Position numbers and translations under genes: made by a program. A stretch of DNA of 37,760 bases from a virus (lineage: Duplodnaviria; Caudoviricetes), in the IMG/VR virus record IMGVR_UViG_3300050147_000055, positions 1 through 37,760 of that record. One strand, written 5' to 3'. Positions within the stretch are counted from its first letter, which is position 1, and each line of letters opens with the position of its first letter. The notes beneath the pieces are model-generated. The model did not search any database. It was not told the DNA's origin and was given only the letters and a program-made list of their open reading frames with translations. Below, piece after piece: positions 1-37,760 of the stretch.

Positions 1-125
1 GCGTGTGATGCATGTCCGCAAAACGGGGATGGGGTTTGTTGTGGGGGTGTCGTGTGAGCAAAGAATTTATTTTGGTCATGTCGATCATGATCAGCCTGTT
101 GATTGGTCTCTACGGTGCCGAATCA
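1..125. repeat. Terminal direct repeat, left copy (circular overlap)
   Basis: 1-125 equals 37636-37760 except G114 vs A37749. Confidence 0.97.
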
Positions 126-206
126 GACATCAAACGCGATTGTGATCGTCTTGGGCGTGTTGTTTTGCTTAACCAGTCGTTTGAGTGCAAGGCGGTGGCG
201 AAATGA
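54..206 (+). CDS. Small membrane protein
   Basis: GTG overlaps the deaminase stop (GTGA) across the circular join; hydrophobic N-terminus FILVMSIMISLLIGLY. Confidence 0.65.
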   Translation: MSKEFILVMSIMISLLIGLYGAESDIKRDCDRLGRVVLLNQSFECKAVAK

Positions 207-400
207 ACGTCATCACATTGAACGAACGCCAAACTGCCGAACTCGAGTCATACAACCATGTGTGCGTGTGGGTGCCAACACCCCATGCGCCGGTGGTTGA
301 TCAGGTTGTTATAGCAGGCGGCCTTGAGTGCCGTGTGTTGGGGGTCGAGCCTGAGAGTCTGGGGCAATCGTTGGTCAGTCTGGGGATGCACACATCATGA
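203..400 (+). CDS. Hypothetical protein
   Basis: ATGA coupling at both ends. Confidence 0.65.
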   Translation: MNVITLNERQTAELESYNHVCVWVPTPHAPVVDQVVIAGGLECRVLGVEPESLGQSLVSLGMHTS

Positions 401-999
401 GCAGTCATCAACATTTGCCAGCCACAAACAGCATGAGTTTGGCCGAAGCCCGTGAAAGTGGCTTGCTTGATTTGTGGCATTGCAGACGAGCCAATAAAAA
501 CAACGTCAAGGGGTTTAAAAACCGTCATCGTCATCACAGTGCCGTAGGTCACGAGACCTTGAGTGATAGCGCCAAGCCAAAGATTTTGCAGGGGCAGGTG
601 GTCACGTTGATTTTGCCGTGGTCGCCAAGCATCAATCACTATTGGGAGCGGTCGCATGATGGTGGGATGCACATCGGCAAGGCTGGCAAGCGGTACATCG
701 CGCGGATTGCTGAATTGGTCATGGCTAATCGTTTGGCTGGGCTGATTGGGGATGCTGCTGTATCTGTTGCGCTCGTGTTGTCACCACCGGACACCAAGCT
801 GATATACGACGCTGACAACTACCACAAGGCACTGTTTGACTCGCTGACAAAAGCAGGGGTGTGGGTTGATGACAGTCAGATCAAGCAGATTTTTACAGTG
901 CTGGGTGATCCGGTTAAGCATGGATCCATCGAGATGGCTGTGCGCTTACATGCAAGCAGATCGTACAGTGCTGCGCAATTGCTGGAGCTAATCGCATGA
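397..999 (+). CDS. rusA: RusA-family Holliday junction resolvase with N-terminal extension
   Basis: LPWSPSINHYW, DADNYHKALFDSL and VWVDDSQI motifs. Confidence 0.9.
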   Translation: MSSHQHLPATNSMSLAEARESGLLDLWHCRRANKNNVKGFKNRHRHHSAVGHETLSDSAKPKILQGQVVTLILPWSPSINHYWERSHDGGMHIGKAGKRYIARIAELVMANRLAGLIGDAAVSVALVLSPPDTKLIYDADNYHKALFDSLTKAGVWVDDSQIKQIFTVLGDPVKHGSIEMAVRLHASRSYSAAQLLELIA

Positions 1000-1244
1000 C
1001 TGCCCAGCTTTCGATTTTCCCGCGTGTCTATGAGCATTATCGTCCGGTCGATTGGTTCCGCGTCATCGCTGATCTTAGTGCTGTGGGATTTGGTCAGCAC
1101 GCGATTAGTCGAGAGCTGCATGTGTCATCTAACACGGTGTGGGCTTGGTACAACTGCGTATCGTCGCCAAATGCGGCCAGTGCTGAGATGCTGACGATCT
1201 TGCATAGTCAAATTGTGGGGGGGGTGATTCCGAGGGTGAGATAG
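996..1244 (+). CDS. HTH protein, candidate late-gene activator
   Basis: VDWFRVIADL..G...ISRELHVSSNTVWAW HTH pattern; last gene of the rightward early operon (Q-like position). Confidence 0.65.
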   Translation: MTAQLSIFPRVYEHYRPVDWFRVIADLSAVGFGQHAISRELHVSSNTVWAWYNCVSSPNAASAEMLTILHSQIVGGVIPRVR

Positions 1245-1277
1245 CTGCGGACAGGCGATCTAAAATGTCTTGCTGAT

Positions 1278-1308
1278 AAAAACCCCGCACTAGCGGGGTT
1301 TGTTTTTT
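1278..1308. terminator. Bidirectional intrinsic terminator
   Basis: AAAAACCCCGC-ACTA-GCGGGGTTTGTTTTTT between convergent genes. Confidence 0.85.
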
Positions 1309-1313
1309 ATTCG

Positions 1314-1859
1314 TCAAAGCTTACCGGTATGCCGCGAGGGCTTGACGGTGTCTCTGATTATATTGTTGAGTCGGTCATTGTTTGCTGCGACAAGTGCGAG
1401 CATGTCAGCAACGTGGCCGATGTTTGGCTTTAACTGGCCGCTGTCCCATCGCTGGACGGTTAGGCGGCTAATACCCAGCGCGTCAGCAAGCGGGCTTTTC
1501 CAATCACGCCCGTACAATGCTTTCCCAATCTCGCGCACATCCTCTGGTGTGATGTTTAGGTATTTGGACTCTAGCGCGTCAAAGTGATACCAGCCGCGCC
1601 AAAAATCGCCTTGCTTGATCATTGATACGCCGTCTTTAAGCCGCTCAAGCTCTGACAGATCGACGCGGTTTAGCATCTCACCCCATACCTGCTTATCATG
1701 CAAGCCGTTACTCATGGCGTATTTATGCAGGTTGCCAAGGCCGGTAATTGGCTTGACGCACAGCAGGGTGATGATGTTGGTCGGGATAGACTCAGTGATT
1801 GGCATTTGCTTTTGCACAGAGCGGGCAATCATGCCGAGTTGGTATAGTGGGTTGCTCAT
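1314..1859 (-). CDS. Two-domain protein: Cas8c-CTD/Cas11c-like N-terminal domain plus C-terminal HTH
   Basis: GGAG RBS before ATG 1859; HTH SPLADALGISRLTVQRWDSG; N-domain YQLG...QGDFWRGWYH. Confidence 0.7.
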   Translation of the reverse strand: MSNPLYQLGMIARSVQKQMPITESIPTNIITLLCVKPITGLGNLHKYAMSNGLHDKQVWGEMLNRVDLSELERLKDGVSMIKQGDFWRGWYHFDALESKYLNITPEDVREIGKALYGRDWKSPLADALGISRLTVQRWDSGQLKPNIGHVADMLALVAANNDRLNNIIRDTVKPSRHTGKL

Positions 1860-1895
1860 ATCTTGCTCCAAAGTTGCCCCCGAAGGGGCTTGGGA

Positions 1896-2090
1896 TTACC
1901 AGTTGCGGATGATTGTCTTGATGCGGCGCTTGGTCATGCGGCCTTTTAACTCTTTGCCGCCTTTAAACATCGACGCCATTGTTTCGCCGAGTTTGTTTAC
2001 AGTCATCGGGTGGTGATAGATAGGCTCATGGATCACAAACCCGCTTGCTTGTGCAACGCGATCCGCTGCTTTACTGCATACTTTGCTCAT
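1896..2090 (-). CDS. Small basic hypothetical protein
   Basis: ATGA overlap with upstream gene. Confidence 0.65.
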   Translation of the reverse strand: MSKVCSKAADRVAQASGFVIHEPIYHHPMTVNKLGETMASMFKGGKELKGRMTKRRIKTIIRNW

Positions 2091-2455
2091 GCTGTTAACC
2101 CCATTGCTTGAGTGATTGCCGCCATTACTTGGCGACCGGCTGTTACGTCTGTTGTGCGCAGGTTGATGCTGGCGTAAAAATCAGCAGGCATTGCTTGTGC
2201 GTACATTTCAAAAGCGTTTTTTTGTGCGGTGTTTGCGTCGCTTTGTTTTGTTTTGGTTGCTGCAAAAGCAAACAGGCTGTCTATGGCTTGCAGGCACACC
2301 ATTTTGTTGCGGGTTTCGTTGGCTGGGACGCGATATTTGCTACCAGCAATGATCATGCGCAGCGATGCTGCAAAAGTGACTTGGTAGCTGTCGCCTGCTT
2401 TGTTTACGAGTTTGGTTAGCGCGTGGGCTGCTTTGAAAATCTCTGACTTGGTCAT
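2087..2455 (-). CDS. Hypothetical protein, N-terminal paralogue of 3003-3392
   Basis: MTKSEIFKAAHALTK..GDSYQVTFAASLR. Confidence 0.8.
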   Translation of the reverse strand: MTKSEIFKAAHALTKLVNKAGDSYQVTFAASLRMIIAGSKYRVPANETRNKMVCLQAIDSLFAFAATKTKQSDANTAQKNAFEMYAQAMPADFYASINLRTTDVTAGRQVMAAITQAMGLTA

Positions 2456-2507
2456 GGTCTGTCTCACAGTAATTTGACTGTCGCCTAGTGCGTCGGTCTA
2501 TGTCTGT

Positions 2508-2536
2508 ATTATGATACACATATGTATCGTTGTAAA
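2508..2536 (-). promoter_or_regulatory. Leftward sigma70 promoter with palindromic operator
   Basis: TTTACA-17bp-CATAAT on the minus strand; palindrome GATACA-CATA-TGTATC at 2513-2528. Confidence 0.75.
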
Positions 2537-2555
2537 TAGAGTGGACCAACTATTT

Positions 2556-2573
2556 TCTACCGTTCGTCGGCTC
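2556..2573 (-). repeat. 18-bp motif, left copy (inverted repeat of 2883-2900)
   Basis: TCTACCGTTCGTCGGCTC is the exact reverse complement of GAGCCGACGAACGGTAGA. Confidence 0.95.
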
Positions 2574-2601
2574 ACAAATCCGGCTGTGCAAAGAGGACGG
2601 C

Positions 2602-2868
2602 ATGTCTCTGTCCGACATCGCTGAGAAATTTGAAATTCCACGCGCTACGGCACAATCCATCTGCAACTACACGCGTCGAGCAGCTACGCCCGACCGCATT
2701 CGTGGTGTCGATGCTGACGCCATGTTTGTGACAGCCAAGATCAATCTGTCTGTACAGCATGAGCCACGGCGGCTTGAGGTGTTGGGGCGGCTGGCGCTGG
2801 TGCATGGCAGCATTGCGGCGGCTATACGCTACATGATCGACACGATTGATCAGACTGGTGGCGCGTGA
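2602..2868 (+). CDS. HTH protein, probably 5'-truncated
   Basis: MSLSDIAEKFEIPRATAQSIC HTH; frame continues upstream as QIRLCKEDG without a start codon. Confidence 0.6.
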   Translation: MSLSDIAEKFEIPRATAQSICNYTRRAATPDRIRGVDADAMFVTAKINLSVQHEPRRLEVLGRLALVHGSIAAAIRYMIDTIDQTGGA

Positions 2869-2882
2869 TAAGAGCGGGTTGC

Positions 2883-2900
2883 GAGCCGACGAACGGTAGA
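2883..2900 (+). repeat. 18-bp motif, right copy
   Basis: GAGCCGACGAACGGTAGA. Confidence 0.95.
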
Positions 2901-2920
2901 TAAATATCATGTGGTCACCA

Positions 2921-2948
2921 TTGCAAAGTATACCATTTGGTATACAAT
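2921..2948 (+). promoter_or_regulatory. Rightward sigma70 promoter with palindromic operator
   Basis: TTGCAA-16bp-TACAAT; perfect palindrome GTATACCA-TT-TGGTATAC at 2928-2945. Confidence 0.75.
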
Positions 2949-3002
2949 GAGGACATACCGGAGCGATTAGCGCAAACGGATGATCCCAAGGGGACACGCA
3001 AA

Positions 3003-3392
3003 ATGAACATGAGCAAAAAAATGATTTTCGGCATCGCACATGCACGGGCAAAACGCGTACACATTAAAGGCGATAGCTACCAAGTGACTTTTGGTTCTGC
3101 GTTGCGCAACTTGTACAAAGAACTAAAACGCCAAGCATTTAGTCATCCAAAGCTGCGCACATGGCAGTCAAAAGACGCCGTACACTGCCGCGCCTACCCA
3201 GATTGTGATTACACCTTTGCTGTAGCCATGCAAAAACATGGCATTGCTTGCAAATCCGCATGGGTCAACGTTGACAGCGGCGCAATTGAGTTTGATGGTC
3301 TGCGCAAATACGGCAAAAATGGCTTTGACGGATCGGACGCAGAAATGCAAACGCTGGCAATCAGTTTTTTTAAACAATGGCTTGCAGACTAA
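3003..3392 (+). CDS. Hypothetical protein, N-terminal paralogue of 2087-2455
   Basis: AAGGGG RBS; MSKKMIFGIAHARAK..GDSYQVTFGSALR. Confidence 0.8.
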   Translation: MNMSKKMIFGIAHARAKRVHIKGDSYQVTFGSALRNLYKELKRQAFSHPKLRTWQSKDAVHCRAYPDCDYTFAVAMQKHGIACKSAWVNVDSGAIEFDGLRKYGKNGFDGSDAEMQTLAISFFKQWLAD

Positions 3393-3404
3393 AAGGGGAT
3401 TGGC

Positions 3405-3710
3405 ATGAAGTTGAGCATGACTAAAGATGATGCCATCCGCATGATTGAGATCATCGGTGGGACGCGCAAAGCCGCAAGCATGATCAAAAACCGAAATGGG
3501 CAGCCTATGGCGCACCCAAACCTGTCAAAGGCGGTCAACGGCGAAGCGGAGGATATAATCGCAGAATGGCTTGCGCAGCAGTTGCTTGATGTTGCCAACG
3601 AGAAAATCGCAGAAGATTCAGCGTATATATTTGCGCGTTGGTCGGCTGTTGTTGATGCGCAGATTGAAGAACGGGAAAGTCAGCAGCCTTTAGACCCACT
3701 TGACTACTGA
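3405..3710 (+). CDS. Putative HTH regulator
   Basis: AAGGGG RBS; Cro-like pattern IEIIGGTRKAASMI...HPNLSKAVNG. Confidence 0.6.
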   Translation: MKLSMTKDDAIRMIEIIGGTRKAASMIKNRNGQPMAHPNLSKAVNGEAEDIIAEWLAQQLLDVANEKIAEDSAYIFARWSAVVDAQIEERESQQPLDPLDY

Positions 3711-3735
3711 AACACCAACCAAGGGAGTATTTATC

Positions 3736-4020
3736 ATGCCAAATCTAGTAACAACAGTCACCACACCGGCGCTGCGCGCTAACGTGATCGGCGAAAAGAA
3801 GTCGTATTTGATCGCTGTACACTTTGACCGCTTTGATGATGACACCGTGCGCGTTTATGCGGTATCGGGCCACAACGGCGAAGAAATGAAAGCGATTCGC
3901 CAACGCAAGATCACCCGCGCCCGTTTGCAGGCATTGCCAGATGATGCGCTTGATCCGCTAGTTTTTGCCGAAGCCGCATTCGATTTGCTTGATATTGAAA
4001 TCACCGGACGCGAAGCATAA
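3736..4020 (+). CDS. Hypothetical protein
   Basis: AAGGGAG RBS before ATG 3736; followed by terminator. Confidence 0.7.
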   Translation: MPNLVTTVTTPALRANVIGEKKSYLIAVHFDRFDDDTVRVYAVSGHNGEEMKAIRQRKITRARLQALPDDALDPLVFAEAAFDLLDIEITGREA

Positions 4021-4031
4021 TCAGCCACCAG

Positions 4032-4054
4032 ACGCCCATTAACGTGGGCGTTTT
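4032..4054 (+). terminator. Intrinsic terminator
   Basis: ACGCCCA-TTAACG-TGGGCGT-TTT. Confidence 0.7.
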
Positions 4055-4148
4055 ATAATCTTTAACAGGTATTTATTATGGCAACATCAATCACACGCAG
4101 TGCCAGCTCACATCCCTCGCGCGCACGCGCGTTTTACATGCCAAAAAT

Positions 4149-4182
4149 CACCCAAAAAACAGGATTAGGCAGTAAGCACACT
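4149..4182 (+). promoter_or_regulatory. Putative late promoter 1
   Basis: CACCCAAAAAACAGGAT-11bp-CACACT; matches 20094-20127. Confidence 0.7.
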
Positions 4183-4211
4183 CTTGAGATCAGGTATCAA
4201 TAGAGTGTGAT

Positions 4212-4478
4212 ATGGCCGCACGCAAGCCACAGACCCCCGGCAATCCCATCGACCCAACAGTTGCGCCCGCACCGGAGCGACAGGCTGGCCTTGAAGTCTT
4301 GACAGCGATCATGTCTCAGCCAGCAGATCCCGCGTCCGAATTGGCTGCGGCACTGGCGCGAGTGGCAGCCCTTGAAGCCGAAAACGCAGCATTGCAACAG
4401 CCCACCAATAATGCGGTCGGCGCGGGCAAACCTGTACGTCACGGCGCACGCTTGACTGATGCAGGGTGGATCGTATGA
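4212..4478 (+). CDS. Hypothetical protein (first late gene, short coiled coil)
   Basis: ORF after late promoter; ATGA coupling to next gene. Confidence 0.75.
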   Translation: MAARKPQTPGNPIDPTVAPAPERQAGLEVLTAIMSQPADPASELAAALARVAALEAENAALQQPTNNAVGAGKPVRHGARLTDAGWIV

Positions 4479-5275
4479 GCATCACTAGCACAACAACGGG
4501 CGCAGGCGTCGTCGTTGGTCTCGAGCAAGACCCGCAACAGCTTGGCTTGCAGGCTCGTGATTTTGGGCTTGATGTGGCCGCCGGTAACTACGCAGGTCTG
4601 ACGGGTGGTCGAGCCTTTGGGTTTAATCCAGCTACACCTACAACTCAAGAGATGATCTGGGCTGAGTCAGGCACAGCATATCCATGGCCTAGTGCCGCAT
4701 CTGTACGCACGGTCTCGTCATCGAGTGCACTGGATACAGCAGCAGGGACGGGCGCACGGACTGTGCAGATCGTTGGGCTTGATGCGTCATTCAACGTCAT
4801 TACCGAGGTTGTGACGCTGAATGGCATCACAGCAGTCACCACGGTCAACGCGTACTACCGCATCAACGACTTTGCTGTACTGACCGCAGGCACGGGCGGT
4901 ACTAATGCGGGCATTGTGTATGTCGGGTCGGGGACGGTCACACTTGGCAAGCCTGCAACTGTTCTTTTTTCGATTGACACTGGCATGGGTGGTGGCTTGC
5001 AGGCGATGTACACCGTTCCGGCAGGTAAAAAGCTATACCTTGCGTCATTCCTGCTGTCGTTTTCTGCGGCAGGTATTTTGTATTTGTGGGCGCGAGCAAA
5101 TGGCTCGGTCTTCCGTGTGCTGGGTCGATTCCCCGCGCCTGCTTTTGCACTATCCATCCCTCTTAACTACAAAACTCCTGTGCCTGCTGGTACTGACATC
5201 TATCTTTCGGCGGCGGCTGTCACAGGCACGATTATCGCGTCCGCTCGCTTCGAGTTTTTTTTAGGAGACGCTTAA
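4475..5275 (+). CDS. Putative virion structural/decoration protein
   Basis: Gly/Thr/Ala-rich, beta-rich; located in head operon. Confidence 0.6.
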   Translation: MSITSTTTGAGVVVGLEQDPQQLGLQARDFGLDVAAGNYAGLTGGRAFGFNPATPTTQEMIWAESGTAYPWPSAASVRTVSSSSALDTAAGTGARTVQIVGLDASFNVITEVVTLNGITAVTTVNAYYRINDFAVLTAGTGGTNAGIVYVGSGTVTLGKPATVLFSIDTGMGGGLQAMYTVPAGKKLYLASFLLSFSAAGILYLWARANGSVFRVLGRFPAPAFALSIPLNYKTPVPAGTDIYLSAAAVTGTIIASARFEFFLGDA

Positions 5276-5556
5276 TGTGCGGTGCACCCAAGGCTGTTAA
5301 ATCCGATCCCGAAGGCGATGCATTAGTTGCTGCTGCCAAGGCCACCAAGGCAGCCAATGCTGATGCCGCTGCGCGTAAGCTGCGCGTCGGTCGTGACAAG
5401 GTTGGGTCTGCGCTGGGCAATTCGCCACAGGGCTTGGTGTCTAAAAACCAAGGCCAGCAAGATACGGCGCTGAGCAAGAGCCGCGGTGGTCTGGTGGCTA
5501 CAGTCACGTCCGCGCTTGGTAAAGCTGTGCAAGACGCACGGGTGCGCAACGCATGA
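5275..5556 (+). CDS. Small pre-portal protein (T7 gp7.3-like position)
   Basis: MCGAPK start, basic and Ala-rich, immediately before portal. Confidence 0.6.
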   Translation: MCGAPKAVKSDPEGDALVAAAKATKAANADAAARKLRVGRDKVGSALGNSPQGLVSKNQGQQDTALSKSRGGLVATVTSALGKAVQDARVRNA

Positions 5557-7157
5557 ATACACAAGCACTCGTCAAGCGACTGCATCAACTCAAGTCTGAG
5601 CGTCAGACTCATGAGTCGCACTGGTCTGAGTGCTATCGCTACGGCTGTCCTGAGCGTCTGCAATCGTTTAGCGGAGATATTCCCGACCGCAAGCAAGCGC
5701 GGCGTGAGTTGCTCGACAGTACGGCTGCGGCGTCGGTGCAGTTGCTTGTGTCGTCAATCATGAGCGGCACAACACCACCTAACAGCCTGTGGTTTCAGGC
5801 GGTGCCGGATGGCAAGGATGAGGACGAGACAACGCAGGACGATGCAGAGCGGTGGCTTGAGTCTGCTGCAAATTTTGTGTGGAGAAATATCCATGGCAGC
5901 AACTTTGACAGCGAAGCGTTTGAAGCCACTACAGATGGCGTTGTTGCGGGCTGGCTGTGTCTGTATATCGACGTTGATCGCCAGCGCGGTGGGTATGTGT
6001 TTGATGCATGGCCTATCGGTGGGTGCTATATCGCGTCATCCCGTGCTGATGGACGCATCGACACCATCTATCGTGAGCATGAGCTAACAGCCCAACAGGT
6101 CGTTGATGCATACGGAGACACAGCGAGCGAGCGTGTGCGGCGCTTGGCTGAGTCATCGCCAGATAGCAAAGTGCGCATCCTGCATGTCATACAGCCACGG
6201 TCAGAGCCACACGGTGTGATCGACAAGGCGTTGCCCTTTGCGTCGTACCACGTCGAGATTGAGGGCGGCCATATGCTCAAGGAGTCGGGCTATCACGAGT
6301 TTCCGTGTGCTGTAGCACGGTGGCGCTGTATTCCCCATAGCCCATATGCCCAAGGCCAAATGTCGCTGGCATTGCCTGATGCCAAGACCGCTAACAAGTT
6401 GGTTGAGTTGACTCTGCAAGCGGGCGATTTGGCAATTGGCGGCATGTGGATTGCTGAGGATGACGGCGTGCTGAATCCCGCCACAGTCCGCATTGGTCCG
6501 CGTCGGGTGATTGTGGCCAACAGCGTGGATTCCATGAAGCCGCTCACGTCCGGATCAAACTTTGAAGTCGCCGAATGGATGCTGAACAAGACACATCAAT
6601 CCATCCGCTCAAACCTGATGGCCGATCAACTGCAACCGGCTGACGGTCCAGCAATGACCGCGACAGAGGTGCATGTGCGTGTTGATCTGATTCGCCAGCA
6701 GCTTGGGCCTGTGTATGGCCGTTGGCAGTCTGAGTATCTGATCCCGATTGTTGAGCGGTGCTTTGGTCTAGCTATGCGTGCCGGTGTGTTGGGTCAGCCG
6801 CCTGATTCATTGCGTGACAAAAACGTCAGCATCAAATTCTTGTCCCCCTTAGCGCGGGCGCAGCGTCTTGAGGAGGTTGTGGCCATCGAGCGATTCAGTG
6901 CAGGCGTAGCAAACATGGCGCAGGCAAACCCCGACATCCTCGACAACATCGACTTTGATGCAGCCACACAGATTTACGGCAAAGGCTTAGGCGTTCCGGC
7001 GTCGATCATGCGCAGTGCTGATGATCGCAGCAAGTACCGCGACGACAAGCAACAGGCTGCACAACAGGCTGCGCAGCAACAACAGGCCATGCAGCTACAA
7101 CAGCAGGCAGGGCAGGCGGCCATTGATACCGTGGCACAAAAAGCGGTGGCGCAATGA
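5553..7157 (+). CDS. Portal protein (head-tail connector, T7 gp8/Bbp21-like)
   Basis: 534 aa; ESGYHEFP, MTATEV, LGPVYGR, SPLARAQ motifs; Q-rich tail. Confidence 0.93.
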   Translation: MNTQALVKRLHQLKSERQTHESHWSECYRYGCPERLQSFSGDIPDRKQARRELLDSTAAASVQLLVSSIMSGTTPPNSLWFQAVPDGKDEDETTQDDAERWLESAANFVWRNIHGSNFDSEAFEATTDGVVAGWLCLYIDVDRQRGGYVFDAWPIGGCYIASSRADGRIDTIYREHELTAQQVVDAYGDTASERVRRLAESSPDSKVRILHVIQPRSEPHGVIDKALPFASYHVEIEGGHMLKESGYHEFPCAVARWRCIPHSPYAQGQMSLALPDAKTANKLVELTLQAGDLAIGGMWIAEDDGVLNPATVRIGPRRVIVANSVDSMKPLTSGSNFEVAEWMLNKTHQSIRSNLMADQLQPADGPAMTATEVHVRVDLIRQQLGPVYGRWQSEYLIPIVERCFGLAMRAGVLGQPPDSLRDKNVSIKFLSPLARAQRLEEVVAIERFSAGVANMAQANPDILDNIDFDAATQIYGKGLGVPASIMRSADDRSKYRDDKQQAAQQAAQQQQAMQLQQQAGQAAIDTVAQKAVAQ

Positions 7158-7393
7158 CAGATCGTGCAGACACATACAAACGCCTGTTTGAGCGAACAGG
7201 GATTGATGGCGCGGCGGTGCTGGAGGATTTGATGCGCCGCTTTAGCTCACAGCCCACCTATGTTCGTGGTGGGCAGGAAGCCGAGCGCGAGGGCTGCTTT
7301 CGGGCAGGTCAGCGGTCGGTCATTGAATACATGATTAAGCAGATCAACAAGGCCAATGGGGTGACGGATGAAACATCTGATCTTGATGAGTGA
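7154..7393 (+). CDS. Bbp19-like small protein
   Basis: YKRLF..GAAVLEDL..RF..GQRSVIEYM; between portal and scaffold. Confidence 0.75.
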   Translation: MTDRADTYKRLFERTGIDGAAVLEDLMRRFSSQPTYVRGGQEAEREGCFRAGQRSVIEYMIKQINKANGVTDETSDLDE

Positions 7394-8132
7394 AGCCGGT
7401 GATGGTGCGGATTTAGGCGGTTCGGCATTGGGTGCTGTGGGTGCTACAACACCCGCTGTTGCTACGCCTGATGCAAACGACTGGCTGCCCGAGAAATTCC
7501 GCGTCGTCGGCGAGGGTGACGCGCTTGATGTGACCGCATCGGCACGCAAGATGGCCGAAGCCTATAAGCACGCAGAAGGCCGTCTAGGCACGGGTGATGC
7601 CCCGCCTAAATCCGCAGATGAATACGAGGTCAAGATCGAATCTGATGTGATCAAGTGGGACGAGTTTAAGGCCGACGAGACCAACAAAGCGTTTTTGAAG
7701 GCCGCACACGCAAAGGGCATGACCAACGCGCAGCTTGAATTTGTGCTGGGTGAATATGCACAGCGTGCGCCGTCATTGGTTGCCGGTGCTGCTGCGCTTG
7801 ATGCTGAGTCTGTGACTGCAACGCTCAAAGAAACGTGGGGCGATGACACGCCCAAGCACATGGGTCATGCAATGGCCGCAGCGCGTGCGATGGGTATCAC
7901 AGATGAGCAGCTTGGCAACCCCACGGGCATTGGCAACAACGCCGAAGCTATTAAGGTGTTGGCGTTTTTTGGTGCGCAGTTAGGTGAGGATATGCCGCCT
8001 GCTGGCGGTGGCGTGAGTGCTGATACGGCTGAAGATTTGATGAAGTCGGAAGCGTACATGAACCCGAACCATGCCGATCATCGCCGTGTACATGAGCAGG
8101 TCAGCAAGCATTACCAACGCACCTACAAATAA
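7368..8132 (+). CDS. Capsid scaffolding protein
   Basis: WLPEKF, LKETWGD and AYMNPNHADH motifs; acidic; precedes capsid. Confidence 0.82.
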   Translation: MKHLILMSEAGDGADLGGSALGAVGATTPAVATPDANDWLPEKFRVVGEGDALDVTASARKMAEAYKHAEGRLGTGDAPPKSADEYEVKIESDVIKWDEFKADETNKAFLKAAHAKGMTNAQLEFVLGEYAQRAPSLVAGAAALDAESVTATLKETWGDDTPKHMGHAMAAARAMGITDEQLGNPTGIGNNAEAIKVLAFFGAQLGEDMPPAGGGVSADTAEDLMKSEAYMNPNHADHRRVHEQVSKHYQRTYK

Positions 8133-8141
8133 CCCGATTGA

Positions 8142-8254
8142 CAGGCCGGACGTGGCAGTCCGACAACCTGATCCGCCCACGACGCATTGCCGAATGCGTC
8201 GCGTATATGGGCCTAGCAATAGACAACCCGACATAGGCAAAACCCAAAACCTAT
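8142..8254 (+). promoter_or_regulatory. Structured leader of the capsid gene
   Basis: Four hairpins, two with the same C/ACAA internal loop. Confidence 0.6.
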
Positions 8255-8270
8255 TGAGGAGTGAGTAATC

Positions 8271-9170
8271 ATGCCGATTACCAATCAGGACAATATTACC
8301 GCTGCATTTGTCCGGCAGTTTGCAGATACGTTCGAGGTGGCGTGTCAGCAAAAAACATCCCGTCTGATGGGTGCGTGTAAAGATCGCGGCAACATCGAGG
8401 GCGCGTCATTCACGATCAATGACATGGGCTTGGTGGACATGGTGGATAACCCCACTCGCTTTGCTGCCACGAACCTAACCATTCCAACCGCAGGCACTCG
8501 CCTTGCGACCATGATTGACTGCAACTTGTTTGTGCCGATTGAAAAGATCGATCTGCCAAAACTCAAGGCCAACCCACAAGACAGCTACATGCAAAACATG
8601 ATTGCTGCGCGTAATCGCCGCTGGGACAAAGCCATTTACCGTGGTGCCGTGGATGCAATCAACCGCAAGACCGTGGATGGTGAGACTTACACCAGTACCG
8701 CACTGCCATCCGGTCAAAAGATTCTTGCAGGCGCGACCACCTTCACTAAAGCAAAGATTCTCGCCGCTCGCCGGATTTTTCAGGCCAACAACGTGGGTGT
8801 TGAGCAGGGCGAGGAGCTGTACATGTTGTATGACAGCAACATGATGGCGCAGATTTTGGCCGACACGCAGTTGACCAGTGCAGATTTCATGGCCGTCAAG
8901 ATGCTGCAAGACGGTGATCTGGCTGGCAAATGGTGCGGGTTCAACTGGATTCCGTACGAGTTGCTAGACAACGGTGCGGGCGGTGCGACGGAGCGCAAAA
9001 CCGTCGCCATGACCAAAGACGCGGTGCATTTTGGCCGTGGTATCAACTGGGATTTCAGCATTGACAAACGCCCCGATATGCAAAACCTGATGCAGTTGGG
9101 TGCGCAAATGTCGGTCGGTTCGGGTCGTGCTAACGAGCAAAAGATCGTCACCATCGACTTTTTGATCTAA
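8271..9170 (+). CDS. Major capsid protein
   Basis: ITAAFVRQF, QQKTSRL, LTSADF, WCGFNWI; GAGGA RBS; followed by hairpin. Confidence 0.9.
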   Translation: MPITNQDNITAAFVRQFADTFEVACQQKTSRLMGACKDRGNIEGASFTINDMGLVDMVDNPTRFAATNLTIPTAGTRLATMIDCNLFVPIEKIDLPKLKANPQDSYMQNMIAARNRRWDKAIYRGAVDAINRKTVDGETYTSTALPSGQKILAGATTFTKAKILAARRIFQANNVGVEQGEELYMLYDSNMMAQILADTQLTSADFMAVKMLQDGDLAGKWCGFNWIPYELLDNGAGGATERKTVAMTKDAVHFGRGINWDFSIDKRPDMQNLMQLGAQMSVGSGRANEQKIVTIDFLI

Positions 9171-9176
9171 CCCAAC

Positions 9177-9217
9177 ACCCCTTGTCGGCATACGCTGGCA
9201 AGGGGTCTCTTTATTTG
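9177..9217 (+). terminator. Post-capsid terminator-like hairpin
   Basis: ACCCCTTGTCGGC-ATAC-GCTGGCAAGGGGT then a weak T-tract. Confidence 0.7.
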
Positions 9218-9225
9218 GAGCGACC

Positions 9226-9777
9226 ATGTCAGCCGTCACAATCTGCAATACCGCGCTTGGGATGTTGGGCGCTCAGTCAATCACCAGCCTAGATGAGTCG
9301 TCAGACCGTGCGCGTCTATGCAAAACCTTTTACGAGTCATCGCGTCAAGCCTTGCTACGGATGCACCCGTGGTCATGTGCGACAAAGCGCGTCGAGATTG
9401 CGCCATTGGCCACCGCGCCTGTGTTTGGATGGGGCTATGCGTTTCCGCTGCCTGCCGATTTTGTGCGTGTGTTGGACTGCAACGAGACAGACTATCGCCT
9501 TGAAGACCGGCACGTCCTGAGCAACTCGGGTGTGCTGCATCTGGTTTATGTGTACGACAACCAAAACGAATCAACGTGGGACAGCCTGCTGACCGAAGCC
9601 ATGTCGATCATGCTGGCATCCAAACTAGCTAAGCCACTAACAGGGTCAAGTGCCGAGTCCGACGCACAAGACGCAGCCCTAAGGGCATTGCTCAAACAGG
9701 CACGGGCGATCAATGGGCAGGAGGTGCCGTCGCGCCAAGTGGGGCAGGATTTTGAACTGCTGCTGGCGCGTCTGTAA
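9226..9777 (+). CDS. Tail adaptor (T7 gp11-like)
   Basis: ICNTALGMLG, LLRMHPWSCA, LPADFVR. Confidence 0.85.
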   Translation: MSAVTICNTALGMLGAQSITSLDESSDRARLCKTFYESSRQALLRMHPWSCATKRVEIAPLATAPVFGWGYAFPLPADFVRVLDCNETDYRLEDRHVLSNSGVLHLVYVYDNQNESTWDSLLTEAMSIMLASKLAKPLTGSSAESDAQDAALRALLKQARAINGQEVPSRQVGQDFELLLARL

Positions 9778-11687
9778 TGGCTAAATTTACGATCCAAAAA
9801 AACAACTTTACCGCAGGCGAACTCTCAGACGAGTTGATCACGCGAACGGACATCCCGCAATACGCCAGCGGTGCGCGGGAGCTGCTTAACGTGCTGCCGT
9901 TGGTTGAAGGCGGTGTGCGTCGTCGCGATGGCACCCGAATCTTTACAGCATTGGCCGACACTTCCGCACGCGTGATCCGTGTATTTGATGCGCGTAGCAT
10001 TTTGGTCTTTAGCTCCAACCGTCTGGACATCATTAGCCTGTGGTCGGGTGCGGTCATGGCCACAATCCCCACACTGTGGGATGTGCCGGACGTTTACAGT
10101 CTGTCATTTGCACAGCAGCGCGAAAAAATGTGGATTGCAGGCGCTGGTCGTGAGGTTTACTGGCTGCGGCGCAGTGAGGACTATGCAACATGGGTGCTAG
10201 AGATCTTCCCGCTGGATGTTGCGCCGTTTGATGAAATAACCCCCACGGTGGAGTTGGAACTAACCCCGTCTGGCAAGGATGTGGGAACTCAGATCACGCT
10301 GACAATGGAATCGCCGGGGGCGTGGACTGCTGGCGATGTCGGCAAATACGTCTCGATCAACGGTGGTCTATGCAAAGTCACCGAGTTTGTATCACTCACT
10401 GTGGTCAAGGCGCTGGTCATGCAGGCGCTCACATCAGCAGTTTTGGCAGTGCCGAAATCATGGACGCTCAAAGAAACCATCTGGACAGCATCGCTGGGAT
10501 ATCCGCAATGCGTAACGTATTACAAGCAGCGGTTGGTTTGCGGTAGCACGGTTGGGTATCCAAGCCATGTGTGGTTTAGCCGCATTGGTGATGAGCGCAA
10601 TTTTGAGATGACCACCAACGATGCGGACGCATTTGCGGTTGTAGCAGCAAACGAGCTTGCAGGCAGCGTACGCCACCTTAGCCCATTGCGAAATGGTGTG
10701 GTCGCAATGGGCAGCAGGGGCGAGTTTTTGATCTCTTCAGCAGATCAGCCCTTGGCGCCCACTACTGTGCAGGTGGGCGAGCAAAGCGCCTATGGCGCTC
10801 ATGCAGTGCAAACTGTCCGCATTGGTGGCGAGGTGGTGTTTGTGCAGCGCGGAGGGGAGCGCGTGCGCGCCATGTCCTACCGGTATGACGTTGACGCATT
10901 GGTGGCCGATGAAGTGTCTGTGTTTGCTGCGCATATCGCCCCTGCGCACGGCGGCATCCTGCAAATGGCGTATCAGCAAGAGCCTGATAGTGTGCTGTGG
11001 TGTGCGCTAGTTGATGGCAAGGTTGCAAGCCTGACACTAAATCGAGAACAGCAAGTTGTTGCGTGGGCATTGCATGATTTTGGCGGCATCGTACGAGCTA
11101 TATCTGTGTTTGATGATGTGATGTATTTGCTTGTGCATCGCGGGGATCAGATGCTGCTTGAAGTTATGGATCCGCAATGCCTGACGGACGGCACGCTGGT
11201 CGGCGTGGTAACAGGTGATGTGGTCGCCAAGCCAGATTTCCCGCATTTAAATACAATGGCCAAGGCGACCCACAATAACCGCGTCTATAGCGTGACGGCT
11301 GCCAGCACTAGCTCAATCACGATTGATGCTGGCGTCCCCAACGGCCAGACCGTGCGGGTTGGTCTCCCACTTACTTGCCGTATCCGCTTGTTTCCGCCTG
11401 AGCCCAGCGACGCACCGTCAACCGGAATGCAGTCTTTAGCAAAAGTTGATCGCATCACATTAGTGCTGAAAAAAACCCTTGGCATCACGCTAAATGGCGA
11501 TGATGTGGCACTACAGACCCATGACGACATGATCTTTGGCAATCCAGTCCCATTCACTGGCCGTGCCACGGTCGAGCTACTGGGCTGGCATGAGCTGCAT
11601 GATCTTGACATCACGATCACTCAAACGCAGCCGCTACCGTTTCGGCTGCTGTCCGTCATTCTCGACATGCGAGCAAACGAAAAATGA
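9777..11687 (+). CDS. Tail nozzle (T7 gp12/P22 gp10-like)
   Basis: NNFTAGELS, GGVRRRDG, GYP..V.YYKQRL, EQQVVAW. Confidence 0.88.
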   Translation: MAKFTIQKNNFTAGELSDELITRTDIPQYASGARELLNVLPLVEGGVRRRDGTRIFTALADTSARVIRVFDARSILVFSSNRLDIISLWSGAVMATIPTLWDVPDVYSLSFAQQREKMWIAGAGREVYWLRRSEDYATWVLEIFPLDVAPFDEITPTVELELTPSGKDVGTQITLTMESPGAWTAGDVGKYVSINGGLCKVTEFVSLTVVKALVMQALTSAVLAVPKSWTLKETIWTASLGYPQCVTYYKQRLVCGSTVGYPSHVWFSRIGDERNFEMTTNDADAFAVVAANELAGSVRHLSPLRNGVVAMGSRGEFLISSADQPLAPTTVQVGEQSAYGAHAVQTVRIGGEVVFVQRGGERVRAMSYRYDVDALVADEVSVFAAHIAPAHGGILQMAYQQEPDSVLWCALVDGKVASLTLNREQQVVAWALHDFGGIVRAISVFDDVMYLLVHRGDQMLLEVMDPQCLTDGTLVGVVTGDVVAKPDFPHLNTMAKATHNNRVYSVTAASTSSITIDAGVPNGQTVRVGLPLTCRIRLFPPEPSDAPSTGMQSLAKVDRITLVLKKTLGITLNGDDVALQTHDDMIFGNPVPFTGRATVELLGWHELHDLDITITQTQPLPFRLLSVILDMRANEK

Positions 11688-12130
11688 TCAGAGTTGCCAC
11701 GGTTCATGACCTGCCTGCGTTGGTGAGTTTGGGCGCATTTTTGCACGACGAGTCGCCACGGTTTCGACAGCGCAGTTTTGATCCGGTCAAGTGCGGCGAG
11801 CATTTGAAAATGTTGATTGATGGGGCTGGCGTGGTGTTTGTGGCTGACCACCATGGCGTTGTCGTTGGTGCGTTTGCCGGTGGCATTGCGGTTGATTGGT
11901 ATGGGCACCACAAAACCGCATTTGATTACTCAATCATGGTGCATCCAACCCACAGACAAGGGATTTTGGCTGTCCGTTTGCTAACAGCCTTCAAGGTGTG
12001 GGCTAAAGAGATGGGGGCGGATTGCGTGCAATGCGGCATTACCACAGGGATCAAGCCACAAGAGACAGCACGGCTGTACCAAGCGTTAGGGTTTGAGCTG
12101 ATTGGCCAGTTGTTTGAGCAGGAGGTTTAG
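11684..12130 (+). CDS. GNAT-fold protein (T7 gp13-like position)
   Basis: MIRVATVHDL, VHPTHRQG, RLYQALGF. Confidence 0.8.
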   Translation: MIRVATVHDLPALVSLGAFLHDESPRFRQRSFDPVKCGEHLKMLIDGAGVVFVADHHGVVVGAFAGGIAVDWYGHHKTAFDYSIMVHPTHRQGILAVRLLTAFKVWAKEMGADCVQCGITTGIKPQETARLYQALGFELIGQLFEQEV

Positions 12131-12132
12131 TT

Positions 12133-12603
12133 ATGGGTATTGAAGCTGCATTGGCGCTATCACTGGGCGCAACAGCATTTGGGGCATATAACGCCATTGC
12201 ACAAGGCAACGCGCAGCAAGCACAAAGCAAAAATGATGCGGCGGCGGCGGCGGCCAATGGTCGTCTTGAAGCCGACCAAATCCGCAAGCAGGCAAAGGCG
12301 GCCAAAGGGTCGGCAATGGCTGCCCTTGCGGCCAATGGCTTGGATGTCAACCAAGGTGTGTCCACGGTCATTAATGACCAGATCACACAAGACAGCGAAT
12401 CAGACGCATGGATGGCGATCCTAGGCGGCCAGAGCCAATCCAGACGCTTAACCGCAGACGGTAAAAACGCGGCATTGGCCGGTCGTAATGCAGCCACGTC
12501 CACGATTATCAATGGCGCATCGACGGCTATGTCCATGGGTGCAGGTGGTGGCGCAGGTAAGTCGACCACCAATATTACCAAGCAATCGGGGTGGAAGAAC
12601 TAA
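12133..12603 (+). CDS. Small ejection protein (gp14-like)
   Basis: Ala/Gly/Gln-rich; ALAANGLDV; synteny. Confidence 0.75.
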   Translation: MGIEAALALSLGATAFGAYNAIAQGNAQQAQSKNDAAAAAANGRLEADQIRKQAKAAKGSAMAALAANGLDVNQGVSTVINDQITQDSESDAWMAILGGQSQSRRLTADGKNAALAGRNAATSTIINGASTAMSMGAGGGAGKSTTNITKQSGWKN

Positions 12604-14675
12604 TGAAAATCCCGTTGGGCAACTTTGGCAATGCCTTGCCACAGCAACAGAACCCCCGCGCTGTCGGTGATACGGGTGCGGGTCAGGTGGCGCAGGCAGT
12701 GCAAAACTTAGCCGCCACACAGCACCAGATTGCAGCCAACGAGCAAGCCAGTGCAGCACAAGAAGCAGCACGGATGCAGGCCAAACAAGATGCGCTGGTT
12801 GCACAAGATAAGGCCGCCTTGCAGCGTGTCCAAAGCCTTGAAAAGATGAACGCCGCCGAATTGGCAGCAGATGAAATCGGCGGAAAGATCAATGAACAGG
12901 TGCGCTTGGGGGCGATTGATGCCCCTGTCGCATCACAGCAACTGACAGCGTCTTGGGGTGAGTTTAAAAAAACACAACTTGCTAACGTACAAGACCCTGA
13001 ACATGCGCGTTTGCTGAATGCGCAGATGGATCAATACTCAGCACGCCAACAGATGCGGTTTAACGAGTCTGCCAGTGCTGCCACCATGGACAAGCAAAAA
13101 GGCACAGTGGGAGCGGCGTTTAACAACCTGCTGCAACTGAGCATTAAGGACGTACAAGGTGCGCGTCAAAAGTTTGGTGACATTCTCAGCGCGTCAACCT
13201 TGCCCGCCGATCAAAAAGTGCAGCTTGCTCAGAAGTTTGTCACTGAGTCAGACGGCGCAATCGTCAAGCACCGAATCAACAATGCGGGCGATGATGTGGC
13301 CACATTGCAGCAGGTACAGGCAGACCTGCGTGACCCCAAAAAGTTTGGCGGCTTGCAGCCTGATACCCGCGAGACCTATTGGGCATCAGTACAAGGCAAA
13401 ATTGTGCAGCTTAATAACGCAAGAAGTGTAGAGATTGGCAGGCGTGAAGCGTTGGCTAGCAAAGCTATTGACGAGATGCAGCAGCAAGAAAAGACAGGCT
13501 TTCCACCAAAACCAGAGGATATTGAGCGATGGGGGTCGGCTGTCAAAGGGACTCCACAAGAGACTGCTTATTCAGAAGGGGTGCGCAGACTTTCTGAGGT
13601 TCAGCGTGTACGAGCACTTACGCCTGATAAGCAAATGGAATGGGCAGATGCCCAAGAGGCCAAGATGCGCAGTGGTGGCGCAAATCCTCAGGAGGTTGCG
13701 GTTTATAATGGAGTTCGGGCAGCCTACGAATCACAAGCCAAAGACCTAAAGACCGATCCATACGCATTCGCCAAAAAGAACGCAGGCATTGATACACCTG
13801 ATATTCAGTGGGCAGATTTCAATACGCCGGATGGCAGGCAGCGTATCCAAGGGCAATTTGCTGAGCGCGCCCAACTACTGGGAGCGATTAGCCGTCAATT
13901 TCAGTCTGGCAACGTGCCACTAAAGCCATTAAAGCCAACTGAATTAACGAGCCTACAGGGTTTGATTCAGTCGGGGGATATCACCATGCAGGCCGGTGTC
14001 TACAGCATGTTAGCGCAGTCAATTGGCGATCCGCGCATGTACATGAACGCCATGCAGCAGCTTGCGCCAGATATGCCAGTTCGTGCCCGTGTCGGCCAAA
14101 TTATGGCCATGAAAAAAATGACCACCGGTGAGACGCATATGTTCGGTCCTGATGAGCAAATCGCGACGGGTGATGTGGCAAAAACCTTATTGCTTGGTGC
14201 GAGCATTGTTGAAAAGTCTGGCGATGCCAAAAAACAAGATGGCTCTGGGCGCGGGTTTGAGTTGCCAGAAGAAAAATTGCGAAAAAAATTCAACAGCGAA
14301 TTGGATCCCCGTCTCTACCAAGGCAGACCAAACGACCGTGAGCGCGACTATCAGGTGTTTCGAGCGTATTACGCTGGATTGGTTGCGCAGGGCAAGGTAG
14401 ACAGCACATCTAATATTGGTGATGATTTGGCAGGCCAGATTAAACGTGCGGTCATTGGCGGTGTCTCGGCCTACCACAAAGTGGTCATGCCTATTGGCAT
14501 GAATGATGCTGATTTCACGGACAGGGTTTCCGAAAAAATGGCACAGATCGGGCGTACCATGAACCGAAATACAAAGCTAATTCTTGCTAAGGACGGCCAG
14601 TATTTTGTTGATAATGGCGGGCGGCTTGCAAGCGACTCAACCGGACGGCCTGTTATTTTGGATATGACCAAATGA
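12603..14675 (+). CDS. Ejection/internal virion protein
   Basis: MKIPLGNFG start; helical Q/A-rich; synteny. Confidence 0.75.
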   Translation: MKIPLGNFGNALPQQQNPRAVGDTGAGQVAQAVQNLAATQHQIAANEQASAAQEAARMQAKQDALVAQDKAALQRVQSLEKMNAAELAADEIGGKINEQVRLGAIDAPVASQQLTASWGEFKKTQLANVQDPEHARLLNAQMDQYSARQQMRFNESASAATMDKQKGTVGAAFNNLLQLSIKDVQGARQKFGDILSASTLPADQKVQLAQKFVTESDGAIVKHRINNAGDDVATLQQVQADLRDPKKFGGLQPDTRETYWASVQGKIVQLNNARSVEIGRREALASKAIDEMQQQEKTGFPPKPEDIERWGSAVKGTPQETAYSEGVRRLSEVQRVRALTPDKQMEWADAQEAKMRSGGANPQEVAVYNGVRAAYESQAKDLKTDPYAFAKKNAGIDTPDIQWADFNTPDGRQRIQGQFAERAQLLGAISRQFQSGNVPLKPLKPTELTSLQGLIQSGDITMQAGVYSMLAQSIGDPRMYMNAMQQLAPDMPVRARVGQIMAMKKMTTGETHMFGPDEQIATGDVAKTLLLGASIVEKSGDAKKQDGSGRGFELPEEKLRKKFNSELDPRLYQGRPNDRERDYQVFRAYYAGLVAQGKVDSTSNIGDDLAGQIKRAVIGGVSAYHKVVMPIGMNDADFTDRVSEKMAQIGRTMNRNTKLILAKDGQYFVDNGGRLASDSTGRPVILDMTK

Positions 14676-17035
14676 GTGATTTTGATCTAGATCATCAAGA
14701 GGTGATGGCAAATCTAGGCATTCCGCTAGACAAGCCAAATGCAGCCCCCAAGCCGACCATGTTCGAAAGAGGCTGGGCGGAGGCTGGCAAAGGCATCATG
14801 CTTGGTCAAGCAAAGCTTGGCCGCCTAAGTATGCAAGCAGGCGCAGCACCAATGGTGATAGCCGACGCCTTGATTGGCAACGACTCAGGAAGCGCAGACT
14901 CATTCACAGGTCGATATTTTGAAGATGTTGCACCTGTTGTTAATAACGCGATTGATTACTGGAAGCCCGATACATTAACCAGCGGGCATGGAGCGCAGGT
15001 GCTGAATGGCCTAACCTCTATGATCGCGCCATTGTTTATAGGCAAAGGCAATCCATCACTTTTGGTCGCATCTGAGCAGATGAATACAACGACCGATGCG
15101 GTTGATAATGGCGTATCCGTCGGAGCAGCAATTGACATGGGCGCAACAATGGGCGCGACTGTTGCGGTGGGTTCGGTGCTGCCTTTTCTAGGTGGCACTT
15201 TAGCGCAAAAAATGGCGACAGGTGCAGTAGGAAATACCGCTTTAGGGGTTGCCTCCACGGCAGCAATGAACCAACGCGCCAAGGCGGATGGTGCAACTGA
15301 GTATGCAAAGCAGTTTGATCCATTTGACCCAACAGGACGCACTGTTGACGTGCTGATGGGGTTGGCATTTGGCGGTATCGCACATATGACGACCCCGCGC
15401 TTAACCCCGTCTGATGTTGATACTATTTTGACTCATAGTGCTGATGAACTCGCCAGCAGAACACCAAATGGTCGAGCGACAGATGAACAAGAGCGTCAGA
15501 ATGCACGCGAGATCCAAGACATTATTGCCGGTCAAATGGCAGCGGGAGAGCCGCTGCATGTCAGCCAACCACCAACACGCCCCACGCTATCCGGCCATGC
15601 TGCAACCATCGCGCAAGCCGCTGAAGCCACCGGTGTTGATCCGACCACAGCGGTCATCATCAGTCATATTGAGACGGGAGGGCGCTTTAACGCCGATGCT
15701 CAAAACCCGTCATCATCGGCTAATGGCCTGTTTCAGGTCATCAATGATTCGTGGACGCGGCTCGGTGGTGGCGACCGCTCAAGCGTGAGTGAGCAAATCC
15801 GCGTGGGCTTGCTGCACATGCAGGAGGTGTCTAAAACCCTGCGTGCAAAACTAGGCCGTGAACCCGCAACCCACGAGCAATACATGGGGCATCTGTTGGG
15901 ATCAGGTGGCGCGGGTGTCGTGTTGCGTGCCGACCCCAATGCGCGGCTATATGACGTGGTGCTTGGCTATGCCAACGGCAAGACCAAGGCGGCGCGTGAA
16001 AAGTTTGCTCGTGATACGGTCAACAACAACGGAATGAAGGGTCTGACGGTCGGGGAAGCCATCGCCAAATGGCAAGCCAAAACCGATGCACTGGCCACAA
16101 AATATGGCAAGGCGGGTGATGCGCGATCCGTTGACGGCACGCCGGTTGTTGATGCCGCACCGCCTGACGTGACCACGATACAAGACCCATCAATGGTCTT
16201 TCTTGATGAGCTTTTTGGCGATGCGACACCCGCACGCAGTGAGCCTGCTGCGCCGATGGACACCGCACCGCCTGCCGCCCGTGCTGATGTGACCGCCGCC
16301 ATTGAAGCGCAGGTGACAAGCGATGCAGCGCCACGACCAAACCCAATGCCCACCGATGCGCCGTCACAGCCGATTGCTGACAATGGCCGCGTGGTATTAA
16401 CCGAGCAATCACCGACCATTAGTTTTTCGCCAGATGGTCAGCCCGCACGCCCACAGCCCGTTGACCAAGCCGCACCTGTACGCAATGCCACACCAACAGA
16501 TGCGCCGTTAGCTGCTACGCCAAATGCCGAACCTAGAGCCGCCGTTGACCTTGCAGCCCAAGCGATTGATCAGGGACGGCCTGTTGTGTTGCGTGATCCG
16601 GCTGTAATCCGATCAGCCGAGACGCTGCCTGAATACAATTTGCGTCGTAATGCTGATGGTACAGCCGAAATCATTGGCGCACGTCAATCGGATGGCACAT
16701 GGAGCGGCACACCTAAGCCTGACGCACCTACGCCCAATACCCGCACCAATCAACCACAGCCCACGCCTGACGCACAACCGGCCACAGGTGCAGATAGCGC
16801 AGGTAGCACACCAACAAGCAATAACATGTCCGAGCGAACTACAGGTGTTTCGGACATAGCTGCGCTGCGTCAACTAGAACAGGGTTTGCCGCCTGATTAT
16901 ATGGTGGATATTGATGGCGAGATGATGCCGGTATCCGAAGCCATATCAAGGCTTGAGAAAGAGGCTGTTGATGCCGAAAAACTAAGCACTGCTTTTGAGG
17001 CTGCTGCTGCCTGCGTATTACGATTGGGGGTTTGA
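14672..17035 (+). CDS. Ejection protein with lytic transglycosylase (SLT-like) domain
   Basis: ISHIETGGRFNADAQNPSSSANGLFQ; hydrophobic N-half; Pro-rich linker. Confidence 0.82.
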   Translation: MSDFDLDHQEVMANLGIPLDKPNAAPKPTMFERGWAEAGKGIMLGQAKLGRLSMQAGAAPMVIADALIGNDSGSADSFTGRYFEDVAPVVNNAIDYWKPDTLTSGHGAQVLNGLTSMIAPLFIGKGNPSLLVASEQMNTTTDAVDNGVSVGAAIDMGATMGATVAVGSVLPFLGGTLAQKMATGAVGNTALGVASTAAMNQRAKADGATEYAKQFDPFDPTGRTVDVLMGLAFGGIAHMTTPRLTPSDVDTILTHSADELASRTPNGRATDEQERQNAREIQDIIAGQMAAGEPLHVSQPPTRPTLSGHAATIAQAAEATGVDPTTAVIISHIETGGRFNADAQNPSSSANGLFQVINDSWTRLGGGDRSSVSEQIRVGLLHMQEVSKTLRAKLGREPATHEQYMGHLLGSGGAGVVLRADPNARLYDVVLGYANGKTKAAREKFARDTVNNNGMKGLTVGEAIAKWQAKTDALATKYGKAGDARSVDGTPVVDAAPPDVTTIQDPSMVFLDELFGDATPARSEPAAPMDTAPPAARADVTAAIEAQVTSDAAPRPNPMPTDAPSQPIADNGRVVLTEQSPTISFSPDGQPARPQPVDQAAPVRNATPTDAPLAATPNAEPRAAVDLAAQAIDQGRPVVLRDPAVIRSAETLPEYNLRRNADGTAEIIGARQSDGTWSGTPKPDAPTPNTRTNQPQPTPDAQPATGADSAGSTPTSNNMSERTTGVSDIAALRQLEQGLPPDYMVDIDGEMMPVSEAISRLEKEAVDAEKLSTAFEAAAACVLRLGV

Positions 17036-17037
17036 TT

Positions 17038-19587
17038 ATGCGTCAACAGTGTGTACAGGCGATGGAATCAACGGTGGGCAGGTCTTTGAAGCCCGCTGAA
17101 ATTAAAGACATTGAAAGCAGGATGCAGGTCGAAAGAACACGCCTTGGCAGCGACCCATCTGTAATGGCTATGGGTTCTCGCGATCGCCTGTTGGAAGCCG
17201 CAAAACGCGCCAGCGCTCAGTTCATGGCAGACAATAGCGTCAAGCTGCGGCGGGTGTTATTGCAGGCTGAGGCAGATAGCCGCAATTTTGCACGCATCAA
17301 GGCGGCAACGAATGGGCACGTAGAATCTCTGCGCTATCAAGTCTCGTATAGCGCGGATATGCGCTCAGATGTGCAGGCTGTCGATTCGCAAGTAAAAGCA
17401 ATTGTCAGCGAGGTTGGCGGAATGTTGATGCCGTTTTTTGAGGCCACCCATGCAAAGTGGGGCGGAATGATCGGACATGATAGCGTCGTGCAAATAATGG
17501 TTCGTGAATTATTTGGCGAGAATACTGGCAACGCAGAAGCGCGAGCAGCGGCACAATCATGGGTCAAGGCAACTGATTTTCTGAGAGATCGAGCTAACGC
17601 CGCTGGTGCAACTATTGGAAAGCTGGAAAAGTGGGTCATGGCCCAAACTCATGACCGCTTGCGAGTGTCTGAGAAAACTCAAGATGCTTGGGTTGATAGC
17701 ACAATAGGGCGCATTGACCGTGATGCATACCTAAATGAGCGTGGTGAAAGGCTATCTGAAGATGAGCTGCGTGCTTTTTTATCCCATGCTTGGGAGTCGA
17801 TCGTTTTTGATGGTGCGGCCGCACGCATTAAAGCGTTTGAGCGAGGAGAAGCGGTGCGATCAGGTGGGGGCAGTAAATCAAATCAAGGCAGTGAAAGCCG
17901 GATGTTACACTTCAAAGATGCCGAATCTTGGAAGGCTTATCAGGATGAGTTTGGAGAAGCCGGTGGTGCGTATGCAACCATGATGTCTCATGTTCGGCAC
18001 ATGGCTAGTCAGATTGCATTGATGGAGACCTTTGGTCCCAATCCGGATTATGCATTTCAAAAGCTGCTGCAATATGCCAGTGATCTAGATGTACGTGCCG
18101 GCAATATCAAACCAACAAAAGAAGGGCGCGCCACAGGAAAAGTGGAGGCAGATTATCGCGCAATTGCTGGGTTGAACACGATTGAAGACCCTAGTATTGC
18201 ATTGATCGGCAATACTGTTATGAGCGCCAACCGCATCTTGTTGGGCAGTTCTTATGTTTCGTCGATCACCGATCATGGCATGATGCGCATGACCGCATAT
18301 TCACGCGGTTTGGGTTTTTGGAATACCGACTTATCAAAATGGAATCATCTCACCAATTTTAATCTTGAAGAAAAAGCTGCGTTCAATCACGCATCAATCG
18401 GCCTGCAAATCTTTCTGAATGATGTTAGCCGTTTCGGCTCTGATGGCTATGGTGTTGCAGCTGTAGATAAGGTTTCAAATTTTGTCATCAGAGCGGGCGC
18501 AATGCCAAAAGCTACCGAAGCTCGTCGACGCGCATATGGCGGCTTTATGACCAGCGCAGTAGGCGATGTAGTTATGCGCAACGCCACACTTGCGGCAATG
18601 GATGCAGGAGATGCTCGGATAATGAAAGGGGCCGGCATCACTGAAGCAGACTATGCAATTCTGCGATTGGCCAAGCAGGAGGACTGGACGCATATGACTG
18701 GATTCAAAGCCGATACAATGCTGACTGTTAATAGCGTGCGAAGCATTCCAGATGCAGATATCGCAGCAGTAATTGGATCAAACAGCCCGAAGGCAATTAA
18801 GACGGCACGAGACAAGGCAGCGCAGCGGCTACTAGGGTTTATCACAGACGAGACACATACCGCCGTGCTAGAACCATCAACCCGTGATGCCACCACGATG
18901 GACATCGGAATGCGCGGGACATGGAAGGGCATTTTGATTCGATCATGCCTACAGTTTAAATCATTCCCAATTTCTTTTTGGAATCGGCATATTATGCAAA
19001 GGGCGCAATCCTATGACAACAAAATGGGTATGTGGAAATACAGGGCTGGGATTATTGCGTCATCTACGGTGCTTGGTTACATCGCCGCACAAATGGCAGG
19101 CTTGCGCGACGGCAAAGACATCCAAGATCCAACGCAGCCGATGGTTGTTGTGCAATCACTGCTCAAAGGTGGCAGTCTGAGTATTTACGGCGACTTCATG
19201 CTGTCCACCCCAAGCCTAACCAATCCAAGTTTTTACGCGTCTTTTGCTGGCCCAACAGTATCAACCGCTGATAAAACCGTGCGAATGGTCAAGGACATAG
19301 CTATTGGCGCATTTGATGAGGACAAGGAGTGGGAGGATATTGGCAAAAAAGCCGCATCCAACGGCCTAAACATCAGTAATAGCTACAATCCGCTCCATAC
19401 CCTATTGTGGACAAGACCTGTTTTTGATCACATGATTTTGCATGATTTGCAAGAAGCGGCATCGGAAGGGTATCTTGACCGTGCGCGTGATCGTGCGTAC
19501 AAAGAGTATGGACAAGAACACTACTGGGATCTTGGCGAGAACATGCCGGATCGACTGCCACAATTAGCTAAGGGCGCTGAACAATGA
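17038..19587 (+). CDS. Large ejection/internal virion protein
   Basis: MRQQCVQA start; LHFKDAESW, ETFGPNP, QFKSFP motifs. Confidence 0.8.
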   Translation: MRQQCVQAMESTVGRSLKPAEIKDIESRMQVERTRLGSDPSVMAMGSRDRLLEAAKRASAQFMADNSVKLRRVLLQAEADSRNFARIKAATNGHVESLRYQVSYSADMRSDVQAVDSQVKAIVSEVGGMLMPFFEATHAKWGGMIGHDSVVQIMVRELFGENTGNAEARAAAQSWVKATDFLRDRANAAGATIGKLEKWVMAQTHDRLRVSEKTQDAWVDSTIGRIDRDAYLNERGERLSEDELRAFLSHAWESIVFDGAAARIKAFERGEAVRSGGGSKSNQGSESRMLHFKDAESWKAYQDEFGEAGGAYATMMSHVRHMASQIALMETFGPNPDYAFQKLLQYASDLDVRAGNIKPTKEGRATGKVEADYRAIAGLNTIEDPSIALIGNTVMSANRILLGSSYVSSITDHGMMRMTAYSRGLGFWNTDLSKWNHLTNFNLEEKAAFNHASIGLQIFLNDVSRFGSDGYGVAAVDKVSNFVIRAGAMPKATEARRRAYGGFMTSAVGDVVMRNATLAAMDAGDARIMKGAGITEADYAILRLAKQEDWTHMTGFKADTMLTVNSVRSIPDADIAAVIGSNSPKAIKTARDKAAQRLLGFITDETHTAVLEPSTRDATTMDIGMRGTWKGILIRSCLQFKSFPISFWNRHIMQRAQSYDNKMGMWKYRAGIIASSTVLGYIAAQMAGLRDGKDIQDPTQPMVVVQSLLKGGSLSIYGDFMLSTPSLTNPSFYASFAGPTVSTADKTVRMVKDIAIGAFDEDKEWEDIGKKAASNGLNISNSYNPLHTLLWTRPVFDHMILHDLQEAASEGYLDRARDRAYKEYGQEHYWDLGENMPDRLPQLAKGAEQ

Positions 19588-20093
19588 GACTTTTTGCACT
19601 TCTTTCGCTGATGACTTCTTTCGCTTGTAGTGCATCTGAGTGGTCTTGCTTTTCTTCCATCCAAAAGGTTAAGGGTACTTATGTGTTTTCGGTAGACTCG
19701 CCCACAGGGAGCTTGTCTATTTCTAGATTATTTGCATTTGGGTCTGGAAAAATAGAAGGACACCTTTCCGCTAGGCTAAATGATTCTGAGTTTGGCAAAG
19801 AATCAAAGACAGGGCAAACATCTTTGTATTTATATAATGGTAAAAATAGAACTGTAATTGATATAGCCTATTTGAGGCGCGCTGCTGATCCAAACAAAAA
19901 AGCCATAATTATGGCTGATCTAACCAAAGAGGTATTTTTAAGAGTAATGGCTGGTGATTTTGTTAATGGATCAATCTCTTTTGATAAATATGAGTTTGCG
20001 CTGATCGAAGAAAAACCACCAAATATCCTTCTGGACTTATTTTCTATAGAGACCGAGGCACAGGCTGAGGATTTTTCAAAGCGCTGTAATTAA
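19584..20093 (+). CDS. AT-rich exported protein (moron-like)
   Basis: Signal-peptide-like MRLFALLSLMTSFACSA; visibly lower GC than flanks. Confidence 0.7.
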   Translation: MRLFALLSLMTSFACSASEWSCFSSIQKVKGTYVFSVDSPTGSLSISRLFAFGSGKIEGHLSARLNDSEFGKESKTGQTSLYLYNGKNRTVIDIAYLRRAADPNKKAIIMADLTKEVFLRVMAGDFVNGSISFDKYEFALIEEKPPNILLDLFSIETEAQAEDFSKRCN

Positions 20094-20127
20094 CACCCAA
20101 AAAACGGGATGCCCTCAGTGCCATGCT
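20094..20127 (+). promoter_or_regulatory. Putative late promoter 2
   Basis: CACCCAAAAAACGGGAT-11bp-CATGCT. Confidence 0.7.
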
Positions 20128-20151
20128 TGCCATGACACCGAGGGCTTTTTT
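20111..20151 (+). terminator. Terminator-like hairpin covering the terS RBS
   Basis: GCCCTCAGTG...CACCGAGGGC-TTTTTT directly before ATG 20152. Confidence 0.65.
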
Positions 20152-20457
20152 ATGCGTGATGATCAGCTAGACGAACTCAAGCGGATGCAGGAAGTGGCGA
20201 TTGATCACGCCATTGAAGCGATTGATGCTGCCGATACAGAGTGCGACATATCATCGAAGGAAGGGCGCGGGAATCGCGTATGGCTCACCAAGGCTGCTAA
20301 CGAAGGCATGAAGTTAGCGTGTGCGGTCGAGCGCCTGCTACAGATGCGCGGGCAAGGCAAAGGGATTGACGACCCTGACAAAGAGGTCAAGAACGCCGAA
20401 GCAGTGGTAGAGCGAGCGCAGCGCAAATTCATGGAGTACACCAGCCGTAAGTCTTAA
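20152..20457 (+). CDS. Probable terminase small subunit
   Basis: 101 aa, coupled (TAATG) to terL. Confidence 0.7.
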   Translation: MRDDQLDELKRMQEVAIDHAIEAIDAADTECDISSKEGRGNRVWLTKAANEGMKLACAVERLLQMRGQGKGIDDPDKEVKNAEAVVERAQRKFMEYTSRKS

Positions 20458-22118
20458 TGACCAAGGTTTCGTTTCCGGTCTTTTTCTTGATCTGGGCAGA
20501 GCTTCAGGGCTGGACTCCGCCTGATTTCCATATTCTTGTGTGTGAGTTTTTGGAACGCCCAAGCCGCACCAAGCTGCTGATGATGCCGCGCGGCCATGCC
20601 AAGTCAACGATCTTGGGTGTCTACAACGCGTGGCGGTACTACCGCGACCATCAATACCGGATTTTGCACCAAGGCGACACGGACGCAACGGCGCGTAAAT
20701 GCTCACGCGACACCCGTGCAGTCTTGCGTCGTCACCCGCTCACGCAAGGCTTGGGCGATGGTCGGGGCGACGTGGACTTTTGGTGGACGCCCGATGCCAA
20801 GGACGAGCGCAACCCGTCGATGCAGGCCGCTGGCATCCTATCTAACATCACATCATCACGCGCCGACGAGGTGCAAAACGATGATGTTGAAGTACCACGC
20901 AATATTGGCACTGCCGAAGCACGCGAGAAGCTGCGCTATCGCCTGAGCGAGCAGGTGCACGTTGCTGTACCAAACGCCACCAAGCTGTATATCGGCACGC
21001 CACATACCCATGACTCGCTGTATACCGCTGTCAAAGACAAAGGGGCGGATTGCTTGATTTTGCGCATGTTTGAAGATGAAGCGCGGTTTGAGGATGAATC
21101 AACGCATCGGCCAATGTTGCTGAGCTTTAGACCTGAATACGTCTTTGTGGGCATTGGTCGGTCGGCGCGGCTGCTGGTTGATGGCGCGGACTACGCCGTC
21201 AAACAGACAGAGCAAGGGTGGTTGGTTACATCAAAAGAGCAGCATCATTTGCTTGACTGCTATGCCCGTGCGCTGTGGCCTGACCGGTTTAGTCCGTCTG
21301 AAATGGCAAGCCGTCGCAAAGAGTGCAACACGCTCAACGAATGGGATAGCCAGTATCAACTACACGCCAAGCCGATTGGCGAGGTGCGCCTAAACCCTGA
21401 CCGCTTGGTTGCATATGACTGTGAGCCTGTCATGCGACGTGCCAACGGCGAACTGTCTATGTGGCTGGGCAATGTCCAGATTGTGTCTGCGGCGCTGCGT
21501 TGGGATCCATCGAGCGGCAAGACGGGGTCTGATGTGTCTAGCCTTGCCATGTTGCTACAGGATGGGCAAGGCCGCCTGTATTGGCATCGTGCGGTTGGTC
21601 TGACTGGCCAAGTGGCTGAGTTTGACGATAGCGGCAAGCCGATTGGTGGTCAGGTCTGGCACGTCGCCGATCTGGTCGAGCAGTTTATGTTAGGCCGCGT
21701 CACGGTTGAGACCAATGGGGTCGGCACCCACATCCCCGCATACCTAAAAGCCGTGTTTAAGGCGCGGCGCATCCGCTGTGGTGTCGTCGAGCATCACGCC
21801 ACACAACAAAAAAACAAACGCATTTTGTCCGCCATCGAAGGGCCGCTGACATCCGGATTGCTGTGGGCGCACATGTCCGTACTTGAGCAGACCGACGAAT
21901 CGGGCAACGTGCGCGACGCTGCTGCCGTGGTTGAGATGCGCCAGTTTAACCCTGCTACACAAAACCAGCCGGACGACTATTGTGACAGTTTGGCCGGTGC
22001 AATTAACGATGGTCCTTGTCGCGTCGGAAAATTGCTCAAAAAACAGGATGCCTTGCACAACGATACTTGGCGTACCCCATCCGGCACCTACGAAGCCGGT
22101 CTTGATTTTACGGAGTAA
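20457..22118 (+). CDS. terL: Terminase large subunit
   Basis: Walker A MPRGHAKST, Walker B VQNDDVE, IGTPH, nuclease WDPS..DDYCDS. Confidence 0.93.
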   Translation: MTKVSFPVFFLIWAELQGWTPPDFHILVCEFLERPSRTKLLMMPRGHAKSTILGVYNAWRYYRDHQYRILHQGDTDATARKCSRDTRAVLRRHPLTQGLGDGRGDVDFWWTPDAKDERNPSMQAAGILSNITSSRADEVQNDDVEVPRNIGTAEAREKLRYRLSEQVHVAVPNATKLYIGTPHTHDSLYTAVKDKGADCLILRMFEDEARFEDESTHRPMLLSFRPEYVFVGIGRSARLLVDGADYAVKQTEQGWLVTSKEQHHLLDCYARALWPDRFSPSEMASRRKECNTLNEWDSQYQLHAKPIGEVRLNPDRLVAYDCEPVMRRANGELSMWLGNVQIVSAALRWDPSSGKTGSDVSSLAMLLQDGQGRLYWHRAVGLTGQVAEFDDSGKPIGGQVWHVADLVEQFMLGRVTVETNGVGTHIPAYLKAVFKARRIRCGVVEHHATQQKNKRILSAIEGPLTSGLLWAHMSVLEQTDESGNVRDAAAVVEMRQFNPATQNQPDDYCDSLAGAINDGPCRVGKLLKKQDALHNDTWRTPSGTYEAGLDFTE

Positions 22119-22123
22119 GCCGG

Positions 22124-25000
22124 ATGACCGTCGCAGCCGAAAACCCAGTCATTGCCTATACAGGCACAAGCACAACCACTGTCTTTGCAACAACGTTTAC
22201 TGTTGAGTCGGCCAGTCAGTTGATTGTCCAAATTAATGGCGCAAATGTGACCGGCTGGACGTATGCCGCTGGCGCTGTCACGTTTGCCACGCCGCCCGCA
22301 GTTGGTGCGCAGGTGTGGATCATCCGTGCCACAAACCTAATGCGTGATACCAGCTATAGCGCGTACTCGAATCAGTTGCGCCCCCAAGTGATTGACTTGG
22401 ATTTTGATCGTCTGTGGCGTGCAGTGCAGGACATTGCATCCAAAACCGGTCGAGCATTAACAGTCGGGTTAGGATCGAATGCCGCTGAACTGCTGTCAGA
22501 TTTACAGCAATTACTCATTGATGTACCTGCCAACGAGCAGGCGCGTTTAATTGCGGAAGCATCATTAAGACAAGCCATCGCAGGTATTGCGGGCTTAGAC
22601 CCAGACTACCCACTTAGTCTGATTGATGAGCGATTGGGTCGTGAAGCTGCCGATACGGTACTGCATGAAATGATTGATGACATCAATGCTGTTAATGCCG
22701 CGCAAGATGCTGCTATTTATGGCGCGACCGCAGGTGCAAAGTCATATCTCACACTCGCCAATTTGACCGCATCGCCCGCACCGGCTGCCAATACGCTGGC
22801 ATATGTGAGCAATGACAGCACGTCCGCAAACAATGGCATGTACACGTACAGCGGCAGTGCGTGGATCAAGTCGCTGTATGATCCGGTATCTAAACTCGTT
22901 GCGCTTGATGCTGCGTTTACAACCGTTGCCGGTAAAAACAAATTTGATCCAGCGCTTGCATTGGATGGTTACTACAACCCTTATAACAACGGCATTGACC
23001 AAGCGTTTGCCAACGGGATTACATTCGGGCGGCAAAATGTCGTGGCGGGCGAAACATACACGCTATGGTTACCAACCGCTCAAGTGGCGCTTGATCCCGT
23101 CTTGCGTTGCTATGATGCAAACAACGTATTTTTGGGCAATCATATCCCGCTCAGCACAAACCCCGTGCCCGCTTTGCCGCCCACGGGCGTTGTCTGGTCT
23201 GACAGCAATCACACAGTCATGTTTACAATTCCAGTGGGCAGTGCCGTCGCTAAAATCGCTGTAAATAATACGCTTGCAGCGCACACAAGCACTCAATTTA
23301 ATGACGCCGTCAACTCAATGCAACTTGAATTGGGTAGCGTCAAAACCGCATACGAGCCGTACACCTTGGCAGGTAATAAACTGTTAAAAGAGGATCGTTT
23401 GCCATATGAGTATTTAAGAAAATCAATTGCTGATGCGCTATATGCCACAAAATCTGAAGGTGCACCGCCTGCATTAATTGAGCGTGCAAAATCAACGATG
23501 GTCATGATTGACGGCACATATGCGTATATCCGTACCAAATGGAATGCGACGCTTGATCTAGTGCAGCGCGTGAGTTATGGCACATCGACCGCGTTTAATA
23601 ATAACGTAGTAAACCCTTATGACGTGCGCACAATCCCCGCATCAACCGCAGCGTCAAATACAATTACCGCTTATCCATCCGGCACGTTAATCGTCAGTCA
23701 GGTCGATGACGCTGCACCGTGTCAGTATAATTTTACATATATTGGCGCTAACCACGGCCCTGCAATTTTGCATCAAGTCACAGTTACTGGACATGGTAAA
23801 ACAACTGTTGACGTGGGTAGCCGTTGGACGCAGGGCGCTAATACTTTTACTTTGATGCGTATTGTTGATGCGAATACGCTTTGGCTGGTCAGTCAGAACG
23901 TCGGTACAACGTACTGGTCATTTGTTGCCACGTCCCAAACGGGCTTGGCCTTTACGCATGCTGCGGGGGCAACAAACACGGCAGGATTTACACCGAGCGC
24001 GGATACTGTAGGAACTCAGTTGTACCCAGCCATTCGCAATCACACCCGTTTAATTAAGTTGGATGGCATTACAACAGTCTCGGCGGCAGGTATTTATTAC
24101 GCTGAATTTGTTGACATCGTAAACTCATACGACATCTGTAACCCCGTGTCGACAATTGCTTACGTGCAGTCACAGGTCGGTAGCGTGACACAGCCGTCGT
24201 TTACTGACCCAAGCATCAGCAGTGACATGCGCGTCGTTTTGACATATCGCTATGCAAGCAACGGATCATTGACAGTTAATCAGTCATATCAGTGTAAAGC
24301 GGCGCTGCGGATGAATTATTTAGGGGGTATTCAGGCGCTACCCTTGAGTTACGCGGGTAAATCTATTTTTCAGTATGTGCCAAGGTTAAACCCGATTATC
24401 GGAAGTCTGAAAACATGGAATCTATCAGCAACTGAAGACATCACGTCGCAAGTTGAAACGCTCACGTTTACAACAGCAACGTGGTCAGACGCAAATAATC
24501 CGCCTGACAAGTATGCGCAAATCATCAAAACATCGGGCGTAAAAAACCACGGGTTTGTGATGGGTTTTGGTTTACAGCGTGGTAATAGCGTGCCAGCGGT
24601 GCGTAAATTAGGTGTTGCTAGCGATGCCGGATTTTTAAACGCCAGTACGCGCAAAATGTATCCAAAGCTCGTCACTAACTCTGGTTTTACATCAAATATG
24701 ACGGCTGTTGGTGATGTAATAACAACAGTTGCATATCGCTGCTTTTATAATTTTGATGCGCTGCCAAACGCCACGGTTTATACGTGGTACTACGATGGCG
24801 ACGATATTATTGTTGTGTTTGATATACATGAGTCTGTCACCGCATTGACCCTGCCGCTGCCGTCGTGGATGCAAGGCAAATCAGCAACTGTTATTGATGC
24901 TAGTGCGTCGTTTAGTCTAAAAACGCCGACTGTTGTCGATGATGGTCTACTTGTGACAGTGACCGCCGGATATGGATTTGCATCCATTAAATTACGTTAA
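22124..25000 (+). CDS. Tail fibre/spike
   Basis: T7 gp17-like N-terminal anchor (IIRATNLMR..Y...LDFDRLW); long Thr/Ser/Ala beta-rich C-terminus. Confidence 0.88.
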   Translation: MTVAAENPVIAYTGTSTTTVFATTFTVESASQLIVQINGANVTGWTYAAGAVTFATPPAVGAQVWIIRATNLMRDTSYSAYSNQLRPQVIDLDFDRLWRAVQDIASKTGRALTVGLGSNAAELLSDLQQLLIDVPANEQARLIAEASLRQAIAGIAGLDPDYPLSLIDERLGREAADTVLHEMIDDINAVNAAQDAAIYGATAGAKSYLTLANLTASPAPAANTLAYVSNDSTSANNGMYTYSGSAWIKSLYDPVSKLVALDAAFTTVAGKNKFDPALALDGYYNPYNNGIDQAFANGITFGRQNVVAGETYTLWLPTAQVALDPVLRCYDANNVFLGNHIPLSTNPVPALPPTGVVWSDSNHTVMFTIPVGSAVAKIAVNNTLAAHTSTQFNDAVNSMQLELGSVKTAYEPYTLAGNKLLKEDRLPYEYLRKSIADALYATKSEGAPPALIERAKSTMVMIDGTYAYIRTKWNATLDLVQRVSYGTSTAFNNNVVNPYDVRTIPASTAASNTITAYPSGTLIVSQVDDAAPCQYNFTYIGANHGPAILHQVTVTGHGKTTVDVGSRWTQGANTFTLMRIVDANTLWLVSQNVGTTYWSFVATSQTGLAFTHAAGATNTAGFTPSADTVGTQLYPAIRNHTRLIKLDGITTVSAAGIYYAEFVDIVNSYDICNPVSTIAYVQSQVGSVTQPSFTDPSISSDMRVVLTYRYASNGSLTVNQSYQCKAALRMNYLGGIQALPLSYAGKSIFQYVPRLNPIIGSLKTWNLSATEDITSQVETLTFTTATWSDANNPPDKYAQIIKTSGVKNHGFVMGFGLQRGNSVPAVRKLGVASDAGFLNASTRKMYPKLVTNSGFTSNMTAVGDVITTVAYRCFYNFDALPNATVYTWYYDGDDIIVVFDIHESVTALTLPLPSWMQGKSATVIDASASFSLKTPTVVDDGLLVTVTAGYGFASIKLR

Positions 25001-25014
25001 TTGCGGGGCATGAC

Positions 25015-25449
25015 ATGATCGAATCAGGTGGGGCAGGCGCTGCCATGAAAAGCGTGAGCGGAACGAGTGGGGTCACGGCTCTAGCCGTGTGGGGGTTAAG
25101 CGGCATGACAGTAGTGTGTATCTTGCTTGTGATCGCTGTTGTGTTTATGAGCCGGATGCCGCGCAGTCCTCGTGAGTGGGCTGTGGGGCTAATCAGCACC
25201 GTTGTGTCCAGCCTGACCGGCGGCGCTGCGGTGGTCATGCGCTTTGGTCTGATTGACTGGATTAACTCCACAGATCAAATCGAGAGCTACATCGGCTTGA
25301 TGGCCATTGGTGGTGTGGTGTTTGTGTGTGGTTTGCCGGGCTGGTTTATCGTCCGCGTCGCATTTAACTACATCACCCAAAACGACGGCAAAGGGATTGA
25401 CGAAGTGGCTCGGGATCTCAAAAAACTGCGGGATGATCTGCAATCATGA
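25015..25449 (+). CDS. Putative holin
   Basis: About three TM segments, charged C-terminus, ATGA-coupled to endolysin. Confidence 0.75.
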   Translation: MIESGGAGAAMKSVSGTSGVTALAVWGLSGMTVVCILLVIAVVFMSRMPRSPREWAVGLISTVVSSLTGGAAVVMRFGLIDWINSTDQIESYIGLMAIGGVVFVCGLPGWFIVRVAFNYITQNDGKGIDEVARDLKKLRDDLQS

Positions 25450-25916
25450 CCCAGCTCACCACAGCACAGATCGTCGCAAACTACGGACGACCAGACCCCG
25501 AAGGGTCGTATCTGATCACGATCCAATTGCCGTACCCCATGCGGCTCGCATGGGATACAAAGACCACGGTCAAGACCATGCGCGTGCATCGCTTGGCTGC
25601 TGACCGGTTTAAAGCTGTGTTTGCTGCATTGCTGACGCACTATGGCCTGCCTGAGCTACAACGGCTTGGCATTGACCTGTTCGGCGGTGGCTTTGCATAT
25701 CGCAAGATGCGCGGTGGAAGTGAGTGGTCACGCCACAGTTGGGGGCTGGCGATTGATTTAGATCCCGCACGCAACATGCTCAAAGAGACGCACAAGACGG
25801 CACGGTTTGCACGACCTGAGTACAAGCCGATGATTGATATTTTTTACCAACATGGTTTTATCAGCTTGGGTCGTGAGCGGGATTATGATTGGATGCACTT
25901 TGAAGTTGCGGTATGA
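25446..25916 (+). CDS. Endolysin, peptidase M15 family
   Basis: SRHSWGLAID and DWMHFE zinc-ligand motifs. Confidence 0.9.
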   Translation: MTQLTTAQIVANYGRPDPEGSYLITIQLPYPMRLAWDTKTTVKTMRVHRLAADRFKAVFAALLTHYGLPELQRLGIDLFGGGFAYRKMRGGSEWSRHSWGLAIDLDPARNMLKETHKTARFARPEYKPMIDIFYQHGFISLGRERDYDWMHFEVAV

Positions 25917-26025
25917 TCGCCTTACTTGTCGGCCTACGCATCGCATCCAGCTCTGCCAGCACGCGGTCTAGTTTGCTGTTGAGTGCATTGAGTTGGTCAC
26001 TGTCGATTAAAACGGGTACGCCCAT
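25861..26025 (-). pseudogene. Probable truncated excisionase-like gene
   Basis: MGVPVLIDSDQLNALNSKLDRVLAELDAMRRP then runs antisense into the endolysin; TGATG coupling upstream. Confidence 0.45.
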
Positions 26026-26459
26026 CACTCACCATCCTTGAACATATCAAACGCGACCACGGTGCGCCCTTTTACCAAGCCTTTATGATTCGGATGCCAT
26101 TGCTCCGATTCGCCATCACACACCCACACCATCGAAAAATCATCTTTGTAAAAGCATGGATAAAAAACGCCTTCGGACGGCGCGTAGTGTGTCGCGCCGC
26201 TTGGCGCAGCCAGCAAACAAGGAGCGATTTTCACTTCACCGGAAATATCCTTGTGTTGCGCCAAGTCTGGATCGGTATCTTTTGACAATCCAAAACCGCA
26301 ATCCGATCCAACCAGGTATAACCCTTCGCCATCTTCAACAACTATGTCCGCAAGTTTTGGCTCGCGACCAACAGGCCAGCCAGACTTGACTTTCATTAGC
26401 TCAAGTGCAGCTGCGCGCTGTTTGCGGTCTGCTGTGAGCAAGATTTTGTAATGGCTCAT
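26025..26459 (-). CDS. Hypothetical protein (APSGATHY motif)
   Basis: ATGA coupling; motif shared with 27941-28774. Confidence 0.75.
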   Translation of the reverse strand: MSHYKILLTADRKQRAAALELMKVKSGWPVGREPKLADIVVEDGEGLYLVGSDCGFGLSKDTDPDLAQHKDISGEVKIAPCLLAAPSGATHYAPSEGVFYPCFYKDDFSMVWVCDGESEQWHPNHKGLVKGRTVVAFDMFKDGE

Positions 26460-26833
26460 ACCGACACCCCACACAACTCATCCGGCACATCCACCTCATC
26501 CCCAAGCCGCATTGCTACGACACAGCGGGCGACGGCTTGTTCGGGTGTGTCGCCACTACCATGCACCATCTCAAGTGTGTAAATTGCGCTGTAGCCTCGC
26601 GCGACATAACAACACAAATCAGAATCTGCAAATAACTCCGAGACCTGCCCAGACTCAAAACCAAAGCAGTTCATGCACGTTGCAGGGTCGGTGTGGCCTT
26701 CAAAATTCTGCCAACCCATCAATCCCTGTATACACACGCCGCCGCCATAACTAATATCCACAACATGACCACACGCCTGCGCCAACGCCCAATCGAGCGG
26801 CTTGCCGGTCAGTTCTGCGGTTTTAATCTTCAT
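26456..26833 (-). CDS. NinX/DUF2591-like protein
   Basis: ELTGKPLDWALA...TPEQAVARCVVAMRLGDEVDVP. Confidence 0.75.
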   Translation of the reverse strand: MKIKTAELTGKPLDWALAQACGHVVDISYGGGVCIQGLMGWQNFEGHTDPATCMNCFGFESGQVSELFADSDLCCYVARGYSAIYTLEMVHGSGDTPEQAVARCVVAMRLGDEVDVPDELCGVSV

Positions 26834-27041
26834 CGTTCATGCCCACAATAGTGATGTATGCGCGAGCATCGCGGATTGAATCTTCCATCCCGCCACTTTC
26901 TAAAATTATCGCGTTGTCATACGCTTCAATTGAGCACTCTAAGTGCAGCAACAGTTCATCACGTTCTGACTGGATCGCATCAATATTGGCTTGTAGTTTT
27001 GCCACAACTTGATTGTGGTCTTCGATACTGATTAGGCTCAT
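26823..27041 (-). CDS. Hypothetical protein
   Basis: Coupled ORF in leftward operon. Confidence 0.7.
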   Translation of the reverse strand: MSLISIEDHNQVVAKLQANIDAIQSERDELLLHLECSIEAYDNAIILESGGMEDSIRDARAYITIVGMNDED

Positions 27042-27670
27042 TTGGCGGTCTCCGGTGCAGGTGGTAGGGGCATCCAGTGTTTACCAGCATTGATCCTGCA
27101 CAAGGCTGATCTGTAGTTGATTCCGGTTAATTCACAAGCTTGAGAAAGCGGAATTTTCTGTCCATTGAAATCAACTAGACGATGACTTCGCTTATTTCTT
27201 GCTTGCACCAAAGATGTAGCCCATCTGCAATTGCTTGGCTCATAATTTCCATTAACATCAATTCGATCAATAGATGAATTTGGACTGGGCTTATTACCCA
27301 TGTCAGCAATAAATTGAGAAAAATCATTCAGCCATTTGTCACAAACCATTATTCCTCTCCCGCCATAATCCTTGAATTTCTTGTTGCGAGGATTGGTGCA
27401 TCTGCTTTTCATGTGCACCCAAGACCGATACTCGCTACTATTTGTTAAGCCGTGTTTCGATCTTAATCGGCAGTTATTGGCAACTACTTCGCGCTGAAGG
27501 CATCCGCAACTTTTTGTGTGACCACTAGTTAAGCCTCTAGGGTCACAAATCACTGATGTGCCGCAGTCACAATCGCAAGCAACTCTTCTGCGTCCTTTTA
27601 GGCTTTCAGCGTCTTTTGTAACAAGCAGCCGACCAAAACGTTGGCCTATTACGTCAATTTTTCTTGGCAT
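27038..27670 (-). mobile_element. Free-standing HNH homing endonuclease gene
   Basis: GQRFGRL, CDCG, KSCGC, YGGRGI, SIDRIDVNGNYEPSNCRWAT; GGAG RBS; AT-rich. Confidence 0.88.
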
Positions 27671-27944
27671 AACAATCTCCGCTTTCATCAATCGGCTGCC
27701 ACGTCTGAGCAGCCCTGAGTGCGTCAATCTCGGCTTGCATCTTGGCTGTGACGTGGTCGGCGTACAGAATGGACGTAACTGCGCTGAGCACATCCTCAAT
27801 ATCAATCTTTCCGCTTTCAACCTCGCTGCGAATTTCGCCCTCGCTATCCAAGCCAAGCTGCTTGACGGCCTGAACAACAGACACATCTGATATGTCAGCC
27901 TCAAACGCATCGTGCCACTCTTTAAAGTCGCTGTATTTGCTCAT
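27654..27944 (-). CDS. N-terminal part of an interrupted DUF551-type protein
   Basis: Ends shortly after WQPI. Confidence 0.65.
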   Translation of the reverse strand: MSKYSDFKEWHDAFEADISDVSVVQAVKQLGLDSEGEIRSEVESGKIDIEDVLSAVTSILYADHVTAKMQAEIDALRAAQTWQPIDESGDCYAKKN

Positions 27945-28774
27945 GCCACCACCTCATACGCAGTCACCACCACCACAGGACGCGCCACCACCTTGCCCAG
28001 ATCAATCAGCACATCGACGTGATGTTGTGCATCATCAATGTGCAGCCCCGTGATTTCGGCAATGCGTGATAGCGTCGCGCCGGTCTTGATGACGGTCAGC
28101 ACTTGCTCGCGCTCGATGTCCATCGCAATGGCGTAGTCTGATTTGATTGGTTCGGCTGCATCACGACTCGCAATAAAACACGCATCGTCTACGCTACAGA
28201 TATGCGCGGTGCAGGTGTCTTGGCATGTCTTAGGGCGGGGGATGGCATCATTTGCCAAAAATGAATCTAGCGTGCCAGTCCAGCTATAGGCCGTCTCCGT
28301 CCAGCCCTCTGGATCGTATGCGTCTAGCGCAAAAAAACCGTAGCTGTCTTTTTTGCCAGTCCAGCGGATAAATTCGCCTTGATGGTAATGGGTGGCACCC
28401 TCTGGCGCATTTGCCCAGTCTGGTTCGGCACGGACAACCTTTACTGTTTTAGATTCAGGCTCAACCGCTTGTTTTTCTTCCGAAACAGGAATCCCCGTTT
28501 CACTTTTTGCGACCGGTTGTGCGACGGGCGCAGGGCTGGTGTCGGCATTACCGATGGCAGGTGCAACAGCAACAGGCGCAACATCATCATCGTGCAACAC
28601 CCACACGCCACCTTCGTACACTGCGCCAATGGCTTTAAGCGCAGTCTTTGCCAGTGCAACACTAATGCGCAGGTCGCCAGTGATTTCGCTGATTGTCAGC
28701 CCTTCGGGCGTGGCCCACATCAGTTCTTCAACCTTACTCTTGGCCTTCTCTAATGCGCGTTCTTGTGTGTTCAT
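27941..28774 (-). CDS. Multidomain hypothetical protein (HTH-like ends, APEGATHY motif)
   Basis: AAGGA RBS; GLTISEITGDLRIS and ATLSRIAEITGL segments. Confidence 0.7.
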   Translation of the reverse strand: MNTQERALEKAKSKVEELMWATPEGLTISEITGDLRISVALAKTALKAIGAVYEGGVWVLHDDDVAPVAVAPAIGNADTSPAPVAQPVAKSETGIPVSEEKQAVEPESKTVKVVRAEPDWANAPEGATHYHQGEFIRWTGKKDSYGFFALDAYDPEGWTETAYSWTGTLDSFLANDAIPRPKTCQDTCTAHICSVDDACFIASRDAAEPIKSDYAIAMDIEREQVLTVIKTGATLSRIAEITGLHIDDAQHHVDVLIDLGKVVARPVVVVTAYEVVA

Positions 28775-28826
28775 GTCCGTTCCTTTGAGTTGGTCCCGCA
28801 CCCGAAAGCGCGGGGTGGGCGTGGGT

Positions 28827-29468
28827 TTAGGCCAGTTCAGCCGCTGGCATATGCGCATCAATCAAAAAGTCTTCAAGTTTTGCGCCGGTCACAATCGCTT
28901 CTTGCACCCACATGGGTTGCTTGCCGCGTCCCGTCCATGTCTCACCGGTTGCGGGGTTGCGGTAGCGTGGTTGTGCGGGACCAAAGCCGCTGACGGGCGA
29001 ATGCTTGGCTGGTGCTGCATGTTCTGGCTCGATGGTTTCGGCAGCAGATTCGGGCATGACCTCGATTGAGGCGCATTCGAAAGGGATCAGTTGCCCTGAA
29101 ATTGGACAGCGACGCTTTGGCTCTGGCGCATTAAGCCAATCATCTATATCCATCGCTGTATCTGCCCATTCAGCATCCTCCCGTTGAACACGGGCAATGG
29201 CCGCAAGGTCGGCTGGCATTGTTGGGATGACCTCTTGACTGTATGCCATTGCTTGCAACTGCTCACAGCTAGGCGCACGCCAGTTGACGATACGGCCAGA
29301 TTCCAGATCAATTTGCAGCACTTGGGGCATCCATGCTGGAGTTGACGACTGACCGACCACCACGCCCTCGGCATCCAAGATTGTGGCGATGCACGCCATG
29401 TCCATGCACGCACGCAGGGTTGTTACGGGTACTTCAACGACGCGGGTTTGTTTGATTGCGAGTGCCAT
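28827..29468 (-). CDS. Protein with C-terminal H-NS DNA-binding domain
   Basis: RYRNPATGETWTGRGKQPMWV...LEDFLI; GAGG RBS with GTG start. Confidence 0.85.
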   Translation of the reverse strand: MALAIKQTRVVEVPVTTLRACMDMACIATILDAEGVVVGQSSTPAWMPQVLQIDLESGRIVNWRAPSCEQLQAMAYSQEVIPTMPADLAAIARVQREDAEWADTAMDIDDWLNAPEPKRRCPISGQLIPFECASIEVMPESAAETIEPEHAAPAKHSPVSGFGPAQPRYRNPATGETWTGRGKQPMWVQEAIVTGAKLEDFLIDAHMPAAELA

Positions 29469-29605
29469 TTTTTTTACACCTCAGAGGGTCAGAATAGGGT
29501 GTCCCTTTCGCCAGCATGGGACTTGTGCTTGATCAAAATCGGCTTGGGCATACCACCTGCACCACCGATATGCGGGTGCGCTTCGATGCCCCCAGAACAT
29601 TGCTG

Positions 29606-30409
29606 TCAGCGGTTGATATCGACCGGCTCGGGTTGGTTGACGGCTTGCATACGCGCCAGCACGTCATCGGTTTTGGTGTTGCCTAGCGCACGCTCTGGCA
29701 GATTGCCAACAGCGGCGGCAACGGATTCGCCCACGATGGTGCGTAGCGTGTCGTTATCGATTTGGGATTCGTCGGCAATGTTGGCTAGACCCAGTTGGTC
29801 ACTAAATTGCAGACGCTTGCACATGCGGCGGATGACGGTTTTACGGGCTTGTTCGCCATACCATTTAGTCCATACAGCGTCAGACTTGGAGACGGCTTTA
29901 GCTTTTTCGATTTCGGCGCGGGTCATCCATTCGACCATTGGCTCGCAGTCTTTAAAATGCACGACGGCATAGGTGTGGGTCAGCTTTGCATCGACCTTGG
30001 GCGCGGTCATGTTTGGGCGATGGATGATCTTTGGGGTGCTACCCAACACCACCTCAAAATCGTCACCCTCGTACACAGCCTGCACGTCGATATGACTAAT
30101 GGACGGATTGCGCAGGGCCATTGCGATGTAGCCTTTGTAGCCCACACGCAAGACAGGGCCGTTTTTGTCCACGAACATGTAGGCATGGCCGATTTCAGAA
30201 CCAATTTCTAGGCCCAATTGACCGGCCACCATGACGCACGCACAGACCGCATTTGGGTTGGCTTCATTCAGTTTTTGGTCTTTACGGCATACAGTGATCG
30301 CCAGACGTGCAAGACGCTTGGCAAGGCCCGCGCTACCGGTCACGACTTCAAGGGCGTTTAACACGTTCGGGTTTTGCAGCAGTTGAACTGCGTTTTCTTG
30401 ATCGCTCAT
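29606..30409 (-). CDS. recT: RecT-family ssDNA annealing protein
   Basis: QLGLE, VGYKGYI, VYEGDDF, W..WYGEQARKTVIRR. Confidence 0.9.
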   Translation of the reverse strand: MSDQENAVQLLQNPNVLNALEVVTGSAGLAKRLARLAITVCRKDQKLNEANPNAVCACVMVAGQLGLEIGSEIGHAYMFVDKNGPVLRVGYKGYIAMALRNPSISHIDVQAVYEGDDFEVVLGSTPKIIHRPNMTAPKVDAKLTHTYAVVHFKDCEPMVEWMTRAEIEKAKAVSKSDAVWTKWYGEQARKTVIRRMCKRLQFSDQLGLANIADESQIDNDTLRTIVGESVAAAVGNLPERALGNTKTDDVLARMQAVNQPEPVDINR

Positions 30410-30413
30410 GGTC

Positions 30414-31340
30414 TTATCCTTGTGAGTTGTAGGCGTCTTTGCTGCGGACGCGTTGGATTGTTGGGGTGTCCATCCCTTTGCGTTGCATCCGGCGATAGGC
30501 TTGCAGGCCGTCGATCAGCAGGAGCTTTGAGCCGCCCATGTATGTGCCGATGGCAGCCTTGAGCGCGTCGAGCTTGGCGGTGATGGTTTTGATTTCGGCG
30601 CTGATTCCGTCGCGCTGGCCCTTGAGTGCGCGGGTGTCATCTTCGAGTGCGTCGATTTGATAGACCGCATCGAGCAGCGTTTGTGTCGTTGCGTCTTCTG
30701 CGGTGCTGTCAATGTTGAGCGTTTGCTCTGTCAGCATTGGCCAAAGCAAGCGGCAATCATTTGGACAGACTGGGGCGGGCGCTTTACCAGCTTGCCAATC
30801 TGCCCATTGCTTGCCGCTCACGGTGATGATCTCGGCTTGCATGGTGGCGTTGGCGGGTATGCGATAAATGCGCTTATCGAGCAAGCTCAAAAACACCACA
30901 AGCCAGCCTTCAGACGCGCCCGCGCAGGCGATTTGGGTTTGCATCTGAATCAGGTAGTCGGTCGGGATGTCGTCCGTGCCGTCGTCGCCCCACTCCTGAT
31001 AATTGTTGGCGGTCTTGCAGTCGATAGGCGCACCGGTGTCGGTGTAGCCATCCGGTGTTGCGAACAACCACGGTGCTATCGAGTGCTGGCGGCTTGTCGC
31101 GTTGCCGGTGCAACCAATTCCGGTGCGGTGTGTAAACAATTTCAGCAGGGCGGGCTCAAGCCAAAAGCCCATCAATTGATGTTCTTCGTATGGCTGTGGC
31201 TGGTAACTTGGTTGCTTACTTGCCCAGACGGTTGCAGCGGTTTTGCCGAAGCGGGCAAAGCCAAACAAGGCCGCCACTTCGGATGCTCCGATGCCATTTT
31301 TGCGGGCGCTATGCCATGCGCTGGTATGGGCGGCGGTCAT
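30414..31340 (-). CDS. YqaJ-like viral exonuclease
   Basis: W...RKNGIGASEVAA, ATPDG, IDCKT, YLIQMQTQ. Confidence 0.9.
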   Translation of the reverse strand: MTAAHTSAWHSARKNGIGASEVAALFGFARFGKTAATVWASKQPSYQPQPYEEHQLMGFWLEPALLKLFTHRTGIGCTGNATSRQHSIAPWLFATPDGYTDTGAPIDCKTANNYQEWGDDGTDDIPTDYLIQMQTQIACAGASEGWLVVFLSLLDKRIYRIPANATMQAEIITVSGKQWADWQAGKAPAPVCPNDCRLLWPMLTEQTLNIDSTAEDATTQTLLDAVYQIDALEDDTRALKGQRDGISAEIKTITAKLDALKAAIGTYMGGSKLLLIDGLQAYRRMQRKGMDTPTIQRVRSKDAYNSQG

Positions 31341-31423
31341 GCGAACACCCACGGGGTCAGGACAAAGTAGCCAAGGGCAATGCCAAACGCAGCAACCACG
31401 ATGTCGTATGCCAAATCTTTCAT
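31337..31423 (-). CDS. 28-aa membrane peptide (not in ORF track)
   Basis: MKDLAYDIVVAAFGIALGYFVLTPWVFA; ATGA overlaps at both ends; GGAG upstream. Confidence 0.7.
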   Translation of the reverse strand: MKDLAYDIVVAAFGIALGYFVLTPWVFA

Positions 31424-31716
31424 TTCGCACTCCAAAGATCATCCGCAATCTTTACCCACTTGACGGGGTCATGATCCCGTCGACAGTGGGTTACAAACTC
31501 GCCAACCTGAACGCCGTTCAGGTTTTCGATGATCCATTCGTCGGTATTTCTACGACCGCCGAAGCTGGTGTCACGCTTAGCCAAGCGCACGCTGCCACAC
31601 GCGTCGTAAATCTCGCGTGTGGCACTCGAGCGCCGTGGCAAAGACAAATATTCGTAGTTGTTGACGGCGCAATAAATTCGTGCCAAATCAAGCATTTCTT
31701 TCGTTGTGCGGCTCAT
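31420..31716 (-). CDS. Hypothetical protein
   Basis: ATGA coupling. Confidence 0.7.
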   Translation of the reverse strand: MSRTTKEMLDLARIYCAVNNYEYLSLPRRSSATREIYDACGSVRLAKRDTSFGGRRNTDEWIIENLNGVQVGEFVTHCRRDHDPVKWVKIADDLWSAK

Positions 31717-31916
31717 GCTGCACGCTCCAGTTGAGCCAATAGACGGGTACAGGTCGCAATGGACGCATCAATCAGCCGATTGTTGTAGACGCGGTATTCC
31801 GCATCTGTGATGCCACCACACGCATGGGCGGCATCAACCAAGCCGCGTGCGTAGCTGTCACATGCACCGGTTTCCGCCTTAGATACTTCGGTCTCGATCA
31901 GTTTTTTAATAGCCAT
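31713..31916 (-). CDS. Hypothetical protein
   Basis: GGAG RBS; YARGLVDAAHACGGIT. Confidence 0.7.
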   Translation of the reverse strand: MAIKKLIETEVSKAETGACDSYARGLVDAAHACGGITDAEYRVYNNRLIDASIATCTRLLAQLERAA

Positions 31917-31953
31917 TTCATTCTCCAGTTGCCCCCTTGCGGGGGCTTTGTTG

Positions 31954-32277
31954 TTAGTAGCAGCTATCTAGAAATGCTTCGGTGGCTTCACGCTCAATGA
32001 TCGTCTGTACGTCACAGGCGACGTACACATGCACCCAATCAGGGGTAGGCACAACGTCCTCTGTGATCACGTCGCCAGTGTTCTCACAGAGAACGGTTTG
32101 GGTGCAGGTGTTTGCCATTGATGGGCTGATGCCATCAACGTCATAACTGGTGTCAAATTCGATGGTGAAGGTGGTGCAGGTTTCGGCGTCGCGGTTTGAT
32201 TCGAGTTGCACGACACACACGCCATGGTTGGCGGTGACGCGATCAATGCGAGGGGATGGGGTGACTTTCATGTTCAT
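31954..32277 (-). CDS. Acidic hypothetical protein, first gene after PL
   Basis: GGAG RBS before ATG 32277. Confidence 0.7.
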   Translation of the reverse strand: MNMKVTPSPRIDRVTANHGVCVVQLESNRDAETCTTFTIEFDTSYDVDGISPSMANTCTQTVLCENTGDVITEDVVPTPDWVHVYVACDVQTIIEREATEAFLDSCY

Positions 32278-32323
32278 GGTGTGGCTCCGGTTGACCTTGC
32301 GAGGGGTCGTTGTTGATAAATCT

Positions 32324-32377
32324 AATTTACTACAAGCAATTCTTGTATACAAGTAAAAACTTAAAAGATTCTCTTGT
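32324..32377 (-). promoter_or_regulatory. PL-like promoter with OL operators
   Basis: TTGTAT-17bp-TAAATT; ACAAG-N5-CTTGT at 32332-32346 and AAAAG-N5-CTTGT at 32363-32377. Confidence 0.8.
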
Positions 32378-32407
32378 TTTTTTGATGGGTGGCAAAACGC
32401 AGGCAAT

Positions 32408-32429
32408 AAAAAACCCGCCGTAGCGGGTT
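32408..32429 (-). terminator. Leftward terminator of the immunity transcript
   Basis: AAAAAACCCGC-CGTA-GCGGGTT. Confidence 0.8.
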
Positions 32430-32548
32430 AGAAAAAACAATGATGCTAAGAAATTAGCAGCTAATCTAAAGAGCCTATAAGTCTTGCGTCTTTATCCCTG
32501 AGAATCGGTCTGGTTTCAATTCCGTGTCGATACAGTATGTCCTTGATC

Positions 32549-32680
32549 TTATGACCAGATGCCAAAAAATTGCTGAACAGACTGGGGGGATACGTCCATC
32601 AACCTAGCTAAATCGGTCTGTGTAAGTCCCTTTGCTTCCCGTCTTTCCGCAATCCTTGCGCTCATTACTGAAGTGCCCAT
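32549..32680 (-). pseudogene. cI: Truncated CI-like repressor (43 aa)
   Basis: RIAERREAKGLTQTDLARLMDVSPQSVQQ then FFGIWS-stop; divergent from cro. Confidence 0.8.
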
Positions 32681-32690
32681 GAGCATCACC

Positions 32691-32774
32691 ACAAGAAAAT
32701 CTTGTGAAAAATATAACACAGTTCGTTAAAAAGTCATTGCAAGAGTTTCTTGTAGGGTTTAAAGTTAATCTTGT
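32691..32774 (+). promoter_or_regulatory. PR-like promoter with three OR operators
   Basis: TTGCAA(32737)-17bp-TAAAGT; operators at 32691-32705, 32739-32753 and 32760-32774. Confidence 0.8.
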
Positions 32775-32790
32775 ACAGGGGGAGACAGAA

Positions 32791-33036
32791 ATGACTGTAA
32801 ATCGACAAGACGCACAAAGGGAACTTGTAAAGGCTGCCATCAGCTTGATGGGCGGCTTTTCTGCCACCGCGCGAATCCTTGGGGACGTTATCACATACCA
32901 AGCGGTTCAATCGTGGGCAGCACAAGGGCGAATTCCTGCCAAGTACGTCCAAATCGTTGCAGAACAAACCGGCATTTCTAAAGAAGCGTTAAGCCCAGAA
33001 GTGTTCGGCAACAAAAAGGCCCAGTCAGTTTCCTGA
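32791..33036 (+). CDS. cro: Cro/YdaS-like regulator
   Basis: AISLMGGFSATARILG.ITYQAVQSW..GRIP..LSPEVF; GGAG RBS. Confidence 0.85.
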   Translation: MTVNRQDAQRELVKAAISLMGGFSATARILGDVITYQAVQSWAAQGRIPAKYVQIVAEQTGISKEALSPEVFGNKKAQSVS

Positions 33037-33124
33037 TCTGGGCCTTCCGCGTTTTGGTTCGCTGCCAAAACTAAATCAACAAGTGCGGTCGGAAGCAACA
33101 ACGACTCACAATCGAGATCATACG

Positions 33125-33562
33125 ATGAACAAGCCACCAAACACAACCCCGCTACGCGACGACCTGCACGAGTCGCGCTATAGCCGCCTGCAAACACAAT
33201 TTGATCTTGCCCAGCGCATCATTCGCCACCAGGCCGAAGCACTGCAAGCCACAGACGCAGAAATGCAGCGTGCTTTGGCAGCAGAACGCACGCTGATTGA
33301 TGACGTTGCAGCACTGACCGCCAAGGTTGATACACAAGCTGACAGTATCGGTGCGTATCAACTGGCGATTGCAGCGTCTGAAGCATCACGCGACCGCCTG
33401 CACAAAGACAACGCCGACCTGAGCGCCAAGCTCAAGACAGCCGACTACGTGTCACCGCATGACGATGACAAGACAGCATGGCGCACCCTTGAAGCGTTTT
33501 GGGTGGCTGTGTTTGTGGCCTGCATCGTCGTGGCTATCAAGTCATGTGGGGTGGCAGCATGA
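33125..33562 (+). CDS. Coiled-coil protein with C-terminal TM segment
   Basis: Heptad-rich; FWVAVFVACIVVAI. Confidence 0.7.
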   Translation: MNKPPNTTPLRDDLHESRYSRLQTQFDLAQRIIRHQAEALQATDAEMQRALAAERTLIDDVAALTAKVDTQADSIGAYQLAIAASEASRDRLHKDNADLSAKLKTADYVSPHDDDKTAWRTLEAFWVAVFVACIVVAIKSCGVAA

Positions 33563-34020
33563 ACATGCCACTGCATCCCGTCGCTGAAGTCGCAATGCGC
33601 AAAAACGACATTGCCAAATTGTCAGCCATGGCGCTGGCAACCAACAAGGCCGCCGCTGACCGTCTGGCGTATGAAGTCGAGATGTTTCTGGCTGGTACAC
33701 CCGTGGTCGCCGGACACCAGATCGGCAACCCGAGCGAACGGTTTGAGCCAAAACCAGTTATCAAAAAATCACCCGTGGTGGCTGCAAAGGTCACGCCCAT
33801 TCGCCAGACCGGCAACACCCAATTGGTTTTAGAGGTGCTGCAATCCGGCTTGATTGTCACAAAGGGTCAGTGTGTCGTTAATCACAGCCTGTGTCACATG
33901 ACCAGCCACAGCGTGCAAGCGTCTGTGCAAGTCCTGCGTCGGCATGGTCACAACATCATTGCGACGCTCAAGACCCGTGGTCATTCCGGTTTTGAGTTGT
34001 TGCCGGAGGTGTCGAAATGA
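33559..34020 (+). CDS. Hypothetical protein, possible C-terminal wHTH
   Basis: ATGA coupling; SVQVLRRHGHNI. Confidence 0.65.
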   Translation: MNMPLHPVAEVAMRKNDIAKLSAMALATNKAAADRLAYEVEMFLAGTPVVAGHQIGNPSERFEPKPVIKKSPVVAAKVTPIRQTGNTQLVLEVLQSGLIVTKGQCVVNHSLCHMTSHSVQASVQVLRRHGHNIIATLKTRGHSGFELLPEVSK

Positions 34021-34859
34021 ACTACTACTCACACCACATTGGCGACTTCAACAACGCAACAATCCATCTGACCGAGATTGAGGAGTGCATGTATCACCGC
34101 GCCCTTGCTTGGTACTACAGCAACGAAAAGCCACTGCCAAAGAACAAGGTTCAAACCTACCGCTTTCTGCGTGCGCGTACTGCTGCAACCAAGGCGGCGG
34201 TTGATGCAATCCTAGAGGACTTCTTTGTTGAGCAAGAGGATGGCTTTCATCAATCCCGCTGCGATGAAGAGATTGCGGCATATAAAGAGAAAGCTGAGGT
34301 TGCATCAAAGGCAGGCAAGGCCAGTGCTGCAAAACGTGCTGAAAAATCGTCAACAGATGACAAACAAGCACTTAACGACGAATCAACAGGCGTTCAACCG
34401 GATTTCAACGCAGCTTCAACGGACGTTCAACGGACGCTCAACGGAACTTCAACCAACCAAGAACCAATAACCAATAACCAAGAACCAATTAAAAACCACA
34501 CACAAGACGCAAGCGAGTTCGCGCCAGACCTGAACGCATTGAACGACATGCTCAAGATGGCCGGTGCTACCACCATCACCAAGGATCGACTGAATCAAGT
34601 CTTGGTGACATTCACACCGCACTATGAGACCCAACACCACACCACCAACCAACTGATGGCCAAGCTGGTGTCATGGATTCAGCGGGATCAATCCAAACCA
34701 ACCCGCACCCCAAAAACCAAGGCAGCCAAACCAATCCACGGCAACGTCAACGACGCGTGGGGCAATCCACCGGCGCAGGATTTGGACAACGGTTATGTGA
34801 TGCCCGACGAACTCAAGGCCAAGATCGCGGCACTTAGCAAAGTGAAGGTGTCGACATGA
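34017..34859 (+). CDS. Replication initiator, DUF1376/YdaU family
   Basis: MNYYSHHIGDF..T.HL..E...Y; QSRCDEEI; internal iterons. Confidence 0.85.
   Translation: MNYYSHHIGDFNNATIHLTEIEECMYHRALAWYYSNEKPLPKNKVQTYRFLRARTAATKAAVDAILEDFFVEQEDGFHQSRCDEEIAAYKEKAEVASKAGKASAAKRAEKSSTDDKQALNDESTGVQPDFNAASTDVQRTLNGTSTNQEPITNNQEPIKNHTQDASEFAPDLNALNDMLKMAGATTITKDRLNQVLVTFTPHYETQHHTTNQLMAKLVSWIQRDQSKPTRTPKTKAAKPIHGNVNDAWGNPPAQDLDNGYVMPDELKAKIAALSKVKVST
34372..34489 (+). repeat. Iteron array plus AACCAAK repeats (putative origin)
   Basis: T(C/T)AAC at exact 11-bp period x8 (34372-34453); five AACCAA(G/T) units (34455-34489). Confidence 0.85.
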
Positions 34860-35626
34860 ACGCCTTTGCAAGTGCTGGCTTTGCATTGCCACAGCGTCCA
34901 ATCAACTGCCCGACACATGGCCATCAAGACGAGTTTTTTGCAGGTGGCATATGGCGTGGGTGCAATGCGTGCAATCAAGCCATCGTCGATGCACAAAACA
35001 AGTCCCGCAAGGCTCAAGTGTTGGCAGAGCGTGCAGTCATTCTTGATCGACGCATCGGACTGCCCGCAGCGTTTGCCGATCAATCCATCGCTACGTTTTT
35101 GCCCACCAACAAAAAACAATCGGCTGTCGTGACCCGTCTGATTGATTACGTCGCCAACGACATGAAAGACCCGACAACGGCCAAAAACATCATTTTGATG
35201 GGTGCAACGGGTGGCGGCAAAACACATCTGGCCACTGCTGTGCTGCGTGAGCAAGCGGCGGCCTATCGTTTGGCGCGTTACATCACCAGCGCCCAAGTCG
35301 TTGCGTCCATCCGTGATACGTGGGGCAAAAAAGACGCATCCGAATCAAGCGTGTTTCATGAGTTGGCACACGAAGACCTGTTGCTGATTGACGAAATTGG
35401 TCAACGCGATGACGGCGCAAATGCTCAAGAAATCCTCAGTCAGTTGATTGATATGCGCTACAAGCGCGCGCCCACGATCATCACCAGCAATCTGACACTG
35501 GATCAGCTACGCGCTCAACTCGGTGACCGTGCATTCGACCGGCTCAATGAAAACCTGATCACGATCCATTGCGATTGGGGCAGCTACCGCCAAGCTCAGG
35601 CCAGTAAAAATCGGGAGGAGTTTTAA
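34856..35626 (+). CDS. DnaC/IstB-like ATPase helicase loader
   Basis: GATGGGKT, LLLIDEIG, TIITSN, DRL; N-terminal Zn ligands. Confidence 0.9.
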   Translation: MNAFASAGFALPQRPINCPTHGHQDEFFAGGIWRGCNACNQAIVDAQNKSRKAQVLAERAVILDRRIGLPAAFADQSIATFLPTNKKQSAVVTRLIDYVANDMKDPTTAKNIILMGATGGGKTHLATAVLREQAAAYRLARYITSAQVVASIRDTWGKKDASESSVFHELAHEDLLLIDEIGQRDDGANAQEILSQLIDMRYKRAPTIITSNLTLDQLRAQLGDRAFDRLNENLITIHCDWGSYRQAQASKNREEF

Positions 35627-35950
35627 ATGTCCGAAATCATCCCATTTTCAAAGACCGGCCAAACATGGTCAACCGAAGACCACAAAAAACATGGTCAGAC
35701 CGTTGGCAAGTACGCAGCCGGTGCAATTGACCGTGATGCCTGCATCGCCCAAATGCGAGCCATGCTTGGTATGACTGACCAACCCAAGGCCGCGCCTGTT
35801 GCGGTTGAAAAGCCTGCCCGCACCAATGCCGACCTAGCACCAATCTATGCGCCTGACCCTTTTGATAACGCCGCTGAATACGTCGCATCGTGCCGCAAGA
35901 GTGGCCGCGCTATCCCAGCTTGGTACTTCGGTTGTGTGGGTGAGGTATGA
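35627..35950 (+). CDS. Hypothetical protein
   Basis: GGAGGAG RBS. Confidence 0.7.
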   Translation: MSEIIPFSKTGQTWSTEDHKKHGQTVGKYAAGAIDRDACIAQMRAMLGMTDQPKAAPVAVEKPARTNADLAPIYAPDPFDNAAEYVASCRKSGRAIPAWYFGCVGEV

Positions 35951-36786
35951 CATGGCTATTTTCAAACGCCCTGCTGACCCAATGCGCGAACTCGCCCTCT
36001 TTGCCGGAGCGGGTGGCGGAATCCTTGGCGGCCAGTTGCTCGGGTGGCGAACCGTGTGCGCTGTGGAATTCGACGCATACGCCGCATCCGTCCTGGTTGC
36101 CCGTCAAAACGACAAAACGCTTGAGCCTTTCCCGATCTGGGATGACGTACGCACTTTTGACGGACGACCTTGGCGCGGGGTTGTTGACGTCATTTCTGGC
36201 GGGTTTCCGTGTCAGGACATCAGCGCAGCGGGCAAGGGCGCAGGAATCACCGGGGAGCGTTCCGGCTTGTGGTCACACATGGCGCGGATTGTCGGTGAGG
36301 TTTTGCCCAAATACGTTTACGTGGAAAACAGCCCAATGCTTGTGGGACGAGGACTTGCACGAGTCGTCGGTGATCTTGCCGCGCTGGGGTATGACTGCAA
36401 ATGGGGAGTGCTGGGAGCGGATGACGTGGGTGCGCCCCATGAGCGTAAGCGCCTGTGGCTTATATCCTACGCCAACAGTGTGCGGCAATTACAACCGCAA
36501 GGGACTGAGCAAGACGAGTGGCGACGGGCTGGCAACTGTGGTCAAGCGAATGACCTGCCCAACACCGACATGTCACATGGCCAAAGAGGGCGACTACCCA
36601 AGCGAAGCCCTGCGCAATCAACCGAGCTTGACGCACATTGCGCGCCGTGGGGATCAGACCCAGCCGACGATGCTGAATCCGGTGTGGGTCGAATGGCTAA
36701 TGGGGTGGCCTATCGGGTGGACAGACTTAAAGCCATTGGAAACGGGCAAGTACCGCTTGTGGCTGCAACAGCATGGGAAATCATAA
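35947..36786 (+). CDS. Alternative-frame partner of C5 methyltransferase (TRD plus motif IX-like)
   Basis: GAGGT RBS and ATGA coupling; two PTPT repeats; LNPVWVEWLMGWPIGWT. Confidence 0.7.
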   Translation: MTWLFSNALLTQCANSPSLPERVAESLAASCSGGEPCALWNSTHTPHPSWLPVKTTKRLSLSRSGMTYALLTDDLGAGLLTSFLAGFRVRTSAQRARAQESPGSVPACGHTWRGLSVRFCPNTFTWKTAQCLWDEDLHESSVILPRWGMTANGECWERMTWVRPMSVSACGLYPTPTVCGNYNRKGLSKTSGDGLATVVKRMTCPTPTCHMAKEGDYPSEALRNQPSLTHIARRGDQTQPTMLNPVWVEWLMGWPIGWTDLKPLETGKYRLWLQQHGKS

Positions 36787-36803
36787 GGGAGTGCCAAGCA
36801 TGA
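35982..36803 (+). CDS. DNA (cytosine-5) methyltransferase, catalytic chain
   Basis: LFAGAGG, GGFPCQDIS, VENS, ERKR, RLKAIGNG; alternative start at 35952. Confidence 0.9.
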   Translation: MRELALFAGAGGGILGGQLLGWRTVCAVEFDAYAASVLVARQNDKTLEPFPIWDDVRTFDGRPWRGVVDVISGGFPCQDISAAGKGAGITGERSGLWSHMARIVGEVLPKYVYVENSPMLVGRGLARVVGDLAALGYDCKWGVLGADDVGAPHERKRLWLISYANSVRQLQPQGTEQDEWRRAGNCGQANDLPNTDMSHGQRGRLPKRSPAQSTELDAHCAPWGSDPADDAESGVGRMANGVAYRVDRLKAIGNGQVPLVAATAWEIIRECQA

Positions 36804-37180
36804 AAAAGCCAGTCAAAAAACACCACACCTTTGCATACAGCGTTGATGCCATTGCCGCTGGTGCATCGTTTAAAGATGCCGTGACCGGTGATGACCTTGC
36901 GATCCGTGCGTGGCTTGGCAATGTGCGCGGCTGGTGGTCGTACACGCTCAAGTTTTATGGGTTCGATGGCGAGACGCTGGAGGTCGGCAACGTCTCGACC
37001 AATGGCCGGTCTGACTCGATGCGTGGACCGCATGACGTGACACACGCGATGCACCAAGCGATTGACGAGATCAAGGCCGCACACGAAGGCTTTGAAGGCG
37101 TCGCAAGCATGGTGATGGTGACGTACTCGCTGGTTAAACCTAAATCAGTTTATGGGCAGTGTAAGGGGGTGGTGGCATGA
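36800..37180 (+). CDS. Hypothetical protein
   Basis: ATGA coupling at both ends. Confidence 0.7.
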   Translation: MKKPVKKHHTFAYSVDAIAAGASFKDAVTGDDLAIRAWLGNVRGWWSYTLKFYGFDGETLEVGNVSTNGRSDSMRGPHDVTHAMHQAIDEIKAAHEGFEGVASMVMVTYSLVKPKSVYGQCKGVVA

Positions 37181-37692
37181 ACCATTTGAAAATGATGCGC
37201 TTGGCTGAGTCTGTGGCGCTGCAATCAGTCTGTAAGCGTGCGCAGGTGGGGGCAGTGGTTATCACCCAGTCGGGCGGGCAGTACACGGGTTACAACCATA
37301 ATCGCGGCTATTGCTGTGAGGGTGCGGACGGTCGGACGCTGAAAACTGTAATACATGCCGAGGCTGATGCACTGCTATCCGCATCTGGTTTTAGTGGTGG
37401 TAACGCAAGGGGTGCAACGCTGTATGTCACCCGTCAGCCCTGTATTGAGTGTGCCAAACGGCTGACGCTGACAGGCATCAAGACAGTCTATTACCGCGAC
37501 CGCGACGATAAAACAGACGGGATTATGTACCTGTTGGAGCATGGTGTGGCTGTGGATAGCCGGTGGATCAAAGGGCAGATGCGAGCGCAGACGTTGGAGC
37601 AAGTGCAAAAGACGTGGGCTGATCGGTCACAGTCGGCGTGTGATGCATGTCCGCAAAACGGGGATGGGGTTTGTTGTGGGGGTGTCGTGTGA
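37177..37692 (+). CDS. dCMP deaminase family protein
   Basis: QVGAV, IHAEADA, TRQPCIECAK. Confidence 0.88.
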   Translation: MNHLKMMRLAESVALQSVCKRAQVGAVVITQSGGQYTGYNHNRGYCCEGADGRTLKTVIHAEADALLSASGFSGGNARGATLYVTRQPCIECAKRLTLTGIKTVYYRDRDDKTDGIMYLLEHGVAVDSRWIKGQMRAQTLEQVQKTWADRSQSACDACPQNGDGVCCGGVV

Positions 37693-37760
37693 GCAAAGAA
37701 TTTATTTTGGTCATGTCGATCATGATCAGCCTGTTGATTGGTCTCTACAGTGCCGAATCA
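37636..37760. repeat. Terminal direct repeat, right copy
   Basis: Matches 1-125 with one mismatch. Confidence 0.97.

Follow-up and report, generated by a model that had tools for sequence, protein, structure and literature searches.

The window, i.e. the whole 37.8-kb viral record (37,760 nucleotides) analysed here, is podovirus-like and rated 97% complete. On its minus strand, an open reading frame (ORF) at 1314–1859 starts with an ATG at 1859 and encodes a product of 181 aa, hereafter P0001. It closes a short operon (the left operon) in which a promoter and a two-hairpin leader are followed by genes of 122, 64 and 181 aa and by a terminator. The features of this region are as follows:

1280–1301 (no strand assigned): intrinsic-terminator-like hairpin just 3′ of the stop codon; T-run on the plus strand by scan, and an A-run before the hairpin (a T-run on the minus strand) by eye
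1314–1565 (−): C-terminal Cro/Xre-type helix-turn-helix (HTH) and long last helix, residues ~99–181 (phrog_3626, E 7.7e-9; HTH_3, E 0.07)
1566–1859 (−): N-terminal helical domain resembling Cas11c and the Cas8c C-terminus, residues 1–98 (HHalign, PDB profile, Atlas, AlphaFold2 model)
1896–2090 (−): 64-aa ORF, second gene of the left operon, anti-defence candidate by position; no Pfam, PHROG or NCBIfam match
2087–2455 (−): 122-aa ORF, first gene of the left operon, anti-defence candidate by position (phrog_12732, E 3e-5)
2453–2503 (−): 5′ leader with two predicted hairpins, the second near the start codon (z −1.16, not significant alone)
2508–2536 (−): predicted sigma-70-like promoter of the left operon, TTTACA-17-CATAAT, 10/12
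2511–2530 (no strand assigned): near-perfect 20-bp palindrome between −35 and −10, candidate operator, unlike the family consensus operator
2553–2577 (−): 25-bp element upstream of the left promoter, with an inverted copy at 2879–2903 upstream of the right promoter
2921–4020 (+): divergent sister operon with a layout like that of the left operon (promoter 2921–2948, palindrome 2928–2945, two-hairpin leader; ORFs 3003–3392, 3405–3710, which is HTH-like by eye only, and 3736–4020)

The gene of P0001 is identical in a second viral record, and no mismatch within it was seen in contigs from four further sequencing runs. All motifs that the first-pass annotation had quoted from this ORF are present in the 181-aa translation. 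An AlphaFold2 model built on a 50-sequence alignment (mean pLDDT 90.7) places a helical domain at residues 4–100, the HTH next to it (helices 105–116, 121–128 and 132–140) and a long last helix at 147–172. Together with the phrog_3626 match, this confirms the earlier suggestion that an HTH follows the N-terminal domain. The palindrome previously marked at 2513–2528 is also real and forms the core of the 20-bp palindrome listed above.

The phage had been described as free of a CRISPR locus. In agreement with this, the record contained no match to cas8c and no CRISPR-like direct-repeat array, and no cas genes were found among 39 other ORFs scanned against PHROGs. Rfam gave no match in the record either. 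A solitary type I-C repeat RNA is not claimed, because a type I-C repeat-end motif occurs in the window at chance level (2 seen, 2.7 expected). Capsid similarity names no single host, the matches of ~52% being to phages of Yersinia, Acinetobacter and Alcaligenes. Elsewhere, the window carries an HNH endonuclease-like gene among the early genes (27038–27910; phrog_374, E 7e-69) and a DNA methyltransferase-like gene (35947–36786).

The two ORFs upstream of P0001 match no known anti-CRISPR (Acr) in Pfam, PHROGs or NCBIfam. The N-terminal ~60 aa of the first are common to ORF 3003–3392; in Atlas, the first ORF gave a lead-level match only (0.89). The sister operon, with a palindrome of its own, is a second acr-aca-like operon, and its first gene also has the phrog_12732 N-terminus; by eye, this N-terminus occurs as well in the gene upstream of the family member in locus L054. 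At 2553–2577 and 2879–2903, the element GCCGACGAACGGT lies ~27 bp upstream of the −35 box of each window promoter (2 matches against 0.15 expected), and it was also seen near the operons of relatives in L010 (4597–4609), L017 (317–329) and L018.

Contigs of two runs depart from the window sequence at 2577, and one contig departs at 1238. From these departures, and from the ORF extension described below, the left cassette appears to be an accessory module missing from related phages, with no single contig spanning both ends. No joint pointing to inversion at the 25-bp inverted repeat was seen in the four runs, whose contigs show presence and not absence. By eye, the diverging contig end at 2577 extends ORF 2602–2868 upstream in frame. 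This HTH-like ORF is seemingly 5′-truncated by the left cassette, and the diverging contigs appear to hold its intact 5′ end.

The P0001 family and its similarity to Cas8c and Cas11c

By sequence, P0001 is a member of the phage and plasmid protein family phrog_12690, whose function is unannotated (residues 6–170, E 4.5e-27). With tblastn, near-full-length relatives were found in 22 of the 26 matching phage records (Xanthomonas, Mannheimia) and in 4 of the 5 matching plasmid records, and profile searches added 36 proteins, 80 viral loci, 13 genomes and 80 metagenome loci. The 50 aligned members are 19–30% identical to P0001; the family is 165–185 aa long.

A domain-profile search of 1.84 billion representatives returned 97 proteins, 95 of them new, of which three were dropped (two low-complexity matches and one true Cas8c). 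Forty carry the same HTH as P0001, five have a C-terminal and seven an N-terminal Xre HTH, one has an HTH before three repeats (P0077), 32 are at most 130 aa long and lack an HTH (some of these are contig fragments), and seven have other architectures. The P0001-type HTH was also found alone in ~70-aa proteins. Thus, each domain occurs without the other. A quick tree (112 columns, 60 of 110 branches open), which serves only for placement within the same-HTH group and not for counts of origins, puts P0001 on a long branch (1.24).

Some unusual arrangements also occur. A single protein of 768 aa, P0077, has a TPR domain, an Xre HTH and three Cas11c-like repeats. P0086 (1003 aa) is a natural Cas8c-Cas11c polyprotein, in which a full Cas8c is followed by three extra tandem C-terminal (Cas11c) domains. 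OP2-group Xanthomonas phages carry two tandem family paralogues (L004, 4965–6042; L030, 3396–4473), the second with a degenerate HTH.

As a single sequence, P0001 matched no Cas family at E ≤ 1 in Pfam or NCBIfam, and no Cas link emerged from single-sequence searches of the PDB, a word-index homologue search or an Atlas feature search. The Cas link of P0001 is therefore made at the level of the family. HHalign aligned the family with 24 Cas8c C-termini at 94.4% (E 9e-8), as against 0.2% for the reversed-alignment control, and reached 95.2% with another pair of alignments. The top five matches of a PDB profile search with the family were D. vulgaris Cas11c/Cas8c, with Cas11c first (E 1e-4). At E ≤ 1, Pfam Cas_Csd1 was matched by 19 of the 50 members (best 0.003), and TIGR01863 was matched by 14 of 50. 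The Cas_Csd1 similarity anticipated by the first-pass annotation is thus absent from P0001 taken alone and present at family level.

Scored against the Cas8c C-terminal profile, 49 of the 50 family domains lie above every reversed control, P0001 ranking 47th of 50 with 5.8 bits. At least 14 of the 95 relatives, with true Cas8c excluded, pass the Pfam Cas_Csd1 cut-off, and 7 of these share the HTH of P0001. A profile of those 7 gave P0001 25.8 bits (reversed, −0.3); since its members were picked for Cas8c similarity, only the score of P0001 is independent. Compared model against model, the Atlas model and a 125-aa Cas8c/Csd1 cluster gave a TM of 0.69 over 95 residues. As judged from these profile comparisons, the N-terminal domain is almost certainly homologous to the Cas8c C-terminus and Cas11c, which is what had been read from the sequence by eye, and P0001 is among the most divergent members. 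The family has the character of an orphan cas homologue on mobile elements.

The register drawn by eye was recovered in part. In a joint alignment, the GRL, SxP and FxxGYYH motifs that are invariant in Cas8c C-termini stand opposite G9, P37 and FWxGWYH. Confidence is lower for the middle of the register, because local HMM alignments cover no more than the C-terminal ~70 residues and put P26 instead of P37 opposite the Cas8c proline. Several relatives retain the M-x-LD start that precedes the Cas8c C-terminal domain.

With the Cas11c/Cas8c C-terminal domain (PDB 7KHA, 8DEX, 8G9S; Cas_Csd1, TIGR01863), the family shares Y-x-LG, the P and QGxFxxGYYH and, as predicted from models, the helical core. 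It differs in being ~14 residues shorter (91 vs 105), in lacking F605/F117, DR[YF] and the positive charge, and in being encoded alone on phages and plasmids, outside cas operons. According to the available part of O'Brien et al. (10.1101/2022.06.15.496202), F605 (F117 in Cas11) is a conserved base-stacking residue for the non-target strand, and K607/K608 make backbone contacts to the same strand.

When residues are counted from the GYYH glycine, the position of F605/F117 is occupied by an aromatic in 22 of 24 Cas8c sequences and in none of the 49 parsed members, 35 of which have D or E there; P0001 has Ser. None of the 63 parsed relatives across all architectures keeps the aromatic. The conserved R/K that follows occurs in 21 of 24 Cas8c and 0 of 49 members, the DR[YF] motif in 22 of 24 and 0 of 50. 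The net charge of the core is +4.4 in Cas8c and −1.3 in the family (46 parsed), with +1 in P0001. Basic residues distal to the GYYH helix are mostly retained (mean per sequence 1.3 in the family and 1.7 in Cas8c), Q[RK] is kept in 13 of 37 same-HTH relatives, and P0001 retains all seven invariant family residues.

These proteins do not look like a functional Cas11c: their genes are not within a cas8c/cas operon, and the stacking Phe and the positive surface are missing. A core that is kept together with a DNA-holding face that is lost fits a decoy-like pattern. The loss of the Phe may be explained, at least partly, by the helix that now runs into the HTH.

Operon context, operator and hosts

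In a Xanthomonas translucens prophage (L010), the gene directly upstream of a family member, P0005, encodes a protein of 94 aa with a pI of 6.57, identical to cluster_11640, i.e. AcrIC10, as given in the available part of the source. AcrIC10 is a validated type I-C inhibitor, and the available part of Gussow et al. (PMC7391736) describes the second gene of its operon only as having an HTH domain. By sequence, this unnamed HTH gene is a member of the Cas11c-HTH family, an identification that is new; a neglected gene of the acrIC10 operon thus carries a Cas-derived domain. Homologues are present at L009 and L011. The linkage to a validated acr was seen in the family; the window's own upstream genes are not AcrIC10.

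More generally, the family gene is usually the last in a short operon, after a single small gene or a few that are unrelated to one another. In the available text of Shehreen et al. (PMC9410906), the acr-aca layout consists of an HTH gene closing the acr operon and an inverted repeat in the core promoter. The same was found here: an HTH gene at the operon end among small genes on a mobile element, and a core-promoter inverted repeat, which in the window has a different sequence. The upstream ORFs of 22 related loci matched no Acr model in NCBIfam or Pfam (NCBIfam for the three window ORFs); these scans are insensitive, because AcrIC10 itself matched none. None of six short motifs taken from proteins of the family or encoded upstream of it occurs in the part of the Gussow supplements covered.

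By eye, the upstream genes in L175 (~2155–2490), L185, L187 and L206 resemble AcrIC3 at both ends, and those of L175 and L185 have the same last five residues as AcrIC3. In a Thiomicrospira bin (L087), a Csf1-like (type IV) fragment at 4366–4980, with an E of 1.5e-4 that is below the cut-off, lies two genes upstream of a family member.

The palindrome TGnnCCT-N6-AGGnnCA between −35 and −10 was found at 9 or more of 10 positions in 15 of the 19 training promoters of the family. It reached the same level in 10 of 18 held-out metagenome loci, a set from which 20 loci similar to the training set had been taken out. Among the controls, none of the 14 downstream stretches or 8 HTH-only loci reached this level, whereas 8 of 360 shuffles did. 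In the window, the best fit to this operator covers 6 of 10 positions, and the family operator was rejected there. The recognition helix differs as well, reading SRLTVQRW in P0001 and DxRRxRxW in the family. For these two reasons, the operator of P0001 is assigned from its position only; the altered recognition helix fits an altered operator, without proving one.

The 5′ leaders of the family have two hairpins in common, the second over the ribosome site. In a covariation test, 88% of cells pair, as against 77% when shuffled, and 8 of 11 pairs change on both sides; here the structure came from one member, and relatedness inflates the result. Singly, the hairpins are not significant (z from −0.45 to −2.15 in 9 of 10 folded leaders, −2.30 in one). 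Aca2 binds leader RNA, and the two-hairpin leader of the family resembles that case.

Among the 13 carrier genomes, cas8c was found in 7 and not seen in 6, compared with 26 of 200 sampled Pseudomonadota (Fisher p 0.001); the carriers are few, partly related (Pasteurellaceae) and partly incomplete, one bin is probably mis-assigned, and two are Desulfobacterota set against a Pseudomonadota background. Together with the relative behind AcrIC10 and the conserved family operator, this enrichment argues for the setting proposed by the first-pass annotation, an autoregulated anti-CRISPR cassette.

Possible roles of the fusion protein

The position of a relative right after a proven anti-CRISPR gene makes it likely that the protein acts as a faulty spare part and jams the host CRISPR complex. 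We propose, with slightly more belief than doubt, that it is an Acr-Aca fusion, a type I-C counterpart of AcrIB4, whose Cas11c-like domain enters Cascade and spoils R-loop locking. The domain would settle in the belly of the type I-C Cascade of the host and displace the real Cas11c; with the strand-holding residues missing, the R-loop would be destabilised. It is very likely, judging from the sequence, that the HTH represses its own operon, and it would do so via the promoter palindrome. Binding to Cascade may also titrate the repressor off its operator (cf. AcrIE10). The poison and the sensor that had been offered earlier as options are not mutually exclusive.

P0001 could instead be a pure Aca repressor, with a Cas11c-like domain that only stabilises it or oligomerises, through a head-to-tail self-association taken over from Cas11c that would give cooperative binding of the operator or of leader RNA, and with the upstream genes as the real inhibitors. 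Such a role would agree with the constant aca position of the family gene at the operon end behind variable genes, with the several arrangements in which the domain is joined to DNA-binding domains and with the loss of many Cas11c-specific residues; structures with 8 and 15 Cas11c chains (PDB 9JHB, 9JHC/9JHD) are compatible with self-assembly. We nevertheless consider it unlikely. The ~70-aa proteins carry the same HTH without the Cas11c-like domain and HTH-less versions exist, while the enrichment of cas8c in hosts and the linkage to a type I-C Acr are in keeping with a domain that continues to encounter its cognate complex, even though the linked Acrs alone could produce that enrichment.

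If the domain bound Cascade with little blocking, it would act as a sensor that lifts repression, and the upstream Acrs would be made only where type I-C is active. The repeated fusions to DNA-binding domains among the 95 relatives (40 with the same HTH, 5 with a C-terminal and 7 with an N-terminal Xre) suit a sensor, and AcrIE10 is de-repressed by Cas7* according to the available part of the source. However, HTH-less versions could sense for the promoter only if paired in trans, and the systematic loss of strand-holding residues, predicted by an inhibitor, is unnecessary for a sensor, which makes a mere sensor quite improbable. It is also very unlikely that the family is Acr-Aca and P0001 alone has drifted or regulates an anti-defence cassette against a target other than type I-C CRISPR. 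A Cas8c similarity among the weakest of all members, the long branch in the tree, an operator and a recognition helix unlike those of the family, and the absence of assignments for its upstream ORFs and host would point that way, but the seven invariant residues are kept, and the ORF is intact along with its promoter, palindrome and terminator, all of them without change in other samples.

Read as an Acr-Aca fusion that enters Cascade, P0001 has several parallels. AcrIIA1, AcrIF24, AcrIIA15 and AcrIE10, the last three known Acr-Aca fusions in the available parts of the sources, likewise join a putative inhibitor domain to one that binds DNA, in operons whose promoter bears a palindrome. Their inhibitor domains are not known to be copies of Cascade subunits. 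Aca1–Aca10 (PMC9410906) share with the family the HTH gene closing an acr operon and the core-promoter inverted repeat; in the available text they measure 60–125 aa, whereas the family, at 165–185 aa, has an extra Cas-derived domain. Assignment to one of these named families was rejected on account of this size mismatch and of a similarity to Aca2_YdiL (matched by 11 of 50 members at E ≤ 1, best 7e-4) that is below the cut-off.

As a precedent for Cas-like inhibitors, the first-pass annotation had named the Cas7-like AcrIF25; AcrIB4, which resembles the Cas8b C-terminal domain and Cas11b, is closer. In the available part of Katz et al. (10.1101/2023.06.24.545427), this Listeria protein shares 38% identity with the final 90 residues of Cas8b and blocks type I-B before DNA binding, and EVADES (10.1101/2025.06.06.658234), in its available part, proposes that it replaces Cas11. 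Both AcrIB4 and the P0001 family are mobile-element homologues of the large-subunit C-terminus or Cas11. The family differs in deriving from type I-C and not I-B, in a similarity that is at profile level only, in its fusion to an HTH and in having a predicted function.

No description of a Cas11c-HTH fusion was found in the literature searched, which left out most subscription papers, and nothing on the family was found in the available parts of PMC10910872 and 10.1101/2024.12.27.630466. Its relatives may be listed in the table of 358 orphan viral cas genes by Katz et al. Until now, an inhibitor that takes the place of Cas11 had been suggested for type I-B alone (AcrIB4). The family would extend this to type I-C, a compact system used in genome editing, and couple it to autoregulation. 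It would also serve as a new Aca-type marker, making the unrelated small upstream genes direct candidates for new type I-C Acrs. Testing is cheap because heterologous type I-C assays exist.

On a broader reading, which we hold to be rather doubtful, a widespread superfamily of stolen Cas11c domains, repeatedly fused to DNA-binding domains, would poison type I-C Cascade and also use it as an inducer. Phages and plasmids would then possess a feedback switch made from a subunit of the immune complex itself, acting at the promoter and possibly at the two-hairpin leader. If so, the operons of this superfamily would mark dozens of candidate type I-C inhibitors. As a minor observation, the multiple D. 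vulgaris Cas11c chains of PDB 9JHB, 9JHC and 9JHD may show either self-assembly or a bound partner.
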